Shown here piece after piece: positions 1 to 64,000 of a stretch of 64,000 nucleotides of DNA. How positions within the stretch are numbered: the stretch's first letter is position 1; every line of letters starts with the position of its first letter. The notes under the pieces were generated by a model. That model had not been told where the DNA came from. It searched no databases and saw only the letters and a program-made list of their open reading frames with translations. This DNA is from Pseudomonadota bacterium. GTDB taxonomy: Bacteria > Bdellovibrionota > Bdellovibrionia > Bdellovibrionales > Bdellovibrionaceae. The stretch lies in contig JBEGVH010000006.1 of the NCBI GenBank assembly GCA_041178425.1, forward strand, positions 219,643 through 283,642, in the 5' to 3' direction. A program made the position numbers and the translations under genes.

Positions 1-261
1 AGCGTTGTTGATAACAATATCAACTTTTCCTTCACACGCTTTTATAAGAGCATTTGCTGTTTCTTGTTTTGAAACATCTCCGGCCACTGTGATGATGGCA
101 TATTCTTTTAATTGTGATTTTAATTCAGACAAGCGAGACTCATTCCAATCACTAGCAATAATTTTGGCGCCTTCTTTGGCGAGTCGATGCACACAAGCTT
201 TGCCTATACCTGCGCCTGCACCAGTGACGATAACGGTTTTATTTTGAAATCTATTATCCAT
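1..261 (-). CDS. SDR family oxidoreductase (N-terminal part; runs off the window)
   Basis: Read manually on the minus strand: MDNRFQNKTVIVTGAGAGIGKA...DIVINNA, with TGxxxGIG and NNA motifs and an AAGGAG RBS. Not in the ORF track because it is truncated by the window edge. Confidence 0.9.
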   Translation of the reverse strand, partial: MDNRFQNKTVIVTGAGAGIGKACVHRLAKEGAKIIASDWNESRLSELKSQLKEYAIITVAGDVSKQETANALIKACEGKVDIVINNA

Positions 262-357
262 TAAAATCTCCTTGAAGATAAACACTTGGAGATCGTTGCA
301 TCTGATTTGTTGTGTGAATATGATAAAAATTAGTTTAAAAACATAGATAAATTAAAT

Positions 358-380
358 AAAAAGAGAGGATTGCTCCTCCC
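358..380 (-). terminator. Intrinsic terminator after small peptide gene copy 1
   Basis: Minus strand GGGAGGA-GCAA-TCCTCTC followed by TTTTT. Confidence 0.8.
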
Positions 381-387
381 TAAACCA

Positions 388-477
388 TTAGAGTAAATCC
401 CTTAACGATCTTAAAATCATTGCTAGTAATTTTAAAATCAGGATAATAGCCTCTAACAATTTTAGAACCTTGAACAT
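388..477 (-). CDS. 29-aa hydrophobic/amphipathic peptide, candidate type I toxin (copy 1, intact)
   Basis: ATG..TAA encodes MFKVLKLLEAIILILKLLAMILRSLRDLL; AGGAAGG upstream; own terminator; two paralogous copies in the window. Confidence 0.75.
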   Translation of the reverse strand: MFKVLKLLEAIILILKLLAMILRSLRDLL

Positions 478-524
478 CCTTGCCTTCCTGAAAGATTGAC
501 CTTCATTGGTCAGGAGCTCACGGT

Positions 525-552
525 TTGTATCTTTAAATGTTTATGGTAAAAT
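525..552 (+). promoter_or_regulatory. sigma70-like promoter for candidate antitoxin sRNA
   Basis: TTGTAT-N16-TAAAAT with an extended -10 TGn; overlapped by the palindrome GGTAAAA-TAT-TTTTACC (545-561). Confidence 0.55.
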
Positions 553-559
553 ATTTTTA

Positions 560-630
560 CCCTAAGCTACGGTTTGCTAGACCGTATATTTTAGAACCTT
601 GAAAACCCCTCATACTACGAGGGGTTTTTT
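560..630 (+). ncRNA. Candidate antisense sRNA (type I antitoxin)
   Basis: 5' hairpin 568-586; ATTTTAGAACCTTGAA (588-603) identical to 459-474 and so antisense to codons 2-6 of the peptide mRNA; terminator hairpin plus T6 (602-630). Confidence 0.55.
602..630. terminator. Intrinsic terminator, possibly bidirectional
   Basis: AAAACCCCTC-ATACTAC-GAGGGGTTTT followed by TT. Confidence 0.8.
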
Positions 631-697
631 ATTTGTCCTGATTTCAAAATGAATACGTACAATTTTTTTGAAATGAATTGATAAAAATCTGAAGATT

Positions 698-958
698 TTA
701 TTTTTTATCTTCTGAGTTACCCCAGCGCCACTTAAGTGGCTCTCCATAGCGATACATAATGTAAAAATTTGCAATGGTGATGGCAACGATATAACCATAC
801 CATATGTAAAGAACTGTTTTACTCATCGGGTGGATTAAAATAAGTGGAGCAACGATAGAAGTGGAATATCCCAGAGTAATAAGCCAGCCCTGCCAAGTAC
901 AGGGAGTCCAACCAATTCCATATTTTTTTCTTTTAAACCAAATGATTTTTTCACTCAT
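698..958 (-). CDS. Small membrane protein (2 TM)
   Basis: 86 aa; WFKRKKYGIGWTPCTWQGW motif followed by two hydrophobic segments. Confidence 0.75.
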   Translation of the reverse strand: MSEKIIWFKRKKYGIGWTPCTWQGWLITLGYSTSIVAPLILIHPMSKTVLYIWYGYIVAITIANFYIMYRYGEPLKWRWGNSEDKK

Positions 959-1042
959 AGTTTTATTATAAATCGAACTTGAACTTCCTGATTCATTTGT
1001 TAGACTTTTTTAATATTTAATTTGAATAAGAAGGTAGTAGCA

Positions 1043-1786
1043 ATGGCCAAAACAATTTTAATTCCAATTCCATCTAATGATTTTGATCCCACAGAATGTG
1101 CTGTTCCTTGGAAAATTCTTGTAGAGAATGGAGTTCAAGTTAAATTTGCAACTCCAAATGGTGAAGTTGCTCAATGTGATCAAAGAATGCTTCACGGGTA
1201 TGATCTTGGACCACTTTCTCCTGTACTCTCTGCTGACAAGAACGGCAAAATGGCATATTTTGAACTTGAAAAAAATCATGAATTTCAACATCCCCTTGCT
1301 TGGGAGAATATAGTACCAGAGCAATTCGATGGAATTATTCTTCCAGGAGGACACGCTCAGGGAATGAAAGAATATCTTGAATCTGAACAACTAAAAAAAT
1401 GCGTGAGTGTTTTTTTTCAATCCAATAAACCTGTGGGAGCCATTTGCCACGGAGTTGTCTTGGCCGCACGGAGTTCTATAAACGGAGTGAGTATTTTAAA
1501 GGGACGCAAAACAACGGCTCTTCTTTCGAGTCAAGAAATGCTGGCGTGGGGCTTAACCTGTTTGTGGTTGGGAAGTTATTATCGAACTTATTCTCAAACG
1601 GTAGAAGCTGAAGTGAAGTCTTGTTTAAATTCTCCAGATGATTTTTTGAAAGGACCGGTGCCCATCAAGAGAGATAACATGAATGATTTAGAAAGTGGTT
1701 TTACAGTTCGCGATGGAAATTATCTATCTGCTCGCTGGCCGGGTGATGCTCATCGATTCGGAATTGAGTTTTTAAAAATGCTTTAA
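1043..1786 (+). CDS. DJ-1/PfpI family protein
   Basis: FDPTE, LPGGH and GAICHG (nucleophile Cys) motifs; start moved to ATG 1043. Confidence 0.9.
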   Translation: MAKTILIPIPSNDFDPTECAVPWKILVENGVQVKFATPNGEVAQCDQRMLHGYDLGPLSPVLSADKNGKMAYFELEKNHEFQHPLAWENIVPEQFDGIILPGGHAQGMKEYLESEQLKKCVSVFFQSNKPVGAICHGVVLAARSSINGVSILKGRKTTALLSSQEMLAWGLTCLWLGSYYRTYSQTVEAEVKSCLNSPDDFLKGPVPIKRDNMNDLESGFTVRDGNYLSARWPGDAHRFGIEFLKML

Positions 1787-1870
1787 AAATAATCTTTAAA
1801 TAATTTCAAAATTATTGCTGGTAATTTAAAGATTAGGATAAATCCATGGAATTATCTTAAGAAAATTCAT
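1783..1870 (-). pseudogene. Frameshifted small peptide gene (copy 3)
   Basis: MNFLKII then, after one extra base, HGFILIFKLPAIILKLFKDYF*; aligns with copy 1; lacks the conserved leader and terminator. Confidence 0.55.
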
Positions 1871-2350
1871 TTAAAAACTCACACTGCAAGTTTCTCGAAT
1901 TAAAAATCGTTTGTAAATATCACATGAGTATATGCTGATCACAGTAAGTTCATTTTTATTAATTTCAACTAATTCTTTAAATGAACTTAAAATATGCCCT
2001 CCACATTGACGGTCGTCACTCCCTGTTCCATCAGTCTTGTAAGTAATCATACCATTTTCAACATAGCGATCTTCGTCTTGAAAAAATGAAACAACATAAG
2101 GGTTGGATTCTCTATATTGGGGAAATCTATTATCGTTATTTCCATCTACTTCGATAATAAATGCACTACCCATATTATCGGCAACAATTCTGCAATGACC
2201 TTGCTTAACGATTTGGTTGTTCTGAGTTACTTTAAACTCACCAGGACGATTTAAAAGTCTAATTATTTCTGTTGGGAGATTGAAATTATTTGCAAGAGTA
2301 TCTCTAGGTATCATATAGATCGACAGGAGCGATAAAAGTAATAGTTTCAT
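1871..2350 (-). CDS. Secreted hypothetical protein
   Basis: 159-aa ORF with N-terminal signal peptide and 4 Cys. Confidence 0.7.
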   Translation of the reverse strand: MKLLLLSLLSIYMIPRDTLANNFNLPTEIIRLLNRPGEFKVTQNNQIVKQGHCRIVADNMGSAFIIEVDGNNDNRFPQYRESNPYVVSFFQDEDRYVENGMITYKTDGTGSDDRQCGGHILSSFKELVEINKNELTVISIYSCDIYKRFLIRETCSVSF

Positions 2351-2497
2351 CTTAAATCCTTTTAAAAATATTTTTTAAAAGATAACATTAAATTTAAGTG
2401 GTTTATCTATTTAATTACTTATAGGGTAAAGATTACACTTTATTGCTTTGATACCCTTCATTTTATGAAATTTTTCTGAAATGAAATCTGCAAGCGA

Positions 2498-3559
2498 TTA
2501 CTCACACTGCTCAGGATTTTTAAAAGCTGCGCGAATTTGTTTGCTGGTTTTTAGTGATAATGAATCGACTGTCCAATCTTCGTAATCATGTTGATAAAGC
2601 TTTTCGTAAATGAAAGCTAAAGTTCCCACGCGAATTCTGTTTCCAATAATTCCTTGAGTGAGGTATCCCCAAAAATGATACTGAAGCCCCGGGATATCAT
2701 CTCCGTCGACAAGCTTTTCCATTTTATAAGAAACGACTGATGAAGTTGTGCGATTGACAGTTAGAGCGTCCCCGCTGAAAATCCAAGGGATGACTCCCAG
2801 GGCGACAATGGGATCACCATAAATCTCAAGTGCCTTGTGAAAAAGTTTTTCAGGTGTAACTGAAAAATTTTCTTGTTGTAATAACCACAAAAATAGTGGA
2901 GAAGAAAAATGATTATACTTTTGCGACTCATAAATAAATTGATTGAACATTTTATGATCAGGATTTCCAACTCCAAGTTTAAAAAGATTCTTCTCTTTTA
3001 CTCCCTCTTTTTTCTGCATAATGGGAAGACCGTTGCTATCGAGAGAAGGAAAAGAATAGTTAGCAACAGCAGGCATATGCTCTTCGATTTGTTCAATTAG
3101 GTTAGCTTCATTTCTTAATTGAAATTTAGGCTCTTCGCCATTGAGATACGAAATGTGGCGCATTCTTGCGAGGTGGATAAAAGATGAAAGATAATTCTCT
3201 GTAGGATCTTTCAGCTCTCTTTTGGGATTGCCATAAAGAATAAAGGCATTTTGCAAATAGTATTCAGAGCGATCCATTGGAAAGCCGGGTAGACCTGTGA
3301 TTTTTTCAATAGGTTTCGGCAGCGACAATCCAGCGGGGATTGGATAGGCATCAACCCAAGGATCAATATCTTTTCTTAGAATATCTAAAATCTCGACTCT
3401 AATTTTGTGAAGTGATTTATCAGGATATGTTTTTTTAATTGATTGTGAAACCTGGCAAGCAAACTTATCCATGCGCTCTTTTGTGAAATAAATATCAAGC
3501 GCAAAAGAAGAATGACTTGCGAGGGCAGTTAATATTAAAATGATTGTTTTTTTCAACAT
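2498..3559 (-). CDS. Secreted hypothetical protein
   Basis: 353-aa ORF, signal peptide ending SFA; YHFWG motif near the C-terminus. Confidence 0.75.
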   Translation of the reverse strand: MLKKTIILILTALASHSSFALDIYFTKERMDKFACQVSQSIKKTYPDKSLHKIRVEILDILRKDIDPWVDAYPIPAGLSLPKPIEKITGLPGFPMDRSEYYLQNAFILYGNPKRELKDPTENYLSSFIHLARMRHISYLNGEEPKFQLRNEANLIEQIEEHMPAVANYSFPSLDSNGLPIMQKKEGVKEKNLFKLGVGNPDHKMFNQFIYESQKYNHFSSPLFLWLLQQENFSVTPEKLFHKALEIYGDPIVALGVIPWIFSGDALTVNRTTSSVVSYKMEKLVDGDDIPGLQYHFWGYLTQGIIGNRIRVGTLAFIYEKLYQHDYEDWTVDSLSLKTSKQIRAAFKNPEQCE

Positions 3560-3653
3560 GGGAAAAGAATAGCAAGATTTACAATAGTCGAAGCACGGAT
3601 TGAAAAAGCTTCATAGGTGAAAAAAATATGTCTAACGTTTTGACAGTTAAAAT

Positions 3654-3676
3654 AAAAAGGGAGGATTTCTCCTCCC
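3654..3676 (-). terminator. Intrinsic terminator after peptide gene copy 2
   Basis: Minus strand GGGAGGA-GAAA-TCCTCCC-TTTTT; homologous to 358-380. Confidence 0.8.
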
Positions 3677-3683
3677 CCAAATC

Positions 3684-3773
3684 TTAAAGATACTTCCTTA
3701 ACGACTCTAAAATTATTGTTAGTAATTTTAGAATCAGGATTAGTAGCTTTAATGATTTTAAAACCTTGAGAAT
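3684..3773 (-). pseudogene. Small peptide gene copy 2 (ATT at the start position; possibly inactivated or weakly translated)
   Basis: (I)LKVLKSLKLLILILKLLTIILESLRKYL*, same 90-nt length as copy 1; GGAGG RBS; conserved leader. Confidence 0.65.
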
Positions 3774-3818
3774 CCTTGCCTCCAAAAGATCGCCTTCATT
3801 GGCGCGGAAGCTCTCGGC

Positions 3819-4319
3819 TTGAAAAAATATCCCTCAATAGAATTCAGCATTGATCTAAATCCAGCTAAAATTGATCTAAAATCAGAAGGGATTGATATTG
3901 CCATTAGACCTGGAATTCAAAAAGATTCTGGTCTATTTATTCGGAAATTAGATGAAATTCAACCCGCGCTTTTTGCCTCATTAGAATATATAAAAAAAAA
4001 TGGTCGGCCTAAAAATTATGAAGATTTGAAAAAACATAAATTAATTTCAACCAAGATAATAAATCTCGATGGCGAATCTTATAAGCCTGCCATTCTTGCT
4101 AATAGTATGTCTTTTGTAAAACAAGTCACCCTTGAGAGTGCAGCCATAGGATGCTTGGCCGAAGAATTTATTATGAATGAAAAAAAATCAGGTAAACTTG
4201 TTCGCTTATTTCCAGAAAAAAATTTACCTAAATCTCCCATCTATTTGGTTTTTACCAATAAAAAATTAGCCAAGCGGGTTTCTTTACTGGTTCAAGAAAT
4301 AATTGAATTTAAGGAATAA
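3819..4319 (+). pseudogene. LysR-type regulator, substrate-binding domain only (5'-truncated)
   Basis: KKYPSIEF...IDLKSEGIDIAIR and GKLVRLFPE are CrgA-like effector-domain motifs; no HTH and no RBS; begins where copy-2 leader homology ends. Confidence 0.75.
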
Positions 4320-4553
4320 GCAATTCAAATGGTTTTTGGCTTTCCCAAAGCCCCCCCGAAAGCCGGTCGCAAAAGGCCTCCAGAGGGAGCGTTTAGCCTC
4401 TGGATCCAGTTTTTTTGTGGGGCAAATATTATGTTGAGGTGGCGGAAGGGCTAATCACCAGGAAAACAACCGATTTTGACACTTTTTGACAATAGGTGGC
4501 TAAAAACTGGCTTCACCAATCTTCGGGCCGCATTACCCGCCAGCAAAGTGGGC

Positions 4554-4713
4554 TCGAAGCGTGGGGAGGGAAATTCCTGAGGAGGGAGCAACTGAGGGCT
4601 CCGGCGAACGTGATGTGTTGGTCAGCCCCGAAGGGGCCTGACCACGCCGGCGTAGGCCATGGAATGGCCGCACCGAAGTGCTACCTCCTCAGGAATTTCC
4701 TCCCACCCTTCGA
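4554..4713. repeat. Structured intergenic element, copy A (87-nt core 4592-4678 inside a ~37-bp imperfect inverted repeat)
   Basis: Core near-identical to 34639-34725; arms TCGAAGCGTGGGGAGGGAAATTCCTGAGGAGG.. / ..CCTCCTCAGGAATTTCCTCCCACCCTTCGA. Confidence 0.85.
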
Positions 4714-4780
4714 TTTCACGAAGGACCCCACAGAGGATGGATAGGAATTGACACCGGTCAAAAAGTAGCGAAAGTCGTCT

Positions 4781-5626
4781 GTGATGAACAATACTGATTT
4801 TCGCATCGGCATACTTAGCTTCAATCACCCAGAAATCACTGAGCGCGCCATTCAGTCGTGCTTGGATGCCGTTCCATCGGCCCCTATCACCTTATTGCAC
4901 AATGGGAGTGAGCCGCGCTGGATTGAACGACTCCAAAAAAATTTTCCTGCTATTGATCATGTTATTTTAAGTGAAAACGGAGGCTTCACAGGTGGCGCCA
5001 ACGCACTCATTGAACGCGTTATCTCTCAATCGGAGTGGTGTTTATTTTTAACTAACGACGTTCAACTATTAAAAGCACAGATACCCGATCGCATTGGCTT
5101 AGTGGCTCCCCTTATTCATCGCAGAAAAAAAGGGCTTATTGATTCCATGGGTGCTCTCTTCTTTCCACACTCAGGCCATTTAGAACATTGCCGAAGCCAC
5201 GAACGTTTTATTTATCTTCCACAAAAGGCTCTACGCTATGTGCCTGGCACGGCCTTTTGGATTCATCGTGAGGTCTATCAAAAAGTTGGCGGCTTTGATG
5301 TTAGTCTCGACACTTACTGGGAAGACGTTGATTACTCTCAAAAAATTCAGCAACAGGAACAAGCCCTTTATTATTGTGAAAAAACTGAACTTCTTCACAG
5401 CGTGGGAAAAACCTGTCATAAAATCAAAAAATACACAGCTTATCTTTTTGTTAGAAACAAGTATTATGTTTCATTGAGGTATTTAAAAAAACCATTTGAT
5501 CGAGGTCTATTTCGGTTTTGGTTTTGGATGAGGTGGCTGACTGAGACCCTAAATGTAGCCTTTCGTGGAAACAAAGAGGTCTTAGCCATTAAGCTTCAGA
5601 TCGCTAAAGACCTCTTGTTAAAATAA
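4781..5626 (+). CDS. Glycosyltransferase family 2
   Basis: NGS, ENGGFTGGAN, LTND and GGFD...YWEDVD motifs. Confidence 0.85.
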   Translation: MMNNTDFRIGILSFNHPEITERAIQSCLDAVPSAPITLLHNGSEPRWIERLQKNFPAIDHVILSENGGFTGGANALIERVISQSEWCLFLTNDVQLLKAQIPDRIGLVAPLIHRRKKGLIDSMGALFFPHSGHLEHCRSHERFIYLPQKALRYVPGTAFWIHREVYQKVGGFDVSLDTYWEDVDYSQKIQQQEQALYYCEKTELLHSVGKTCHKIKKYTAYLFVRNKYYVSLRYLKKPFDRGLFRFWFWMRWLTETLNVAFRGNKEVLAIKLQIAKDLLLK

Positions 5627-5645
5627 GATCGAACGCAACAGTCTT

Positions 5646-6209
5646 TTATTCTATGACATATTGAAAATTAACATTCACAACTTGGCCTCCAGAGGCCCCT
5701 TCAAAAGGCTTTCCTCCCATTTTATCGTAGGACAACTCCAATCCCAATTCACTCGTTAGGAGAACATTAAAACCCAGGCTTAGTTGAATATCGGTTCCTC
5801 TTACTTTGTAGCTATTAACACTGCAACTGGCCCCAGAAACCCCTTCGCAGCTCTTAGAGGCATTCACACTTATCACCGGACCACCAAAAACCAAAACACG
5901 CTCGCCAAGATGCAATCCAGCTGTTAGCGGCACGTTGATATTAGAAATTTTTAGATTTACTTCGCTGTTACCCGAACCAATATTCAATGAGTTTTGAGCC
6001 AGAAGAGCCCCAAGTCGTACATCCACTGAATCAGTCATGGGTTGATAAAATAGAGCACCGAACTGAAGACTTTGATCGTTATTGATATCTACACCCGTAC
6101 TGCTATCGATATGCACCTGAGACACTCCAAGCGTCAATCCTACCCGCTGTGCAAAGGCTGAAGTGCTAAAGCCAACTAAAAGAGAGAAAATAAAAAGACT
6201 GTTTTTCAT
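5646..6209 (-). CDS. Outer membrane beta-barrel (porin-like) protein
   Basis: Signal peptide ending AFA; alternating beta-strand pattern; aromatic residues near the C-terminus. Confidence 0.75.
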   Translation of the reverse strand: MKNSLFIFSLLVGFSTSAFAQRVGLTLGVSQVHIDSSTGVDINNDQSLQFGALFYQPMTDSVDVRLGALLAQNSLNIGSGNSEVNLKISNINVPLTAGLHLGERVLVFGGPVISVNASKSCEGVSGASCSVNSYKVRGTDIQLSLGFNVLLTSELGLELSYDKMGGKPFEGASGGQVVNVNFQYVIE

Positions 6210-6274
6210 AGGAACACTCCTCCTACGAAAAGCATCCTGATTTTCCATGGGATTGTCTAGTAAACTTATTTTAC

Positions 6275-7024
6275 TTACACTGCATTATCGAGCAGTGCGA
6301 ATTCTTCGAGTAATTGGAGAATAATATGGTGAACCCTTCGCCTTTGAACATCAACACCCTGATCGGCGGTAAAAAACAAATCAGTAATACCCTTTAACTC
6401 AAGGCGATCGCGTCGATGTTTTTCAAGCGACTCCCCTTTTTTTACAATTTTTATAAATCGATTATTTTTCTTAAAGTGCAGATAAATATCTTGTTCTGCC
6501 ACCTCATCGGGGGAAATGGTTTCAACAGAACGACTCGCAAAACGATCATCGTCGGCCATCTTTTCTAAGCGAAAGTAGCCGTAAAAAGCACAGCCGTGAG
6601 ATGTTTCCTGCATGAAACAATAATTGCTCATTTTTACTAAAAAATTTAACTCAAGATGAGTGGGATCATTCATCTGAAAGTTTTCGATAAAATATAGTTT
6701 GGCTCCTGAAGATTTGATCACATTTTGCAGCTGCTTTAGTAGCGGTTCAAAAATCGGCTTAAGATTATTTTTTGGAAAATCAGAACCAACCAAAATCAAG
6801 CTGGAAAAGTTTTGGGTTTCAATTACGATACCTGTAATATTATAAATCTCGTGCGTATCTTCGAAAGAAACGTGCTCACCCGCTTCAAAACGCTCAGTGC
6901 AGACCATCTGTAAGGCAAGCAAAGAAACGTCGTCGCGCATCTGAGTTTGTCGACCTTGACTCGAACTACCTTTGCCTCTGACGTAGATTTTCTCTGAGTA
7001 ACCTTTTTTGGATTTTCCCGTCAT
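6275..7024 (-). CDS. Hypothetical protein
   Basis: 249-aa ORF with no recognisable catalytic motif. Confidence 0.7.
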   Translation of the reverse strand: MTGKSKKGYSEKIYVRGKGSSSQGRQTQMRDDVSLLALQMVCTERFEAGEHVSFEDTHEIYNITGIVIETQNFSSLILVGSDFPKNNLKPIFEPLLKQLQNVIKSSGAKLYFIENFQMNDPTHLELNFLVKMSNYCFMQETSHGCAFYGYFRLEKMADDDRFASRSVETISPDEVAEQDIYLHFKKNNRFIKIVKKGESLEKHRRDRLELKGITDLFFTADQGVDVQRRRVHHIILQLLEEFALLDNAV

Positions 7025-7138
7025 ACCCTAATAACACTAGGATTTACAGAATTCTTCAACCAATTACCCCTCAGAGGGCCATCAAAAACCCACCAAGGTC
7101 TAGATGGCGAGAAAGTCTTGTATCGAAAAAGGGCGGAC

Positions 7139-8293
7139 TTAGCCCTTAACCGAAATTTTAGATGCGGCTTTGATGGCCAAGCTCTTCGCTTTCTCAACGG
7201 TTGAGCTTCTTGATAAAACCACAGCCATTCGTCGAAATGGCCTCATCGTTGGCTTACCAAAAATGCGCACATCGACATCTTTTAATTCGAGCGCTTTGTC
7301 GACTCCAGAGAATTTTGGTTGTTTCTCTGACTCTTTGGTTGCAAGAACAACAGCCGATGCACTAGGGCCGTAATACTTTATGTCTGTGATCGGCAATCCT
7401 AAAACCGCACGAGCATGAAGATCAAATTCAGATAGGTTTTGCGAGATCAAAGTCACCATTCCCGTATCGTGAGGACGCGGTGATAACTCAGAGAAATAAA
7501 CATCATTTTTTGTAATAAAAAATTCGACACCAAATATTCCCGCTCCGCCAAGACGATCGGTCATTTTTTTTGCCATTTTTTGAGCCTTTTTTAATAACTC
7601 AGGCTTTATTTTTGCTGGCATCCAAGACTCGCGATAATCACCTCGTTCTTGCCGATGACCAATCGGGGCAACAAACAGGGTTTTCCCTTTTCGTTGCTTC
7701 ACCGTTAGTAAAGTGATCTCGAATTCAAAGGGAATAAACTCTTCAACGATTACTTTTTTCTTATCTCCGCGCATCCCTTCACAAGCATAATTCCAGGCCG
7801 TTTTTATTTGCTTTGACGATTTGATGATCGATTGCCCTTTGCCCGAGGATGACATGACCGGTTTAATCACACAAGGGTAACCAATCTTGTCTGCGGCAGC
7901 GATCAACTCGACTTCACTCTGAGCATAAGCGTAGTTTGCCGTCTTGAGTTTAAGTTCATGACTAGCTACATCACGAATAGCATCCCGATTCATTGTAAGA
8001 TGGGCCGCTTCTGCTGTTGGAATAATGGTGAAGCCTTTGTTTTCAAGCTCCAGGAGTTTCTCTGTGCGAATCGCCTCAATCTCAGGAACAATCAAATCAG
8101 GTTTATGCTTTTTTACTAATCGATCAATTTCGTCCCCATCAAGCATGTCGATTACTTCATAGGTATCCGCCACCTGCATGGCAGGAGCCCCTTCGTATCG
8201 ATCAACGGCGATGACATATTGGCCTAATCTTTTTGCTGAAATCACAAATTCTTTTCCTAATTCACCTGAGCCCAAAAGCATAATTTTTTTCAT
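7139..8293 (-). CDS. purT: Formate-dependent phosphoribosylglycinamide formyltransferase
   Basis: [23 protein letters not shown] and [11 protein letters not shown] signatures. Confidence 0.97.
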
Positions 8294-8946
8294 AAACTTT
8301 CTCCTGTCATTAAGATCGCACGAACGGGGGAGGCTTCTGCCCCTTCGAGCTTCAAGGGGAGCGCAATAAGCTGGTACCGACCTGACGGAACTCTTTCTAA
8401 AGTTAATCCCTCAAGAATGGCGATTCGATTTTTATAGAAGGTCTGGTGGGCGTCGAGCGTTTTACTGTTGGAATGATCCATCGACGGGGTATCAATTCCG
8501 ATCAATACAACACCCTTTTGTGAAAGCCAATCGATTGTTTCAACACTCAAGTGAGTGAATTCGTCTTGCCAGACACTCAGATCGCGAAGAGAGTGGCTTT
8601 TAAATAAAATGCGAGGTGCTGAAATGGTCACACCAGAAAGATCAGAAGGATTTACAGCTCCACGGCAATGAGTCACATCAATCACTTGGCAGTCGCCAAG
8701 ATAGGTTTCGAGTGAGCATTGATCAATACTCACTCCGTCTTGATGGTAGTGCGATGGAGCATCAGCATGAGCTCCAATATGAAGAGTTGTTTGAATTGAG
8801 CTAAGACTAAGATGGTTCCCATTTTTAAAATCTAGTGAAATTCTTTTTTCGAAAGGAACATCACCAGGAAAAACTGCCAGCCTATTATTAATCGGAGGAG
8901 AAATATCAAAAATCTGCCGCCTGAACTTTGGAGATTGTATCGTCAA
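8290..8946 (-). CDS. kynB: Kynurenine formamidase (arylformamidase, cyclase family)
   Basis: [24 protein letters not shown] and ASPVRA motifs; TDO nearby. Confidence 0.85.
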
Positions 8947-10190
8947 CCTAACAACTCCTCAACTCTCGGTTTAATTTTCTCCATGAACACTTTCATATTC
9001 TTTTTTATCTGCTCATTATTGTGATTATTAAAATCAAACCAAAGCATGAGTCTATCATCTCGATGATATTTTTTGACGATCGCCTGTGCCACTTCCTCGG
9101 GGTTTCCTGCAATAGAATTCTCAACGGCGCCCGCTACTTTTTTTGGATCGAGTGTTTTTTCCATGGCGACCCAATAATTTTCCCAAGCCTTTTTTGAATG
9201 TTCTCGAGCCTTCGCTGACTGTTCTTGAGGCGACAGACCTTCGCTGTCATCGACAAAAATCAGAGCTGTGCGAGGCATGAGAGACCGACTCCAAGCGCCA
9301 CCCTGAGGATGAAAATCACGAGTCATGCGCCGGTGAGTTTCCTCTATGACATCGGCAGGGGTGATCGAAAGATTAAAAACTCCCGTAGGCAGAATTTCGT
9401 TGGCCATTCGCTGGGTTTCTGGATCATGAGACCCAATAGTCAGCCGCAACTTATCGAGTGGCGCTTCAAAAGGGATGATTCCTACCTTATCAAAGACAAA
9501 AAACGGAAGATGAAGGATTTTTTCTCCATCCCAACGGCGCCAATCTTCTTTGGCCAAACCTTGCACTTTCTCCCAGGTGTTTTGATCTCGAAAGTCTTCT
9601 CGACGAAGATAAATGGGGCCAATCTCCTTGCTCGCAAACTTATCGCCGCGCAAGGCCTTGAGCATAATGAGGGTCGCTTCTTGAAAAACCTTGTTTTTAA
9701 CTACATCCCATGCAGCTTCATCCACTAAATCTCGCGGACGAATTCCATAAGCATGATAAGAAAACGGAAAACGACCAGCAGCAAAACCAAATTCTAAAAG
9801 GCGCTTTTCGTTCGGGCGGAGCGCATGGAGCGAAAGAAAGGTTTTTACAGCTTCAGCATGAGCCAGAGGGCCACCATTAGATAAAATATTTCGAATGGCC
9901 GATCCAACATTGAGATTTTTGGTTTGACTAAAAATAATATGAGCAAGCTGGAGTATGTCAGTATTAAGTCCAATTTCCCCTTTGAAGTGTGGTATCACAG
10001 CGCCAGGGTTTTCTTTCTGAACCTGACAAGACAAATGAGTTTCCGCAAGCCAGGCGGTACCAAAACCGAGTTGATCGGCCAACTGCACTTGATCGAAAAA
10101 GTTTTCCCACATGGTTCTCTCTGTTGGGAGATAACCATCCACCTCTGTTTGGCAAATCGAAAAAAAGATGTCGTATTTCATGGCAGACAT
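8943..10190 (-). CDS. LLM-class (luciferase-like) flavin-dependent oxidoreductase
   Basis: ADQLGFGTAWLAETH, FAAGRF and AGNPEEVA motifs; start uncertain (10190 or 10181). Confidence 0.85.
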   Translation of the reverse strand: MSAMKYDIFFSICQTEVDGYLPTERTMWENFFDQVQLADQLGFGTAWLAETHLSCQVQKENPGAVIPHFKGEIGLNTDILQLAHIIFSQTKNLNVGSAIRNILSNGGPLAHAEAVKTFLSLHALRPNEKRLLEFGFAAGRFPFSYHAYGIRPRDLVDEAAWDVVKNKVFQEATLIMLKALRGDKFASKEIGPIYLRREDFRDQNTWEKVQGLAKEDWRRWDGEKILHLPFFVFDKVGIIPFEAPLDKLRLTIGSHDPETQRMANEILPTGVFNLSITPADVIEETHRRMTRDFHPQGGAWSRSLMPRTALIFVDDSEGLSPQEQSAKAREHSKKAWENYWVAMEKTLDPKKVAGAVENSIAGNPEEVAQAIVKKYHRDDRLMLWFDFNNHNNEQIKKNMKVFMEKIKPRVEELLG

Positions 10191-10339
10191 TAGAAACAAA
10201 AGAACTTTAATTGTCAGTCTTTTCTCACCGCGCAATTAAATAAATATCGATGACTCAAGGAAATAGCTAAAAAGAGAAAACTTGGCTCAGGACGAATATC
10301 TCCCCACCGCTCAGATCTGCAGTAGGGAGAGTGAAAACT

Positions 10340-11719
10340 TTAATCTTCGTAGTCGATGGGCTCAAGAGGGGGTGTGTTTAATGGCGCAACCGTGTAGTCC
10401 GGAACAATGACACCCGACATTCCTGACGCTGGCAAAGATTTAGGATGGGCATACTTGTAAAATCGCCCTGTATCGACCAAGAAATGCCCATTAAACTCGC
10501 TACCGTAAATGCGATAGATATTGCCAAGAGCTCCTGTGCCAGCGCCAATAAAGCCTGGCGAAAAACGATATTTTCTCACAGTCGGATATTGGTCAATATT
10601 GTAAACACCTTCTTCTAGCCATTCAGAGGCCGGAACACCTCGGTCTAAGACTGCCTGACGCTCGATCGTAGCGGCTCTTGAATCATTGATGGGGCTCGAC
10701 TTGGTAAGAATATAGAAAAAAGGAACGCGCTGTTTCTGTGATTTATAGCTATACAGCGAAGGCTGCCAAACCGCTTCTCTGGCATAAACACGAATAATCG
10801 GCGTGCCCGCTGCTATAATATGGCGAAGGAAAGCAACGGCCCCATTTTCAAGGCGAGTGCACCCTGAGCTACGAGCATCATTAATGCTGCTTAAGAAAAG
10901 ATTACGTGTAACATCAATAAACTTAGGGCCATCAGAACCCCAACCGGCTGTTCCATGAATCCATTGGTAGTTGGCCTTGGGTCCTAGAATGGCAGCGAAC
11001 CATCCGAAGGCTCCTCTCATTTGACCATTTTTATTGGGCATCACATCGCTATCAAACCAGTCACTAAAATCAGAGCCTGGAGGTGGCACTGGTGGATAGT
11101 CTTTAGAGTACCAAGCTGGATAATGGCCTTCACCATCTTCGTGAAATTTATCCCAGTACTGGATTTTATTTACGCCCAGATGTGTGTACCATTCCTCTGG
11201 AGAGAAAAGGCTATTCTTTCTTCGACCCACCACCATGTCGGATTCAAAAACCAAGCGATGAGGGCATCCCGCATACTTTGTGCACTTTTCATAAACTCGA
11301 GTCACTTCAGTCGCAACGTTTTGCACCACAAAGTATTGAGTCGAAATATTATTCTGTGAATTCTTTGCTGATAAATACTCAGCGCTCACATAGAGGCGAT
11401 CGTAGGCGTTAAGTGACACTCCCCTGCCCGAAACTACTTTCACTTCTACAAAGGGATTTGCGTCGTCGAGCAAACTAACAATCGAGACGAGATCATTCCG
11501 GTGCAGACGCCCAATGGCCTCTTCTTCTTTAACAGGAGCAAGACGAACTTTAATGGTATCAGCATCCACAAAGTAATTCAGACCAACTTTTAATTTTGCC
11601 TTTGCCGATGGTACGACTGGTTTAGAGTCCGAAAATAAAAAAGACTGTGCCATGGAAACTTCGCCCACCGCGAGAATGCTGGCACAAAGAAAACCCACCA
11701 AAAAAGACCACTGAATCAT
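10340..11719 (-). CDS. Secreted L,D-transpeptidase (YkuD) with N-terminal SH3-like region
   Basis: Signal peptide; VVGR, IHGT...SSGCTRL catalytic motif. Confidence 0.8.
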   Translation of the reverse strand: MIQWSFLVGFLCASILAVGEVSMAQSFLFSDSKPVVPSAKAKLKVGLNYFVDADTIKVRLAPVKEEEAIGRLHRNDLVSIVSLLDDANPFVEVKVVSGRGVSLNAYDRLYVSAEYLSAKNSQNNISTQYFVVQNVATEVTRVYEKCTKYAGCPHRLVFESDMVVGRRKNSLFSPEEWYTHLGVNKIQYWDKFHEDGEGHYPAWYSKDYPPVPPPGSDFSDWFDSDVMPNKNGQMRGAFGWFAAILGPKANYQWIHGTAGWGSDGPKFIDVTRNLFLSSINDARSSGCTRLENGAVAFLRHIIAAGTPIIRVYAREAVWQPSLYSYKSQKQRVPFFYILTKSSPINDSRAATIERQAVLDRGVPASEWLEEGVYNIDQYPTVRKYRFSPGFIGAGTGALGNIYRIYGSEFNGHFLVDTGRFYKYAHPKSLPASGMSGVIVPDYTVAPLNTPPLEPIDYED

Positions 11720-11949
11720 AGATAAACCCCTTTAAACAAAAGTTCGGCTCAACGCTGAATCTGGTGGGTGTGACTAAAAAAAGGTAGTTTTTCAATGCAG
11801 AGTTGTAAAATTACCAGAACTTAAGTTGCCCTAGACATCGTATTAGCTCGCCTTCTGATTAATTTTTAGGCATTCCATGAAGTTTAATTAAGCTGACACT
11901 CCCGTCATCGAAAGCTGAGATAGGCGCTTCTTTTGAGGAGGAGGCCTAA

Positions 11950-12819
11950 ATGAAAGAAGAAAATCTGAATCCCGAAATATCCCATGTCAGTGATACGGCT
12001 CTTTGGGTGGCGACTTATCGAGCCGAAGAAACAAAGCGAAAAGATGCCCTTTTTAAAGACCCTTTAGCAGAAATCTTAGCCGGAGAAAGAGGCAAAAGAA
12101 TTGCCAAGAAAATGCGGGCAACAAAGTACCTCTCGTGGTCGGTCATCATTCGTACAGCCACCATTGACGACCTGATTGAAGAAGCACTCAGCGAGGGCGT
12201 TGATACCGTTGTCAATCTCGGTGCGGGTTTAGATACTCGTCCGTATCGCATGAACCTTAATCGGAATCTCCTTTGGTTCGAGGCGGATTTTCCAGACATC
12301 ATTGATCTCAAAAACGATCGTCTCAAAAACGAAAAACCCAACTGTCAAATCGAGCGAAGAGCCATTGATTTAACCAATCCAGAAGCACGACAAGCTTTTT
12401 TTCAAACCGTCAATGCTCAATGTCGCAAGGCCTTGATTATCACCGAAGGTGTTATTCCCTATCTCTCGAATGAGGACGTGGCAGCCCTCGCAAAAGATCT
12501 TCGCCAACACAATCATTTTAAATTTTGGATTCTTGAATATTTTCCCTCTGAACTTCCGCTTTCTCGTCCATTCAAAAAACTGCAATCGAAACTTACGAAG
12601 GCACCGCTTATCTTCAAACCCAAAGATTGGAACGTTTTTTTTAATCAACTCGGATGGAGAACCAAAGACCTTCGTTTTCTCAATGAGGAAGCCGAGAAAT
12701 TACATCGCCCCTTTCCTCTCTCATGGTGGCAAAAATTAGGACGATTTTTTCTGCGCAAAAAGACCAAAGAAAAGCTAAGGCAAGCTCTCGCCTATGCGCT
12801 GATTGAACCAAATCTTTGA
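11950..12819 (+). CDS. SAM-dependent methyltransferase (LCM/TcmP-like)
   Basis: TALWVATYRA, FKDPLA, VNLGAGLDTRPYR and ITEGV motifs. Confidence 0.9.
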   Translation: MKEENLNPEISHVSDTALWVATYRAEETKRKDALFKDPLAEILAGERGKRIAKKMRATKYLSWSVIIRTATIDDLIEEALSEGVDTVVNLGAGLDTRPYRMNLNRNLLWFEADFPDIIDLKNDRLKNEKPNCQIERRAIDLTNPEARQAFFQTVNAQCRKALIITEGVIPYLSNEDVAALAKDLRQHNHFKFWILEYFPSELPLSRPFKKLQSKLTKAPLIFKPKDWNVFFNQLGWRTKDLRFLNEEAEKLHRPFPLSWWQKLGRFFLRKKTKEKLRQALAYALIEPNL

Positions 12820-12907
12820 AACCCTGCATATAAGCGAGATAAATTCTCTCGATTTACCCATGAAAGTATGATTGCATCGCCAAGTCTGTTTTCATGGAGG
12901 GGGAATT

Positions 12908-13693
12908 ATGTTGTTGGATCTTACCAACAAAAGGGCTTTAGTGTGTGGTGCATCCCAGGGGATTGGCGAAGCGACAGCTCATGCTCTCGCCGATATGGGC
13001 GCCGAAGTCATTCTTATTGCTCGAACCGGTGATAAACTCGAGGCCATTCGACAAAAACTCTCCAATGCTAAAAATCAAAAACACCAAGCGCTGGCCTTCG
13101 ATCTCACGTCGCGCGACCTCTTAACCAATCACCTTAATGATTGTCTTGCTAAGGGGCCCATCAGTATCGTTATCAATAATGCTGGCGGCCCTAAGGCGGG
13201 CTCCTTGCTTGATGCTAGCGACGAAGATTTTCTCAGTGGCTTTCATGCGCACATTCTTGCGGCCTCCCTTATTGCAAAAAAACTAGCTCCGGGAATGAAA
13301 GAGCAAAAGTTCGGTCGCTTTATCAATATAATATCAACATCGGTAAAAGCACCTATTGCCAATCTCGGGGTTTCAAACACCATCAGAGGTGCTATGGCGA
13401 ATTGGGCTAAATCGATGGCCACCGAACTGGCTCCCTACGGCATAACCGTCAATAATGTGCTCCCTGGTTACACCGAAACCCCACGCTTAGAAGCTCTGGC
13501 TCAGGCGGCCGCCCAAAGACAAAACAAAACCGCCGATGAAATTAAGCAAACCTGGAAGGCTGCGACACCCGCAGGTCGCTTTGCCTCCCCTGCCGAAGTT
13601 GCCGACGCCATCGCTTTTTTAGCCAGCCCCTCGGCCGGCTTCATCAATGGCATCAACCTCCCTGTTGATGGAGGTCGAACACCATGTCTTTAA
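12908..13693 (+). CDS. SDR family oxidoreductase
   Basis: GASQGIG and NNAGGP; canonical YxxxK replaced by SNTIR; GGAGG RBS. Confidence 0.9.
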   Translation: MLLDLTNKRALVCGASQGIGEATAHALADMGAEVILIARTGDKLEAIRQKLSNAKNQKHQALAFDLTSRDLLTNHLNDCLAKGPISIVINNAGGPKAGSLLDASDEDFLSGFHAHILAASLIAKKLAPGMKEQKFGRFINIISTSVKAPIANLGVSNTIRGAMANWAKSMATELAPYGITVNNVLPGYTETPRLEALAQAAAQRQNKTADEIKQTWKAATPAGRFASPAEVADAIAFLASPSAGFINGINLPVDGGRTPCL

Positions 13694-15132
13694 TCGAAAT
13701 TAAAAATTTTATTGGTGGCGAGTTTTGTTCGGCTAAATCGAATACGACGATTGAAAATTTTGAACCCGCTACAGGCCGTGTTTACTCCACCATTCCGCGC
13801 TCCCATACCGCCGATGTTAATGCTGCCGTTCAAGCGGCAAAAAAAGCATTTCCGGCATGGTCTTCAACATCGGCCGAAGAGCGGGCCCAATATCTCAATA
13901 AAATAGCTGATGGTATTGAAAAACGTCTTCTTCAATTTGCTAGGGCAGAATCTCGCGACCAAGGGAAGCCGGTATGGTTGGCCGAGTCCATGGATATCCC
14001 TCGCGCGGCCCATAATTTTCGTTTTTTTGCTGGTCAGATTCTTTATCAAAAAGATGAAGCTCACGAAATCTCGGGCAAAGCTTATAATTTCACCCTGCGA
14101 AAACCGGTTGGTGTTGCGGGCCTTATCTCTCCATGGAATTTACCCCTTTATCTTTTAACTTGGAAAATTGCTCCTGCCATTGCCTTTGGTAACACGGTGG
14201 TTTGCAAACCCTCTGAACTGACTCCAATGACGGCCTTCTTGCTCTGTGAAATTTTTCAAGACGTTGGCCTCCCGCCAGGAGTCGTTAATATTCTCTTTGG
14301 CTATGGAGCCGAAGCGGGTGAACCAATTGTTCAGCACCCAGAGGTGCCCCTAATTAGTTTCACCGGAGGAACCACAACAGGTAAGCGGCTAAGTGCCAGC
14401 GCCGCTCCATTGATCAAAAAACTATCGCTTGAGCTGGGTGGAAAAAACGCCAATATGATTTTTGCCGATTGTCATCTTGATGAAGCCATCGAAACGTCTC
14501 TGCGTTCGAGCTTTCTGAACCAAGGTGAAATCTGTCTCTGTGGATCTCGCCTCTTTGTGGAGCAATCCATATACACAACTTTTGTTGAGCGCTTTGTTAG
14601 CAAAGTAAAAAACCTTAAGGTTGGCGACCCTAAAAATGCTGACCACTTTATTGGTGCTCTCGTCAGTAAAGATCACCTCGAGAAGGTGCGATCGTATGTG
14701 ACCTTGGCTCAGCAAGAGGGTGGCAAAATTGAAACTGGATTAGAACCAATTCCCCTCGATAGCGATCACCAAAATGGATACTTTATGCGTCCAACAGTGA
14801 TCACGGGTCTTTCTTCTCATTGTCGTGTCATGCAAGAAGAAATTTTTGGGCCTGTGGTCACCATTGCTCCTTTTTCCACAGAAGAAGAAGTCATCGCTAT
14901 GGCCAACTCAGTTGAGTATGGATTGGCCGCCAGTCTTTGGACAAAAGACATTCAAAGGGTTCATCGTATGGCACGCGCCTTAGAGGTTGGAACACTTTGG
15001 GTGAACACTTGGATGATGCGTGATTTAAGAGTGCCCTTTGGTGGAATGAAAATGTCGGGAGTAGGCCGCGAAGGTGGTGTGCATTCTTTAGAGTTTTTCA
15101 CAGAAGCCACTAACGTTTGCGTAAAATACTAA
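13684..15132 (+). CDS. 2-aminomuconate/hydroxymuconate semialdehyde dehydrogenase (ALDH8A1-like)
   Basis: ISPWNLPLYLLTWK, LELGGKN, NQGEICLCGSR and EEIFGPV motifs; operon context. Confidence 0.9.
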   Translation: MSLIEIKNFIGGEFCSAKSNTTIENFEPATGRVYSTIPRSHTADVNAAVQAAKKAFPAWSSTSAEERAQYLNKIADGIEKRLLQFARAESRDQGKPVWLAESMDIPRAAHNFRFFAGQILYQKDEAHEISGKAYNFTLRKPVGVAGLISPWNLPLYLLTWKIAPAIAFGNTVVCKPSELTPMTAFLLCEIFQDVGLPPGVVNILFGYGAEAGEPIVQHPEVPLISFTGGTTTGKRLSASAAPLIKKLSLELGGKNANMIFADCHLDEAIETSLRSSFLNQGEICLCGSRLFVEQSIYTTFVERFVSKVKNLKVGDPKNADHFIGALVSKDHLEKVRSYVTLAQQEGGKIETGLEPIPLDSDHQNGYFMRPTVITGLSSHCRVMQEEIFGPVVTIAPFSTEEEVIAMANSVEYGLAASLWTKDIQRVHRMARALEVGTLWVNTWMMRDLRVPFGGMKMSGVGREGGVHSLEFFTEATNVCVKY

Positions 15133-15183
15133 AACTTTTTTTAAACAAAGCACTACAAAAGTAAAATTTAGGACAGGTGAATT

Positions 15184-16128
15184 ATGGCAACAACGAGCAA
15201 AAAAAACACAGGCAAAGGTGCGATCGTCGCGGGATGCTTGGCTCCCCATCCACCCCACTTGGTCTATGCAGAAAACCCACCTCAAAATGAACCGCGTTCC
15301 GAGTGTGGCTGGGAAACTCTTCGCTGGGCCTATGAATCCATGCGAAACGATTTAAGCCAAATTGAACACGATGTCCTCGTGATCTTTTCTCCTCATTGGA
15401 GAACCTATGTTGGCACTCATATTCTTGCAACCCCCCATTTAAAATCTTTGTCTGTGGATCCTATCTTTCCAAATCTCTTTCGCTACCACTACGACATCAA
15501 CGTCGATGTAGATCTTGCCAACACAATTCATGACGTTTGTCAGAGCAAAAATATTCCTACCAAACTTATGACTAACCCTGATTTTCGCGTAGACTATGGC
15601 ACCATCGTCACAGGACACCTTACGAATCCAAAATGGGACAAACCCATCGTCACCCTTTCAACTAATTGTGTGGCATCTTACTACAACCTTGATCGCATGC
15701 AGGCTCTCATGATGGAGCTTGGCGCCGCAACAAAAGAAGCCATCGAAAAAAGTGGCAAAAAAGCCATTCTTCTTGCAAGCCACTCTCTCTCTCATCGCCA
15801 TTTTACCGTCGAAAATGAAATTCCCGAAGACATGAGCAAAGAGCACATCACCAATCACAGCCTCTACTTGTGGGACATGAAAATGATTAAACTCATGAAA
15901 GAAGGGCGATCTCGCGAGATGATTGACCTAATTCCTGACTTCACAGAGCAAACTATTGCTGAGTCAGATTCAGGAGGTCTGACTTGGATGATGAAGGCCA
16001 TGGACTTTCCGACCTACCCAGCAAAAGTTCACGGTTACGGAACAGTGATTGGCACTGGTAATGCCGTTGCCCATTGGGCACCACCAACAACAACAAAACC
16101 TCAGCCTCTCGCAGAGAAAGGAATCTAA
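15184..16128 (+). CDS. 2-aminophenol 1,6-dioxygenase beta (catalytic) subunit-like, LigB family
   Basis: HPPHLVYAENPPQNEPRS.CGWE.LRWAY, SPHW, SHSLSHRH and YGTVIGTGNA match AmnB/CnbCb-type subunits. Confidence 0.88.
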   Translation: MATTSKKNTGKGAIVAGCLAPHPPHLVYAENPPQNEPRSECGWETLRWAYESMRNDLSQIEHDVLVIFSPHWRTYVGTHILATPHLKSLSVDPIFPNLFRYHYDINVDVDLANTIHDVCQSKNIPTKLMTNPDFRVDYGTIVTGHLTNPKWDKPIVTLSTNCVASYYNLDRMQALMMELGAATKEAIEKSGKKAILLASHSLSHRHFTVENEIPEDMSKEHITNHSLYLWDMKMIKLMKEGRSREMIDLIPDFTEQTIAESDSGGLTWMMKAMDFPTYPAKVHGYGTVIGTGNAVAHWAPPTTTKPQPLAEKGI

Positions 16129-16130
16129 GG

Positions 16131-17129
16131 ATGGCCGCTTCTCATTCACAAAACCCCATTATTAAAGGTTATGTTTTACCGGGCCTCATTCAGCCCCTTC
16201 TCACTCCGGATGCAAACCCTGGATACCGAAAAGTGAGAAACGCTTTTGAACAAGTGCGGGCTGAAATTGAAAACACCGATGCTGACCTGATTCTCATTTA
16301 CAGCACCCTTTGGCCCTCAATTCTTGGGCATCAGATTCAGGCCCTTCCAGAGCCTGAATGGACACTCGTTGAAGAAGAATTTCACGATCTAGGTTCTGTG
16401 CCCTACAAGCTCCGTATCGATAGTGAATTTGCCGAGTGTTACAATAAACACGCCCTCCAGAGAGGATTGCAAAGTCGAACTATTGCTTATCATGGTTTTC
16501 CTATTGATAGTGGATCAATCGTGGCTTTGCAGCTGATCAACCCAAACAATCGGCTTCCGGCCGTTATTGTTTCGAGCAATATTTACGCTGATCGTGCTGA
16601 GACCGTGGTGCTCGCTAAAGCCGCCGTATCTGCTCTTAAAGAGCAAGGCAAGCGCGCCGTGGCGGTGATCATCTCGACTTTATCAAATCGCCTCCATACG
16701 AATTATATCGATCCAAAAGATGATTGCATCAATTCTCTCAAAGACCAGGAATGGAACTTGAAAATTCTTGAGTTCCTCGAAAAAGGGCGCCTCGAAGATG
16801 TTGCTCAACTCTCTCGACAAATTCACCGCGAAGCGCGAGTCAAAAAAGTTTCCAACTTTAAGCCTTTCTGGTGGCTCTCTTCTGTGATGGGGGCCCACAA
16901 TCGCTACACCGGTAAAGTTTTTGAATATCAACCTATTTATGGAACAGGATGCGCCGTCGTTGGTTTAACTCCCGCTCCCCATGCTTCTCGTGACCTTGAA
17001 TTCGATGAGGATGCTCCAGAACATTACACGGGCGAACGGAATGTTCTTAGCGCCAGCGGGGAATCGATGGCCGATTTTTCCTCTCAACAAGTGTTATGTA
17101 ACACAGATGATGAGGGCATAGAGCAATGA
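16131..17129 (+). CDS. 2-aminophenol 1,6-dioxygenase alpha subunit-like, with acidic C-terminal tail
   Basis: LIYSTLW, GFPIDSG and YQPIYGTG in a LigB paralog lacking the His ligands; adjacent to the beta subunit. Confidence 0.8.
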   Translation: MAASHSQNPIIKGYVLPGLIQPLLTPDANPGYRKVRNAFEQVRAEIENTDADLILIYSTLWPSILGHQIQALPEPEWTLVEEEFHDLGSVPYKLRIDSEFAECYNKHALQRGLQSRTIAYHGFPIDSGSIVALQLINPNNRLPAVIVSSNIYADRAETVVLAKAAVSALKEQGKRAVAVIISTLSNRLHTNYIDPKDDCINSLKDQEWNLKILEFLEKGRLEDVAQLSRQIHREARVKKVSNFKPFWWLSSVMGAHNRYTGKVFEYQPIYGTGCAVVGLTPAPHASRDLEFDEDAPEHYTGERNVLSASGESMADFSSQQVLCNTDDEGIEQ

Positions 17130-18220
17130 AAAATCCAGATCTCAAAATCTCAGATGTTTACCCCTCCAGTCCGTTTGGAGAAAAAATTCCAGGAATTCCC
17201 ACTGGCCGGGACGTCGAATGGCAGCCACTCATCGATTACCGTCGTAATGGTGTGAGTGAAAACACCATTCACGGAGCCATTGCTTGGTACAGCGGCGATG
17301 AATTGATTCACTCGTTCGGAGGAAACGTTCTTTGTTATGGTCGCAGCATGATGAAACTTTTTTATATGAAAGTGTTCAGCCAAGAACTTGCAAACACTAC
17401 CACTTGGCAACAAAAAGCCATCAGCGTTTCAAGTCATAATGGGGCCGCCGAACACATCGAGGCAGCGCAATCCCTATTGACTGAGAGTGAATGGGGACTC
17501 ATGCAAACCCCACTTGATCTACCCTTAGTACAATTTGGCCGACAGGTGCGACGCCCTCGCCGCTGGTACAATAACTCCTCTGGGCACCACGCAGCGATTC
17601 TTCTTGGTTGCCGAATGAAGGGCTGGAATCGCGCGGGCTACACACTGCCTAATCACGAAGTTTATAAAGAATACGTTCAAGTTGTTCGTCGCTATTTAGG
17701 TGCCGACTGGAAACCACTCCGTATCGCCCGCGATGGTGATGGCCTGCCAACGGTAGCAATGACCGTCAACGAACTGGCTCGTTGTTATGCGGGCCTCGCT
17801 AAACATCGCGAACAAGATTGGGTCTGGGAAAGCATGGTTCGCCATCCAGACTTAGTGGGTGGTTTTAATCGTCTTGATACAACAGTGATAAAGTCTTGCC
17901 ATGGGCAAGTGATTGCCAAAGAGGGCGCCGACGGGCTTCTTGGAATGGCGATCTCGCATCCTGACTATCCCAACGGTCTTGGCGTAGTGATTAAGATTGC
18001 TCACGGATGGAACCCACAAGCCACCTGGTACATTGCAAGAGGTATTTTAGGAGTGCTAGGCTTTGAGCTGCGCAATCCTTATCCCTTACGCCGACAAAAA
18101 GCCTTTTTGGTTCCGCAAATTGTGCCTGATAAATTTGTAAAAAAACTCGAAACAATTCCAACGTGGGACGAATGGGATCCTGATCACGATCGTTGGTACA
18201 TGGGAGATTTAAATGTCTGA
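17126..18220 (+). CDS. L-asparaginase II (class 3) family homologue, divergent
   Basis: RSMMK, SSHNG, NNSSGHH, DGDGLPT and AKEGADG motifs; overlaps both neighbours. Confidence 0.8.
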   Translation: MKNPDLKISDVYPSSPFGEKIPGIPTGRDVEWQPLIDYRRNGVSENTIHGAIAWYSGDELIHSFGGNVLCYGRSMMKLFYMKVFSQELANTTTWQQKAISVSSHNGAAEHIEAAQSLLTESEWGLMQTPLDLPLVQFGRQVRRPRRWYNNSSGHHAAILLGCRMKGWNRAGYTLPNHEVYKEYVQVVRRYLGADWKPLRIARDGDGLPTVAMTVNELARCYAGLAKHREQDWVWESMVRHPDLVGGFNRLDTTVIKSCHGQVIAKEGADGLLGMAISHPDYPNGLGVVIKIAHGWNPQATWYIARGILGVLGFELRNPYPLRRQKAFLVPQIVPDKFVKKLETIPTWDEWDPDHDRWYMGDLNV

Positions 18221-18641
18221 AACTCAATCTGAAAAAATCAACACCAATAAAGCACCAGAACCTGTCGGAGCTTATCCTCATGCTCGCCGTTTTGGCGACC
18301 TTCTTTTTTTGTCGGGCGTCGGCCCTCGCAAACCTGGAACAAAAAAAATTCCAGGGGTTGAACTCGACGATAATGGAGCTATCGCATCTTATGACGTGGT
18401 TACTCAAACAGAGTCAGTGATTGAAAATATTCGCATCATTTTAGAAGCCTCCGGTAGCTCTCTCGATAAAATTATCGATGTGCAGGTTTTTCTCACCAAC
18501 ATGAAAGCTGATTTTAAGGCCTTTAACGAGGTTTACGCAAAACACTTTACTTCTATTGGTGCTACTCGCACAACGATTGAGGTAGGAGCTCTACCAACAC
18601 CCATCGCTGTTGAATTTAAAGTGATTGCCGCGGCTAAATAA
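18213..18641 (+). CDS. RidA-family 2-aminomuconate deaminase-like protein
   Basis: APEPVGAYPHARR.GDLLFLSG and RTTIEVGALPTPIAVEFK motifs; operon context. Confidence 0.88.
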   Translation: MSETQSEKINTNKAPEPVGAYPHARRFGDLLFLSGVGPRKPGTKKIPGVELDDNGAIASYDVVTQTESVIENIRIILEASGSSLDKIIDVQVFLTNMKADFKAFNEVYAKHFTSIGATRTTIEVGALPTPIAVEFKVIAAAK

Positions 18642-18663
18642 TTTTTATCGAGGAGTTTATTCA

Positions 18664-19776
18664 ATGATTAAAAATCAAAAACCTGTTTATTATCCTGATT
18701 ACCTTCAATTATTTAAACTCTTGGATAGTCAGCATCCAAAAAGTCTTGAAGCCGGCAAAGAGGCTCACGATGAAATGCTCTTTATCGTTGTTCACCAGGC
18801 CTATGAACTTTGGTTTAAGCAGATTCTTCATGAACTAAAGCCGGTGCTCACCATTTTCAACAAAGAGCGCGTTGAAGAGCATGAACTTGGGTTTATCTTG
18901 GCGCGCTTCGAGCGGGTGATTAAAATTCAATCCCTGTTTCAGTCTCAGTTAGAAGTTCTCGAAACCATGACTCCTATGGATTTTCTTGAGTTCCGCGATC
19001 TCTTAATTCCAGCTTCTGGCTTTCAAAGCGTTCAGTTCAAAACGATTGAAACAGTGATGGGCCTAACAACTGCCACTCGGTACACCGTCGACCGCGAGTC
19101 TTTCTTGGGCCGCCTCAGCGCCGGAGATAAAAAACAAATCGAAGACCTTGAAAAACATGACTCTCTCTTTAAATTAATGGAGCGATGGCTAATTCGACTC
19201 CCCTTCACCGAAAAAACCAGCTTTGTTTTTTGGCAACAGTACGAAGCGGCTGTTGATGCGATGCTCGCAAAGGATGAAGCCGTCATTAATGACAACCCTC
19301 ATACGAGCGATTTCGAAAAAAATATTCAAAAGGATTATCTTCAAACCACAAAACGAACCTTTCAGAGTCTTTTCGATGATACAATTCACGATGAACTGAT
19401 TTCAAAGGGTCAACGACGACTTGCTCGAAAGGCCATTCTCAATGCCTTGTTTATCTTTCTCTACCGCGACGAGCCGCTGATGCACCTGCCGTACAAGCTT
19501 TTAAATGCCCTCATTGATATTGATGAAAATTTCACCAGCTGGCGCCATCGCCATGCCATGATGGCTCACCGAATGCTCGGAACAAAAATTGGAACCGGCG
19601 GAACGTCAGGGCAGGAATACCTAAAAAAGGCAGCAGACCAAAACCGAGTTTATCTCGATCTTTTTAATCTATCGACCTTCATTATTCCAAAGTCAGCACT
19701 TCCGGTGCTTCCTCCTTCTTTAAGGCAAGAACTCAATTTTCACTATGCCTCAAAAACAGAAGGGATGAACCATTGA
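18664..19776 (+). CDS. kynA: Tryptophan 2,3-dioxygenase (long form)
   Basis: HDEMLFIVVHQAYELWFKQ, PASGFQS.QF and WRHRH...GTGGTSG motifs; GAGGAG RBS before ATG 18664. Confidence 0.96.
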   Translation: MIKNQKPVYYPDYLQLFKLLDSQHPKSLEAGKEAHDEMLFIVVHQAYELWFKQILHELKPVLTIFNKERVEEHELGFILARFERVIKIQSLFQSQLEVLETMTPMDFLEFRDLLIPASGFQSVQFKTIETVMGLTTATRYTVDRESFLGRLSAGDKKQIEDLEKHDSLFKLMERWLIRLPFTEKTSFVFWQQYEAAVDAMLAKDEAVINDNPHTSDFEKNIQKDYLQTTKRTFQSLFDDTIHDELISKGQRRLARKAILNALFIFLYRDEPLMHLPYKLLNALIDIDENFTSWRHRHAMMAHRMLGTKIGTGGTSGQEYLKKAADQNRVYLDLFNLSTFIIPKSALPVLPPSLRQELNFHYASKTEGMNH

Positions 19777-19911
19777 GGTGACCCCGTCGTAAAAATGGAG
19801 AGAGGGCAATATTTATTTCACCACCTCTCCTTGATTATTGTAGCAGTTTTACTTGCCCATTAATGCCCCTTTCTGTAGTTTGCCGATTCGAAATTCAAAG
19901 GGGGCCTGGTC

Positions 19912-20625
19912 ATGAAAGCATTTGCTTTATCTTTTATCCTTCAATTAGCTATTAGCTGTCCTATTTTTGCAGAAACGTCCAAAGACAACCTTCCTGACCT
20001 TGTGTCTCCCGATGAGCTTCAAGAAGAACTTCAATTACCCGAAGCCAAAACCCTTGTTTTTGATGGTGAATTTGAGACCTTAGGCATCGAAGAATGGTCC
20101 GACATGAATGGCATCGACCTCACCCAGCATTTTGAGGTCGTAGTTGTTGTAAACAAAGCGAAAAGCGGACCAGAAGCTCAAAAAGCCCAAGTTTATTTGA
20201 GCGGCCGCCACTACAAAACCTTCACGGTTTCGACCGGTCGCGAAAAACTCGAGCTCGCTCCTAGTGGTAAAGTCTACCGCTCCGTCACACCCCAGGGCTG
20301 GTTTCGCCCCATTTACTTTAGCCCGAATCACTTTTCTGAAACTTGGAAAGCCCCAATGCCATGGGCCGTTTTTTTCAACGGCGGCATTGCTCTTCATGCC
20401 ACCACTCGAAGCCACTATGACGAACTTGGCCAACGAGCCTCGGGCGGCTGCGTTCGCTTGCACCACGATGATGCAAAAGAACTTTATCATCTGATAAAAA
20501 ACGCAGGAAAAGGGGCTGTACCAAAATTTAAACAATCAGGTAGAATCATCCGTGACTCTATGGGAAGAATTAAATTAGAGCATAATTACAATACTTTGAT
20601 CATTGTTGAGAATTCTCAAGGATAG
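19912..20625 (+). CDS. L,D-transpeptidase (YkuD)
   Basis: Signal peptide; VSTG, MPWAVFF and ALHA...ASGGCVRL motifs. Confidence 0.9.
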   Translation: MKAFALSFILQLAISCPIFAETSKDNLPDLVSPDELQEELQLPEAKTLVFDGEFETLGIEEWSDMNGIDLTQHFEVVVVVNKAKSGPEAQKAQVYLSGRHYKTFTVSTGREKLELAPSGKVYRSVTPQGWFRPIYFSPNHFSETWKAPMPWAVFFNGGIALHATTRSHYDELGQRASGGCVRLHHDDAKELYHLIKNAGKGAVPKFKQSGRIIRDSMGRIKLEHNYNTLIIVENSQG

Positions 20626-20640
20626 ATTCAAAGTTCATAC

Positions 20641-21459
20641 TTACTGATAAATATCTCCGAAATGCGACCGACAATGTTCTTCGAGGGCAGGGTATTCATA
20701 AACGACCTTGCCTTCAAACCCCGACGCCGAATAGACACAACGGCAGTTCTCATCGAGTTTGATTTCAGTTAATTGCGGCAGGGCTGTCGAAGGCGCAATC
20801 AATCCAGCGATTGCATTTCCATCCACATTAGGTGTGTTGATCTTGTAAATATTAGAATCGTTCAAGTGACTCAATTCTGTTGTTGTTAGGTCTTGATTCG
20901 AGGGAGTGCAGGAAGCATTTGAGCGCAAAGCAAGAATATCTTTGGCTCGAAACTCCCTTGCACATGTGTAGTCGCTGGTTCGCTGAACCGTTTCTAATAC
21001 TTTCGTTTCGCAATAAAATGAAAACTCCTCACAGAGAAATCGATTTCGGATCAACTGAGTGCTGACCGTTGCCTCACAACTCAATCCGTCCGCTTGGGGA
21101 CTCATGAGTATCTCATGTTCTACGTCGCTATAAAGTAACTCTGACTCCCTAACAATGGCAGGATAACTCACCTGCTGGGCCGTTGGAACAATCGTGGGTG
21201 TGGGCGTTGCCGTGGGAGTGGGCGTTGGTGTTACGGTGGGAGTGACTGTTGGACTCGGAGTGACCGTGGGCGTCGGCGTTGCTGTCGGTGTTTCTGTGGG
21301 TTCGGGAGTGGGAGTTCCCGTTCCAATCGGCTCGGGTGTGCTCAATGGGATCGGTTTAGAGGGAAGATCTCTAAAAAAAACATTCTGAGAACACGCCATG
21401 TTCGTCAGCGACAAGAGAATGACTGTTAAAAATGAAAGTTGAACCATCCCCTTTTTCAA
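20641..21459 (-). CDS. Lipoprotein with Pro/Thr-rich linker and Cys-containing C-terminal domain
   Basis: Lipobox-like NMAC; TPTP repeats; TTG 21459 follows GGGAGG. Confidence 0.75.
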
Positions 21460-21484
21460 AAAGCCTCCCCTGCCAAACACAAGA

Positions 21485-21501
21485 AGCAAAAGTGAGGCCC
21501 G
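21485..21501 (-). promoter_or_regulatory. sigma54-like promoter (-24/-12)
   Basis: GG-CCTCACTTTT-GC (GG-N10-GC with TTGC). Confidence 0.5.
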
Positions 21502-21641
21502 CTCTAGAGGGCTCCTGTTCGTCTTGGCTGATTAGGCCCTAGACACCTGAGTAAAGAGTTCCGTACACTCAGAGAAGGAAGTCTCACTTTTAGACGTTAG
21601 TCTTGTTTCTCAATATGGAGCAATCACGCTAGGATGGATCT

Positions 21642-22814
21642 ATGGCACAAAAATTAAGTTTCATTTTCTTCGTCTCCACGATGCTTTTAATGACAAGCGC
21701 GGGATGCTATTACATCGGAAAAAAAATCCTTTGGACCTTTCCTGATCTTCAAACAAAAAGGATTTATGTTTTTATTACACTTTTTTTGTTTGTTCTCGTT
21801 CAGGCATTGGGGCCTTTTTTGTATCGCATGAACCCGTCCTCTGAAGCGCGCCCCTTTATTCTGCAGTGGATCACCTATGTATCACTCGGTTTTATGGCCA
21901 GTCTTTTGTTCTACTTTTTAGCTGCCGAGACCATCGCATGGTTCGTAAAAAAAATTCCCCTCTTTATGCAATCCCCAGAGCAAGCTGAAAACCTAGAACG
22001 CCGTTTATTTTTAGGGGTTGGGCTCTTTTCTCTAGCTTCTGCCACAGCAGGAACGCTCACAGCCATCGAGGGTCCACAAATCGAAAATGTCGAAGTGCCA
22101 CTCAAGCCACTTCCTCCTGAGTTTCATCAATTTAAGATTGCGCAAATCTCCGACCTTCATGTAGGCCCCACGATCAATCGGGATTATGCCCAAAAGGTCG
22201 TTGACCTCACTTTAGCTCAAAAACCCGACGTCATTGTACTCACTGGCGACATGGTAGACGGCTATCCTGAACAATTGCGATCACAATTAGAACCCCTTAA
22301 ATCTCTCACTGCGCCCCATGGAATTTATTACTGCTCTGGCAATCACGAATACTATTGGGGCGGGCCTCAATGGTGCGAAGAATTCAAAAACATGGGCTTT
22401 GAGGTTTTAAACAATGAGCACCGATTCATTACAAAAGGAGAATCTAAAGTTTGCATCGGAGGAATTCCCGACATTAAAGCGCATCAGTTTATTCCCGAGC
22501 ACCGAGCCGATGCCGTTAAAACTTTTTCAGGTGTTTCATCTGAAACAACCAAAATTCTACTCGCTCATCAGCCCGCCGCTTATAAACAGTCACTCGAAGC
22601 CGGCGTTCATCTTCAGCTCTCTGGCCATACGCACGGTGGACAATTTTTCCCTTGGAGCATCTTCGTAGCCCTCACTCAAAAATTTTATCGCGGACTCTAT
22701 TTTCATGAGAATCTTTGGGTGTATACTAACCGCGGAACGGGTTATTGGGGGCCTCCGCAGCGTTTTGCCATACCACCCGAAATAACTCTCATCACCTTAA
22801 AGAAGGAAAGCTAA
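21642..22814 (+). CDS. Membrane-anchored metallophosphoesterase (YkuE/YaeI-like)
   Basis: SDLH, TGD, GNHE, LAHQP and SGHTHGGQ motifs; N-terminal TMs. Confidence 0.92.
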   Translation: MAQKLSFIFFVSTMLLMTSAGCYYIGKKILWTFPDLQTKRIYVFITLFLFVLVQALGPFLYRMNPSSEARPFILQWITYVSLGFMASLLFYFLAAETIAWFVKKIPLFMQSPEQAENLERRLFLGVGLFSLASATAGTLTAIEGPQIENVEVPLKPLPPEFHQFKIAQISDLHVGPTINRDYAQKVVDLTLAQKPDVIVLTGDMVDGYPEQLRSQLEPLKSLTAPHGIYYCSGNHEYYWGGPQWCEEFKNMGFEVLNNEHRFITKGESKVCIGGIPDIKAHQFIPEHRADAVKTFSGVSSETTKILLAHQPAAYKQSLEAGVHLQLSGHTHGGQFFPWSIFVALTQKFYRGLYFHENLWVYTNRGTGYWGPPQRFAIPPEITLITLKKES

Positions 22815-23114
22815 ATGTCTCAGGAAACCCAAGGCGAATTAGATGTTGTACAAAAAACAGATGTTCCCCGTCGGTTCAAGGTGATTTTACTTAATGATGA
22901 CTTCACTCCGATGAACTTCGTGACGCTCGTTCTGCAACGCTATTTCAACAAAACAGAAGAAGAGGCAGAAAAGATTATGCTCGATGTTCACCAGCAAGGG
23001 GCGGGAGTGGCTGGCATTTACACAAAAGAAATTGCCGAGATGAAAGTTCACCAGGTTAATAGCGTATCGAAGCAAAATGAATATCCACTCAAAACCATCA
23101 TGGAGGCTGAATAA
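22815..23114 (+). CDS. clpS: Clp protease adaptor ClpS
   Basis: VILLNDDFTPMNFV, MLDVHQQG and YPL motifs. Confidence 0.96.
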   Translation: MSQETQGELDVVQKTDVPRRFKVILLNDDFTPMNFVTLVLQRYFNKTEEEAEKIMLDVHQQGAGVAGIYTKEIAEMKVHQVNSVSKQNEYPLKTIMEAE

Positions 23115-25420
23115 TGTTAAGTCGAGAATTAGAACGCCTACTTTCTGAAGCGGCCGAATCGGCAAAAAAGAAACGCCATGAATTTATCACCAGCGAACAC
23201 ATTCTTCTCACGCTCACTCGTTCCCCCTTTATTGTAGAGATTATCGAGGCCTGCGGTGGCAACATCCAGCAGTTAAAAAAACAACTCGAAGTGGATATCA
23301 AGAAAAATAGTCCCGTGGTCTCAAAAGAACAAATCGAACTCGCCGGCGGAGAGAGTCTCTGGATGCCAGAGTTTACGCTCGCCGCTCACCGCCTCCTACA
23401 AAGAGCTGCGATGCAAGTTCAGAGCTCTGGCAAAAAAGAAGTGACGGTTGCACACGTTCTTATTGCCCTCTACTACGAAAACAATTCCCCCGCCGCTTTT
23501 TATCTGAACCAACAGGGAATCCGTCAATTCGATATCATACAATACATCTCTCACGGTCGTGCCCCAACTCCCGTAGAGCCGGCCACCGAACAAGAGGGTG
23601 AGACCACCTCCGGAACCCAGAATCTTCTCGATTCAGTTTGTGTAAACCTGAATGAAAAAGTTCGGCGTGGCCAATCTGATCCTATGATTGGACGAGACGA
23701 TGTGATTGAACGAGCCATCCAGATACTTTGCCGCCGCAGCAAAAACAACCCCCTCTTTATTGGCGAACCCGGTGTTGGAAAAACAGCCCTCGCCGAGGGT
23801 ATCGCCCAACGCATCGAAGAGGGTAAGGTTCCGGATCGGCTCGAAAAGGCTGTCATCTATGCTCTCGACATGGGAAGCCTCATGGCCGGCACTAAGTTCC
23901 GCGGAGATTTCGAAACGAAAATTAAAAATATCCTTAAAGAGCTCGCCGCTCAGCCCAAGGCTATTTTAATGATCGACGAAATTCATACTTTAGTGGGAGC
24001 CGGCGCGACTAATGGTGGCAGCCTTGATGCGGCCAATCTCTTAAAACCCATGCTCGCCGATGGACGCCTCAGCTGCATCGGAACCACCACCCACCAAGAA
24101 TATCGCCAACACTTCGAAAAAGACCGCGCCCTGAATCGCCGTTTTCAACGCATCGATGTGAACGAACCCACCCTCGAAGAAAGCATCGCCATTCTTCAAG
24201 GGCTACAATCGCGCTATGAGGAGTTTCATAAAGTTCGATTCACTCCCGCAGCTCTCCGAGCGGCCGTTGAACTCTCATCCAAATATCTTCATGGTCGCCA
24301 CCTTCCGGATAAAGCCATCGACGTTATCGACGAGGCAGGATCTCGAGTTAAACTTCAACCCGACTTGGCTCCTCAAGGACTGATCGATGAAAAAGTGATC
24401 GAAAAAGTGATCGCGTCGATCACGCAAATCCCCGTAGGAACAATTACACTCAATGACGTTCAACAATTGCGTGATCTTGATAAAAAACTCAAAGCTCACA
24501 TCTTTGGCCAAGAAGAAGCGATCAGCACCCTCGTGAATGCGATTAAACTCTCGCGCTCAGGATTGAGTCGCGAAAACAAACCGATAGGCGCCTTTTTATT
24601 TAGTGGCCCCACCGGGGTCGGTAAAACAGAGGTTTGCAAACAGCTCGCTCAAATCATGGGGCTGCCATTGGTGCGCTTTGATATGAGCGAATACATGGAA
24701 AAACACGCCGTTTCTCGACTGGTTGGCGCGCCTCCCGGTTATGTTGGCTTTGAACAGGGTGGAATGTTGACTGAGGCGGTGAATCGTTCGCCCTATTGTG
24801 TTTTACTGATGGACGAAATCGAAAAAGCTCATCCTGATATTTGGCCCATTCTCTTGCAAGTGATGGATGCTGGCCGATTAACAGACAGCAATGGTCGAAC
24901 CTCTGATATGCGTCATGTGATTCTTGTAATGACGACGAACGCTGGAGCAGCAGACGTGGCCAAGGGTCGCATTGGAATCGGACAAGACGATCGACAAGGC
25001 ATCTCCCTCAGTGCTATAAAAAATGTCTTCACTCCAGAGTTTCTCAACCGCCTCGATGCGATTGTGGCCTTTAAGGATCTCAACGAAGAGATTATACTTC
25101 AGGTGGTGGATAAATTTATTCATGAGCTTAGCCTTCAGTTGCTCGCTAAAAACGTGACCATCGACGTGAGTCCATCCGCTCGCCAATTTTTGGTAAAAAA
25201 AGGTTACGATCGAGCCTATGGAGCTCGTCCGATGGCGCGTGCCATCGACGAACATCTTAAAAAACTTTTGGTTGATGAACTGCTCTTTGGCCCCCTCTCT
25301 CAAGGCGGAGAAGTTCTTGTAGATTGGCCACCAAACGCCGAAAAGCTAGTGATTTCAACGCGTTCAAAAGTATTAGCACTCGCCACCCTTGACAAAACAA
25401 AAACAGAACCGATTATATGA
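23114..25420 (+). CDS. clpA: ATP-dependent Clp protease ATPase ClpA
   Basis: Two AAA+ modules (GEPGVGKT, GPTGVGKT), IGI loop; directly after clpS. Confidence 0.96.
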   Translation: MLSRELERLLSEAAESAKKKRHEFITSEHILLTLTRSPFIVEIIEACGGNIQQLKKQLEVDIKKNSPVVSKEQIELAGGESLWMPEFTLAAHRLLQRAAMQVQSSGKKEVTVAHVLIALYYENNSPAAFYLNQQGIRQFDIIQYISHGRAPTPVEPATEQEGETTSGTQNLLDSVCVNLNEKVRRGQSDPMIGRDDVIERAIQILCRRSKNNPLFIGEPGVGKTALAEGIAQRIEEGKVPDRLEKAVIYALDMGSLMAGTKFRGDFETKIKNILKELAAQPKAILMIDEIHTLVGAGATNGGSLDAANLLKPMLADGRLSCIGTTTHQEYRQHFEKDRALNRRFQRIDVNEPTLEESIAILQGLQSRYEEFHKVRFTPAALRAAVELSSKYLHGRHLPDKAIDVIDEAGSRVKLQPDLAPQGLIDEKVIEKVIASITQIPVGTITLNDVQQLRDLDKKLKAHIFGQEEAISTLVNAIKLSRSGLSRENKPIGAFLFSGPTGVGKTEVCKQLAQIMGLPLVRFDMSEYMEKHAVSRLVGAPPGYVGFEQGGMLTEAVNRSPYCVLLMDEIEKAHPDIWPILLQVMDAGRLTDSNGRTSDMRHVILVMTTNAGAADVAKGRIGIGQDDRQGISLSAIKNVFTPEFLNRLDAIVAFKDLNEEIILQVVDKFIHELSLQLLAKNVTIDVSPSARQFLVKKGYDRAYGARPMARAIDEHLKKLLVDELLFGPLSQGGEVLVDWPPNAEKLVISTRSKVLALATLDKTKTEPII

Positions 25421-25485
25421 GCTAAACGATCCCCTTTACAGATTCAATCTTAGAGGGGATAACGAGATTTAAAACTCAACAGAGG

Positions 25486-26412
25486 GTGTTTATGACATTT
25501 TTAAAGCGAATATTTCTCTTCTTACTCACAAACATTTTGGTCATTGCCACAATCAATATTTTGATTGGCCTTCTTTCTGCTTTTTTTGGAATTCAAATTC
25601 ATCCAGGAACCTACAGTGGGCTTTTGATTTTTAGTGCACTGATGGGTACGGGCGGAGCCTTCATTTCTCTCCTTCTGTCAAAAACCATGGCGAAATGGAG
25701 CATGGGAGTGGAGATCATTGACGCCCAAACGGCTAACTCAGAACAGCGGGCCTTGGTGGCCCTCGTTCATGATCTCGCTCGCAAAGCGAACCTTCCGGCG
25801 ATGCCCGAAGTTGGTTATTATAATAGCCCCGACATCAATGCTTTCGCCACAGGGCCCAGCAAAGGAAACTCTCTTGTTGCTGTGTCGACGGGTCTGCTTC
25901 AGCGCATGAGTAAAGATGAAGTTGAAGGCGTTTTAGGGCACGAAATTGCCCACATCGCCAACGGAGACATGGTTACACTGACTCTTGTTCAGGGGATCGT
26001 GAATACATTTACCATTTTCTTAGCGCGCGTACTTTCTGGAATCGTTAGCAGCCAGGTTGAAGAGAAAAACCGTTTCATGGTGCGCTGGATGATGACTCAG
26101 TTGTTTGATGTTTTGTTTGCGATTCTTGGGTCGATCGTTGTGAACTACTTCTCTCGCCTGCGCGAATTCCGCGCCGATGCGGGAAGTGCAAAGATCACGA
26201 GCAGAGAAAAAATGATTGCCGCTCTTCAAAAATTACAACTGGCCTATGGTTCGCCACTCCGAGCTGAAGAAGAGCCTGAAAGTGCCAATGCATTTAGTGC
26301 CTTCAAGATTTCTACTCGATCAAGAAAAGGCTTCATGCACCTCTTCTCTTCTCACCCACCCCTTGAAGAACGAATTGCAAAACTTCAAACGTTTAACGGT
26401 GGCGTGAGGTAA
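25486..26412 (+). CDS. htpX: Zinc metalloprotease HtpX
   Basis: NAFATG, HEIAH, SRLREFRAD and SHPPLEERI motifs. Confidence 0.95.
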   Translation: MFMTFLKRIFLFLLTNILVIATINILIGLLSAFFGIQIHPGTYSGLLIFSALMGTGGAFISLLLSKTMAKWSMGVEIIDAQTANSEQRALVALVHDLARKANLPAMPEVGYYNSPDINAFATGPSKGNSLVAVSTGLLQRMSKDEVEGVLGHEIAHIANGDMVTLTLVQGIVNTFTIFLARVLSGIVSSQVEEKNRFMVRWMMTQLFDVLFAILGSIVVNYFSRLREFRADAGSAKITSREKMIAALQKLQLAYGSPLRAEEEPESANAFSAFKISTRSRKGFMHLFSSHPPLEERIAKLQTFNGGVR

Positions 26413-26431
26413 GCCTGCCGCAGAGTCTGAT

Positions 26432-27508
26432 TTAACGGCTTAAGCAAGGCAATCGAGGATCGCGGGCGCATTCGACCGCCCGAAAGGCGTTCACAATACC
26501 ACTTGAAGCACATTTACTTTTTAGTGCAGGAATCACCGACGCCGTTCGCATCAAAATTTGTTTAGTTTGAGCGGCTGTTAGCTGTGGATTTACTGATCGA
26601 ACTAAACCGGCAATGGCCGCCACAATGGGGGTTGAAAACGATGTTCCGTTACCAGTGTACCATTTGCCGTCGGGCCAAGCCCCCCACAGATTCTCTCCTG
26701 GGGCAGCGATATGCACTTTGGTGGGGCTATAGTTAGCATTTTCCCACCACTTTCCGCTTTGGTCAGTAGAACCAACCGTCATTAAATTATCCATTTCGAA
26801 GTTAGCGGGATAAATACCATACTTATCGTTGGAATCTCCGTCATTGCCCGAAGAGACAACCACGAGAATATCTTTAGCTTCGGCTCGCCTGAGGGCATTG
26901 TGCAAATCCCGATCGTATCCCTCACCAGCCGTTGAAATATTCATAATTTTAACGCCCATGCGGGTCGCATAATCGATCGACTTTAATAGGTCTTCGTCGT
27001 CTCCAGCTCCATCAGCGTCTAAAAAACGAAGTGAAACTAAGCGGCAAAGCGGGCAAATGCCCATTCCGCCTTCTCCGTTGCTTCTTTGAGCAGCTATTAT
27101 GCTTGCAATGAAGGTTCCATGGCCATTGTCATCAAAAGGGAGAGGCCCTCCCTCATTAAAGTTCCAACCGATATAATCATCGACAAAACCATTGCGATCA
27201 TCATCGATACCGTTAAAGGGAATTTCGGCCGAGTTTTCGAAAAGAGCTGGCCGCAAATCGGGATGATTGTAATGGATTCCTGAATCAATCACAGCTATGG
27301 CAGTGTGAGGAGAACCGTATGTCATTTGCCAAGCTTCAAGAATATTCATGGCTGGAAAATACCAGTATTTTTGCCCGTGCGGATCGGGCCGCTGCGCTTC
27401 TTGCGGAGGGACGGGCTCTAAGACGGGAATTTTATTTTTGCGCTTTCCCGCGGCGGCAGACAATGAAATAAAAGTGACCAAACCCAAAGAAAAAAGGATT
27501 TTTTTCAA
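26432..27508 (-). CDS. Secreted subtilisin-like serine protease (S8)
   Basis: Catalytic triad motifs VIDSG, NGHGT and GTSFSTP; signal peptide. Confidence 0.93.
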   Translation of the reverse strand: MKKILFSLGLVTFISLSAAAGKRKNKIPVLEPVPPQEAQRPDPHGQKYWYFPAMNILEAWQMTYGSPHTAIAVIDSGIHYNHPDLRPALFENSAEIPFNGIDDDRNGFVDDYIGWNFNEGGPLPFDDNGHGTFIASIIAAQRSNGEGGMGICPLCRLVSLRFLDADGAGDDEDLLKSIDYATRMGVKIMNISTAGEGYDRDLHNALRRAEAKDILVVVSSGNDGDSNDKYGIYPANFEMDNLMTVGSTDQSGKWWENANYSPTKVHIAAPGENLWGAWPDGKWYTGNGTSFSTPIVAAIAGLVRSVNPQLTAAQTKQILMRTASVIPALKSKCASSGIVNAFRAVECARDPRLPCLSR

Positions 27509-27601
27509 AGCGGCAATCTCCTCAAATCTGACTGTTTAGGGCCCCACATAGACGATTCTGGGACCCTAAAGTCAAGGAGGAAATTAAGCCCTATTAATAT
27601 T

Positions 27602-28072
27602 TTAATGATTGGTTTTCATGACAGGTTCTTTCGAAACGACCTTACTACGATCCGTTCGAACTTGAATGACCGCTCCATCACTCACATCCTGAACCGCTAA
27701 AGAATCCATCTCGGCCATATTCACAGAATCAGCCGCTGCCAAATGATTCGCCTCATAGCCACCGAGTGCCGCCAAAACGCGATCCACCGCTTCTTCATCT
27801 GCTTTGACCTTTTTAACTTTTAAGCGCGTCGCTTTAGCCTGCTTCTTAACGAAGGGTCTTTGATACAAATAAGCCGGTCGAGCCGCGGCTGAAGCCAGCG
27901 TTCGCTTTTCCGGCAGCGGAATAACTCCGCGTTGAGCAGTATGGTGCACCGGAATAAACCTGTTTTGTTTGTATTTGCCTTGGCGCTCGTAGGCATGAGA
28001 AGCCTTTTGGCCACCTGCTGCTAATGCGTTAAAACCAATCAGACTCAAAACTAAGATCATTGCATATTTCAT
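27602..28072 (-). CDS. Secreted hypothetical protein
   Basis: Signal peptide MKYAMILV..ALA; basic N-half, acidic C-half. Confidence 0.7.
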   Translation of the reverse strand: MKYAMILVLSLIGFNALAAGGQKASHAYERQGKYKQNRFIPVHHTAQRGVIPLPEKRTLASAAARPAYLYQRPFVKKQAKATRLKVKKVKADEEAVDRVLAALGGYEANHLAAADSVNMAEMDSLAVQDVSDGAVIQVRTDRSKVVSKEPVMKTNH

Positions 28073-28469
28073 ATTATTTCCCCCACGACTCAAGAATAAA
28101 AAAAAGATGTGCTTTTTTCTATTCTCGAAACTTACGCACCTGTGCAACTATTAGTCGACTCACTACAAATGTTTTTGCGATAGCCACACAAAAACCCTTA
28201 AACTTAAAAACCCGCGAACAAAATCAAAGCATCCATATTAGATTTTTCAATAAAACACCCTCTCATTTTGAAACAAAGGGGTCTCAGTCCATCTCAACGT
28301 CGTGAAATTAGACAGTCCTACTACCGTCTCAAATCCAGCCACTTTTTTACTCCCACTTTACGTCTTACTCAGAAACACCTACACTTAAAAAGATCCGCGA
28401 CCCTAAACATTTTGAAACGTCACCGGTAGGGTTTGAAGCCGATACATAATTTTGTTATCGAGGGGGACT

Positions 28470-30014
28470 ATGTTTATCCAAAAATCATTGCGTCGACGAT
28501 CACGCTCCTACATAGCCCTAAGCCTTTCGGTGGTGCTCATTTTGGAGCAACCTCTTTATGCGGGGGCAGCGGGCGCATCGAGTCCAACCGCCAATGGAAG
28601 CACCGTTAACAGTTCCGTCGCTGCGATGAAGGCAGCCGAAGCTGAGCCTAGTGAACCCCTTAATCCAGATTTGGTCTTGGTTCCCTTGTTTTGCGAGTCA
28701 CGAGTTCTTATGGAGTGTAGCTTCGAAAAAACTCTGGCCGATGCAGAAAAAAACAGAGCCGAAATTGAAGCCCTCAAAAAGGTTGACTGTTCCTCAACTA
28801 CTTTTGATGCGATTTTAGGATCTGTATCCTCAATCTTCTCCGCAGCACCCTCAGAAGGTGCAGCACAAAATGCGGCTACGGTAGCTGCCGGTGCCGCAGC
28901 GACTCAGACGGCAGCCGAAACAAAAAAATCCGAATGTGCGGCTAAGGTAGAGACTCAGATAGCGAGTCTTGAAAAAATTAAGGCATCCATCGAAGCTGAC
29001 AATGCAAAATGCGAATCATGGATTGCGCAGGTGGCGCAAAATTGTTTTCTCCAGGTCAAAGCCGAGCACTCTGCAGAGCTAGATCAGGGCGTCAGCGCTG
29101 CAACAATCGCCAGAAATGAGTCGCAGGCTAGGAATACGGCAGCCTTACAAAAGGCTAATGCCACTGCCGAATCATGGGTTGAAAAAACCACCGCCTTCCT
29201 TGAAAAATATGGATTTGTCATGCTCGCTGCCATTGGCGGTATCATTGGCCTCATCATGGCGCTCTCCAGCTCAGGAAAAAAGAAGCAAGATCTGTTTCAA
29301 AATCAAATGCCTAACACCACAGCTAACACCCCCTCAAACAAAAATCCCAACGGAAACAACAAGAATCCAGCCACCACAGATAACTCATCCGACAAGAACA
29401 ATTCTGTGACTGACAACTCTCGCGCTGGCGCCTGTGGTACCGACTTAAAACCTCTAGAGTGTTTTGTTTCGTCTGGTTGTGATTTAAAATGTGTCAGTGA
29501 TAAATACGGTGTTTCTAATTATGGAGGCATGGGCAACGACACCACTCGCATCGATAAGAATGGGCGAGCTGTCGATAGCACGAACTACAGCAATAAAAAC
29601 CCCGGTAATTCTGATAGCACTAATTCCTCACAAGCCGCCAACACCGGTAGCGGTGGCGCGAGTGGCGCTGGCAAAATCGGTGGCGGTTCTTCAGGCACCC
29701 CCAATGCACCTGGCGAGACGGGGTCTTCGAATTCGGAAGGAGTTGGGGCTCGTTCGGTCGTGAGTTCTGGCGGTGGAGACGGTGAAGGCTATGCCGCCGG
29801 CGGAGGTTCTGGGTACGGAGGCGGTGATGGCTCTGGTCGAGGACCTGCGAACGATCGCTATAAACCGGGCGATATCGTTACAAAGTCGCAGGCCTTAAAG
29901 AATGCAATGGCGAATGGTCCGATTCTTCCACCGACCTCAAATCTTTTTGAGAGAATTTGGACCACCACTCGCAACCAATGCATTCGCGACGAAGTGATTT
30001 GTCAGAGCAAATAA
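28470..30014 (+). CDS. Membrane-anchored Ala-rich and Gly/Ser/Asn-rich protein with Cys pairs
   Basis: Signal-like N-terminus, central TM (FVMLAAIGGIIGLIMAL), low-complexity C-terminus. Confidence 0.8.
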   Translation: MFIQKSLRRRSRSYIALSLSVVLILEQPLYAGAAGASSPTANGSTVNSSVAAMKAAEAEPSEPLNPDLVLVPLFCESRVLMECSFEKTLADAEKNRAEIEALKKVDCSSTTFDAILGSVSSIFSAAPSEGAAQNAATVAAGAAATQTAAETKKSECAAKVETQIASLEKIKASIEADNAKCESWIAQVAQNCFLQVKAEHSAELDQGVSAATIARNESQARNTAALQKANATAESWVEKTTAFLEKYGFVMLAAIGGIIGLIMALSSSGKKKQDLFQNQMPNTTANTPSNKNPNGNNKNPATTDNSSDKNNSVTDNSRAGACGTDLKPLECFVSSGCDLKCVSDKYGVSNYGGMGNDTTRIDKNGRAVDSTNYSNKNPGNSDSTNSSQAANTGSGGASGAGKIGGGSSGTPNAPGETGSSNSEGVGARSVVSSGGGDGEGYAAGGGSGYGGGDGSGRGPANDRYKPGDIVTKSQALKNAMANGPILPPTSNLFERIWTTTRNQCIRDEVICQSK

Positions 30015-30018
30015 TGAC

Positions 30019-32760
30019 TTACTTTTTCGCTGGCTCGAAGGTTTCGAACTTTTGCAAATCTTTTTGCGAGGGTTCGAAGTCGACTTGATTCATCCACGAA
30101 TCCCAAAGGAGCGAGCGGAACTCTTTTGGATCTAAGCCAAGCTCCACGAGGTGAGCCGTGATGGCCTGAAGCCATTCATCCACATTTCCCTTCCACTGAG
30201 CAACATCGGCCATATTGTACCGTTGAACCAAGAGAATTTTTTTATCGGCATTAAGCCCTTTATCAAGAAGTGCTCGAAAGTATTTGATCTGAAGAGCTGC
30301 CGTGGCTTCATTCACTGGAGCATCAAAAAACCGAGCCTCACCGCGATCGTAAACCTTGTTGAAATTTGGAAACCAATCCTGCTTTTGATTTCTGATGTCG
30401 AGGGTTTTTTCTAAATACTTCTCTGGAACAATAGACGTCATGAGAGCCGTAAGATTCAAGGGCACATACTTAGGCTTCCTGCCAACATAGGTGTTGAAAT
30501 AACGGATATCATAAAGAAGAGTGCCTAATTGCTTCCAATCGCCTTCGAATTCAAAAAGTCGGCGAGCTCCATCCTCCGAAACCCTCACTGGATAAGCCGC
30601 ATGCTGGCGCTTAGGATGCTGCCACAGAAACAAAATCAATGGCTCGTTCGATTCAAAATAGCTAATCAAGTTTATCAATCGACGAGTGCCCTCTTTGGCT
30701 GGAAAATTCTTCATGAGCGGAGTTAAATCAAAATTAACATGAGCTCCACCCGCCGAGCGCCGTGGTTCCAAACCCCGCTGCCGAGACTCTTTATAGAGCT
30801 CTCGTATGCTTCCATCGATGGACTGCGGAGAAAATTTAGGTGTCACCACTTCGATGTGACCTCCCCAAGCGTTCGTCACATTACCATCGGCATCGTAATT
30901 ACGTTGAATACCATCCCACTCAAAGCGCCAAGCTTGACCATCACGATCGATTACTTTGTACTTTACAGCGATACCATGACCGTGACCTTCAGTTTCTGTT
31001 TTCTCGATCTCACCTTGACCTTCGCGTTTTGAAAACTGTTCGGCAAAACCTCGAATATTGAGGTCGGCTTGCTCTCGAGTTTCAGGATTCATTTCAAAGG
31101 GCATCCTGAACGAATACTCTATTCCGAGGTCGAGCTGATTGATATTTAATGGTCCCTTTGAGGCCTTAATGGCAATGCTTGGAATTTGCATGGGACGTGG
31201 ACGCAAATATCGCTCAAAATCTAAATCAAGACGGGTTTTTGTGCTAAAAACATAAACGGCCATTTGAAGATTTTCAAGAGCTTCAGCTCGAAGCTCAGAC
31301 ACTGACTTGGTTCCAGCTGACACGGACTTTAAAAAATTATCGGCAATAGCCACCAGTTTTTTTAAATAGATGTTTTGCTCGTCCGCAAAAAGCTTTCCTT
31401 TATAACCCAAAGAAAGGCGATTTTGCCACGGCAATAGAGGACTCAAAATTCGATTTCGAAAGTGATTTTTTGCATTCGCATGGGCTGACCATTTCATGTT
31501 GGGATGAGCCGCCTCAAAACTCTCGATGAGTTTGAGTTGAGCTTCGGTGATTGAACGACTATCTAGCCAGGGCGAGATGATTTCGCGCATCGATGCTGAT
31601 GGATTAAACTCATAACTTTGATAGTCTTTTAACCCCGAATAGTCGCCCGTTTCGAGTCGTGCAATTAAAAGGTTCTCAATAAATTCTCTTTTATTGCCTT
31701 TGTTGCCACTCCGAATCTCCCAGTCAGGAACCATGCCCTCTTGTTCTGGAATCTCTGCGGCGGCAGAAAAACTGCGCGCTCCAATCATGCGGTACTTATC
31801 TTTAAATTTCTCTGGTTGGTCTTTGATCAAGGCTTTTTGAAGGCGATCGAGAGAACGTCTTGTGTAAACCCCGAGAAACGGATGCGCCAGAACACTATCA
31901 ACCTCTTCGGGATTTCGGTTCATTTGACGCCAAAAAAGGTACCAAGTTGAAGAATCGAGAAGCTCGATATAGTACGGCGCGATTTCTTTTCGAAGCCCCA
32001 ATTCTGAAGGCCAAGCATGAAAGAGGTGTTGGTGACCGATTTTACCCTCGAGATATTGCTCGACTTGATCGCGTAGCTCATGAAACTGCACGCGATCAAC
32101 AACCCCACGAGACAACCTTACCTCATAAGAGCCAAGATCATCACCCACCGTCACGAGTGGTGGAGCCTTAGAACCGGCGGCAATATCATTGAAGTTGAGA
32201 AAATCAAACTCAAAAAGAAAACTTCGATCCTTCACAGACAGCAGCTCGAAGGGGTTTTCACGATTTAAAAGGAGGTCCATTTTTTGTTCGAGGGTGGCCG
32301 ACACCCAGAATTGCTCACCCACTTTGGGTGCCTCAATTTTAAGGTTGTTCAGCCAACCATGAAGGCGACGCTCTCCCGTTAGAGTTTTCTCTTCTTCAAA
32401 ACGAGCTTTGAGCTTTTGAATTCCCGAAGGCCTTAAAATTGGAAACCATTCGGCGATTTCTTCGTAAAATAAGCCCTCTTTTTCGAAACTTCGCACAATG
32501 GGAACGGAGGTTCCAAAGGATCGGTCTCCGACTGAAGTTAAAGGACGATGAAGGTGAACTTCTCTATTAAAAATTCCAAGACTTTCAAACTTTGAAAAGG
32601 CAGTCGAGTCTTCCAAAAACAAAGAGCGACAGCGAAGCGCGAATTCAGCATCGGCAGCCAGCCCCTTCGACCAGGAACCATTCAAAACAATAATAGCGAC
32701 AAGGTAATGCCAGATCCGTCCAGTCACGTTCAGCAATCGCATTCGTTCCTCCAGAGTCAT
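30019..32760 (-). CDS. Large protein with amidoligase (COOH-NH2 ligase)-like motifs
   Basis: LGIEYSF, IEVVTP, GGAHVNF and EARFF motifs; a similar set in the N-half. Confidence 0.6.
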   Translation of the reverse strand: MTLEERMRLLNVTGRIWHYLVAIIVLNGSWSKGLAADAEFALRCRSLFLEDSTAFSKFESLGIFNREVHLHRPLTSVGDRSFGTSVPIVRSFEKEGLFYEEIAEWFPILRPSGIQKLKARFEEEKTLTGERRLHGWLNNLKIEAPKVGEQFWVSATLEQKMDLLLNRENPFELLSVKDRSFLFEFDFLNFNDIAAGSKAPPLVTVGDDLGSYEVRLSRGVVDRVQFHELRDQVEQYLEGKIGHQHLFHAWPSELGLRKEIAPYYIELLDSSTWYLFWRQMNRNPEEVDSVLAHPFLGVYTRRSLDRLQKALIKDQPEKFKDKYRMIGARSFSAAAEIPEQEGMVPDWEIRSGNKGNKREFIENLLIARLETGDYSGLKDYQSYEFNPSASMREIISPWLDSRSITEAQLKLIESFEAAHPNMKWSAHANAKNHFRNRILSPLLPWQNRLSLGYKGKLFADEQNIYLKKLVAIADNFLKSVSAGTKSVSELRAEALENLQMAVYVFSTKTRLDLDFERYLRPRPMQIPSIAIKASKGPLNINQLDLGIEYSFRMPFEMNPETREQADLNIRGFAEQFSKREGQGEIEKTETEGHGHGIAVKYKVIDRDGQAWRFEWDGIQRNYDADGNVTNAWGGHIEVVTPKFSPQSIDGSIRELYKESRQRGLEPRRSAGGAHVNFDLTPLMKNFPAKEGTRRLINLISYFESNEPLILFLWQHPKRQHAAYPVRVSEDGARRLFEFEGDWKQLGTLLYDIRYFNTYVGRKPKYVPLNLTALMTSIVPEKYLEKTLDIRNQKQDWFPNFNKVYDRGEARFFDAPVNEATAALQIKYFRALLDKGLNADKKILLVQRYNMADVAQWKGNVDEWLQAITAHLVELGLDPKEFRSLLWDSWMNQVDFEPSQKDLQKFETFEPAKK

Positions 32761-32931
32761 CGTTCTTTAAGTGCGCTCCACTCAGTGCACCGACCATGCC
32801 AACCCCCCTTTCAACTAAACCAAGTTTGTTGATCCTCTTTGCCAATTTAGGCACTATTAAGACAAAAAAAGGCGCCTCCCAAAAGGCCTGGAACCTAGAC
32901 TGGGACGCCTCGGGGTTATTAAAAAGATTTT

Positions 32932-34551
32932 ATGGGCAATTTTACTAGGTCCGTTGTCTTACTGATAAAGCTCTGCTACATCGGTGCACTCTTTATGAGG
33001 TTCTTTTCCATGAAACAGGTTAAACACTTAGGCACGTTCATTTTGATGGCAACCTTGACCTTTTCGCACCCCTCGCTTGCCGAGGAGGTCGATGATTTTA
33101 CTTCACCCATCGATCAACCTTCTGACGCCGCCCCTGTTCTGGATCTCGCCACCAACGCTCTTTTAGACGATCTCATTGTTTTACTCAATAAAAGCGCCAA
33201 AGGCTGCAACGACCCTTTAAAGTATGAACTCGCCACCAAAAAGCTCGATCAGAACTTTACGGCGATTGGCAATGGCCTGCGAGCGGGCCCCGAAATTAGA
33301 GAGCTTCTTCAAAAACTAAAACAAGATCCAACCCATAAAAATCGCTATAAAAAGCGCATGCGCCAGGTGGAAGAGGTTTGGTTGGCGGAGTTTCCCATCG
33401 GAAAACGAGAAATTTTTTCGCAACTGTTTAGTTCTATTGATTACTTTGGCCAACGAAAAATCGAAGACAGTGTTTATCATGGAATGGATTATCCTACCTG
33501 CTGCACCTCGCGTATCAATCTCAATGGCGTATTTGTGGGCCTCGATAAGGTTGATCATTTTTTTGGAAACGGTGGTTTACTCTTTGAACAACTCCTAAAA
33601 ATCACCCCCAGCGATCTCCCTCTCGCGATCAAGCTTAAAAAAATTATGGACATCAATGTTCGCCAAGAACATTCTCTCTGGGGCCTGAAGGGTTTGAGCC
33701 CAAAATCTTACGGTGATCTGGCCTCAAACTGGCAGGGCGTAAAATTTTATCGCCGTCTCTTTGATGTTGCACCCAATTATATTCAATGTTCAGACGGGGT
33801 TTTCAAAAAGAATCCACGGACTACTTTTCATATTGCCGACTACGTCGATGAACTTTGGAATGAATCCTTCAATTGTTCTTCCTTTATCAGCGAAAATGAT
33901 TATGACCGTTTCAAAAAAAATCTTTCGATGATGGGCCTTTCTTGTCCTCGTAATCAAAGAACCTGTGACCGCCTGATCAAAAGACACAAGGCAGACCCCC
34001 TCTTCATTACTCACGCCGTAAACCCGGCTTGCAGTGGCAGCGAGCCAAATTTCAAATTTGTAGAAAATCCAGAACTCATCACTTGGGAAGAAGTTGGACT
34101 TTCACTCCGGGGTTTTACTTGGCCCATCATTAAAGATCTCGCCGTGCAAAAAGGAGGCGAATTCGTTGAAAAAGTTCGTCTTCGCTATTCATCAAAACAT
34201 CACAAAAAAGATCCTCAATTAAGCGATGGTCGCGAAGCCTTTGACCAATTACGCCTTTGCAACCAAACAAATGAAGCGGCCCGATTAGACTGTCTCCAGC
34301 GCTACACCGAACCTGGTTTGGCACCCGACCAGATTAACAAGTTTAGTGCCATGACCGACCATCAGATCGACATGTCTCCTCTCGACTATTGCCCACCCGA
34401 CGCTGAAAAAAGTGAAGCAGCTCTTCATCCGAAACCTATTGGTGACTTCAGTTTGTGTTTTAAGACCAACTACAAAACCTACGAATCTATCGGGCGCGTC
34501 TACTTCCGTAAAAACAACGACGGCCCTAAAATCCTCCTCATGCGCTACTAG
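32932..34551 (+). CDS. Secreted hypothetical protein (start probably ~33010)
   Basis: Signal peptide ending SLA; GLDKVDHFF and SYGDLASN motifs; many Cys. Confidence 0.75.
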   Translation: MGNFTRSVVLLIKLCYIGALFMRFFSMKQVKHLGTFILMATLTFSHPSLAEEVDDFTSPIDQPSDAAPVLDLATNALLDDLIVLLNKSAKGCNDPLKYELATKKLDQNFTAIGNGLRAGPEIRELLQKLKQDPTHKNRYKKRMRQVEEVWLAEFPIGKREIFSQLFSSIDYFGQRKIEDSVYHGMDYPTCCTSRINLNGVFVGLDKVDHFFGNGGLLFEQLLKITPSDLPLAIKLKKIMDINVRQEHSLWGLKGLSPKSYGDLASNWQGVKFYRRLFDVAPNYIQCSDGVFKKNPRTTFHIADYVDELWNESFNCSSFISENDYDRFKKNLSMMGLSCPRNQRTCDRLIKRHKADPLFITHAVNPACSGSEPNFKFVENPELITWEEVGLSLRGFTWPIIKDLAVQKGGEFVEKVRLRYSSKHHKKDPQLSDGREAFDQLRLCNQTNEAARLDCLQRYTEPGLAPDQINKFSAMTDHQIDMSPLDYCPPDAEKSEAALHPKPIGDFSLCFKTNYKTYESIGRVYFRKNNDGPKILLMRY

Positions 34552-34600
34552 GATTTCATCCCTCCAAATAAAGTCGACCTATCCCTTTTTTACCAAGACT

Positions 34601-34762
34601 CCCTTCTCGCAAAGTCTTTTTGCCAAGATATAGAAGATCTGAGGGCTCCGGCGAACGTGATGTGATGGCCGTTCCCGCTAGGGAGCGGCCACGCCGGCGG
34701 AGGCCATGGAATGGCCGTCCCGAAGAATTCTATATCTTGGCAAAAAGACCTACCGAGAAGGG
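34601..34762. repeat. Structured intergenic element, copy B (core 34639-34725)
   Basis: Core matches copy A; perfect 22-bp arms 34614-34635 / 34728-34749; lies between convergent genes. Confidence 0.85.
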
Positions 34763-34767
34763 GGCCT

Positions 34768-35481
34768 CTACACCTTGGCACCAGTGTTCGAATCGAAGAC
34801 TGCCGTGGTAGAATCCCGTTTACCGAGGAAGCCTGGTCGTTTTTCAACGATGAATTCAGCGGATTGGAGTGTTCGCTTCAGGTTGCCTGTGCAAGCATAC
34901 GTGGCGAACACAGACTGGTCTTGGACCACTTGTTTAAGGAAGAGTGCGAGGAATTCGGGAGTCCAGAGCTCGGGTGTGGTTTTTCCACTAAACGCATCAA
35001 AGAGCAAAGCGTGGTAATGAGCGGATGGAAGGCTTTGATCTTCGAGGGCGCCGCGGATCTCCCAATCCCCTCTTTTATAGGCCTGAGCAAGCGCCGACTT
35101 AATATCTATTTCAGGATAATCTTTTTGAAAGAATTCGTAGAGTTTATCATAAACGGCTTCTTGGCGTTCTCCGCTGAGCCAACCTAAAAAGGCCTCAACC
35201 AACTCAGGTTTGATTTCGTAGGAGAGGAGCTTTAACTGTTTATTGTTTTTTAGCGCCTCAGCCATAGCCAAGAGTTCAATATAGCCAAGTCCAAGCCCCA
35301 CCACTAGCACCTTCCAAGGCGTGAGTGCGGGCCATTTCTGCAAACGACGAATAGCATCCCCATAGATATACTGAGTTTCTGCATAGGCTCCACCTAAATG
35401 GTGCATCGGTTCATTGTCGCCACGAAGGCTGGGGCTGCCGTCGCCTGTCCATAAGATTTCAAAAGAACAAAGTTTTTCCAA
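34768..35481 (-). CDS. Stand-alone MnmC methyltransferase-domain protein (MnmD-like)
   Basis: TGDGSPSL, GAYAETQYIY, GLGLG, FDAFS..TPELW and KRPGFLGKR motifs; no FAD domain. Confidence 0.8.
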   Translation of the reverse strand: MEKLCSFEILWTGDGSPSLRGDNEPMHHLGGAYAETQYIYGDAIRRLQKWPALTPWKVLVVGLGLGYIELLAMAEALKNNKQLKLLSYEIKPELVEAFLGWLSGERQEAVYDKLYEFFQKDYPEIDIKSALAQAYKRGDWEIRGALEDQSLPSAHYHALLFDAFSGKTTPELWTPEFLALFLKQVVQDQSVFATYACTGNLKRTLQSAEFIVEKRPGFLGKRDSTTAVFDSNTGAKV

Positions 35482-35531
35482 AAAGTGCCCCTTTCGTTGA
35501 CATTGACGGGTGAGTTCTCTATCACGCCCCT

Positions 35532-36533
35532 ATGGAAAAAAATTGGGCCGGCCTTCCCTACTATCCCATCAGTCAGTTTTATTCCCATCGTTTCGGGGGT
35601 AAAGTCTATAAAATTCCCGTCTCTGTGGTGGATAATTGCCCCAACCGCATGGGCCTCAAAGGCATGGAAACCTGTGTTTTTTGTGATGTTTGGGGTTCTG
35701 CAGCCAAGAGTGAATCCTTCTCAATGACTCTTGATGAACAAATCACTAAGTACCATTCAGCCATCAAAACAAAGTACAAGGCCGAACACTTCTTGGTTTA
35801 CTTTCAAGCCTACACCAATACGTTCTCGAAAGTTCAAACCCTGAGGGATAATTTTGAGAAAGCCCTGAGCTATGATTTTGTCAAAGGCTTGGTTATTGGC
35901 ACTAGGCCAGATTGCCTGAGTCCCGCTGTGTTTAAAATGTGGAACGATTTCAATGAGCGCGCTTTTGTTGCCGTTGAATTAGGAGTGCAGAGTTTTTTTG
36001 ATGACCATCTACAGTTTTTGAAGCGCGGCCACACTCGCGCTCAAACATTAAGTGCTATTCACAAAATTGCCGAAAACACCAAAGTGGACCTGGGAATTCA
36101 TTTGATGTTTGGAAACCCTGGCGAAACCGATGAACAGATTATTGAGACCGCCGATATTATCAATCATCTTCCCATCACGAATGTTAAACTACACAATCTT
36201 CATGTTCTTAAACACACGCCCCTCGAAGATATTTATCAACGAGGCGAGTTTGCTCCCATTGAGCGCGAACTGTACGCCCACCGAGTTAAAGTTTTCTTAA
36301 AACATCTCTCTCCGCGCGTAGCGGTCCACCGGCTAGCCGCCCTCTCCTCTCGTTGGGACGAACTCATCGCTCCGCAATGGACACGCGACAAAATGGGCAC
36401 CCACCAATTTATTATCGACACCATCCGAAGTGATTGTTCGTACCAAAGCCAATGCTATAGCCCTCAAAACGAGGAAGAAGGCGCTATGAGTTTGGCCCTT
36501 CAGGCACAATCCGCTCCCCGTTCCGCGCCTTAG
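35532..36533 (+). CDS. Radical SAM protein, TIGR01212/YhcC/YtqA family
   Basis: CPNR..CVFC, YFQAYTNT, GTRPDC, VELGVQS and KLHNLHVLK motifs. Confidence 0.9.
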   Translation: MEKNWAGLPYYPISQFYSHRFGGKVYKIPVSVVDNCPNRMGLKGMETCVFCDVWGSAAKSESFSMTLDEQITKYHSAIKTKYKAEHFLVYFQAYTNTFSKVQTLRDNFEKALSYDFVKGLVIGTRPDCLSPAVFKMWNDFNERAFVAVELGVQSFFDDHLQFLKRGHTRAQTLSAIHKIAENTKVDLGIHLMFGNPGETDEQIIETADIINHLPITNVKLHNLHVLKHTPLEDIYQRGEFAPIERELYAHRVKVFLKHLSPRVAVHRLAALSSRWDELIAPQWTRDKMGTHQFIIDTIRSDCSYQSQCYSPQNEEEGAMSLALQAQSAPRSAP

Positions 36534-36751
36534 GCTAACTCCTTTGACCCTGGATTCAAAAAAACCGGGGATCAACCTAGTCCTTTGTCACCTAAAAAAA
36601 TGGGGTGATGAGCAGTGTTATTAAGATTTTTCCTCGACCTTTGCCCCGTTTTTCATCGCACCTTGCGAAAAGCTAAATTTTTTTTTTGAAAAATTTGACT
36701 GCACCCGAAAAAAAGTTGAGCTTTGAGTTATCGGACCATTTAGCTCAAAAA

Positions 36752-36799
36752 GAACTAACTATTGAGGTAAGAACAGAATGTTTGTACTAGATATAGTAA
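36752..36799. promoter_or_regulatory. Tandem NrdR boxes
   Basis: gaaCTAACTATTGagg (36752-36767) and gtaCTAGATATAGtaa (36784-36799), 32 bp apart, upstream of nrdA; resemble acaCwAtATaTwGtg. Confidence 0.75.
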
Positions 36800-36955
36800 A
36801 GATAGAAAGAGCGATTAATGTAAATACGATCGACCAAGGTCTAGTTTTTCTGATTCCTAACAAGAGTCAGAAAGTGATTCCCACCTAGACCAGGCAATTC
36901 AGCGAAAAGCTGAAAAGGGAATCTTTTTCTTAAAATTTATTCAGGGAGGACTGAA

Positions 36956-39334
36956 ATGAACAACACCGAGACAAACCAAGTCAGAACGACTCAAACAACA
37001 CAACCGCACATCATGCGCGTTCGCAAGAGAGACGGTTCCCTTGAGCCTGTTGATGTTACAAAAATCGTTGAACGGGTGCGTGGCTGTTGCCAAGGACTCA
37101 CCCAGGTCGATCCGCTTCGCGTGGCCACAAAGGCTATCAGCGGGCTGTATGATGGCGCGACAACCAATGAACTTGATAACCTTTCTATTCAAACAGCGTC
37201 TCTTTTAATTAGCGAAGAACCAGAGTACAGCAAACTCGCCGCTCGCCTTCTCGCAACCTATATCGACGAAGAAGTTCGCTCACAAAAAGTTAAAAGCTTT
37301 GCCGACAGCATTCAATTTGGCCGTAATGCCGGCCTGATTGCTGATCAAACCGCTAATTTTGTAGAACAACACAAAGCAGAACTTTGTGCAGCGATCGAAC
37401 CTTACCGTACCGATCGCTTTGAATATTTCGGTCTTCGCACAGTTTATGATCGTTACCTCCTCAAAAACCCAACCACTCGTCAGGTTTTTGAAACTCCACA
37501 ATATTTCTTTATGCGTGTAGCCTGCGGCCTTTCAACAACCGTCACAGAAGCTATTGAGTTATACCAACTCATTTCTTCTCTCGACTACATGCCGTCAACG
37601 CCGACGCTTTTCAATTCTGGAACCCTTCGCCCGCAGATGTCTTCTTGCTACCTTTTAGATTCTCCTCAAGATGACCTGCGCTCCATCTATGAAAAATACA
37701 TGGATGTGGCCCTACTTTCAAAATTTGCCGGAGGAATCGGACTAGCTTATCACCGCGTTCGTTCAAGAGGCTCTCTCATTCGGGGAACTAATGGTCACTC
37801 GAACGGAATCATCCCATGGTTAAAAACCCTTGATTCCAGTGTGGCCGCAGTTAACCAAGGTGGAAAGCGAAAGGGCGCCGCTTGTGTTTACCTCGAGAGC
37901 TGGCATGCAGACATCGAAGAATTCCTCGAACTTCGCGACAACACTGGCGACGAAGCAAAAAGAACTTACAATTTAAATTTGGCTAACTGGGTTCCTGATC
38001 TGTTCATGAAACGCGTTGAAGCCGATCAAGCTTGGTCTTTGTTCGACCCATCGAAGGTTGCACACTTTATCGATCTTTATGGTGCAGAATTTGAAGCGGC
38101 CTACATTGAAGCTGAAAAGAAAGGCCTTGCTGTAAAACAAGTCTCTGCTCGTGACCTTTACTCTCGTATGATGAAAACTCTTGCGCAAACCGGCAATGGC
38201 TGGATGACATTCAAAGATGCCAGCAATTTGAAGTGTAACCAAACAGGTGCGCCTGGTTCGGCCGTTCACCTTTCAAACCTCTGCACTGAGATTCTTGAGA
38301 TCACCAGCGATAAAGAAACCGCGGTATGTAACCTTGGCTCCGTCAATCTCGGTCGCCACGTTGTGAATGGCCAATTTGATTTTGATAAACTCGGACGCAC
38401 CGTAAAAACAGCTGTGAAGTATCTAGACCGCGTTGTTGATATCAATTTCTACCCAATTGCAACAGCTGAAAACTCCAACCGTCGCTGGCGCCCAGTCGGA
38501 CTTGGCGTGATGGGTCTTCAAGATGTTTTCTTTCAACTGAAATTGCCCTTCGATGCACCGGAAGCCCAAGCACTGTCTGCGCGAATCCAGGAAGAGATCT
38601 ACTTTCATGCCATCAACGCCAGCTGCGACCTTGCAGAAAAGCATGGCGCCCACGAAAACTTTGCCGATACTCGTGCGGCCCAAGGACAACTTCAAATGGA
38701 TCTTTGGGGCATCACCCCAACTCAGGCTGCCCGCTGGGAACCGCTGCGTGAGCGAATCAAAAAATTCGGCTTGCGCAACTCACTGATGATTGCCATTGCA
38801 CCAACAGCAACAATCGCAACGCTGGTAGGTTGTTACGAAGCCATCGAACCGCAAATCTCAAACCTTTTCAAGAGAGAGACTCTTTCGGGCGAATTCTTGC
38901 AGATCAACAAATATCTTGTGAGCGAATTAAAAGCTCTCAATTTGTGGAATGATGAGATTCGCGCTGAAATCAAATTAGCTGAGGGAAGCATCCAGAATTT
39001 AACTGAGATACCGCCACGGCTTAAAGAGATTTTCCGCACGGTTTGGGAAGTGCCTATGAAGAGCCTTATCGACATGGCAGCAGACCGAGGACCGTATATC
39101 GATCAAAGCCAAAGCTTGAATCTTTTTTCTGAAAGTCCAACCATTGGCAAATTGTCATCAATGTACATGTACGCATGGAAACGTGGGTTAAAAACCACTT
39201 ACTATCTGCGTTCACGACCAGCGACAAACATCAATAAAACGACAGTAAAAAAAGCACCAACAAAGACGTACTCGGACGAAGAAGCGGTCACCTGCTCTTT
39301 GGAAAATCCTGAACTTTGTGAAGCCTGTCAGTAA
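36956..39334 (+). CDS. nrdA: Ribonucleoside-diphosphate reductase class I, alpha subunit
   Basis: ATP cone (VRKRDG), SSCY, SNLCTE, APTAT, GLKTTYY and C-terminal CEACQ. Confidence 0.97.
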   Translation: MNNTETNQVRTTQTTQPHIMRVRKRDGSLEPVDVTKIVERVRGCCQGLTQVDPLRVATKAISGLYDGATTNELDNLSIQTASLLISEEPEYSKLAARLLATYIDEEVRSQKVKSFADSIQFGRNAGLIADQTANFVEQHKAELCAAIEPYRTDRFEYFGLRTVYDRYLLKNPTTRQVFETPQYFFMRVACGLSTTVTEAIELYQLISSLDYMPSTPTLFNSGTLRPQMSSCYLLDSPQDDLRSIYEKYMDVALLSKFAGGIGLAYHRVRSRGSLIRGTNGHSNGIIPWLKTLDSSVAAVNQGGKRKGAACVYLESWHADIEEFLELRDNTGDEAKRTYNLNLANWVPDLFMKRVEADQAWSLFDPSKVAHFIDLYGAEFEAAYIEAEKKGLAVKQVSARDLYSRMMKTLAQTGNGWMTFKDASNLKCNQTGAPGSAVHLSNLCTEILEITSDKETAVCNLGSVNLGRHVVNGQFDFDKLGRTVKTAVKYLDRVVDINFYPIATAENSNRRWRPVGLGVMGLQDVFFQLKLPFDAPEAQALSARIQEEIYFHAINASCDLAEKHGAHENFADTRAAQGQLQMDLWGITPTQAARWEPLRERIKKFGLRNSLMIAIAPTATIATLVGCYEAIEPQISNLFKRETLSGEFLQINKYLVSELKALNLWNDEIRAEIKLAEGSIQNLTEIPPRLKEIFRTVWEVPMKSLIDMAADRGPYIDQSQSLNLFSESPTIGKLSSMYMYAWKRGLKTTYYLRSRPATNINKTTVKKAPTKTYSDEEAVTCSLENPELCEACQ

Positions 39335-39367
39335 ACAACGCCCGAGACGAGAAAGAGGAGTTTAACA

Positions 39368-40366
39368 ATGCTACTAGAACCTGGATTTAATCTTACACTT
39401 CGCCCTATGAACTACCCCGTCTTTTACGAAATGTACAAGAATGGTATAAAGAACACTTGGACTGTTGAAGAAGTTGATTTTTCAACAGATCTTGTTGACC
39501 TCAACACCAAGCTCACTCCAGCGGAACGCCATCTGATTAATCGCCTTGTCGCTTTTTTTGCGACCGGCGATTCCATCGTCGGCAACAACCTGGTTTTGAA
39601 TCTCTATCGCCACATTAATTCACCAGAAGGTCGCTTGTATCTTTCGAGACAACTTTTCGAAGAAGCGCTTCATGTTCAATTTTACCTCACGCTTCTAGAC
39701 TCATACATTCCCCATCCTGATGAGCGAGCGAAAGCCTTTGCCGCCGTCGACAATATCCCATCAATTAAGCGTAAAGCGGATTTCTGTTTCAAATACATCG
39801 ATTCCATTTACAGCCTCGATCGTCTTGAGACGATTGAAGATCGCCGCAAATTTTTGATGAACCTTATTTGTTTCGCAAGCTGTATCGAGGGATTATTTTT
39901 CTTTGCTGCCTTTGCGTATGTGTATTTCTTACGTTCAAAAGGTCTCCTCGCGGGCCTTGCAACCGGTACAAACTGGGTTTTCCGTGATGAAAGCATGCAT
40001 ATCAATTTTGCTATGGAAGTGATTCATAAGGCCCGCCAAGAAGAACCAGGTTTGTTCAACCAACAAATGAATGACATGGTCACTGAGATGATCGCCGATG
40101 CTATCGAGTGTGAAATGGCTTTTGCAGAAGATATTCTTGAATTCGGTGTGGCTGGATTGTCTGCTAAAGATATGCGCCAGTATCTTCAGTTTGTTGCTGA
40201 CCAACGACTCGAGGCACTTAATATCCCGGCTCGTTATCACTCGAAGAATCCATTTCCGTTTATGGAGCTTCAAGATATGCAAGAACTTGCCAATTTCTTT
40301 GAACGCCGTGTTTCCGCCTACCAAACAGGAATCACAGGCACCGTCACGTTTGACGAAGCATTTTAA
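39368..40366 (+). CDS. nrdB: Ribonucleotide reductase class I, beta subunit
   Basis: FFATGD, EALHVQFY, IEGLFF, RDESMH and NFFERRV motifs. Confidence 0.97.
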   Translation: MLLEPGFNLTLRPMNYPVFYEMYKNGIKNTWTVEEVDFSTDLVDLNTKLTPAERHLINRLVAFFATGDSIVGNNLVLNLYRHINSPEGRLYLSRQLFEEALHVQFYLTLLDSYIPHPDERAKAFAAVDNIPSIKRKADFCFKYIDSIYSLDRLETIEDRRKFLMNLICFASCIEGLFFFAAFAYVYFLRSKGLLAGLATGTNWVFRDESMHINFAMEVIHKARQEEPGLFNQQMNDMVTEMIADAIECEMAFAEDILEFGVAGLSAKDMRQYLQFVADQRLEALNIPARYHSKNPFPFMELQDMQELANFFERRVSAYQTGITGTVTFDEAF

Positions 40367-40400
40367 ACTTCACCAGATTCAAAAAGGTGTTTTTAAACAT

Positions 40401-40433
40401 AAAAAAGAGGAGCTTTGTGGGCTCCTCTTTTTT
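40401..40433. terminator. Bidirectional intrinsic terminator
   Basis: AAAAAAGAGGAGC-TTTGTGG-GCTCCTCTTTTTT between convergent genes. Confidence 0.9.
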
Positions 40434-41028
40434 ATTGCAGCTGAGGCTGGGGTTGGGGCGGCATAATTTCAACAGAGGTCACACCGGTATTTTGGTTATG
40501 CAGTTCCTGATTATTATACCAAACAACGAGAGATACTTCTAAAGTCCCATGATCTAGCGCCATCAAAGTGGCTGTTGGAAGTTCGATGATTGTTTCCCAG
40601 GAGCCATTCTCTCGGCATTTTAGCGGCACAGCTCTCAAATTTGATGTACCTGGTATATAAGATTGATTGGTCGAATAAGGATAACCATCGGAAGCCATAG
40701 CATAACCCTCCCTATCGAGAGCTCGGTAAAAAATACTCTGAGTTTGAAATCCTGGATTGAAACAACTTCCTCGAAGAGTGATGTAACTCAGCATATCTGT
40801 CGTTCGATACAACACTTGATTGACTGAAATCGTCACAAAATTCACCTGATAAGAGGCATAATCGGTAATACCATCGGGATCGGGATTATTTGAGCTGTAC
40901 GACGAATCATTTGTCGCAGGCACGAACCCGTTACCGTAAATATTCTCTTGGTTAATGGGCGCACACCCCACAGTAACAAGCGAAAGCCCCAACAGAAGAC
41001 CCAACACGATGAATGAAGATTTAATCAT
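40432..41028 (-). CDS. Lipoprotein of unknown function
   Basis: Lipobox TVGC; GAGGAG RBS. Confidence 0.8.
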   Translation of the reverse strand: MIKSSFIVLGLLLGLSLVTVGCAPINQENIYGNGFVPATNDSSYSSNNPDPDGITDYASYQVNFVTISVNQVLYRTTDMLSYITLRGSCFNPGFQTQSIFYRALDREGYAMASDGYPYSTNQSYIPGTSNLRAVPLKCRENGSWETIIELPTATLMALDHGTLEVSLVVWYNNQELHNQNTGVTSVEIMPPQPQPQLQ

Positions 41029-41094
41029 AACGAACTCCTCGCACTACCGCTTTCGTTCATTCATTATACTTGCAAAAATAAAACCTATCTCAAT

Positions 41095-42600
41095 ATGAAA
41101 CATTTAGTGTACCATAATGAGATGAAGCGACTATCACCACTACTCCTCCTCCTCGCCGCCCTCAGTGCTTTACCTTATCCTGCCGTCGGCGAAGAGAAAC
41201 CTCCACCCTTTCGCCTGTCTATCAGCACAGAACCACTCAGTTTAGATCCTTCGCAACAAAAAGGGTCAGGAACCATGTATTTAACCAATGCTCTTCATTG
41301 GCCTCTTTTCTTGAGTGATATTAAAACTCCATTCAAACCCGGAGTTCTGAATAGCTGTCGCTGGAAAAACAAAAAAGAACTATCATGCACCCTTACAAAA
41401 AATATTAAGTGGAGCAATGGCCAACCCATTGTTGCGGGCGATATCAAGAAAACTTTTGATTACTTTATGGACCCTAAAACTCAGACTCAGCGAAAAGATC
41501 TTGTTTATAACATTCGCTCCATAAAAACACCCTCCCCCCAGAGTGTTCACTTTGAGCTCATCAACGAAGAGCCCCGTTTTCAAGAGAGGCTCACGTCTCC
41601 CCTCTTAGCCCCCCTTTATTCTCTAAATATCCCAAAACCCGAAGCGGGCGAGACCTTGGTTACCTCAGGCCCCTACACCATCGACAAATGGGAATTAAAG
41701 CATAAAGTCGTGCTTCGCCCCAACGCCCACTTCGCAGGTCATCCTGCTCGCCCCTTTGTTGAATTTTATTTTATTGCCGAAGACACCACCGCCCTTACAC
41801 TTTATCAATCAGGAAAACTCGATTTTATTAGACGGCTCCCCACCGCCTTTTTAAAAGCTTATCAAAACACTCCGGATCTTTTTCTCGCCCCTATTACCCG
41901 TTTTGATTATCTTGGATTCGGCCCTTCACTTTCGAAAGAGCCTGAGTTGCGAAAGATTCTTAGTCGTTCGTTGAACTACGAAGAGTGGAAAACAATCCTG
42001 AGTGCTCGTGGTCGACCGGGGTGCTTTGGGATTTCTCTCGATCTCATTAAAGGCGATCCTTGCATTCCCTTCGAGGAAAAACAAATCTTCCTCTGGAAAG
42101 AGCAACTCAAACAAAAAGTTCTACCAAAACTAGAGATCTACTATTCAACGCTGGGTGGAGAAGACCACAAACGATCTGTTGAGTGGCTACAGAGTGAGTG
42201 GAAAAAGCGCCTTGGTATCGCTGTGAGCGTGCAGGGCATTGAGAATTCACTTTTTCAAAAACAGATTTTGGAAGATCCGCCTTCAATGTTTCGATATGGC
42301 GTTCCCCTCGACCACCTATCGTGCTCTAATGCTCTCAAACAATTAAATCGCAATCCGAATCGGCCATTGCCTTTTAAAAATGAATCGTTTCTCCGTATTG
42401 TAACACAATTGGCTAATCAAAATCCAAAACAGTCAGAAGAAGCTCTGTGCACCAAAGCTCTACAAACTTTGATAGATGAATCTTGGCTTATTCCCCTAGG
42501 TCGAATCCATTTCAGTCTTTTAGCAAAACCACAGTGGAAAGGATGGCAGTTGACGGCTCTTAATATTCTGGATCTTTCACAACTCCATCATGAAAAGTAA
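41095..42600 (+). CDS. ABC transporter substrate-binding protein, family 5 (OppA-like), orphan
   Basis: EPLSLDP, KWSNGQPI and TSGPY motifs; start possibly 41122. Confidence 0.88.
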   Translation: MKHLVYHNEMKRLSPLLLLLAALSALPYPAVGEEKPPPFRLSISTEPLSLDPSQQKGSGTMYLTNALHWPLFLSDIKTPFKPGVLNSCRWKNKKELSCTLTKNIKWSNGQPIVAGDIKKTFDYFMDPKTQTQRKDLVYNIRSIKTPSPQSVHFELINEEPRFQERLTSPLLAPLYSLNIPKPEAGETLVTSGPYTIDKWELKHKVVLRPNAHFAGHPARPFVEFYFIAEDTTALTLYQSGKLDFIRRLPTAFLKAYQNTPDLFLAPITRFDYLGFGPSLSKEPELRKILSRSLNYEEWKTILSARGRPGCFGISLDLIKGDPCIPFEEKQIFLWKEQLKQKVLPKLEIYYSTLGGEDHKRSVEWLQSEWKKRLGIAVSVQGIENSLFQKQILEDPPSMFRYGVPLDHLSCSNALKQLNRNPNRPLPFKNESFLRIVTQLANQNPKQSEEALCTKALQTLIDESWLIPLGRIHFSLLAKPQWKGWQLTALNILDLSQLHHEK

Positions 42601-42606
42601 TAATTG

Positions 42607-43890
42607 CTAGTGCCTCGAGCGGACTACCACATCGAAGGTCGGCAAGTGCCTCACTGCAAGTAAACCAAGACCAAAACAAAAAAACAAATACATAGCCAAC
42701 ACCTGCAAACCAGAAGTTAGGCCATTTTTCTGAATTAACCACGTTGCAAGCAATGGAACCGTACTTCCAAAAATAGGTGACGCGATGTTAATGGCAAAGC
42801 TCACACCGCTGTAGCGAACGGCCGTCGGAAATAAATTTGAAAGCAATCCGAAAGCCGCGCTCGTATACAGCCCAACAAGCCCACAAAGACACAGATAAAC
42901 CGACATTAAAGAGATCCATCCGGGCTTTCCTGTGAGAACAACAAGAATGGGAAAAATGCCTACCAAAAGTAACCATAAGCTTGCAGAGAGCAGAGGCTTC
43001 GCTCCCCACCGATCAGCGATGACTCCTCCTAATAGGGTCGTCAGGATAGCCAGAACTAAACCTGTCGACGTTACCAGAAGCGCCTGCCCTAGGGAAAAGT
43101 TCATCTCCTTCGTCATAAAACTATTGAAGTAAACAAAGGCCATAAAAAAACTGCTCGTCATCGGAATGAGAATAGCAGTGCCAATCAAAAGGGGCTTGCG
43201 ATGAAAGGAGAGAAGGTCGCTGATAGGATTTTTGGCGAGAAGTTTACTATCTCTTGCCTGTTCATACAGAACACTCTCTGGCATCTGCCGGCGAATATAA
43301 TTTCCAATCCAAGCGGCAACCAAACCTAGTACAAAAGGCAGGCGCCAACCCCAATTTTCAAAATTAGCCTCAGTCATCATCATGGCCAATAAACTCGAAA
43401 TCAATGAACCCATGAGGGTTCCAAAGCAGGTGCTTGCCTGAATAAGACTCGAACACAACCCCGTTCGACCAGGAGGAGAGTTTTCCATCACATAAGTAAT
43501 AGCCCCTCCCATCTCTCCACCAAGAGCAAGCCCCTGTAGCAAGCGAATCAGAATAAGCCCTAACGTCGAAACGACCCCGATTTGATGATAACCAGGTAGA
43601 AAGCCAATGCACGCAGTTGGAAGAGCCATTCCCAACATCGACCAATAAAGGGCCCGTTTGCGTCCGTAACGATCGCCGATATAACTAAAGACCAAGGCCC
43701 CAAGAGGGCGCATAAAAAAGCTTACACTGAATAATGCAAACGCCGATAACATTGCCAATTCAGGTTTTTCTTTTGGAAAAAAGGTTTGACCTATAATCAT
43801 TGAAAAATGGCCATAGAGGGCAAAATCATACCATTCAATCGCATTGCCTAGAAGGCCTGCTAACAGGGCTTTTCTTTTTAAACTCAACAA
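42607..43890 (-). CDS. MFS transporter, metabolite:H+ symporter (ProP-like)
   Basis: GNAIEWYDF, RPLG, GDRYGRK, QGLALGGE and WGWRLPF motifs. Confidence 0.93.
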   Translation of the reverse strand: MLSLKRKALLAGLLGNAIEWYDFALYGHFSMIIGQTFFPKEKPELAMLSAFALFSVSFFMRPLGALVFSYIGDRYGRKRALYWSMLGMALPTACIGFLPGYHQIGVVSTLGLILIRLLQGLALGGEMGGAITYVMENSPPGRTGLCSSLIQASTCFGTLMGSLISSLLAMMMTEANFENWGWRLPFVLGLVAAWIGNYIRRQMPESVLYEQARDSKLLAKNPISDLLSFHRKPLLIGTAILIPMTSSFFMAFVYFNSFMTKEMNFSLGQALLVTSTGLVLAILTTLLGGVIADRWGAKPLLSASLWLLLVGIFPILVVLTGKPGWISLMSVYLCLCGLVGLYTSAAFGLLSNLFPTAVRYSGVSFAINIASPIFGSTVPLLATWLIQKNGLTSGLQVLAMYLFFCFGLGLLAVRHLPTFDVVVRSRH

Positions 43891-43996
43891 GGGATCGCCT
43901 CCTCGCTTTTGCGATTAGATTTGGCGATCCCTTTTAACACACGTTTAGAATCAAAAACAACGGCTCTTATTTTTTTACCTAAGAACTTTCCCTCGA

Positions 43997-45406
43997 TCAG
44001 AGGTAACGGAACCAGAGGTCAAAGATCAATCGTACACTATCATCTTTCATTTTCACGATACTCTTGTAGTAAATCTCATTTCCGTATTTATCCTTTTCGT
44101 AGTAACTCTTATCGAACTTAAGATCGATTGCAACGATGTCATTGGCATCAAGATAGGAGAGCTCACCAATATCCGAAACGCCATCCCGATCGATATCGAC
44201 CCAAAGACGAAGCTGTTTAAAAACTGGATCTTTTTCGTCAATAATTCCATCTCGGTTACTATCGAATTTAGCAAGAGCCGCGAAGCCATCGTGGGCCATT
44301 CTGCGATCGGGTCCCATGGTGTTGTTACCAAACATCTCATTAACACCTTCAACTAAACCTTTTGAGTTTGGCTTCACTAAAAAGGCCAAATTACTCTCTT
44401 GAAACCAAGAGATTTGCTTTTTGGCATGAGGCACAGGCTTAGCATTCGCGCCCAAGATGTCAAATTGAACCCCATTCAAGATCGACGACAAATGTGTAGG
44501 CCTTGAATTTTTATCGAGGTTAATAAATAGCGGCGATGCACGTTTATCACAGACATCATCACTTTGAATATCTCTAGAGGTATTTTTATCATACAGCACT
44601 AAAAAGCGGGTCACAGATTGCTTCCGATTATTGGTACTCTCTTTGCTCATATGAGGAATCTCTGTTGCTTCGATATTGAGGACTCCATCTTTATGTGTTC
44701 CAAACAATAATCCCCTATTCGCATAGTTTACATCCTGAGATGATCTAAGTGCCGTTAATCTTATTTCGTAAGACTTATCAGAAAGCTCCGGGCAATCCTT
44801 CGGCAGAAGGAGTTTTTTCTCACTCAAAATGGTTTCGCGAATCTCAGGTCCTGTTCTCTGACAAACAACGTCTTGAGTTTTCTTATTGACCACTGCAACC
44901 GTGTAAGGAGTCGTGAGAGTTTTAACATTTCCTTTTTTGAACGTCGTTTGCGCATTGGAGCACAAATAGTCCACTAAAACGTATGGATCCTCATTTGTTA
45001 ATCAGGACGTCTGTGCCTCAACCACTGGAGGCTGAGGCAGAGTCTCCGTTGTTCCAACGACAGGGATCACATCTCCACCACCAACGCTTCCACCGTCAGG
45101 GATCACATCTCCACCACCAACGCTTCCACCGTCAGGGATCACCTCACCCGCACCAATACTACCGGAGGTTTCTCCATTAACGCCCGTTCCACTTTGATTC
45201 ACGGTCTCACCACTAGAATCATTATCGGTAGAAATAACGCCAGTCGCGGCCACTCTTACCTTGCCGCTAAATACCCAACTCTTTCCAAGAAACGATCTCT
45301 TCGTCGATGGATCAACGAGATTAAACGATTGTTGAGGGGCACAAGCCGACAGAAGTGACAGGATTAAAGATGAAGAAATGGTTTTTCTCGTTATACGTAT
45401 GTTCAT
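43997..45406 (-). pseudogene. Lipoprotein with FrpC self-processing-module-like Ca2+-binding domain, interrupted by one in-frame TGA (45002-45004)
   Basis: ORFs 45002-45406 and 43997-44974 share a frame and are joined by 9 open codons; lipobox LSAC; DSNRDGIID and DIDRDGVSD loops. Confidence 0.7.
45061..45142. repeat. 36-bp coding tandem repeat (DGGSVGGGDVIP, ~2.3 copies)
   Basis: CAGGGATCACATCTCCACCACCAACGCTTCCACCGT twice plus a partial copy. Confidence 0.9.
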
Positions 45407-45434
45407 GCAAACCCCCTCAGTAGAAAATAGGAAT

Positions 45435-45451
45435 TGCAAGGGTCGGGCCTG
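45435..45451 (-). promoter_or_regulatory. sigma54-like promoter
   Basis: GG-CCCGACCCTT-GCA, ~30 bp upstream of ATG 45406. Confidence 0.55.
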
Positions 45452-45711
45452 CGGTAACAATTTTTGGCTTGCGTCTAAAACCGTTGTCATACTCTTCATT
45501 GACTCAAAGGGAGAAGTTCCGCCTTATTCTAAGACGATCTTCAGAGACAACTGTAAAGAGATCATACAAAAATAAACTAATCGTAATAGTTTCTGGGATT
45601 TAGAATCGCTTTTGATAAAATCGTGATCGACGGATCGTCGAAAGAGTAAACACGAAGCCATCACCTCAAAGGACGACTCCTTTAAGGTGAACTTTTAAAA
45701 TTTTGACCAAA

Positions 45712-45864
45712 TTAAGCGGCGATGATTTCCGCTTGAGAATTTTCTTCCACTGATGGCTTCGCAAGGCGCTCTTCAATTTCTTGCTTGAGCCACATTTTTT
45801 CGTCTTCAAGGTTAAACTCAACGGCCATGTTATAGAGCCAAATTAGATCTTCTGTTGATGTCAT
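45712..45864 (-). CDS. Small acidic hypothetical protein (50 aa)
   Basis: GGAGG RBS before ATG 45864; MTSTEDLIWLYNMAVEFNL. Confidence 0.6.
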   Translation of the reverse strand: MTSTEDLIWLYNMAVEFNLEDEKMWLKQEIEERLAKPSVEENSQAEIIAA

Positions 45865-46068
45865 ATCACACCTCCAGAATCCCCTTTCGGCGCCACCAAG
45901 ACTCATCAGGAGGCTAGTTTTTCACTGAAACGCCTCACTACGAAACAATCAACAACCTTTATGGAGCTCTGCGAAACCAAACTCGACTTTATTTTATTGT
46001 ATTCGATGATTTTTTAAGAAAGGCTCACGACACTTCATTTTATCACGAAAAACAGGGGTAAATCAGAA

Positions 46069-46956
46069 ATGTTGAAATTATTGAATGCGATCTTGGTCCT
46101 AACCATAACAAGTCTCATGGCTTGCCAAAAAGAGATCACTTTGCCATTTCACTCCGATTCAAAAGCAATATTCCAGTGGGATTCCAAACTTCAAGCTCAA
46201 ATCATCAACGGCGAAGAGGTGGCACCCAACGATCCTTTGGCCGCGTCCACCGTTGCTCTTTATATGCCCCAGAAGGCGCCGTCCCAGGGCATCACTAACT
46301 TCTGCACCGGAACTCTGATTGCTAAAAATGTTGTATTATCAGCAGGCCATTGTTTTTTAGATGTGTCTGAAGGTTACTTGCGCATTCCTCTAGAAGAATT
46401 CCTTCCTCAAATTCGTATTGGGTTTGGTTTACCCGTGGTTCTATCGGAAACTGACACTCAAATTACTTTTCGTAAAATTCAAAGAGTGGTTATTCACCCT
46501 GACTACAGAGCCGGAATGGTTCGACGAGCTATGAAAATTCCTATGCCAGATGTCGCTATCATTTTTCTTGATGAAGACGCTCCAGAGGGCTTTACTCCGG
46601 CTACGCTAGGACTCTCTCCTGATTTGATTCAAAAAGGTCGCGAGATCACCCTTGCTGGTTATGGCGTAACAGAGGCTTCTTTAAAAGCTAAACCAAAACA
46701 ATTAATGAAGGTTCAAGTGCGGATTGATAATCCACAAATGACCTCGGCGCAATTTACATACAAGGTTGAAAATCATAAGAGTGCTTGTTTTGCCGACTCA
46801 GGAGGTCCTGCCTATTTTCAATTAGAGGATGGTCAATACGTTGTTGGTGGTATTACAAGTTGGGGTGATGGCTATTGCGCAAAGATGGGAGCCTACACGT
46901 CTGTACCCGCCTTTGCTTCCTTTGTGACTGAAACCCTGAACCAAGCGGCTCAATGA
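46069..46956 (+). CDS. Trypsin-like serine protease (S1), lipoprotein
   Basis: Lipobox LMAC; IINGE, SAGHC, DVAI and DSGGP motifs. Confidence 0.93.
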   Translation: MLKLLNAILVLTITSLMACQKEITLPFHSDSKAIFQWDSKLQAQIINGEEVAPNDPLAASTVALYMPQKAPSQGITNFCTGTLIAKNVVLSAGHCFLDVSEGYLRIPLEEFLPQIRIGFGLPVVLSETDTQITFRKIQRVVIHPDYRAGMVRRAMKIPMPDVAIIFLDEDAPEGFTPATLGLSPDLIQKGREITLAGYGVTEASLKAKPKQLMKVQVRIDNPQMTSAQFTYKVENHKSACFADSGGPAYFQLEDGQYVVGGITSWGDGYCAKMGAYTSVPAFASFVTETLNQAAQ

Positions 46957-47390
46957 AAGCTTTTTCTTAAACCTAGCATCCACTGACTAATGCGTTCTCG
47001 TTTAGGAGCAGGCAGACGCTCCCAACAGATACGTGAATGACTCACCTTATCTTCTTGTTCCACTTTTGTATACACGAGCTCTCGATCGCAGGGCTCATTG
47101 GATTGAGTTTCAAGGGCACTTGTCGTTAAAATGTTTCGAAGTTCGGATTGAATTTTTTGATATTCTTTTTTATTCAGATTTTTAAATTGTGTATTTTCAC
47201 CTACGCTATTGTAAGTCAGTAAGTAAGCTCTGGTTCCTGAGTATTCTATTTCGTGCAACTGAGGACCTTCACTGCCATAACCCGCTCGATTAAGAAATTC
47301 GCTTTGAACGACTTTAGAGAAGGCCGGTAGACTCGCAAGGATGATCACAAAACCCATCAGAATTTTTGCTAAACAAGAATTATGTTTCAT
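46950..47390 (-). CDS. Secreted hypothetical protein
   Basis: Signal peptide ending AFS; GG-N10-GC element at 47436-47452. Confidence 0.7.
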   Translation of the reverse strand: MKHNSCLAKILMGFVIILASLPAFSKVVQSEFLNRAGYGSEGPQLHEIEYSGTRAYLLTYNSVGENTQFKNLNKKEYQKIQSELRNILTTSALETQSNEPCDRELVYTKVEQEDKVSHSRICWERLPAPKRERISQWMLGLRKSFH

Positions 47391-47797
47391 TTTATTCACC
47401 CCTTTTTTTATCTGCCTCACATGCCTTAAAGAAGTTGCAAGCAACAGACCTCTTGCACGTTATTTTACCAGCAATATAAGAGCTTCTGCCCCCAAGGGTC
47501 TGTCGAACTCTTGTCAATGAGCCACAGATTGTCGCTAATTCCGTTCCACAACACCCCCATAGGCCTATAAAAAATAAATCTTTAATCCGCGTCCCCCAAA
47601 ACCTATCCCACCGTTTTTTTTGGTTTTTTCAGATTTTATAACCACAAGACTATTTTAACTAAGTAATTCGATCATTTAGGCTCAATCTTTGCAAAATGAG
47701 ACACTCAATCAGTTTTACGGACCAGCGATGTTGGCAACCGAATTCGCAAAGAAGTCCGTAAGACCAAAGAGCTAGATCTCTTGTGAAAGGATGTTTT

Positions 47798-48088
47798 ATG
47801 TACAAGAATGCAAAAAAACTCACCCTCGTTTTAGGTAGTTTGTTGGCCTTTATTCTTTTGAGCAACGTCTCTTTGGCTGCGAATAAAGTAACTACATGCC
47901 GAATCGCCATCAATTCTACTCAGGGTTCTGAGCCTGTGGAACCAACAGGTCCGGCCGACCTCTCTGGTGAATACTCCGATAGAAAAGATCCAGGTATCGA
48001 TAATGTTTCTGACGAATTTGACAGCGGCTACGACTACAATTGGGATGGTAGTGGTGGTGCTGGAGGCCCATGGTCGAGCGAATTTTAA
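47798..48088 (+). CDS. Small secreted acidic/Gly-rich protein
   Basis: AAGGA RBS; signal peptide ending SLA. Confidence 0.65.
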   Translation: MYKNAKKLTLVLGSLLAFILLSNVSLAANKVTTCRIAINSTQGSEPVEPTGPADLSGEYSDRKDPGIDNVSDEFDSGYDYNWDGSGGAGGPWSSEF

Positions 48089-48124
48089 GAATCGAAAGAC
48101 GTTTTAAAGAAAAAAGACGGCGAT

Positions 48125-49759
48125 TTATGCCGTCTTTTCTTTTATTCGCCCTTTTCGTACAATCGCAACCACAGCTACATAAACAAAATGGACGAAGATA
48201 AAAGCTGATACATACTCAACGCCACCCGCGCCAAACCCATAAGAATGAAGTCCTGCGCCCAAAACATAATTCACTCCATACCAAGCCATAATCACCAACG
48301 AAAAAGCAATCACGCCCGAAACAATCATTCCAAAATCTCTGATCATGCCATTGATGCGACCATGAAGTACGGCCACGTAACCCAAGAGTGCAATCAGTGC
48401 CCACGTTTCTTTTGGATCCCATCCCCAGAAGCGGCCCCAAGAGTAATCGGCCCACACTCCACCTAAAATGATTCCCGCGGCCAGCAACACAACTCCAATT
48501 TGAAACGAGCGATAAATTCCAGACACAATGAGTTTGAGTCGCTCTTTCCAGAATTCCTCATCACGAATAACATAATAAAGACCTATATCACCAAGAGCAA
48601 AGGCCACGAAAAAAGCAGAGTAACTAATGGTGATAGTTAATACGTGAACAGTAAGCCAAAAATTACTTCGCAAAACCGGCTCAAGCGGCTGAAGGGTGGG
48701 ATCAAGAATTGTTGGTGCCATGTCAGTGAGTATCAAGCAGAAGGTTGCCACGATAGGCCCCGCAACGAGTGTGACCCCAAACTTATAAATCTTCTCAAGA
48801 AGGAGCGAAAAGAACACCGCTCCCCAGCTCACCCACACGACTGTTTCGAACATATTCGACACCGGCGGACGCTCAGTTAGGTACATCCTCAACCCAAAAC
48901 CATAAGTGTGCAGTAGCCATCCGATGATGGTGAACAACCAAACGTATCGTTCAAAGGTTTTTCGCTTTGAAATCCAACCAACAACAAAGAAAAGCACCGC
49001 TAAAAGATAACTGATCCAAGCCCAACGAAAAGGATTAATCTCATTGTAATGAACTTCGAGAGCCATGAAATGGGGTTCAGGGAATAGATTCGTATTCTCT
49101 GATCGCGCAGATTCGGTAAAAGTATCCACCGCTTTTTGAACGTCCTCAATAGCCCCTTCTGTAGGCGCCCCTTCCGACAATGAATTCATAAAGACTTTTG
49201 TGAGAGTAGTAAACTGTTCTTGTTTAGTAGGATCAGCCACCGCCAAACTCACCCACTTGGTTCCCTCTTTGGGTGGCCAAGGAGCAAACCATTCCCCTGA
49301 GGTGATGGCACGAAACGTCCAGATTTGATTTTCTAGTCGCTGCAGGGCTTGAAAATAAGGATCCAGCTTTTCTTTGGCTTCGCGCTTGGAATTAAGATCT
49401 TGCATCAAGAGCGCCAAGCGGTCAGAGGCCATAATCTCACTCATTGTGAAGTAGCGCTGCTCTTTAGGAAAACGAAGAGCTTCTTTTACTCCTCCATGCT
49501 GTATTTCGAACACCTTGATGACTTGCCACTTATCGGGCGCCAACATCATAGTGAACATTACTTCATAGGCTGGTTTTTTTTCGTAGGTCGACTTACCGTA
49601 AATAACTGCAAGGGCCTCACGGGCTAAGGTATCGTATGGCTTTACGCGCCCCTCGGATTGAACAGCGATCTCCTTGATGGGTGAAGTGGCTTTTTCTGCC
49701 CGAGCCAAAGACGAAAAGACTAACAGAGATAACGCAAAGAAAGATATTACTGTTTTCAT
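48125..49759 (-). CDS. ccsA: Cytochrome c biogenesis protein CcsA/ResC (system II)
   Basis: WWD motif WADYSWGRFWGWDPKETW; GLHSY. Confidence 0.95.
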   Translation of the reverse strand: MKTVISFFALSLLVFSSLARAEKATSPIKEIAVQSEGRVKPYDTLAREALAVIYGKSTYEKKPAYEVMFTMMLAPDKWQVIKVFEIQHGGVKEALRFPKEQRYFTMSEIMASDRLALLMQDLNSKREAKEKLDPYFQALQRLENQIWTFRAITSGEWFAPWPPKEGTKWVSLAVADPTKQEQFTTLTKVFMNSLSEGAPTEGAIEDVQKAVDTFTESARSENTNLFPEPHFMALEVHYNEINPFRWAWISYLLAVLFFVVGWISKRKTFERYVWLFTIIGWLLHTYGFGLRMYLTERPPVSNMFETVVWVSWGAVFFSLLLEKIYKFGVTLVAGPIVATFCLILTDMAPTILDPTLQPLEPVLRSNFWLTVHVLTITISYSAFFVAFALGDIGLYYVIRDEEFWKERLKLIVSGIYRSFQIGVVLLAAGIILGGVWADYSWGRFWGWDPKETWALIALLGYVAVLHGRINGMIRDFGMIVSGVIAFSLVIMAWYGVNYVLGAGLHSYGFGAGGVEYVSAFIFVHFVYVAVVAIVRKGRIKEKTA

Positions 49760-49770
49760 CGAACAATCCT

Positions 49771-51141
49771 CTAAACTGTTTTTTTCTTTTGACGCTGTTT
49801 AAACCAAAACAAATGAATAATCCCCAGAACCATTAACAAAGAACCCAGGTATTTAAGAAAACGCCCCGGATCGCGATTCACAGATAAAATCGAGGCTGTT
49901 GGTTCTCCTGTGCGCGGATCTTGCTGAAAGCTTGCTTGGTAAAAAGTAAATCCGTTGTACTGCAGAGGATTATTCATCGAAATCGTATGCTCTCCCAGAC
50001 CCGGAACTTCAACAACGCTTTCATAGGCCATGGCCCTCTTTGTTCCCTGATAGTGGCCGATAGTAAACTTTTTGAGCGTTAATTTCTCACCCAGATCGAC
50101 CTGTTTTTGACCATACTTGAGGATATAAGCTCCGGTAGGCGAGAAGAATCGAACGATATCGTTTAACTGGGCCCATTGGTTATGATTATTATATTTCACA
50201 AGCACGGCCGAAGTCGTTGTCGGATTGGGACGACTCACAGGCTTCACTTCCCACTCCCGATGCGCCTTTGGATAGTATCTTAAAATTTTAAATTTAAAAT
50301 TCATCCACGGAAGCTGGAAGTCTTCACCCTCGGCCAACTTTCCACTTTGAATAGGTTTATCGTTCTCTTTTTTATAGAGAGCATAAGAGACATGATCTCT
50401 GTCGAGAGCTTGCAGTGCAAGGGTGTTCACACCCTTAGTGGGAAGATCCGTTGATCCCAAGACGAGGGTTAGAGGGCCAAATTGATTCATCGCTACTTTT
50501 CCAGTTCGACTCTGAACAAGCCACTGGAGCTCATTCACCACTTCATTGGCCAATTGAAATCGAATAGCACTCCCATCGAGCGCACCTGTTGATGGCGCCA
50601 CCCGTTCCGAGGTTTGCGCGTAATTGAGAGAATCAATAATCTCGATTTCACCGTCTTCGACGGTCATTTTGATTTTTTGGTCTTTAGCTGGGGTTTTTAA
50701 AAAATTCACATCTTTATTGAAAAGCTCAACAAATTGAGTTCCATCAAAGGTAGAATAAAGAGTCAACACTCGATCCGTGATAGTTACGGTTCGAGAGCTT
50801 GTACCGATTTCGAAATACATCGTCCCATCGATTCCGTATTGCTGGGTAATTAGCCCCCCCAGCAACAGAAAAATTATTCCAATATGAGCAAGCACAAAAC
50901 CGGTATGGCGAATCTTCCATGGCCAACGATCCACCATCACCGCGACGAGGTTGACCACCAAAATTCCCATGACCACATACATCCAAACGCTTCGATAAAC
51001 GAGGACGGCAGCGGCCTCGGCATCGTATCGAGCTTCGTATATTGTTCCAACGGCGGCGACCACGGCCAATGCAAGGATCACAAACACTGCCAATTTAAGC
51101 GATGCTAAGATTTTAAGTATTGATGTTTTTTTCTGAATCAT
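49771..51141 (-). CDS. resB: Cytochrome c biogenesis protein CcsB/ResB
   Basis: SLKLAV, GFVLAHIG, ISMNNPL.YNG..FYQAS and DPG motifs; adjacent to ccsA. Confidence 0.88.
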   Translation of the reverse strand: MIQKKTSILKILASLKLAVFVILALAVVAAVGTIYEARYDAEAAAVLVYRSVWMYVVMGILVVNLVAVMVDRWPWKIRHTGFVLAHIGIIFLLLGGLITQQYGIDGTMYFEIGTSSRTVTITDRVLTLYSTFDGTQFVELFNKDVNFLKTPAKDQKIKMTVEDGEIEIIDSLNYAQTSERVAPSTGALDGSAIRFQLANEVVNELQWLVQSRTGKVAMNQFGPLTLVLGSTDLPTKGVNTLALQALDRDHVSYALYKKENDKPIQSGKLAEGEDFQLPWMNFKFKILRYYPKAHREWEVKPVSRPNPTTTSAVLVKYNNHNQWAQLNDIVRFFSPTGAYILKYGQKQVDLGEKLTLKKFTIGHYQGTKRAMAYESVVEVPGLGEHTISMNNPLQYNGFTFYQASFQQDPRTGEPTASILSVNRDPGRFLKYLGSLLMVLGIIHLFWFKQRQKKKTV

Positions 51142-51293
51142 AACACCCCGAAATCTAAACGAAGGGGCCCAAAAAAGACAGTTGTTAGATAGATAATGCA
51201 CGATATTAAGAATTTCGGGCAGTCCCTTCAAATTTTTAAGAGGCCTTCAGCTTATTCTTTGCCATTTGAGGCGGGTTTTGATTTAACCCGGCT

Positions 51294-51947
51294 ATGATCC
51301 GACTGTACGGCCACCTACAACACAAAAAGCATATTATTTTCGACTACAATGGCACGATTCTCTACGATACTGAGCTTTGTGTCGAAGCGCTAAACATTCT
51401 TCTTGAAAGCCAAGATCTACCAGAAATGAGCGAAGACGACTATCGTGAACAATTTCACTTTCCCATCGCGAGTTTTTATCAAAAGGTAGGCTTTGATTTT
51501 TCGAAAGAATCGTTCGAAGCCATGGGTGAGCGCTATATGTCGCACTACAAATCCAATCTCCATCGAGTTAAGGTTTACCACGGTCTTAGAGACCTTTTAG
51601 TTGAGCTTAAAAAACGAGACATGACCACTTCGATTCTTACGGCCCTTAACCAAGAAATTCTACACCATCAACTCGAAGAGTTTGGTTTGAATAACCTTTT
51701 TGATAATGCTTTTGGACTTCCCGATTTGAACGCCGCCAGCAAGATTGCCCGGGGCAAAGAGCTTATGCTCCATGTGGGGATTCCCGCCGAAGATTGCTTA
51801 ATCATCGGCGACACTGACCATGACCTCGAGGTGGCCGAGGCTCTTGGCATTGACGCTCTTTTATTAGCCGACGGACATCAGGCTGAGGAACGCCTTCGCC
51901 AAACAAAGGCCAAAGTGATTAATCTCCAAAGAAAGCCAGAAAAGTGA
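51294..51947 (+). CDS. HAD-family hydrolase
   Basis: FDYNGT, ILTA and IGDTDHD motifs. Confidence 0.9.
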   Translation: MIRLYGHLQHKKHIIFDYNGTILYDTELCVEALNILLESQDLPEMSEDDYREQFHFPIASFYQKVGFDFSKESFEAMGERYMSHYKSNLHRVKVYHGLRDLLVELKKRDMTTSILTALNQEILHHQLEEFGLNNLFDNAFGLPDLNAASKIARGKELMLHVGIPAEDCLIIGDTDHDLEVAEALGIDALLLADGHQAEERLRQTKAKVINLQRKPEK

Positions 51948-52546
51948 TTCTTCTGATGAGATACGTTATCGGACTCTTGTTAACTGCATTAACTCCGATT
52001 TGGGCCGGAGCAACCTCCCAGGAGAACACCCTCGAGGGGCAATGGCTCTCGGCATGCAAAAATGGCAAGATTTCTCAAATGCGTATAGATCAAAATTCGA
52101 CTTCCTATTTGAGAGAAATTTTTTATCAAGAGCCCTTTTGTCAAACGCCTCAATTTTATATTGAAACAGTAGGTTCAGTCAGCTTTCCCGAAGACGCTGT
52201 TCAAACCCTCAACCCCACTTTTCATTCCGTTGATTATTTATATCGGGAAATTTCATTAACGCCTCTTTCTCCGGGAATGGCGGCCCACTTTAAAAACAAA
52301 CAACTCTGTGGCCTGATTGAATGGGTGCCTCTCATTGCAACTCCCATCAGCGGAAAGGCCTGCGCCTTTGTAGAAGGAGCCAGACCTGTGAAAGTGCCGC
52401 AGACGGGACATGCTCGCTACGGCATCTACTCGGTCTCAGAACCTTGGTTATTTTTTGGTCAAAACAATCCTATCGAAGATAGCTCTTCGCCCGCGAGACG
52501 CCCGTCGGAATTACAAAAAGAACCCTTCGGAAAACGTTTCCCATGA
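51944..52546 (+). CDS. Secreted hypothetical protein
   Basis: Signal peptide; LEGQWLSAC; overlaps both neighbours. Confidence 0.7.
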   Translation: MILLMRYVIGLLLTALTPIWAGATSQENTLEGQWLSACKNGKISQMRIDQNSTSYLREIFYQEPFCQTPQFYIETVGSVSFPEDAVQTLNPTFHSVDYLYREISLTPLSPGMAAHFKNKQLCGLIEWVPLIATPISGKACAFVEGARPVKVPQTGHARYGIYSVSEPWLFFGQNNPIEDSSSPARRPSELQKEPFGKRFP

Positions 52547-53229
52547 AGCAACTTTTGATTATTCAAAACTCGAACGAGACGCCACCCGGCACCACAATTG
52601 AGTGGTGCAAAAGCCGCGCAATAAATCCCCACCTTATTCAAGCTTGGACCTCGCCTCAGTGGCCCGACCCTAGAGAATATCTCGGAGTGGTTATTTGTGG
52701 CGGAGGAATGAACGTTGATCAAGAACAGACACATCCATGGTTACGCAGCGAAAAAGCATTGATCCGCTCTCTTTTAGAACAAAACGTGAAGACTTTAGGC
52801 CTCTGCTTGGGAGCCCAATTAATCGCCGAGGCTCTGGGGGCCCGCGTTGGTCCACACACCCAGTGGGAAGTTGGCTGGCACGACGTGGAACTAAAAGAGA
52901 ACATTTTTTTTAAAGAGCAAAAACAATTTAAGGTTTTTCAATGGCACAAATACACCTTTGATATTCCTAATGGCGCTTTACACTTAAGCTCCTCCGAAGC
53001 TTGCTCTCATCAAGCTTTTTCCTATGGTGAAAATGTTTTGGCTTTTCAATTTCATCCAGAGAGCACCCGCGAGTGGGTCATCGACTGCGCCACCGATGAA
53101 TCTGAAAGTTACCCTTCAGGAGATTTCGTTGAGACTCGGGAAACAATCCTTTCTCAACTTCAGCATCAAGTAAAACTTCAAGATTGGTATTGGTCTGTCC
53201 TTGACCGATTTTTTCTTGGCTCGACATAG
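52543..53229 (+). CDS. Class I glutamine amidotransferase-like protein
   Basis: GLCLGAQ, FQWH and QFHPE (Cys-His-Glu triad). Confidence 0.92.
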   Translation: MKQLLIIQNSNETPPGTTIEWCKSRAINPHLIQAWTSPQWPDPREYLGVVICGGGMNVDQEQTHPWLRSEKALIRSLLEQNVKTLGLCLGAQLIAEALGARVGPHTQWEVGWHDVELKENIFFKEQKQFKVFQWHKYTFDIPNGALHLSSSEACSHQAFSYGENVLAFQFHPESTREWVIDCATDESESYPSGDFVETRETILSQLQHQVKLQDWYWSVLDRFFLGST

Positions 53230-53318
53230 GTCCTATTGTTGTTTCTCAATGCTTTGCCTAAAATCACTTTTTTGAAAATAAATGTACTTCCACCGCTTCG
53301 TATGTCACCGTCAAGATA

Positions 53319-53840
53319 ATGAAAACAGTGTTTAGGACTTTCAAATTGCAGGCAAAATCACTTTTTTTGATGGGTGGAACCCTTATCTTCATAACTAGTG
53401 CGTCTGCACAACCGACGGCCAGTGCCTCCGATAAATACTGTGCCTATCTGCAAGTACTCCAGGCAAAACTTTATTCACAAACAAAAGGGCCGAGCCCAAT
53501 AGAAAATTTAATCGATTTTGTTAATTCACTAATGAATAAAGTTAAACTCGAAGCGATTGAAAAAGAAGCCATCCAAAAAAAAATGACTTTCGAGGAGTTT
53601 CAAAAATGGGCCACGGAGACTCAGTCGATCAAAGTGGCCGATCACTACAAACCAAAATACATCGAAAAATACAGCGTAGAATATTGTGGACTTATTACTC
53701 ATTCGGCCACCTTCGGCTCAGCAAAAGAGCCGGAGCTTGGTGCTACGGCCGAAAAACAATTTGACCCTTTAGGACATGCCTATGCGAGCGAGGTTGAATC
53801 ATACAACCAAAACCCATCAGCCACACCGGCAAATAAATAA
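53319..53840 (+). CDS. Secreted hypothetical protein
   Basis: 173 aa; signal peptide ending ASA. Confidence 0.65.
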   Translation: MKTVFRTFKLQAKSLFLMGGTLIFITSASAQPTASASDKYCAYLQVLQAKLYSQTKGPSPIENLIDFVNSLMNKVKLEAIEKEAIQKKMTFEEFQKWATETQSIKVADHYKPKYIEKYSVEYCGLITHSATFGSAKEPELGATAEKQFDPLGHAYASEVESYNQNPSATPANK

Positions 53841-53887
53841 AGGGCTGCTTTGAACAGCACTTTATTAGAAATTTCCAACCTTATAAA

Positions 53888-54430
53888 TTAAAGACTTCCC
53901 ACGCCATCCGAATCACTCGGCTGTTGATTGATGAGTTGGTTATCTAAAGCAATTTCATTCTTTTTTGCATCTATGGCTGCCTGAATGGCTGCTAAACGCT
54001 CCTCAGCTGAGGTTAATTGATTGCCTACGGCTGTTTGCTTTTCAACCGATTTATTGATTCTCTCTGCGCGCTTTTGGATCCGTTGTTCTGTGTGAGCAAT
54101 TTGCTTATTAAGTTTATTTGTAGCGGCTTCATCGCCTTTCACTAGATTCAATCTCTCTTTAAGATGCACTAATCGCGTTTGATCATCGAGTTGATTCTTC
54201 TTTCGCTTAGTGACTTCATGATCAAGCTCATGCTTTCTCTTTTTTCTATTCACCGTCGTTTTCTTGGTCTTTGCTTTAATGTTCTTGAAATACTGCAAAT
54301 CGCGCTTGTCGTATTTTTTTTCAATTTTATTCGGATCCGCCGGTTTTACGGGATTAGCAAAAGAAACTCCACCTAACCCTAGCGTTAGAGCAACGACGGC
54401 GGCATTTATAAACATCACTGGATTTTTCAT
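53888..54430 (-). CDS. Secreted basic coiled-coil protein
   Basis: GAGGAGG RBS; signal peptide; K/R/Q/E-rich helical body. Confidence 0.75.
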   Translation of the reverse strand: MKNPVMFINAAVVALTLGLGGVSFANPVKPADPNKIEKKYDKRDLQYFKNIKAKTKKTTVNRKKRKHELDHEVTKRKKNQLDDQTRLVHLKERLNLVKGDEAATNKLNKQIAHTEQRIQKRAERINKSVEKQTAVGNQLTSAEERLAAIQAAIDAKKNEIALDNQLINQQPSDSDGVGSL

Positions 54431-54737
54431 TTTATCCTCCTCATTGGGGCTCAACACTCTTTTATTCAATCTTCAGACCAACACCCATCAGAACCAATAA
54501 ATTGAATTTAATGAAAAACGTCTGGCCGACCGCCTCATCTTGAAACACATTGACCCCTCTTCTTGAAAATTGTGTTTCAAAATGAAACAAAGTATCCACC
54601 TCGACCTACGCACGGCATGAACACTGTGCGACAAAAAATGTCTCGTCTTATGGATTTGATTTTACCCATAACAGAATTTAGCAACCACGACCTACTGACG
54701 GTTTAGACAAACCCAACAACAGCCGAAGAGATACTTA

Positions 54738-55667
54738 ATGAAACCAACACGAATATTAATTGCAGACTCGAGTTCGACCGTAAACCAACATGTGAAAACT
54801 TTTTTGGAAGAGCGAAACTTTCAGGTTTTTATGGCTAACGACGGTGAAGAAGCTCTCGGGGTTATCGTGAGTCAAAAACCAAGGCTTGCCTTGATCGAGC
54901 TGATGCTGCCAAAAATGAATGCTTTAACTATTTTAAAATCGCTAAAATCAGAGGGTGAACTCGACGGTGAAAACGCCACCAAAGTGGCAATTCTCTCCAA
55001 TAAACCTAATATTCAAAATATCAAAGAGTGTATGCGTTGGGGAGCCATTGATTTTCTGTTAAAGCCCATCGAAGTCGAAGACATGGTATCACGCATCGTC
55101 TTTCACCTCCAACCCTCACGTGGCGAACCAAAAAACACTGAGCGCAACGAGGTTGCTAATCTTTATTTGCATCTTGTTGAACTCGTTCTACAACAAGTGG
55201 GAACAGAACTCAGACTGAGTGATGTCCTTCGTAAACTCACACAAATGTCGGCCATGAGTTTAAAAAGTGTCAGAACCAGCGTTATAAAGGTCGAACCGCA
55301 AAGAGTCGGTGTTGTTAAGGCTTCCAGCGATGACTATCGAGGCACTGAATGGACGCTTGATTTGAGAAAATACCCAGAAATCCTTTACGCCATAAACACC
55401 GGCAAAACATTGGCGATTGAAAACCTTGAAAATGATCCCACTCTCAATCAGATCAAACAATATTTTCAAGAAATCACATTTAATTCGATGATCGTTGTTC
55501 CCATTCACCTGGCTCCAGAAAAACTTTACGGCGTTCTGGTGGTGAGAATGCCCGCCGATAGAACGCAGATTTTTGATGAAGAACTTCGCTTCGCAAAAAT
55601 CCTGTCGCAAGCCATCGCTATTGCCATCAAATTTGAACAGGTTCGGGAATTGTCGCGCGCTGCCTAG
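54738..55667 (+). CDS. Atypical response regulator (REC + GAF)
   Basis: REC fold with LIELMLP (Asp>Glu); C-terminal GAF (SMIVVPI..YGVL). Confidence 0.8.
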   Translation: MKPTRILIADSSSTVNQHVKTFLEERNFQVFMANDGEEALGVIVSQKPRLALIELMLPKMNALTILKSLKSEGELDGENATKVAILSNKPNIQNIKECMRWGAIDFLLKPIEVEDMVSRIVFHLQPSRGEPKNTERNEVANLYLHLVELVLQQVGTELRLSDVLRKLTQMSAMSLKSVRTSVIKVEPQRVGVVKASSDDYRGTEWTLDLRKYPEILYAINTGKTLAIENLENDPTLNQIKQYFQEITFNSMIVVPIHLAPEKLYGVLVVRMPADRTQIFDEELRFAKILSQAIAIAIKFEQVRELSRAA

Positions 55668-55730
55668 ATCGTCGACAATATTTGAAGTAAATAGATTTTA
55701 AGTTCTCATCAACAAGAGAGGAAATCCCCA

Positions 55731-56087
55731 ATGGTGACCTTAACCAGCATTGAATTTAGAGACAAAGTTTTTGATTATGAAACAGAAAAAGACTGGAAAT
55801 TTAAAGGTTCTCGACCTGCCATTATCGATTTTTTTGCCGAATGGTGCGGCCCTTGCAAACGATTAAGCCCAGTTCTTCAAGAGCTCTCCACACAATACCA
55901 AGGAAAAGTTGATATTTACAAAGTTGATATTGATGCCGAACAAGATCTCGCTGGTCTCTTTGGTATCATGAGCGTGCCCACCCTATTGTTTATTCCCATG
56001 GGCACCGAACCCCAAATGGCCCAAGGAGCTCTTCCTAAGGACGTTCTCGAACAAGCCATCAACGAAGTACTTCTAAAAACAAAATAA
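55731..56087 (+). CDS. trxA: Thioredoxin
   Basis: DFFAEWCGPC and SVPT motifs. Confidence 0.93.
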   Translation: MVTLTSIEFRDKVFDYETEKDWKFKGSRPAIIDFFAEWCGPCKRLSPVLQELSTQYQGKVDIYKVDIDAEQDLAGLFGIMSVPTLLFIPMGTEPQMAQGALPKDVLEQAINEVLLKTK

Positions 56088-56110
56088 TTTGTACTAATCT
56101 GCCGCAGGCA

Positions 56111-57187
56111 TTAACGATAGTCGTGCAGATAATCAATTCGCTCGGCGATCCATGGTTCATGGACGCCGACGATATCAAAGCCTCGCTTAAGAGGTGCCTG
56201 AGTGCTCCCAAAAGGAGTAATACTCGGAACATAATCGGATGGAATAATTCCCACAGTTTGCAATTCGTTCGTCACTTGTGAAACAAAAGGCTCTGCTAGC
56301 ACTTTTCGCCTAACAAGCTCATCAAAACTACGACTTAATTCATCGTTAGTAAAACCGTAGTTCTCGCTCATATCAGAAGCCACATTCAAGAGTCGCTGAA
56401 GATCGAGCCTCTTATCTTGGTATAAATCAAGAGCTGTTTGGAAGCTATTATAAGTCGGCACCGTACGACGACCAAACTTTAAATAATAATCCGGATCAGT
56501 GTCTGCAGCGAGATTGATATATATTTTTTCGACCGGGTCGTTTTCTGGAATACTACTTTGCAATTGCAAAATAGTGTCCACTTGTTCGCCCGTCACCCAA
56601 AATTGCCCCAAAATGGTTCTTAAATCATGCGGCTCAATTCGACGAGCACAAATATCGCTGTAGAGATTATAAATAACCGCATCAGACTCACTATCATCGC
56701 CCCATAAAACTTGCTGAACATCTTCACGAAGCATTGAACGCAATTGCAAAAGGGCCTGAACCTTGTAACCAACCTGCTTTGTCAAACGCCAGAGCCGCTT
56801 GGGATGAAGATTCTGTAGATTGTCCTTATAAAAACAACCAAAAGGAAAAATGCCATCCAAGGAGAGCTTTTCGCTGATCCGAGCCTCCATCTGTGGAGGA
56901 GATGCCGTAATAAAATAAAGCGGAAAATGACGATGGGCTTTTTCTCGATGCCATTGTTCAACCAAACTTCGAATCAGCGTATTGGTTCCAGGAATGTTTT
57001 TTTTGGCCTTTGCCCGCTCGAGAGCCACTTTAAGAAGTTCTGTGAAGCCACCCCACGAGGTATCAAGATAGGTCTTATCCAAATCCCAAACAAAAATCTC
57101 TTCAGCGTTTTTTTCAACACCTTCCGCAATATATCGAAAAAATACAACGTCGGACCAAACGATCCCGTTTTCTCTCCAGTCAGCCAT
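56111..57187 (-). CDS. HAD-fold phosphatase (App1/DUF2183-like)
   Basis: WDLDKT, ITASP, GYK and GDDSESD motifs. Confidence 0.75.
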   Translation of the reverse strand: MADWRENGIVWSDVVFFRYIAEGVEKNAEEIFVWDLDKTYLDTSWGGFTELLKVALERAKAKKNIPGTNTLIRSLVEQWHREKAHRHFPLYFITASPPQMEARISEKLSLDGIFPFGCFYKDNLQNLHPKRLWRLTKQVGYKVQALLQLRSMLREDVQQVLWGDDSESDAVIYNLYSDICARRIEPHDLRTILGQFWVTGEQVDTILQLQSSIPENDPVEKIYINLAADTDPDYYLKFGRRTVPTYNSFQTALDLYQDKRLDLQRLLNVASDMSENYGFTNDELSRSFDELVRRKVLAEPFVSQVTNELQTVGIIPSDYVPSITPFGSTQAPLKRGFDIVGVHEPWIAERIDYLHDYR

Positions 57188-57283
57188 AGCGTTTATTTTA
57201 GCTTTAGCCTGCCTATGATGCCAGATAATTTGTGGCAAATTTCAAGGATTGCCACACCTAGCCCTCCATGATAGGCAGCCAGT

Positions 57284-58093
57284 ATGACAAGACTGATACC
57301 GATTCATAATTGCCAGAAGAACCTCGATTTTAATCCAGAGACGCCTTGGACTCACTCTCTCCCCACTTATTGCTTTGAAAATGAGCTGCTTTGTGGCTTT
57401 GAACGCACTGAGGGTGTTGCCATTGAGCTTCAAACGGCTGGCCTTATTGAGGCTTTCAAAGCTGTTTACCCTCAGTTGGGTTTTTTTGAGCTCGCCCGAC
57501 TCTCAAAGAAGTTTGCAAGCACTCCCAATCTCAAAAAAGATCTTTGGTCACACTATGGCTATCACTGGAAAGAAAATCTTGAAGTTTTAATCGATGAGAT
57601 CGTTAAACTGCCTCTCGATACTCAACGCTGGCTCCAACAAAAAAAATTGGCTCCGCAAGACCTTGCTCCCCTTCGCTCACTTCCTCAACAAGAAATACTT
57701 GAATGGGTCTGGCCACTGATGATGAATCCTATTTTTTCAAAGTCAGACCTCTCTCAAATTTTAGAACTCGTCGTAGAATTAACCTTAATGGAAGTACCCA
57801 GAGAAAAGCTGGTGACGGGAGCCTCCACTCCTCAGTGGATAAAGTCTCTAAAACAATTGCGATACCCGCAGACGAGTTCGAGTGATGGCTTGGGCGACCA
57901 GAAGATTCGCACCATCGCCTGGCCCTTGAGAAGCGAAGCGCGCTGGGCACGGAGAGGAGATCTTTCGGGTGTAGAACTCAAACTCTTTTTCAGCCACCCT
58001 CAAGAACTAAAACGCTCCATCGAACGCCTTCAACAGGTTTGCGATGATCTGCAAACAAATTCTGCTTATGAGGATTTATGGTCGAAAAATTAG
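57284..58093 (+). CDS. Hypothetical protein coupled to the SplB-like gene
   Basis: 269 aa, helical; overlaps the next gene by 16 nt. Confidence 0.7.
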   Translation: MTRLIPIHNCQKNLDFNPETPWTHSLPTYCFENELLCGFERTEGVAIELQTAGLIEAFKAVYPQLGFFELARLSKKFASTPNLKKDLWSHYGYHWKENLEVLIDEIVKLPLDTQRWLQQKKLAPQDLAPLRSLPQQEILEWVWPLMMNPIFSKSDLSQILELVVELTLMEVPREKLVTGASTPQWIKSLKQLRYPQTSSSDGLGDQKIRTIAWPLRSEARWARRGDLSGVELKLFFSHPQELKRSIERLQQVCDDLQTNSAYEDLWSKN

Positions 58094-59211
58094 TCCAATC
58101 CATTGATCGCCTCTGGATCCATAATGAAAGTAAAGACTCTGAACTCATTCAGAGATTAGTTGCGTTGTTTCCGAATAACAAAATAACTTTTGTTGACTCT
58201 CAACCTCTCATCGAAAGTAGCGGAGAGATGTCGGCACGCCAATACAACCAAAGCAAACGAGAACTATTTATCACCCCTTTTCGGGGCCAGTTTTTCAAAC
58301 GCTGCCCGGGAGCGTCTCAGAAAAAAACCCTCACCTGCTGCAACTACCATATCCTTAATCTCGGCCAACAATGTAATATGAACTGCAGCTACTGTTATTT
58401 ACAGAGCTACCTTAACACCCCGGTTATGACGATTTATTCAAACATTGAAATGGCCCTTGCTGAATTAGAAGAAATGACACCGTCCAAAGGCACGATGGCA
58501 CTCCGAGTGGGCACCGGCGAGGTGATCGATAGCCTCAGTCTTGACCCCCTCACGCTATACTCCCGAAGGCTCATTGAATTTTTCAACCAGCACCCGAACT
58601 GGGTTCTTGAATTTAAAACCAAATCCGCCAACGTAGATCAATTTCTCGATTGCCATCACAAGGGTAACACGGTCGTCAGTTGGTCGATCAACCCTCAAGC
58701 CGTCATCACCCACGAAGAGCACGGCACAGCGACTCTCGAGGAGCGCTTGGCAGCGGCTGAACGCTGTGTTCAAAAAGGCTTTCCTGTTGCTTTCCATCTT
58801 GATCCGATGATTTACCACCCCGAATGGCAAAACAATTACGAAAACCTCATTCGCGAACTAACGTCGCGTTTTAAACACAAAGACCTCCATGGTGTCACCA
58901 TCGGCACATTGCGTTTTCAACCTGAACAGCGACACATGATGAGAGAACGATTCGGCATGAAGAGCTGGGTCACACAAGCTGAAATGTTTCCTTCGGAGAG
59001 TGGAAAAATTCGCTACGATTCTCAGTTGCGAACAACAATGTTTCGCTTCGCTGTCGACACGTTTAAAAAATATTCTGATTGGCCCGTCTCCCTCTGTATG
59101 GAGACGCCCGAATCATGGATTGCGACTTACGATAAAATGCCTTCGCAAATGGAAGAGTTCAAAGCTACCTACCGCCCTCTACGAGCAACCGCGCCAACAG
59201 CGACGCCTTAG
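58078..59211 (+). CDS. Spore photoproduct lyase-like radical SAM protein
   Basis: CNMNCSYCYLQ, GTGE..DSL, EFKTKS, SWSINP and LCME motifs. Confidence 0.88.
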   Translation: MVEKLVQSIDRLWIHNESKDSELIQRLVALFPNNKITFVDSQPLIESSGEMSARQYNQSKRELFITPFRGQFFKRCPGASQKKTLTCCNYHILNLGQQCNMNCSYCYLQSYLNTPVMTIYSNIEMALAELEEMTPSKGTMALRVGTGEVIDSLSLDPLTLYSRRLIEFFNQHPNWVLEFKTKSANVDQFLDCHHKGNTVVSWSINPQAVITHEEHGTATLEERLAAAERCVQKGFPVAFHLDPMIYHPEWQNNYENLIRELTSRFKHKDLHGVTIGTLRFQPEQRHMMRERFGMKSWVTQAEMFPSESGKIRYDSQLRTTMFRFAVDTFKKYSDWPVSLCMETPESWIATYDKMPSQMEEFKATYRPLRATAPTATP

Positions 59212-59243
59212 GTTACTGGAGGAGATAGCGCTCAAACATAAAT

Positions 59244-59873
59244 TCATCGGTTACTTTGCAACCCATCCAGGTATTGCAACAAGTCCGCCGACACGGGGGC
59301 ATTGAATAGTTCGTGGCCTCTCATACCCGATGTATCTCTCGAAGACATCATTTTGACTGGATAGAATGTTAATTGGTAACCAGCCAAGCGATTCCTAATA
59401 TAGGCGGGATCCCCATGCTTATGTGGCGGAACAAACATCTCTCGAATGTAATCAATGAAAGGAGTGGCGCGCGGTGCATTCTCAAAGTCGAAATCGAACA
59501 CATACCCATCGGCCGCAACAAAGGCATGATAACCCCAGTTGGCTGTGCCGATATCTCTCTCAGGTGAACCTTTAGGTGGATTTGGCGAAATAATACGTCC
59601 CTGTTCTCTCGCTTTGACAGCCGCAACTAAACCAAAGTTCGTCATTCCTTTATTTTCTAATTGAAGAAGATAGGTCCCTTGAAGATTAATACCTTCTCTG
59701 ATGGCATACCTAACAAAGTTTTCAGCATTTTGGCCGCACCTGTTTGCTTGGTATAAGGAACCCCAGTAATTAGCTATGAACAATCGATTAAGTGCATCGA
59801 CATCGGCCGCATGAGCCAAGTGAAATGCCAAGAAAACCAACGAGAAAAAAATAGCATTAAGTTGTCTGATCAT
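59244..59873 (-). CDS. Secreted papain-fold protein (NTAQ1/glutamine deamidase-like)
   Basis: Signal peptide; CGQN, WGYH and VFDFD (Cys-His-Asp). Confidence 0.6.
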   Translation of the reverse strand: MIRQLNAIFFSLVFLAFHLAHAADVDALNRLFIANYWGSLYQANRCGQNAENFVRYAIREGINLQGTYLLQLENKGMTNFGLVAAVKAREQGRIISPNPPKGSPERDIGTANWGYHAFVAADGYVFDFDFENAPRATPFIDYIREMFVPPHKHGDPAYIRNRLAGYQLTFYPVKMMSSRDTSGMRGHELFNAPVSADLLQYLDGLQSNR

Positions 59874-60177
59874 TAAAAAGCCTCCTGAGAGCAAAACCAA
59901 TGACTCCCATCAACCTACAAGGCCGCTCCGCATCTGTTAAAACATGGTTCTTTCTTTTGAAAATTTGTCATGAACTAGCTAAACAAATGAGTACTCACCA
60001 GTGAGTTTATGGAGGAACCAGCCTAGCAGTTTTTTCAAAACCTTTCTTCGCCATTTACCTCTTGAAATCTCACTTATAAACTCTCCCGCCAACTCGTGTA
60101 AAACTCACCTTGTTGGTGTGAAAAAGGAAATCAATCTGAATAGCGAACAGGCAATAAATAAAATCAGGAACCAATCG

Positions 60178-60803
60178 ATGAAGTTCACCTTTTTAAAAAT
60201 TACAGCTGTTATTCTTTTTTGTGTTACATTCAATCTGGCTCAAGCTGCCGACATCAATGCTCTCAATGCACTCTTTACAGACACTTTTTATGGGTCTTTT
60301 TATCGCCCTTTACAATGTGGTCAAAACGCCGAAAATCTCCTTCGACTCGCGATCACCAAGGGGATTAAGCTCGACAACACTTATGTCATAAAACTTGAAA
60401 ATAAGGGCTATTCTAATTTTGGATTAGTTGGAGCTCAGAAGGCTCGTGGGCGGGGCCATTAATTACCCCTCCTCCAGCCGAAGAATTTCCTCCCTATGAG
60501 CCCGGCAAGGCTAATTGGGGATTTCATGCCTTTGTAGTTGCTGATGGCTATGTGTTTGATTATGACTTCGAAAATGTTCCACGAGCGATAGCTTTTTTTG
60601 ACTATCTTCGAGAGATGTTTGTTCCTTTAACAAAACTTCAGGATGCACGCTTTTTTTATGAACTACAGACGGACTACGAGATCACTTTTTTCCCTCTAAA
60701 AAAGTCTCTGTCCATAACAAGCTCAAATCCAGAGCTTGAGAATCTTTTCGACCAACCTATCTCTTCTAATTTGCGCCAATACCTTGAAAGTCTAAATCGC
60801 TAG
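60178..60803 (+). pseudogene. Frameshifted paralog of 59244-59873
   Basis: CGQNAEN..LENKGYSNFGLV in one frame, ANWGFHAFV..DGYVFDYDFEN in another; one base missing near 60450-60460. Confidence 0.8.
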
Positions 60804-60927
60804 AGATCTTCGTAACTAATTACCTGTCTCAAAATCAAACGCGGAGCCAAATAACGTTTTTTTGGTGTTTTAAGATGAGTCACCCTCCTTCATTAAAGAT
60901 ACTACTGTGAGTCTCCGATAAGCTTTA

Positions 60928-61551
60928 GTGGACATTTTATTAACGAACCAATTGAAGTATTTCTTCTCTGCACTTGTACTTATCATGAGCGATCTAAGCT
61001 TCGCTGGCTCAACGACTATTCCCTTATCTGGAACAGCCTCAGGGTTTGTAAATCCTGCCTACATAAACCCCGGCGACGCGACTAAGATTGTAACCTATAA
61101 TGGCGTACAGACGACTTGTGGATCTTGGACAGGTACAACTTGCGATGCACCCAAAATAATGATTACAGACTCTGCACCATTTGCATCAGACTTATTTGCC
61201 TCCCATAAGAATGTTTGGATTTCCCCTGGGGATCCCAGCGATTTCTGTTATTACGCATCCAAAGGCACCGATATTGCGACACCAACAACAAATGGAACAA
61301 GCTCATGGACAGCCACGGTAACAATCATTTCGGTCGGATTCGGAGGTACTCGCCCATCATCCACGAATGGTCCATTTGCTCAGGATCTCGGTAGCTACAT
61401 TCGCTACTGGAGTGTCATCGATATGGGAGTAATGAATCCTCCACACCACTCTCAATACCCTGGACCCTATACCTCTAATTTTGGATATGCTCTCAGCTAC
61501 TCGGATGGAAAAACCTTTAGCCCCGCGAAAATTGACTGTGCTTACTGGTAA
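60928..61551 (+). CDS. Secreted Thr/Ser/Gly-rich hypothetical protein (start possibly TTG 60952)
   Basis: Signal-like N-terminus ending SFA; 4 Cys; upstream TAAA-N16-TCCGATAA resembles a sigma28 promoter. Confidence 0.65.
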   Translation: MDILLTNQLKYFFSALVLIMSDLSFAGSTTIPLSGTASGFVNPAYINPGDATKIVTYNGVQTTCGSWTGTTCDAPKIMITDSAPFASDLFASHKNVWISPGDPSDFCYYASKGTDIATPTTNGTSSWTATVTIISVGFGGTRPSSTNGPFAQDLGSYIRYWSVIDMGVMNPPHHSQYPGPYTSNFGYALSYSDGKTFSPAKIDCAYW

Positions 61552-61554
61552 AAA

Positions 61555-61582
61555 AAAAGGAGTGGCTTTCGACACTCCTTTT
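61555..61582. terminator. Bidirectional intrinsic terminator
   Basis: AAAAGGAGTG-GCTTTCGA-CACTCCTTTT between convergent genes. Confidence 0.85.
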
Positions 61583-61604
61583 GAATCATCATTTAAAATT
61601 CAGA

Positions 61605-61913
61605 TTAGAAGCTCACTGGGCAGTGGTAAGCTTTAAGAACACAATATCCACCCAAACCAGAAGTCCCACGGTTAAGAGTCTTAATAACCACTGTGTTTGC
61701 GCCTGCTTTTTCAGCTTTTTTCTTTGCGCGATAGAGAGCAACGCGAGTGCCGTCCATTGATTTACCATAACCTGCATTGCCTTCAAAAAGACCAACTGAG
61801 TGGCAAGCTGAAGTGATTGCAGAATCTTTAACGATCTCTACTGCACCAAAACTGACTGTTGCAAAACCAAGAATGGCCGCAAAAGCGATAGCTTTAACGA
61901 TAGTGTTTTTCAT
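61605..61913 (-). CDS. Small secreted protein (DUF4156-like)
   Basis: Signal peptide; C..VG, AEKAGANTVV and AYHCP motifs; AGGAG RBS. Confidence 0.7.
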   Translation of the reverse strand: MKNTIVKAIAFAAILGFATVSFGAVEIVKDSAITSACHSVGLFEGNAGYGKSMDGTRVALYRAKKKAEKAGANTVVIKTLNRGTSGLGGYCVLKAYHCPVSF

Positions 61914-62132
61914 ACTTTCTCCTTTTGTTTGCCTCTGAGAATCGCTCTCTGTGCCCTTTTCATGGCGCTGACGACTTTCAAGAAGCGGATTTATTGCACT
62001 CTATTATCAAAGATACATTCAAAAGCAACACCTTTTTAAATCTTTCATACAACTCAGTGCTTCGCCTTTGAGATAGAGATTGAGTTCAAAAGAAAGACTC
62101 GCTAGCTTGATTTCAAAGGAGAATTTTCAAAA

Positions 62133-63182
62133 ATGTTGATAGATGATTTAGCTTTCTTAAAGTCCGTTGGATTGACAGCTGGAGTTTTTCTTATTTTTGC
62201 CATTGGCTCCTTTTTTGTTTGGCGTCACATTAATCGAAAATTAATTCTCTGGAGCCAAAAAACAGAGTCTGATTTTGACGACAAATTGATCGCATCCCTT
62301 CAAACACCACTTAAACTTATTGTCTTGAGCTTCTCCTTGGGGGCCAGCTTACGAATTTCTCCAATTGAGCACGAAATCCAAGAATCTCTCATTTTGACAG
62401 TTAAGATCATGGCTATTCTTTCCATGTTCTGGTCCGCATCAAGAGCACTGACTGCGTTCATTCACTCAGATCGGGTGCCATCGACCCTCTCAGATAGCTC
62501 GAGAATTCTCATTAAAACCATTTCTAAAGGCATAGTCTACTCGATTGGCTTGCTGATTGTACTCGATACCCTTGGGATCTCAATCACTCCTCTCCTTGCC
62601 TCTCTGGGCGTCGGTTCCGTCGCCGTAGCCCTTGCAGCTCAAGAAACATTGAGTAATCTTTTCAGTGGTTTTTATATCCTCTTGGATCGCCCATTTCGCA
62701 TCGGAGACTGTATCAAGCTTGATGGCGGCGTCGAAGGGTTCGTTACTAAAATTGGCTGGAGAAGCACTCATATTAGACTATTTGCCAATAATGTTGCCGT
62801 ACTTCCGAACTCAAAAATAGCGGGCTCGATTATTACGAATTATGATTTCCCTGAGAGCGACACAACCGTTGTGGTTCCGGTGAGCACCGCATACGAATCA
62901 GATCTTAAGTTTGTTGAACAGGTTGTTCTCGAAGTCGCATTTTTAGTGCAAAACACGTCACCTATTGGCTCTAAACTAGCTCCACCAACGATGGTTTTCA
63001 CACAGTTTGCTGACTTCGGGATTAATTTTAATGTAGTGCTGAGAGTTCAAAAATACACCGACAGCAATTTGATGAAGCACGAATTCATCAAGGCACTACA
63101 CGCACGATTCAACCAAGAGGGAATCTCGATTCCCTACCCGCAACAGGTGATTCAACTTGCTGGAAAATCTCTTCCTCAATAA
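62133..63182 (+). CDS. Small-conductance mechanosensitive channel (MscS family)
   Basis: LASLGVGSVAVALAAQ, RPFRIGD, IGWRST, PNS and GISIPYPQ motifs. Confidence 0.94.
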   Translation: MLIDDLAFLKSVGLTAGVFLIFAIGSFFVWRHINRKLILWSQKTESDFDDKLIASLQTPLKLIVLSFSLGASLRISPIEHEIQESLILTVKIMAILSMFWSASRALTAFIHSDRVPSTLSDSSRILIKTISKGIVYSIGLLIVLDTLGISITPLLASLGVGSVAVALAAQETLSNLFSGFYILLDRPFRIGDCIKLDGGVEGFVTKIGWRSTHIRLFANNVAVLPNSKIAGSIITNYDFPESDTTVVVPVSTAYESDLKFVEQVVLEVAFLVQNTSPIGSKLAPPTMVFTQFADFGINFNVVLRVQKYTDSNLMKHEFIKALHARFNQEGISIPYPQQVIQLAGKSLPQ

Positions 63183-63185
63183 GGC

Positions 63186-63578
63186 CTAAGCAGGAACATC
63201 TTCAACAGGCAGAGGTCTTTTAAAGGCCTCTCGTCCAAGGGGCTTCAGTCCATGTTTTCTGCGAGCCTCATCACAACGGGGCCGATGAATACCGTCTTCG
63301 TAGGATGCCAGGAAATTTCGACACGGTGATGGGCGATGGGAGTAAATCGAACAACTGACGAAGTCGCCGATCTTACCAGTGAGAGCGGCACAGACCGGAC
63401 GATGTTTTCGATCGGTGCCTTTCATGGATTTCCAAGAAGCGCCACCATCCTCGGTTAATTCTTGAGGCACCTTCCAGGGACCACCTGACTGCAATTCTTT
63501 TAAATGAAAAGACACCCTGAACGAAGCACAACAGGCACCACATTTTTGACACGGATGAACTGATTCTTTTGCACTCAT
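63186..63578 (-). CDS. YkgJ-family cysteine-cluster protein
   Basis: CQKCGACCASFRVSF, CSIYSHRPSPCR and CDEARRKHGL motifs. Confidence 0.88.
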   Translation of the reverse strand: MSAKESVHPCQKCGACCASFRVSFHLKELQSGGPWKVPQELTEDGGASWKSMKGTDRKHRPVCAALTGKIGDFVSCSIYSHRPSPCRNFLASYEDGIHRPRCDEARRKHGLKPLGREAFKRPLPVEDVPA

Positions 63579-63932
63579 AACCCAATAATGCTGGATTCTT
63601 GACAAAAGAAAAGGGTACCACAAAAAAACTAGACCCCCCGGGGACGACCCCAGGGACGGAGTCAAAATACCCAATTCAATTCACCATTCCACTCTCATCA
63701 AATCTTTCCTGAATTGTTTTCGAACCACATGATCCTATTTTTTAAAAGAATGATTGAGTTTAAAGGAAACTGCTTTATTTCAAACAGAGAAGAAAAAGAT
63801 TTTCATTTCACATTTAAATATATCGAGAAATTCAAGTCTTTTTCTCGGAATTTAATTGCACCCATCCATTGCGAGCTATCCCTCATCGCGCTCGCTGGGT
63901 AATTTTGTAAAAATAGAATCGATACATTCACT

Positions 63933-63998
63933 CTACGTCGAATCGCTGAGGCGACTCGCACTTTCAAACTCTGCCGCCGATAGTGGCTCTGCTAAGTG
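63933..63998 (-). CDS. Possible 3' end of a gene entering from the right edge
   Basis: Open frame HLAEPLSAAEFESASRLSDST* up to the window edge; too short to identify. Confidence 0.3.
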   Translation of the reverse strand, partial: HLAEPLSAAEFESASRLSDST

Positions 63999-64000
63999 AA

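What the first reader, a model, noticed from the sequence alone, without database searches (positions are those of the whole stretch)
358..630. Unannotated candidate type I toxin-antitoxin locus: 29-aa membrane peptide plus divergent antisense sRNA
Seen: the minus strand encodes MFKVLKLLEAIILILKLLAMILRSLRDLL (388-477) with its own GNRA-loop terminator. Divergently, a good sigma70-like promoter (525-552) precedes a ~70-nt unit: hairpin (568-586), ATTTTAGAACCTTGAA (588-603), terminator (602-630). That 16-mer is a perfect copy of 459-474, so a plus-strand RNA would pair with codons 2-6 of the peptide mRNA. Known: a divergent, non-overlapping sRNA with a short perfect complement to a small hydrophobic toxin mRNA is the layout of tisB/IstR, shoB/OhsC and zor/Orz. 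Inference: a type I TA family, or another sRNA-controlled membrane peptide, which I do not recognise as any named family.
Basis: partly seen in the sequence, partly recalled or inferred. Interest (0 to 1): 0.85.

Follow-up and report, generated by a model that had tools for sequence, protein, structure and literature searches.

The report
New toxin-antitoxin family in predatory bacteria
This is a 29-residue membrane-peptide gene and a neighbouring predicted small RNA whose two short matching sites change in step with the peptide's message across dozens of copies in predatory bacteria; it is likely an undescribed toxin-antitoxin family whose antitoxin would bind only inside the toxin's coding region.

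Summary
The 29-aa ORF (388-477, minus) and the divergent ~72-nt unit (559-630) recur as one module in Bacteriovoracaceae: 37 distinct intact modules, plus 9 more found afterwards. In this genome's own order it is rare (2 of 384 genomes). The sRNA seed tracks its own peptide's codons 2-7 (385 of 396 core positions identical, mismatches 8:1 G-U compatible). The peptide is under purifying selection and is weakly TisB-like, below cut-off. Seven of eight peptide copies lacking a matching sRNA are damaged. Three loci have collapsed between seed and target. Best reading: a new type I toxin-antitoxin family. It has the tisB/IstR layout, but its antitoxin would pair only in the coding region (loop kiss plus seed), unlike TisB, ShoB, Zor or DinQ. 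Transcription and toxicity are untested, and the toxin promoter was not found.

The parts
356..381 (-). Intrinsic terminator of the peptide mRNA (GNRA loop, U tract)
   Evidence: conserved in the family alignment
388..477 (-). 29-aa amphipathic peptide ORF, predicted toxin
   Evidence: family pS 0.56 vs pN 0.22, ATG 36 and GTG 1 of 37; a family member models as one helix; sub-threshold TisB match
398..444 (-). Predicted long hairpin inside the coding region
   Evidence: family consensus fold
420..426 (-). Target site 2: 7-nt loop (mRNA nt 52-58, codons 18-20), complement of the sRNA loop
   Evidence: predicted unpaired (p >= 0.93) in 37 of 37 modules; exact complement in 35 of 37 and 9 of 9 later modules
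459..474 (-). Target site 1: mRNA +4..+19 (codons 2-7), complement of the sRNA seed
483..489 (-). Shine-Dalgarno (AGGAAGG; family consensus GGAGG)
   Evidence: sequence
498..511 (-). Leader hairpin with conserved AAUGAA-type loop and covarying 4-bp stem
   Evidence: all 4 stem pairs kept in 36 of 36 modules where the motif was found (37 examined)
512..525 (-). 5' leader arm predicted to pair over the start codon and first codons
   Evidence: cognate -14.7 vs non-cognate -12.6 kcal/mol, 1 of 20000 permutations as low
525..552 (+). Predicted sRNA promoter: -35 TTGTAT, 16-nt spacer, extended -10 TG-TAAAAT
   Evidence: TGnTAnnnT in 37 of 37 modules; TTG at a 16-nt spacer in 35
559..630 (+). Predicted ~72-nt antitoxin sRNA: hairpin, single-stranded seed, terminator
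   Evidence: start inferred from -10 spacing, not mapped
568..586 (+). sRNA 5' hairpin; 7-nt recognition loop at 574-580
   Evidence: closing pair C-G in 16 and A-U in 14 of 37
588..603 (+). sRNA seed (16 nt)
   Evidence: mean unpaired probability 0.82 across the family
602..630 (+). sRNA intrinsic terminator with plus-strand T tract
665..677 (.). Variant of a conserved palindrome (TTTC-N6-GAA) at a fixed distance beyond the terminator; function unknown
   Evidence: 34 of 46 sRNA copies at offsets 31-36; shuffle rate 0.0016; the window copy has T in place of C
1783..1870 (-). Weak frameshifted remnant of a third peptide copy, with no leader or sRNA
   Evidence: (nhmmer E 0.28)
3653..3821 (-). 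Second peptide copy (CDS 3684-3773, 62% identical) with terminator and leader, ATT in place of ATG, and no sRNA beside it
   Evidence: same letters in two other runs' contigs

Best explanation
This is likely a type I toxin-antitoxin module of an undescribed family: a predicted ~72-nt RNA matches its neighbouring peptide mRNA at two covarying sites inside the coding region and would block translation of a likely membrane-depolarising peptide. Shown by sequence comparison: the module, the two complementary sites and their covariation, the conserved promoter and terminator motifs, and selection on the peptide. Inferred steps: (1) the mRNA folds so that a 5' arm covers the start codon and the coding region forms a long hairpin with an exposed 7-nt loop; (2) the sRNA hairpin loop docks on that loop (kissing contact); (3) the single-stranded seed then pairs with codons 2-7, inside the ribosome footprint, and blocks initiation, perhaps with RNase III cleavage; (4) when the sRNA is lost or out-titrated, the 29-aa amphipathic helix enters the inner membrane and arrests growth, as TisB does; (5) seed and target are direct repeats about 130 bp apart, so recombination between them can delete the start codon, the leader, the sRNA promoter and the sRNA hairpin in one step.
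For: Seed: 12-19-nt match to the adjacent ORF in 36 of 37 modules, over 21 different target 14-mers; cognate duplex -22.5 vs non-cognate -11.4 kcal/mol, 0 of 20000 permutations as low. Core +8..+18: 385 of 396 identical, 8 G-U compatible, 1 reverse, 2 transversions. Loop: 35 of 37 exact, three sequences. The C/U state needs 7 changes on a tree built without the mRNA target sites and the sRNA loop and seed, mirrored on both RNAs. In loci found afterwards by BLAST, 9 of 9 new intact modules match at both sites, including a fourth loop sequence in two of them. Promoter motif in 37 of 37. pN/pS about 0.39, length 27-30 aa. TisB is the commonest Pfam match (16 of 37 members, best E 0.013) and the only NCBIfam match (9 of 37, best E 0.0036). 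Of 8 informative peptide copies without a cognate sRNA, 7 are damaged. Six sRNA copies stand without an adjacent intact ORF. Up to six matches per genome, some in tandem, with unrelated flanking genes.
Against: No transcript or toxicity has been shown. The toxin promoter was not found. L160 has an intact ORF and SD beside a non-cognate sRNA, and no cognate sRNA was found in that 99%-complete genome. L155 (copy at 2839-2925) has a mismatched loop. The cognate target ranks first for only 23 of 37 sRNAs. The sRNA loop is predicted partly closed (mean unpaired 0.59), so a 7-bp kiss needs two weak pairs to open. RNAalifold found only the terminator in the unguided alignment. Plus and minus strands of the sRNA fold equally well (plus more stable in 17 of 37). 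TisB scores are below cut-off and may reflect composition. The window peptide's hydrophobic moment is not significant (173 of 2000 shuffles as high). Related modules are not independent.
Confidence: 0.72

Rival explanations
1. The RNA pairing is as described, but the peptide is a non-toxic small membrane regulator (for example of a transporter or sensor) kept under sRNA control.
For: Toxicity is untested. The TisB match is below cut-off and the position matching TisB Q19 is not kept. One intact ORF lacks a cognate sRNA (L160).
Against: Scattered multi-copy modules with private seeds, no conserved partner gene, 7 of 8 unguarded copies damaged, and sRNAs left without a peptide fit addiction modules better.
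Confidence: 0.13
2. It is a toxin-antitoxin pair, but the toxin mRNA starts beyond the sRNA terminator, near the conserved palindrome. The sRNA would then be a fully overlapping cis-antisense to a long leader, as in hok/Sok or ldr/Rdl, with the coding-region sites as a second contact.
For: No toxin promoter is visible between leader and sRNA. The leader arm begins right at the sRNA -35. A conserved motif sits at a fixed distance on the far side.
Against: No -10 hexamer is conserved at promoter spacing from that motif (profile). The two coding-region sites covary strictly with a G-U bias, which a fully overlapping antisense would not need.
Confidence: 0.1
3. The repeats are DNA-level products of local duplication or gene conversion, with no RNA function.
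For: Direct repeats this close do recombine (three collapsed loci). The genome has 68 other 16-nt repeat pairs.
Against: A 7-nt loop is short for conversion (my judgement), yet it tracks in 44 of 46 modules. Mismatches are G-U biased 8:1 in the core. Promoter, compensatory stem and terminator are conserved.
Confidence: 0.03
4. The sRNA activates the peptide by displacing the 5' arm that covers the start codon.
For: Arm and seed compete for overlapping bases in codons 2-4.
Against: The seed itself would cover +4..+22, inside the region where sRNA binding represses (five-codon window, PMC9486967 passages). Copies without the sRNA are the damaged ones.
Confidence: 0.02

Closest known systems
tisB/IstR-1 (also shoB/OhsC, zor/Orz, dinQ/AgrB)
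   Same: Divergent layout, short partial complement, ~29-aa hydrophobic peptide, structured leader. By the profile offset (inferred numbering), K16 and E9 here line up with TisB K12 and D5.
   Different: Those antitoxins pair in the 5' UTR and not at the start or in the coding sequence (PMC4147584); here both sites are in the coding region. The leader is about 50 nt if the mRNA starts at the arm. No LexA-type box near the module. TisB is reported only in Enterobacteriaceae (PMC11449926).
par/Fst (RNA I/RNA II of pAD1)
   Same: Two-step recognition: a kissing contact, then pairing across DNA direct repeats near the start (PMC7472228).
   Different: Fst genes are convergent and kiss through a shared terminator. 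Here the genes are divergent, the kiss would be between the sRNA 5' hairpin and a coding-region hairpin, and there is no PXXXG motif.
aapA/IsoA (Helicobacter)
   Same: Loop-loop contacts set cognate specificity among multiple copies; 30-aa peptide (PMC5416894).
   Different: IsoA is cis-antisense, forms a full duplex with the mRNA's 5' end, and overlaps the mRNA.
ibs/Sib and ralR/RalA
   Same: Sib uses two recognition domains, one in the coding sequence; RalA has 16 nt of complement within the coding region (PMC4147584; PMC4041452 abstract start).
   Different: Sib overlaps the whole ibs ORF. RalR is a DNase and RalA is Hfq-dependent.

Membership tests
Type I toxin-antitoxin (class) | Small (20-60 aa) hydrophobic peptide that is really coding | tested here: met
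   27-30 aa, conserved SD, start and stop, pN/pS about 0.39; helix model
Type I toxin-antitoxin (class) | Adjacent small RNA complementary to its cognate mRNA | tested here: met
   two covarying sites; promoter and terminator motifs
Type I toxin-antitoxin (class) | Structured mRNA that sequesters the translation start | tested here: met
   predicted only: z -5.3; AUG mostly paired in 37 of 37; SD only partly paired
Type I toxin-antitoxin (class) | Both RNAs are transcribed | not testable with these tools
   no RNA run was available
Type I toxin-antitoxin (class) | Peptide is toxic and the RNA rescues | not testable with these tools
   only indirect: decay pattern
TisB/IstR-1 | Toxin scores above the PF13939 or TIGR04459 cut-off | tested here: not met
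   window peptide 11.7 bits vs cut-off 25; best family E 0.013 and 0.0036
TisB/IstR-1 | Antitoxin pairs in the 5' UTR (standby site) | tested here: not met
   complement lies at about +4..+22 and nt 52-58
TisB/IstR-1 | LexA control of the toxin gene | tested here: not met
   the TACGY-N6-TACGY repeat lies before 5 of 5 lexA and 4 of 5 recA genes (taken as the LexA box by inference) but near 0 of 46 modules
TisB/IstR-1 | Divergent, non-overlapping genes | tested here: inconclusive
   divergent in all intact modules; overlap depends on the unmapped toxin start
TisB/IstR-1 | Antitoxin matches its Rfam model | tested here: not met
   no match at gathering score in window 250-4800; only tRNAs in 10 homologous loci
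Fst/par | Convergent genes with a shared terminator | tested here: not met
   separate terminators, divergent genes
Fst/par | PXXXG motif in the toxin | tested here: not met
   residue profile, positions 1-29 of 37 peptides
hok/Sok, ldr/Rdl | Conserved leader ORF coupled to toxin translation | tested here: not met
   leader ATG falls in frames 0/1/2 in 14/11/8 modules and is absent in 4 of 37

The most novel reading that the evidence does not exclude
Founding members of a new type I toxin-antitoxin family, apparently the first described from predatory bacteria: a TisB-like toxin outside Enterobacteriaceae, silenced by a divergent antitoxin that reads only the coding region through a loop-loop kiss plus a seed. 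The seed/target direct repeat doubles as a built-in one-step self-deletion route.
Probability: 0.6. Interest if true: 0.76.

Novelty: new variant of a known kind. Interest (0 to 1): 0.68.

Why it matters
I found no type I system described from Bdellovibrionota in the searches listed, and the 2010 survey counted zero known type I loci in B. bacteriovorus HD100. This family supplies 46 natural cognate pairs with two short, swappable recognition sites. That makes specificity, cross-talk and co-evolution directly testable, and gives a possible set of orthogonal RNA switches. The peptide must encode both its amino acids and the RNA sites, so toxin and antitoxin co-evolve inside a coding region. The collapsed loci show a route by which such modules are lost. 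A TisB-like peptide in predators also raises a testable question about dormancy in the prey-free phase; that link is speculation.

Tried and rejected
Expression: no RNA holder was listed among 24 runs, so there is no evidence either way. Protein-level searches with one or two peptides found no relatives (Atlas blank), although relatives exist; they are insensitive at this length, and one search missed G292. Viral pattern scans gave 0, 0, 1 (unrelated) and 0 hits. Plasmids gave no match. The phage hits cover only a 36-nt stretch at the terminator. PDB gave nothing meaningful. A mok-like leader ORF, my first idea, was rejected because its frame is not conserved. LexA control was rejected. An RNA-guided protein system was rejected because no conserved neighbour appears among 65 of 104 flanking ORFs scanned. 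The 74% inverted repeat 413-446/633-666 is not seen in homologue flanks and is treated as chance. The L003 and C11 hits are not family members. Unguided RNAalifold did not recover the sRNA 5' hairpin. No toxin promoter was found by inspection of aligned flanks. No complex prediction was run.

Full report
Observation. The promoter is a weak -35 with an extended -10, and the scanner did not list it. A 16-nt repeat is not rare on its own (68 pairs within 200 nt in this genome). However, the predicted sRNA and mRNA both fold better than all 200 shuffles (z -5.7 and -5.3). There is no Rfam match at gathering score.

Paralogues in the window. A second copy at 3684-3773 is 62% identical. It keeps leader and terminator but has ATT at the start position and no sRNA; a LysR substrate-binding fragment lies upstream. 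The window sRNA's seed would still pair with it (-17.3 vs -20.6 kcal/mol), but its loop would not. A weak frameshifted remnant lies at 1783-1870. All three sit in a stretch of about 35% GC in a 44% GC genome. Contigs of other freshwater and estuary runs carry the same letters. One contig shows the identical sRNA followed by a further peptide-like match, as in a tandem array (run X5, record 16).

Finding the family. Protein searches failed at this length. Of 121 loci in hand, 119 were examined and 6 held true homologues. In GTDB a longer pattern gave 23 hits: 21 in Bacteriovoracaceae or Bacteriovoracales, and 2 in other phyla that did not match the family profile. Across the phylum 13 of 401 genomes matched: 11 of 100 in that family, this genome, and G292. 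In this genome's own order only 2 of 384 have a long match. In the main genus the peptide gene matched in 16 of 29 genomes, with up to six matches each. A profile search of 1.84 billion proteins returned 7 hits, all family-like; two are named hypothetical and five are unnamed. Flanking genes are unrelated between loci (65 of 104 ORFs scanned). A tRNA lies within the locus in 9 of 42, seven of them tRNA-His. I infer a mobile module, native to Bacteriovoracaceae and acquired horizontally here.

Site 1, the seed. Forty-six distinct sRNA copies were found: 40 with an adjacent intact ORF, 37 after collapsing identical target, seed and loop. In 36 of 37 the seed matches the adjacent ORF over 12-19 nt, across 21 different target 14-mers. 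Cognate duplexes average -22.5 kcal/mol against -11.4 for non-cognate; none of 20000 permutations was as low, though the cognate ranks first in only 23 of 37. Over +8..+18, 385 of 396 positions are identical, 8 differences allow G-U with a plus-strand RNA, 1 is the reverse and 2 are transversions (L160 left out). At +4 and +6 reverse mismatches are common (28 and 11), where the seed runs into the A tract before the terminator. These counts include relatives; by inspection the internal G-U cases are about six separate events.

The mRNA is predicted to form a long hairpin within the coding region, whose 7-nt loop (nt 52-58; window 420-426) is unpaired with p >= 0.93 in 37 of 37 modules. The sRNA hairpin loop (574-580) is its exact complement in 35 of 37, in three sequence states. 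On a tree built without these sites the C/U state needs 7 changes (bootstrap 6-7; starred branches force 2-4), mirrored in both RNAs. My first patterns fixed most of the mRNA loop, so I tested loci found by BLAST of the gene alone. Sixteen regions gave 19 hits: 6 already seen, 4 without an intact ORF and 9 new. All 9 match at both sites, 7 by pattern and 2 by eye, and two carry a fourth loop sequence. The exceptions are L160, a chimera of one type's ORF with another type's sRNA, and one copy in L155. The sRNA stem closing the loop shows compensatory change (C-G 16, A-U 14, structure named by me). Folding programs close two extra weak pairs in this loop (mean unpaired 0.59), and unguided RNAalifold saw only the terminator.

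Other anatomy. An extended -10 is present in 37 of 37 modules, with TTG 16 nt upstream in 35. A leader hairpin keeps four pairs in 36 of 36 copies scored, and a 5' arm is predicted to pair over the start and covaries weakly with it. The leader ATG is not frame-conserved, so it is not a mok-like ORF. The toxin promoter was not found. A palindrome TTTC-N6-GAA lies 31-36 nt beyond the sRNA terminator in 34 of 46 copies. It differs from the repeat that precedes lexA and recA in these genomes, and that repeat is near 0 of 46 modules.

The peptide. Lengths are 27-30 aa, starts are ATG in 36 and GTG in 1, and pS is 0.56 against pN 0.22. A family member models as one helix (pLDDT 94). The window peptide's charges cluster towards one side, though its hydrophobic moment is not significant (173 of 2000 shuffles). 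TisB is the commonest library match but stays below cut-off, and I ran no composition-matched control. By the profile offset, K16 (36 of 37) would match TisB K12, which is essential, while the Q19 position is not kept (PMC11449926 passages; numbering inferred).

Decay pattern. Of 8 informative peptide copies with no cognate sRNA beside them, 7 are damaged: the two in this window, three collapsed (L093 twice, L152), one frameshifted (L147), and one split from its leader by a 1.3-kb insertion (L181). L136 is at a contig end and was not counted. L160 is intact and has no cognate sRNA in its genome, which counts against the model. In the collapsed loci the ORF body joins the sRNA terminator at the seed, as recombination between the two repeats would give. 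Six sRNA copies lack an adjacent intact ORF, one through clean loss of the coding region.

Mechanism and comparison. The best reading is translational repression by two-site pairing of a toxic membrane peptide's mRNA (0.72). Pairing is strongly supported by covariation. Repression follows from the seed's position in the five-codon window (PMC9486967 passages). Toxicity is inferred. It works like a type I system with the tisB layout, but it is not a TisB/IstR member: those antitoxins pair in the 5' UTR (PMC4147584, outline and section 2.1.2 read; PMC8594479 passages). The two-step logic resembles Fst/par (PMC7472228 passages) and AapA/IsoA (PMC5416894 passages), whose layouts differ. TisB background comes from PMC8309996 passages.

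Novelty. Searches for type I toxin-antitoxin with Bdellovibrio, Bacteriovorax with toxin-antitoxin and small RNA (0 papers), Bdellovibrionota with toxin-antitoxin, Bacteriovorax with antisense RNA and mechanism terms showed no description; I saw listings only. T1TAdb's text and searched supplements do not name these genera. The supplements of the 2010 survey list 0 type I loci for B. bacteriovorus HD100 and no Bacteriovorax (PMC2887945, supplement search only). One file in each paper was not searchable, subscription papers are not covered, and the T1TAdb database itself was not seen. The scan's own notes held nothing on it. Verdict: a real, apparently undescribed family; new variant of a known kind; interest 0.68.

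Noticed in passing
window 4308-4457 and G000:C6:217018-217168: A 150-bp 98% direct repeat brackets the ~7-kb lower-GC stretch that holds all three peptide copies. Similar sequence occurs on several contigs of G001. Possible island ends or a small mobile element.
   Followed up: partly
window 4560-4740: GC-rich long inverted-repeat element (folds at -134 kcal/mol over 4441-4760); its core recurs at five other places in the genome. REP- or MITE-like.
   Followed up: no
window 3819-4319: LysR substrate-binding domain with no DNA-binding domain detected, fused at the place where the second copy's sRNA promoter would be.
   Followed up: partly
L216-L219, L222-L226 (upstream of recA and lexA): A direct repeat TACGY-N6-TACGY precedes 5 of 5 lexA and 4 of 5 recA genes: a candidate LexA box for these genomes.
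   Followed up: partly
L181:154-1451: A ~1.3-kb element with 15-bp inverted ends splits one module between leader and SD; no ORF over 150 aa was found in it.
   Followed up: partly
L233:490-1180 and L232: Tandem arrays of the module at about 370-400 nt spacing, each unit with its own seed and, in L233, a different loop.
   Followed up: partly
L070, L093, L146, L155, L159, L162, L167: tRNA-His lies within about 1.5 kb of the module in 7 of 42 loci: a possible insertion hot spot.
   Followed up: no
P0001, P0002, P0003, P0005: Gene callers extended the peptide upstream to 76-88 aa through the antisense of the sRNA, so public annotations of this family are likely mis-called.
   Followed up: no

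Follow-up and report, generated by a model that had tools for sequence, protein, structure and literature searches.

Which route does tryptophan take in a genome that holds the entry and the exit of the kynurenine pathway and lacks its middle? The question is raised by a gene cluster in a stretch of 64,000 nucleotides (the window), in which seven open reading frames of the plus strand follow each other between positions 12908 and 19776, encoding an SDR, an ALDH, LigB beta and alpha subunits, an Asparaginase_II protein, RidA and tryptophan 2,3-dioxygenase (TDO). Intergenic gaps range from -10 to +51 bp, which confirms the tight same-strand operon and the gene order given in the initial annotation. 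The latter had also listed these seven genes and kynB correctly, but it had overlooked the gene for a luciferase-like flavin monooxygenase (LLM), which overlaps the start of kynB on the minus strand and is a core member of the system (Table 1).

Table 1. Genes of the window considered in this work, with assigned or proposed products.
Product	Position	Strand	Basis
kynB, arylformamidase (kynurenine formamidase)	8290..8946	-	PF04199; TIGR03035 218.2 bits, slightly below the cut-off of 223.05
LLM, luciferase-like (group C) flavin monooxygenase; proposed kynurenine Baeyer-Villiger monooxygenase	8943..10181	-	PF00296
SDR; proposed 2-oxohex-3-enedioate (or 2-aminomuconate) reductase towards 2-oxoadipate	12908..13693	+	PF13561; function inferred
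2-aminomuconate 6-semialdehyde dehydrogenase-like ALDH (AmnC)	13684..15132	+	closest solved relatives
2-aminophenol 1,6-dioxygenase beta subunit, AmnB/CnbCb-like	15184..16128	+	solved relatives, conserved residues
2-aminophenol 1,6-dioxygenase alpha subunit, AmnA/CnbCa-like	16131..17129	+	7TXY_A E 7e-41, 3VSG_A E 1e-37
Class 3 asparaginase-fold serine hydrolase; proposed beta-aspartyl aryl ester/anilide hydrolase	17126..18220	+	PF06089
Rid-family 2-aminomuconate deaminase-like protein (AmnD)	18213..18641	+	6IZH match
Tryptophan 2,3-dioxygenase (TDO)	18664..19776	+	PF03301 E 3e-100

Conservation of the cluster and the missing middle of the pathway

The gene set proved to be conserved across genomes. 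In the 52 of 80 related loci whose sequence reaches 8 kb or more beyond the hydrolase gene on its upstream side, the beta and alpha subunits were each found 51 times, RidA 47, ALDH 41, SDR 39 and LLM 36 times; among all 80 loci, LLM occurs in 43. SDR immediately precedes LLM in 33 of the 42 loci having both. TDO and kynB lie within only 3/80 and 4/80 related loci, respectively, TDO nonetheless being encoded in the genomes; it is an operon member in the window but not generally. A scan for promoters and terminators yielded counts close to chance (19 vs. 16.4 and 15 vs. 14.7).

That the canonical middle steps are missing had been claimed for the window, and this extends to the host genome, which is 100% complete in 43 contigs. 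KynU and 3-HAO gave zero matches in this genome, the latter with a model that detects 19/19 canonical genomes, and a KMO orthologue is missing as well. With tblastn queries taken from canonical clusters (KMO, KynU, ACMSD and HAO), the sole matches were short N-terminal KMO segments of 38–56 residues. ACMSD, which was examined in this genome alone, had no tblastn match with two ACMSD-like proteins, and the single PF04909 gene was likewise unmatched by them. Since the host lacks KMO, 3-hydroxykynurenine is without a canonical source.

The adjacent LigB beta and alpha subunits are orthologous to the solved AmnBA/CnbC proteins, the beta subunit matching the 2-aminophenol dioxygenases 8IHG and 3VSG (E 1e-104) and 7TXY (E 4e-96). 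Its residues H22, H71, E260, H204 and Y138 align with His13, His62, Glu251, His195 and Tyr129, which we take to be the iron ligands and the catalytic His/Tyr of 2-aminophenol 1,6-dioxygenase, and are kept in 78–79 of 79 relatives. The window beta subunit differs from the characterised enzymes in its active-site access loop and at R205 and D262, and this divergence may make room for a larger substrate; the beta subunits of loci L092, L151 and L159 match the characterised enzymes at these motifs. The best solved relatives of the ALDH are 2-aminomuconate 6-semialdehyde dehydrogenases (E 3e-141; other ALDHs 4e-127 or weaker) and that of RidA, which in relatives is fused to the alpha subunit, is 2-aminomuconate deaminase 6IZH (E 1e-25). 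In canonical clusters from this phylum, ALDH and RidA occur at 47–56% and 49–63% identity, respectively (12/12 fetched).

LLM and the asparaginase-fold hydrolase

The ATG start of LLM agrees with its homologues, and the reading frame is open to position 10235. The predicted model (pLDDT 87) is a luciferase-like TIM barrel, which comes nearest in fold to luciferases and RslO1 (Z 27–29, up to 28.7), 3,6-DKCMO scoring lower (Z 23.7 at 12–14% identity). This fold is shared with the group C monooxygenases LuxA, RslO1, MsnO8 and 3,6-DKCMO (Z 23.7–28.7), but LLM is only 12–21% identical to solved enzymes and has no characterised orthologue, and the fold does not fix the reaction. LLM scores under all NCBIfam cut-offs, and a single-sequence PDB search returned weak matches only. 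Electrophilic carbons are the described targets of group C enzymes, some of which catalyse Baeyer-Villiger oxidations (PMC12449030, available part). A flavin reductase is not encoded in the cluster; PF01613 is missing from the host genome and one PF03358 gene lies on a different contig. The SDR was considered as the reductase of LLM and is disfavoured in this role, as 22/35 genomes with LLM lack it; furthermore, it alternates with a decarboxylase/hydratase pair and here stays with the ALDH.

The hydrolase superimposes on the class 3 L-asparaginase ReAV (PF06089) with Z 31.5 and an rmsd of 3.7 A over 297 residues, at about 23% identity to ReAV and ReAIV. In the numbering of ReAV, which was transferred by motif from PMC11024299 and PMC12292245, Arg47 and both Ser-Lys tandems (Ser48-Lys51, Ser80-Lys263) are kept; ReAV requires both tandems (PMC12292245, available part). 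In the hydrolase, R73, S74, K77, S103, H155, Y172, D203 and K265 are invariant over 42 alignment rows. By contrast, the Cys135/Lys138/Cys189 zinc ligands of ReAV are replaced by Ser/His/Asp in the window subgroup (S151, H154 and D205 in the window hydrolase), which thus lacks the two cysteines that ReAV needs for asparagine; Asp occupies the third position in 120/120 closest homologues. Other members of the pathway clade, including the archaeal ones, retain both cysteines, which rules out the zinc-site change as a marker of new function. The clade is separate from ordinary class 3 asparaginases in a quick tree, from which 5 duplicate or partial rows had been dropped beforehand, and differs from them in genomic context; the host also has an ordinary class 3 asparaginase, encoded separately on contig C10.

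As a stand-alone protein the hydrolase was found only together with LLM (23/23). In relatives its domain is fused to KynB, and in some of them the fusion gene lies directly behind LLM. The fusion also occurs in 9 genomes with KynU, KMO and HAO that lack LLM and AmnB. In such canonical genomes the catalytic and zinc residues are intact in 8/8 complete copies, no relaxed divergence of the fused hydrolase relative to KynB was seen in KynU genomes (dN ratio 1.20 vs. 1.19), and a hidden distant LLM was found in 0/13 genomes searched. Because it is kept intact in canonical genomes without LLM, the fused domain has an LLM-independent use. A role as substitute formamidase was ruled out by the presence of KynB in all LLM genomes.

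Distribution across the phylum and beyond

In a sample of 221 genomes of the phylum, in which relatives are not independent of each other, LLM was found in 35 and KynU in 50 genomes, with an overlap of 0; the overlap expected among the 149 TDO-positive genomes is 11.7, a figure that treats related genomes as independent. TDO, KynB and the asparaginase-II-like domain are each present in 35/35 LLM genomes, while KynU, a KMO orthologue and 3-HAO were each detected in 0/35. KMO and HAO were both found in 19/19 KynU control genomes; in genome G144, KMO-like matches reached 31–33% identity only. AmnB is present in 27/221 genomes, every one of which has LLM. Seven LLM genomes, including the closed genome G097, keep LLM and the hydrolase yet lack AmnB, SDR and hydratase, and no LigB proteins at all were found in the five of these that were searched (5/5). 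Since the whole ring-cleavage half is absent from these seven, the hydrolase would act before ring opening. Among the 35 LLM genomes, 13 have the SDR, 15 a DmpE/DmpH-like pair, and none has both.

Some relatives possess a minimal cassette LLM-hydrolase-kynB-TDO. In one family, HAO-ACMSD-KynU (loci L146 and L147) fill the exact slot of LLM (L092, L094 and L151), located between the decarboxylase and the hydrolase-KynB fusion. TDO adjoins LLM in several lineages, including Holophagae, and in three archaeal and two acidobacterial genomes of unstated completeness TDO was found in 5/5 and KynU above cut-off in 0/5. Relatives of the hydrolase are encoded in 501 stretches from a collection of 185,579 species genomes, and Acanthopleuribacter pedis and Sulfidibacter corallicola possess its orthologue; a plasmid search with the hydrolase returned distant asparaginases only, among the matches listed (8/77).

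Proposed route and its alternatives

We are highly confident that the tryptophan route as such is non-canonical. A PLP-free route replacing the canonical middle steps, as put forward in the initial annotation, is supported by the lack of KynU, KMO and 3-HAO in LLM genomes. Our proposal is a kynureninase-free catabolism in two modules. In the upper module, TDO and KynB would provide kynurenine, a step well supported by homology. FMNH2-dependent LLM would then place an oxygen between ring and ketone through Baeyer-Villiger (Dakin-type) aryl migration, giving the 2-aminophenyl ester of the aspartate beta-carboxyl, from which N4-(2-hydroxyphenyl)-L-asparagine may form by rearrangement; in an alternative order, LLM would act on N-formylkynurenine and KynB deformylate later. 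Oxygen insertion would leave the hydrolase with an ordinary ester or amide to cleave, via a putative beta-aspartyl-serine intermediate, to L-aspartate and 2-aminophenol. In the lower module, AmnBA would open 2-aminophenol, and ALDH and RidA would convert the product to 2-oxohex-3-enedioate, for which homology again provides good support. The SDR may reduce this compound towards 2-oxoadipate, the decarboxylase/hydratase pair replacing it in other lineages. We regard this sequence, from Baeyer-Villiger oxidation of kynurenine and hydrolysis through AmnBA, AmnC and AmnD to the SDR reductase, as probable, though well short of certain. Judged from the sequences, aspartate is the likely released amino acid, and 2-aminophenol as intermediate (the second option of the initial annotation) and a natural role for the AmnBA-type dioxygenase are both supported as readings.

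The main proposal of that annotation, i.e. opening of 3-hydroxykynurenine by the dioxygenase followed by release of aspartate through C-C hydrolysis, draws on the alpha gene directly preceding the hydrolase gene in most close loci and on the divergent beta subunit, and retro-Claisen cleavage of an enaminone would be chemically reasonable. However, 3-hydroxykynurenine as substrate finds no support in genomes that lack a KMO orthologue, nor does C-C hydrolysis after ring opening in view of the seven genomes with LLM and hydrolase and no dioxygenase. The fusion of the hydrolase to KynB, an early step, and the three beta subunits that match characterised 2-aminophenol enzymes at the loop, R205 and D262 motifs also argue against this order, which we consider quite improbable. 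It is doubtful, too, that LLM is a non-homologous kynurenine 3-hydroxylase and that the hydrolase cleaves the aryl-carbonyl C-C bond of 3-hydroxykynurenine, although this would yield the same aspartate and 2-aminophenol and fits the presence/absence data equally well. The attack of group C enzymes on electrophilic carbons speaks against such a hydroxylase, and a ReAV-type site is that of an amide hydrolase. Aryl C-C hydrolases such as PhlG differ in fold and take strongly activated polyphenols as substrates.

The intact fused domain in the 9 canonical-pathway genomes without LLM could be explained if the hydrolase were a true asparaginase or a repair enzyme, the labile aryl ester hydrolysing by itself or an anthranilate ester arising from oxygen entry at the alkyl side. 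We deem this unlikely, given that the hydrolase accompanies LLM in every LLM genome and stands alone only there, that the host has its ordinary asparaginase elsewhere, that the window copy lacks Cys135 and Cys189, and that no further oxygenase is present for conversion of anthranilate to 2-aminophenol. Very improbable is an incidental link to the tryptophan genes, with the core acting on another aminoaryl substrate: TDO and kynB are indeed rare in the close loci and TDO is common anyway (149/221), but the KynB fusions, TDO beside LLM in several lineages, the exclusion of KynU, KMO and HAO by LLM, and the same ALDH-RidA pair in canonical clusters all point to tryptophan.

For the favoured Baeyer-Villiger route, an aryl-ketone monooxygenase encoded beside an esterase provides a precedent: SAPMO and sulfophenyl acetate esterase of Comamonas testosteroni KF-1 are products of neighbouring genes and follow a like chemical logic (PMC3746432, available part). 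There, a ketone is converted to an aryl ester and then to phenol and acid; the substrate differs from that of the window system, where hydrolysis would fall to an asparaginase-fold protein. In contrast to LLM, SAPMO is known as a one-component, FAD-dependent enzyme rather than one of luciferase fold. The proposed route begins like the canonical kynurenine/3-hydroxyanthranilate pathway (TDO, KynB) and also ends like it (ALDH, Rid deaminase), whereas LLM, hydrolase and AmnBA take the place of the four enzymes in between. There would be no PLP step, aspartate is predicted instead of alanine and CO2, and without ACMS there would be no quinolinate branch to NAD. The pathway of meta-cleavage of 2-aminophenol (AmnBA/CnbC, AmnC, AmnD, AmnE/F; ARO microcompartment locus) has orthologous beta, alpha, ALDH and deaminase components, and its decarboxylase and hydratase also occur in some relatives of the window locus; in contrast to it, the window genes are tied to tryptophan genes and to two uncharacterised upstream enzymes.

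A literature search, whose coverage excluded most subscription journals, retrieved no description of a route from tryptophan to 2-aminophenol. We lean slightly towards the view that Bdellovibrionota, Myxococcota, Holophagae and Marine Group II archaea share an undescribed way of degrading tryptophan that is widespread and independent of PLP, with two new activities, a new metabolite, natural 2-aminophenol and derived amn/cnb genes. If so, the activities would be those of a Baeyer-Villiger monooxygenase for kynurenine and of an aryl beta-aspartyl hydrolase, and the metabolite would be N4-(2-hydroxyphenyl)-asparagine, which at C10H12N2O4 is isobaric with 3-hydroxykynurenine. A luciferase-like family that has no annotation would receive a function, as would proteins that now carry the label 'asparaginase'. 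The available part of PMC10470539 states that the natural 2-aminophenol precursor for ARO loci is unknown, and the text of that paper mentions neither tryptophan or kynurenine nor luciferase or asparaginase; the pathway would supply a natural source for this compound. Enzymes known from pollutant degradation would gain a natural job, and amino-acid catabolism of this type would be the origin of the amn/cnb enzymes that degrade pollutants. Together with LLM, the genes of the cluster probably enable predatory bacteria and certain marine archaea to degrade tryptophan by splitting kynurenine into aspartate and 2-aminophenol, which would give tryptophan catabolism a new middle section in microbes that feed on protein, abundant marine archaea among them.

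Two gene units and the identity of their products

The initial annotation described a tight seven-gene operon including TDO, with kynB nearby, and this arrangement was confirmed. The operon is encoded on the plus strand, while the gene for a luciferase-like (group C) flavin monooxygenase (LLM) opens a second unit on the minus strand.

Gene units of the window and the genes between them
Feature	Position	Strand	Remarks
purT, formate-dependent GAR transformylase	7139-8293	-	overlaps kynB end
kynB	8290-8946	-	same unit as LLM and purT, ends overlapping
LLM	8943-10181	-	first gene of second unit, ends overlapping
L,D-transpeptidase-like gene	10340-11719	-	between LLM and SDR
SAM methyltransferase gene	11950-12819	+	between LLM and SDR
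SDR-ALDH-two LigB subunits (beta, alpha)-Asparaginase_II protein-Rid protein-TDO	12908-19776	+	seven genes, tight spacing

As LLM and SDR are directly divergent in two other loci (L007 and L010), the two genes separating them in the window look like later insertions. The KynB reaction releases formate, and the link of kynB with the formate-dependent purT recurs in L005, L007, L010 and L110; in L166, purT lies close to a canonical cluster. This pairing possibly reflects formate salvage.

Both LigB subunits are orthologous to solved 2-aminophenol 1,6-dioxygenases (beta, E 1e-104; alpha, E 7e-41), and the positions of beta which we take to be the iron ligands and the catalytic His/Tyr of this enzyme are conserved in 78-79 of 79 relatives. 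In the access loop, at R205 and at D262, the window's beta subunit (AmnB) does not match the solved enzymes, whereas the beta subunits of other clusters in the same pathway do. Among solved proteins, the ALDH is most closely related to 2-aminomuconate semialdehyde dehydrogenase and the Rid protein to 2-aminomuconate deaminase. Fusions of alpha (AmnA) to the Rid deaminase are encoded in L097 (14413-15918), L103, L104, L155, L157 and L160, and L108 (5131-7495; genome G157) carries two RidA copies, both of 136 aa, ~2 kb apart and 3' of the hydrolase gene.

Gene order in related loci

Searching 185,579 species genomes revealed 501 stretches encoding a relative of the window's Asparaginase_II protein (the hydrolase). 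The best 80 of these 501, which come from Bdellovibrionota, Poseidoniales archaea, Myxococcota and Holophagae, were fetched; the window's nearest relatives are Bdellovibrionota records. Among these 80 loci, many of them incomplete, the gene set proved conserved: alpha is present in 76, beta and RidA in 70 each, ALDH in 55, SDR in 46 and LLM in 43, with TDO in just 3 and kynB in 4. LLM was detected in 36 of 52 loci having at least 8 kb upstream. The commonest order is SDR-LLM-ALDH-beta-alpha-hydrolase-RidA, and no other enzyme family recurs widely in the fetched loci, an exonuclease gene and lineage-specific neighbours coming next. A TPR protein is encoded between SDR and LLM in the archaeal clusters L011-L016. 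L033 (CALQIT020000049.1), titled Streptomyces griseus, contains a Bdellovibrionota-type cluster with an 83% identical hydrolase and is probably mislabelled.

Other arrangements tie LLM to the entry genes. Genome G186 has the bare cassette LLM-hydrolase-kynB-TDO, and in seven fetched loci a hydrolase-KynB fusion lies 3' of a distant LLM (in six of them as the very next gene), and TDO is on the opposite side. The order is beta-alpha-RidA-ALDH-hydratase-decarboxylase-LLM-fusion-TDO in G108 and TDO-SDR-LLM-ALDH-RidA in Holophagae, where kynB follows in one of two cases. In G084 and G148, HAO-ACMSD-KynU occupies the LLM position. Similar ALDH and RidA genes are present in all 12 canonical clusters fetched. 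In the canonical clusters L166, L168-L172 and L174-L177, a single FAA-hydrolase-family gene adjoins kynU, and the SDR is just 33-38% like that of the window.

Mutual exclusion of LLM and kynureninase

In 221 genomes of the phylum, each at least 85% complete, LLM is encoded in 35, KynU in 50 and TDO in 149. LLM and KynU never occur together, the expectation being 11.7 genomes among those with TDO (Fisher p 6.5e-8, which is overstated since relatives are not independent). In every one of the 35 LLM genomes, TDO and KynB are accompanied by an asparaginase-II-like domain of the window type (one copy cut by a contig end), whereas 3-HAO and KMO orthologues are absent throughout. In contrast, both enzymes are present in all 19 chosen KynU control genomes, one being the source of the KMO query. 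The missing KMO argues against 3-hydroxykynurenine, the substrate initially proposed. G144 yielded KMO-like matches of 31-33%. Neither KynU nor LLM is encoded in 64 of the 149 TDO-positive genomes, and most members of the window's family are among these 64.

The reported absence of KynU, 3-HAO and ACMSD from the window extends to its own genome (100% complete, 43 contigs). Profile searches found neither kynureninase nor 3-HAO, FAD_binding_3 gave three matches each covering only ~40 N-terminal positions, and tblastn with KMO, KynU, ACMSD and HAO from relatives' canonical clusters returned two short KMO motif matches only.

AmnB was detected in 27 of the 221 genomes, every one an LLM genome; 13 of these carry the window-type SDR, 14 a DmpE/DmpH-like pair and none both, a division that tracks taxonomy. 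Seven LLM genomes lack AmnB, SDR and hydratase, and no LigB protein was found in the five searched, including the closed genome G097. In an eighth, G124, alpha lies at a contig edge and beta is probably unassembled. Taken together, gene arrangements and genome-wide pattern indicate that LLM, hydrolase and AmnBA replace KMO, KynU, HAO and ACMSD, and that LLM and hydrolase form an upper unit not needing the dioxygenase. The earlier idea of a PLP-free replacement of the canonical middle steps is supported, but the seven genomes without AmnB speak against a dioxygenase acting before the hydrolase.

A putative Baeyer-Villiger route from kynurenine

Tryptophan is very probably broken down by a non-canonical pathway. 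A literature search, with most subscription journals outside its coverage, found no description of a tryptophan route via LLM, hydrolase and AmnBA. PMC10470539 describes the natural origin of the 2-aminophenol that enters ARO loci as unknown, and bioRxiv 10.64898/2026.06.05.730449 deals with steps after 2-aminomuconate, in eukaryotes.

The data establish homology-based gene identities, co-occurrence, fusions and mutual exclusion, and the reactions are inferred from these. To become an AmnBA substrate, kynurenine would have to gain one oxygen and shed its side chain. Group C enzymes are described as acting on electrophilic carbons, and Baeyer-Villiger enzymes are among them (PMC12449030). The predicted LLM structure (pLDDT 87) is nearest to luciferases and RslO1 (Z 27-29), followed by MsnO8 and the type II BVMO 3,6-DKCMO (Z 24) and by RutA, MsuD and SsuD (Z 21-22); no close characterised relative was found. 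Ortho-amino aryl groups migrate readily, and Baeyer-Villiger oxidation by LLM with aryl migration would yield 2-aminophenyl beta-aspartate, which an O-to-N shift could convert to N4-(2-hydroxyphenyl)-asparagine. Both are beta-aspartyl derivatives and would therefore suit an asparaginase fold. For oxygen insertion followed by hydrolysis, a precedent exists in C. testosteroni KF-1 with its SAPMO/esterase pair (PMC3746432, in excerpt).

The hydrolase model folds like the asparaginase ReAV (Z 31.5) and retains the equivalents of Arg47, both Ser-Lys tandems, His139, Tyr156 and Asp187, which studies of ReAV describe as essential or highly conserved (excerpts of PMC12292245 and PMC11024299). The hydrolase's zinc ligands are Ser/His/Asp rather than Cys/Lys/Cys, and the ReAV mutants C135A and C189A are inactive (PMC11024299, in excerpt). 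The hydrolase shares 77-86% identity with its 120 closest database relatives, and its clade is separate from ordinary class 3 asparaginases in a quick tree; the window's genome also encodes one of the latter, on contig C10.

Some observations count against the Baeyer-Villiger mechanism. Nine of the 50 genomes with KynU keep a fused hydrolase, its catalytic residues intact in the 8 complete copies, and LLM is missing from them even by profile search (0 of 13 genomes). The fused domain's divergence relative to KynB is 1.20 in KynU genomes (8 pairs), matching the 1.19 of LLM genomes (7 pairs). In these KynU genomes, the fused hydrolase may double as an asparaginase. Among the fetched loci, such KynB fusions with intact active sites occur in canonical KMO/KynU/HAO genomes at L146 (8214-9815), L147, L141-L144, L148 and L149. 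The distance of LLM from characterised enzymes and the deviations of the window's beta subunit noted above also count against the mechanism, and no flavin reductase was found in the cluster. On balance, we consider Baeyer-Villiger oxidation followed by hydrolysis the best reading, and a moderately probable one. Kynurenine catabolism would take a variant form in this cluster, with two new activities predicted, and the seven genomes possessing only the upper module would still gain aspartate.
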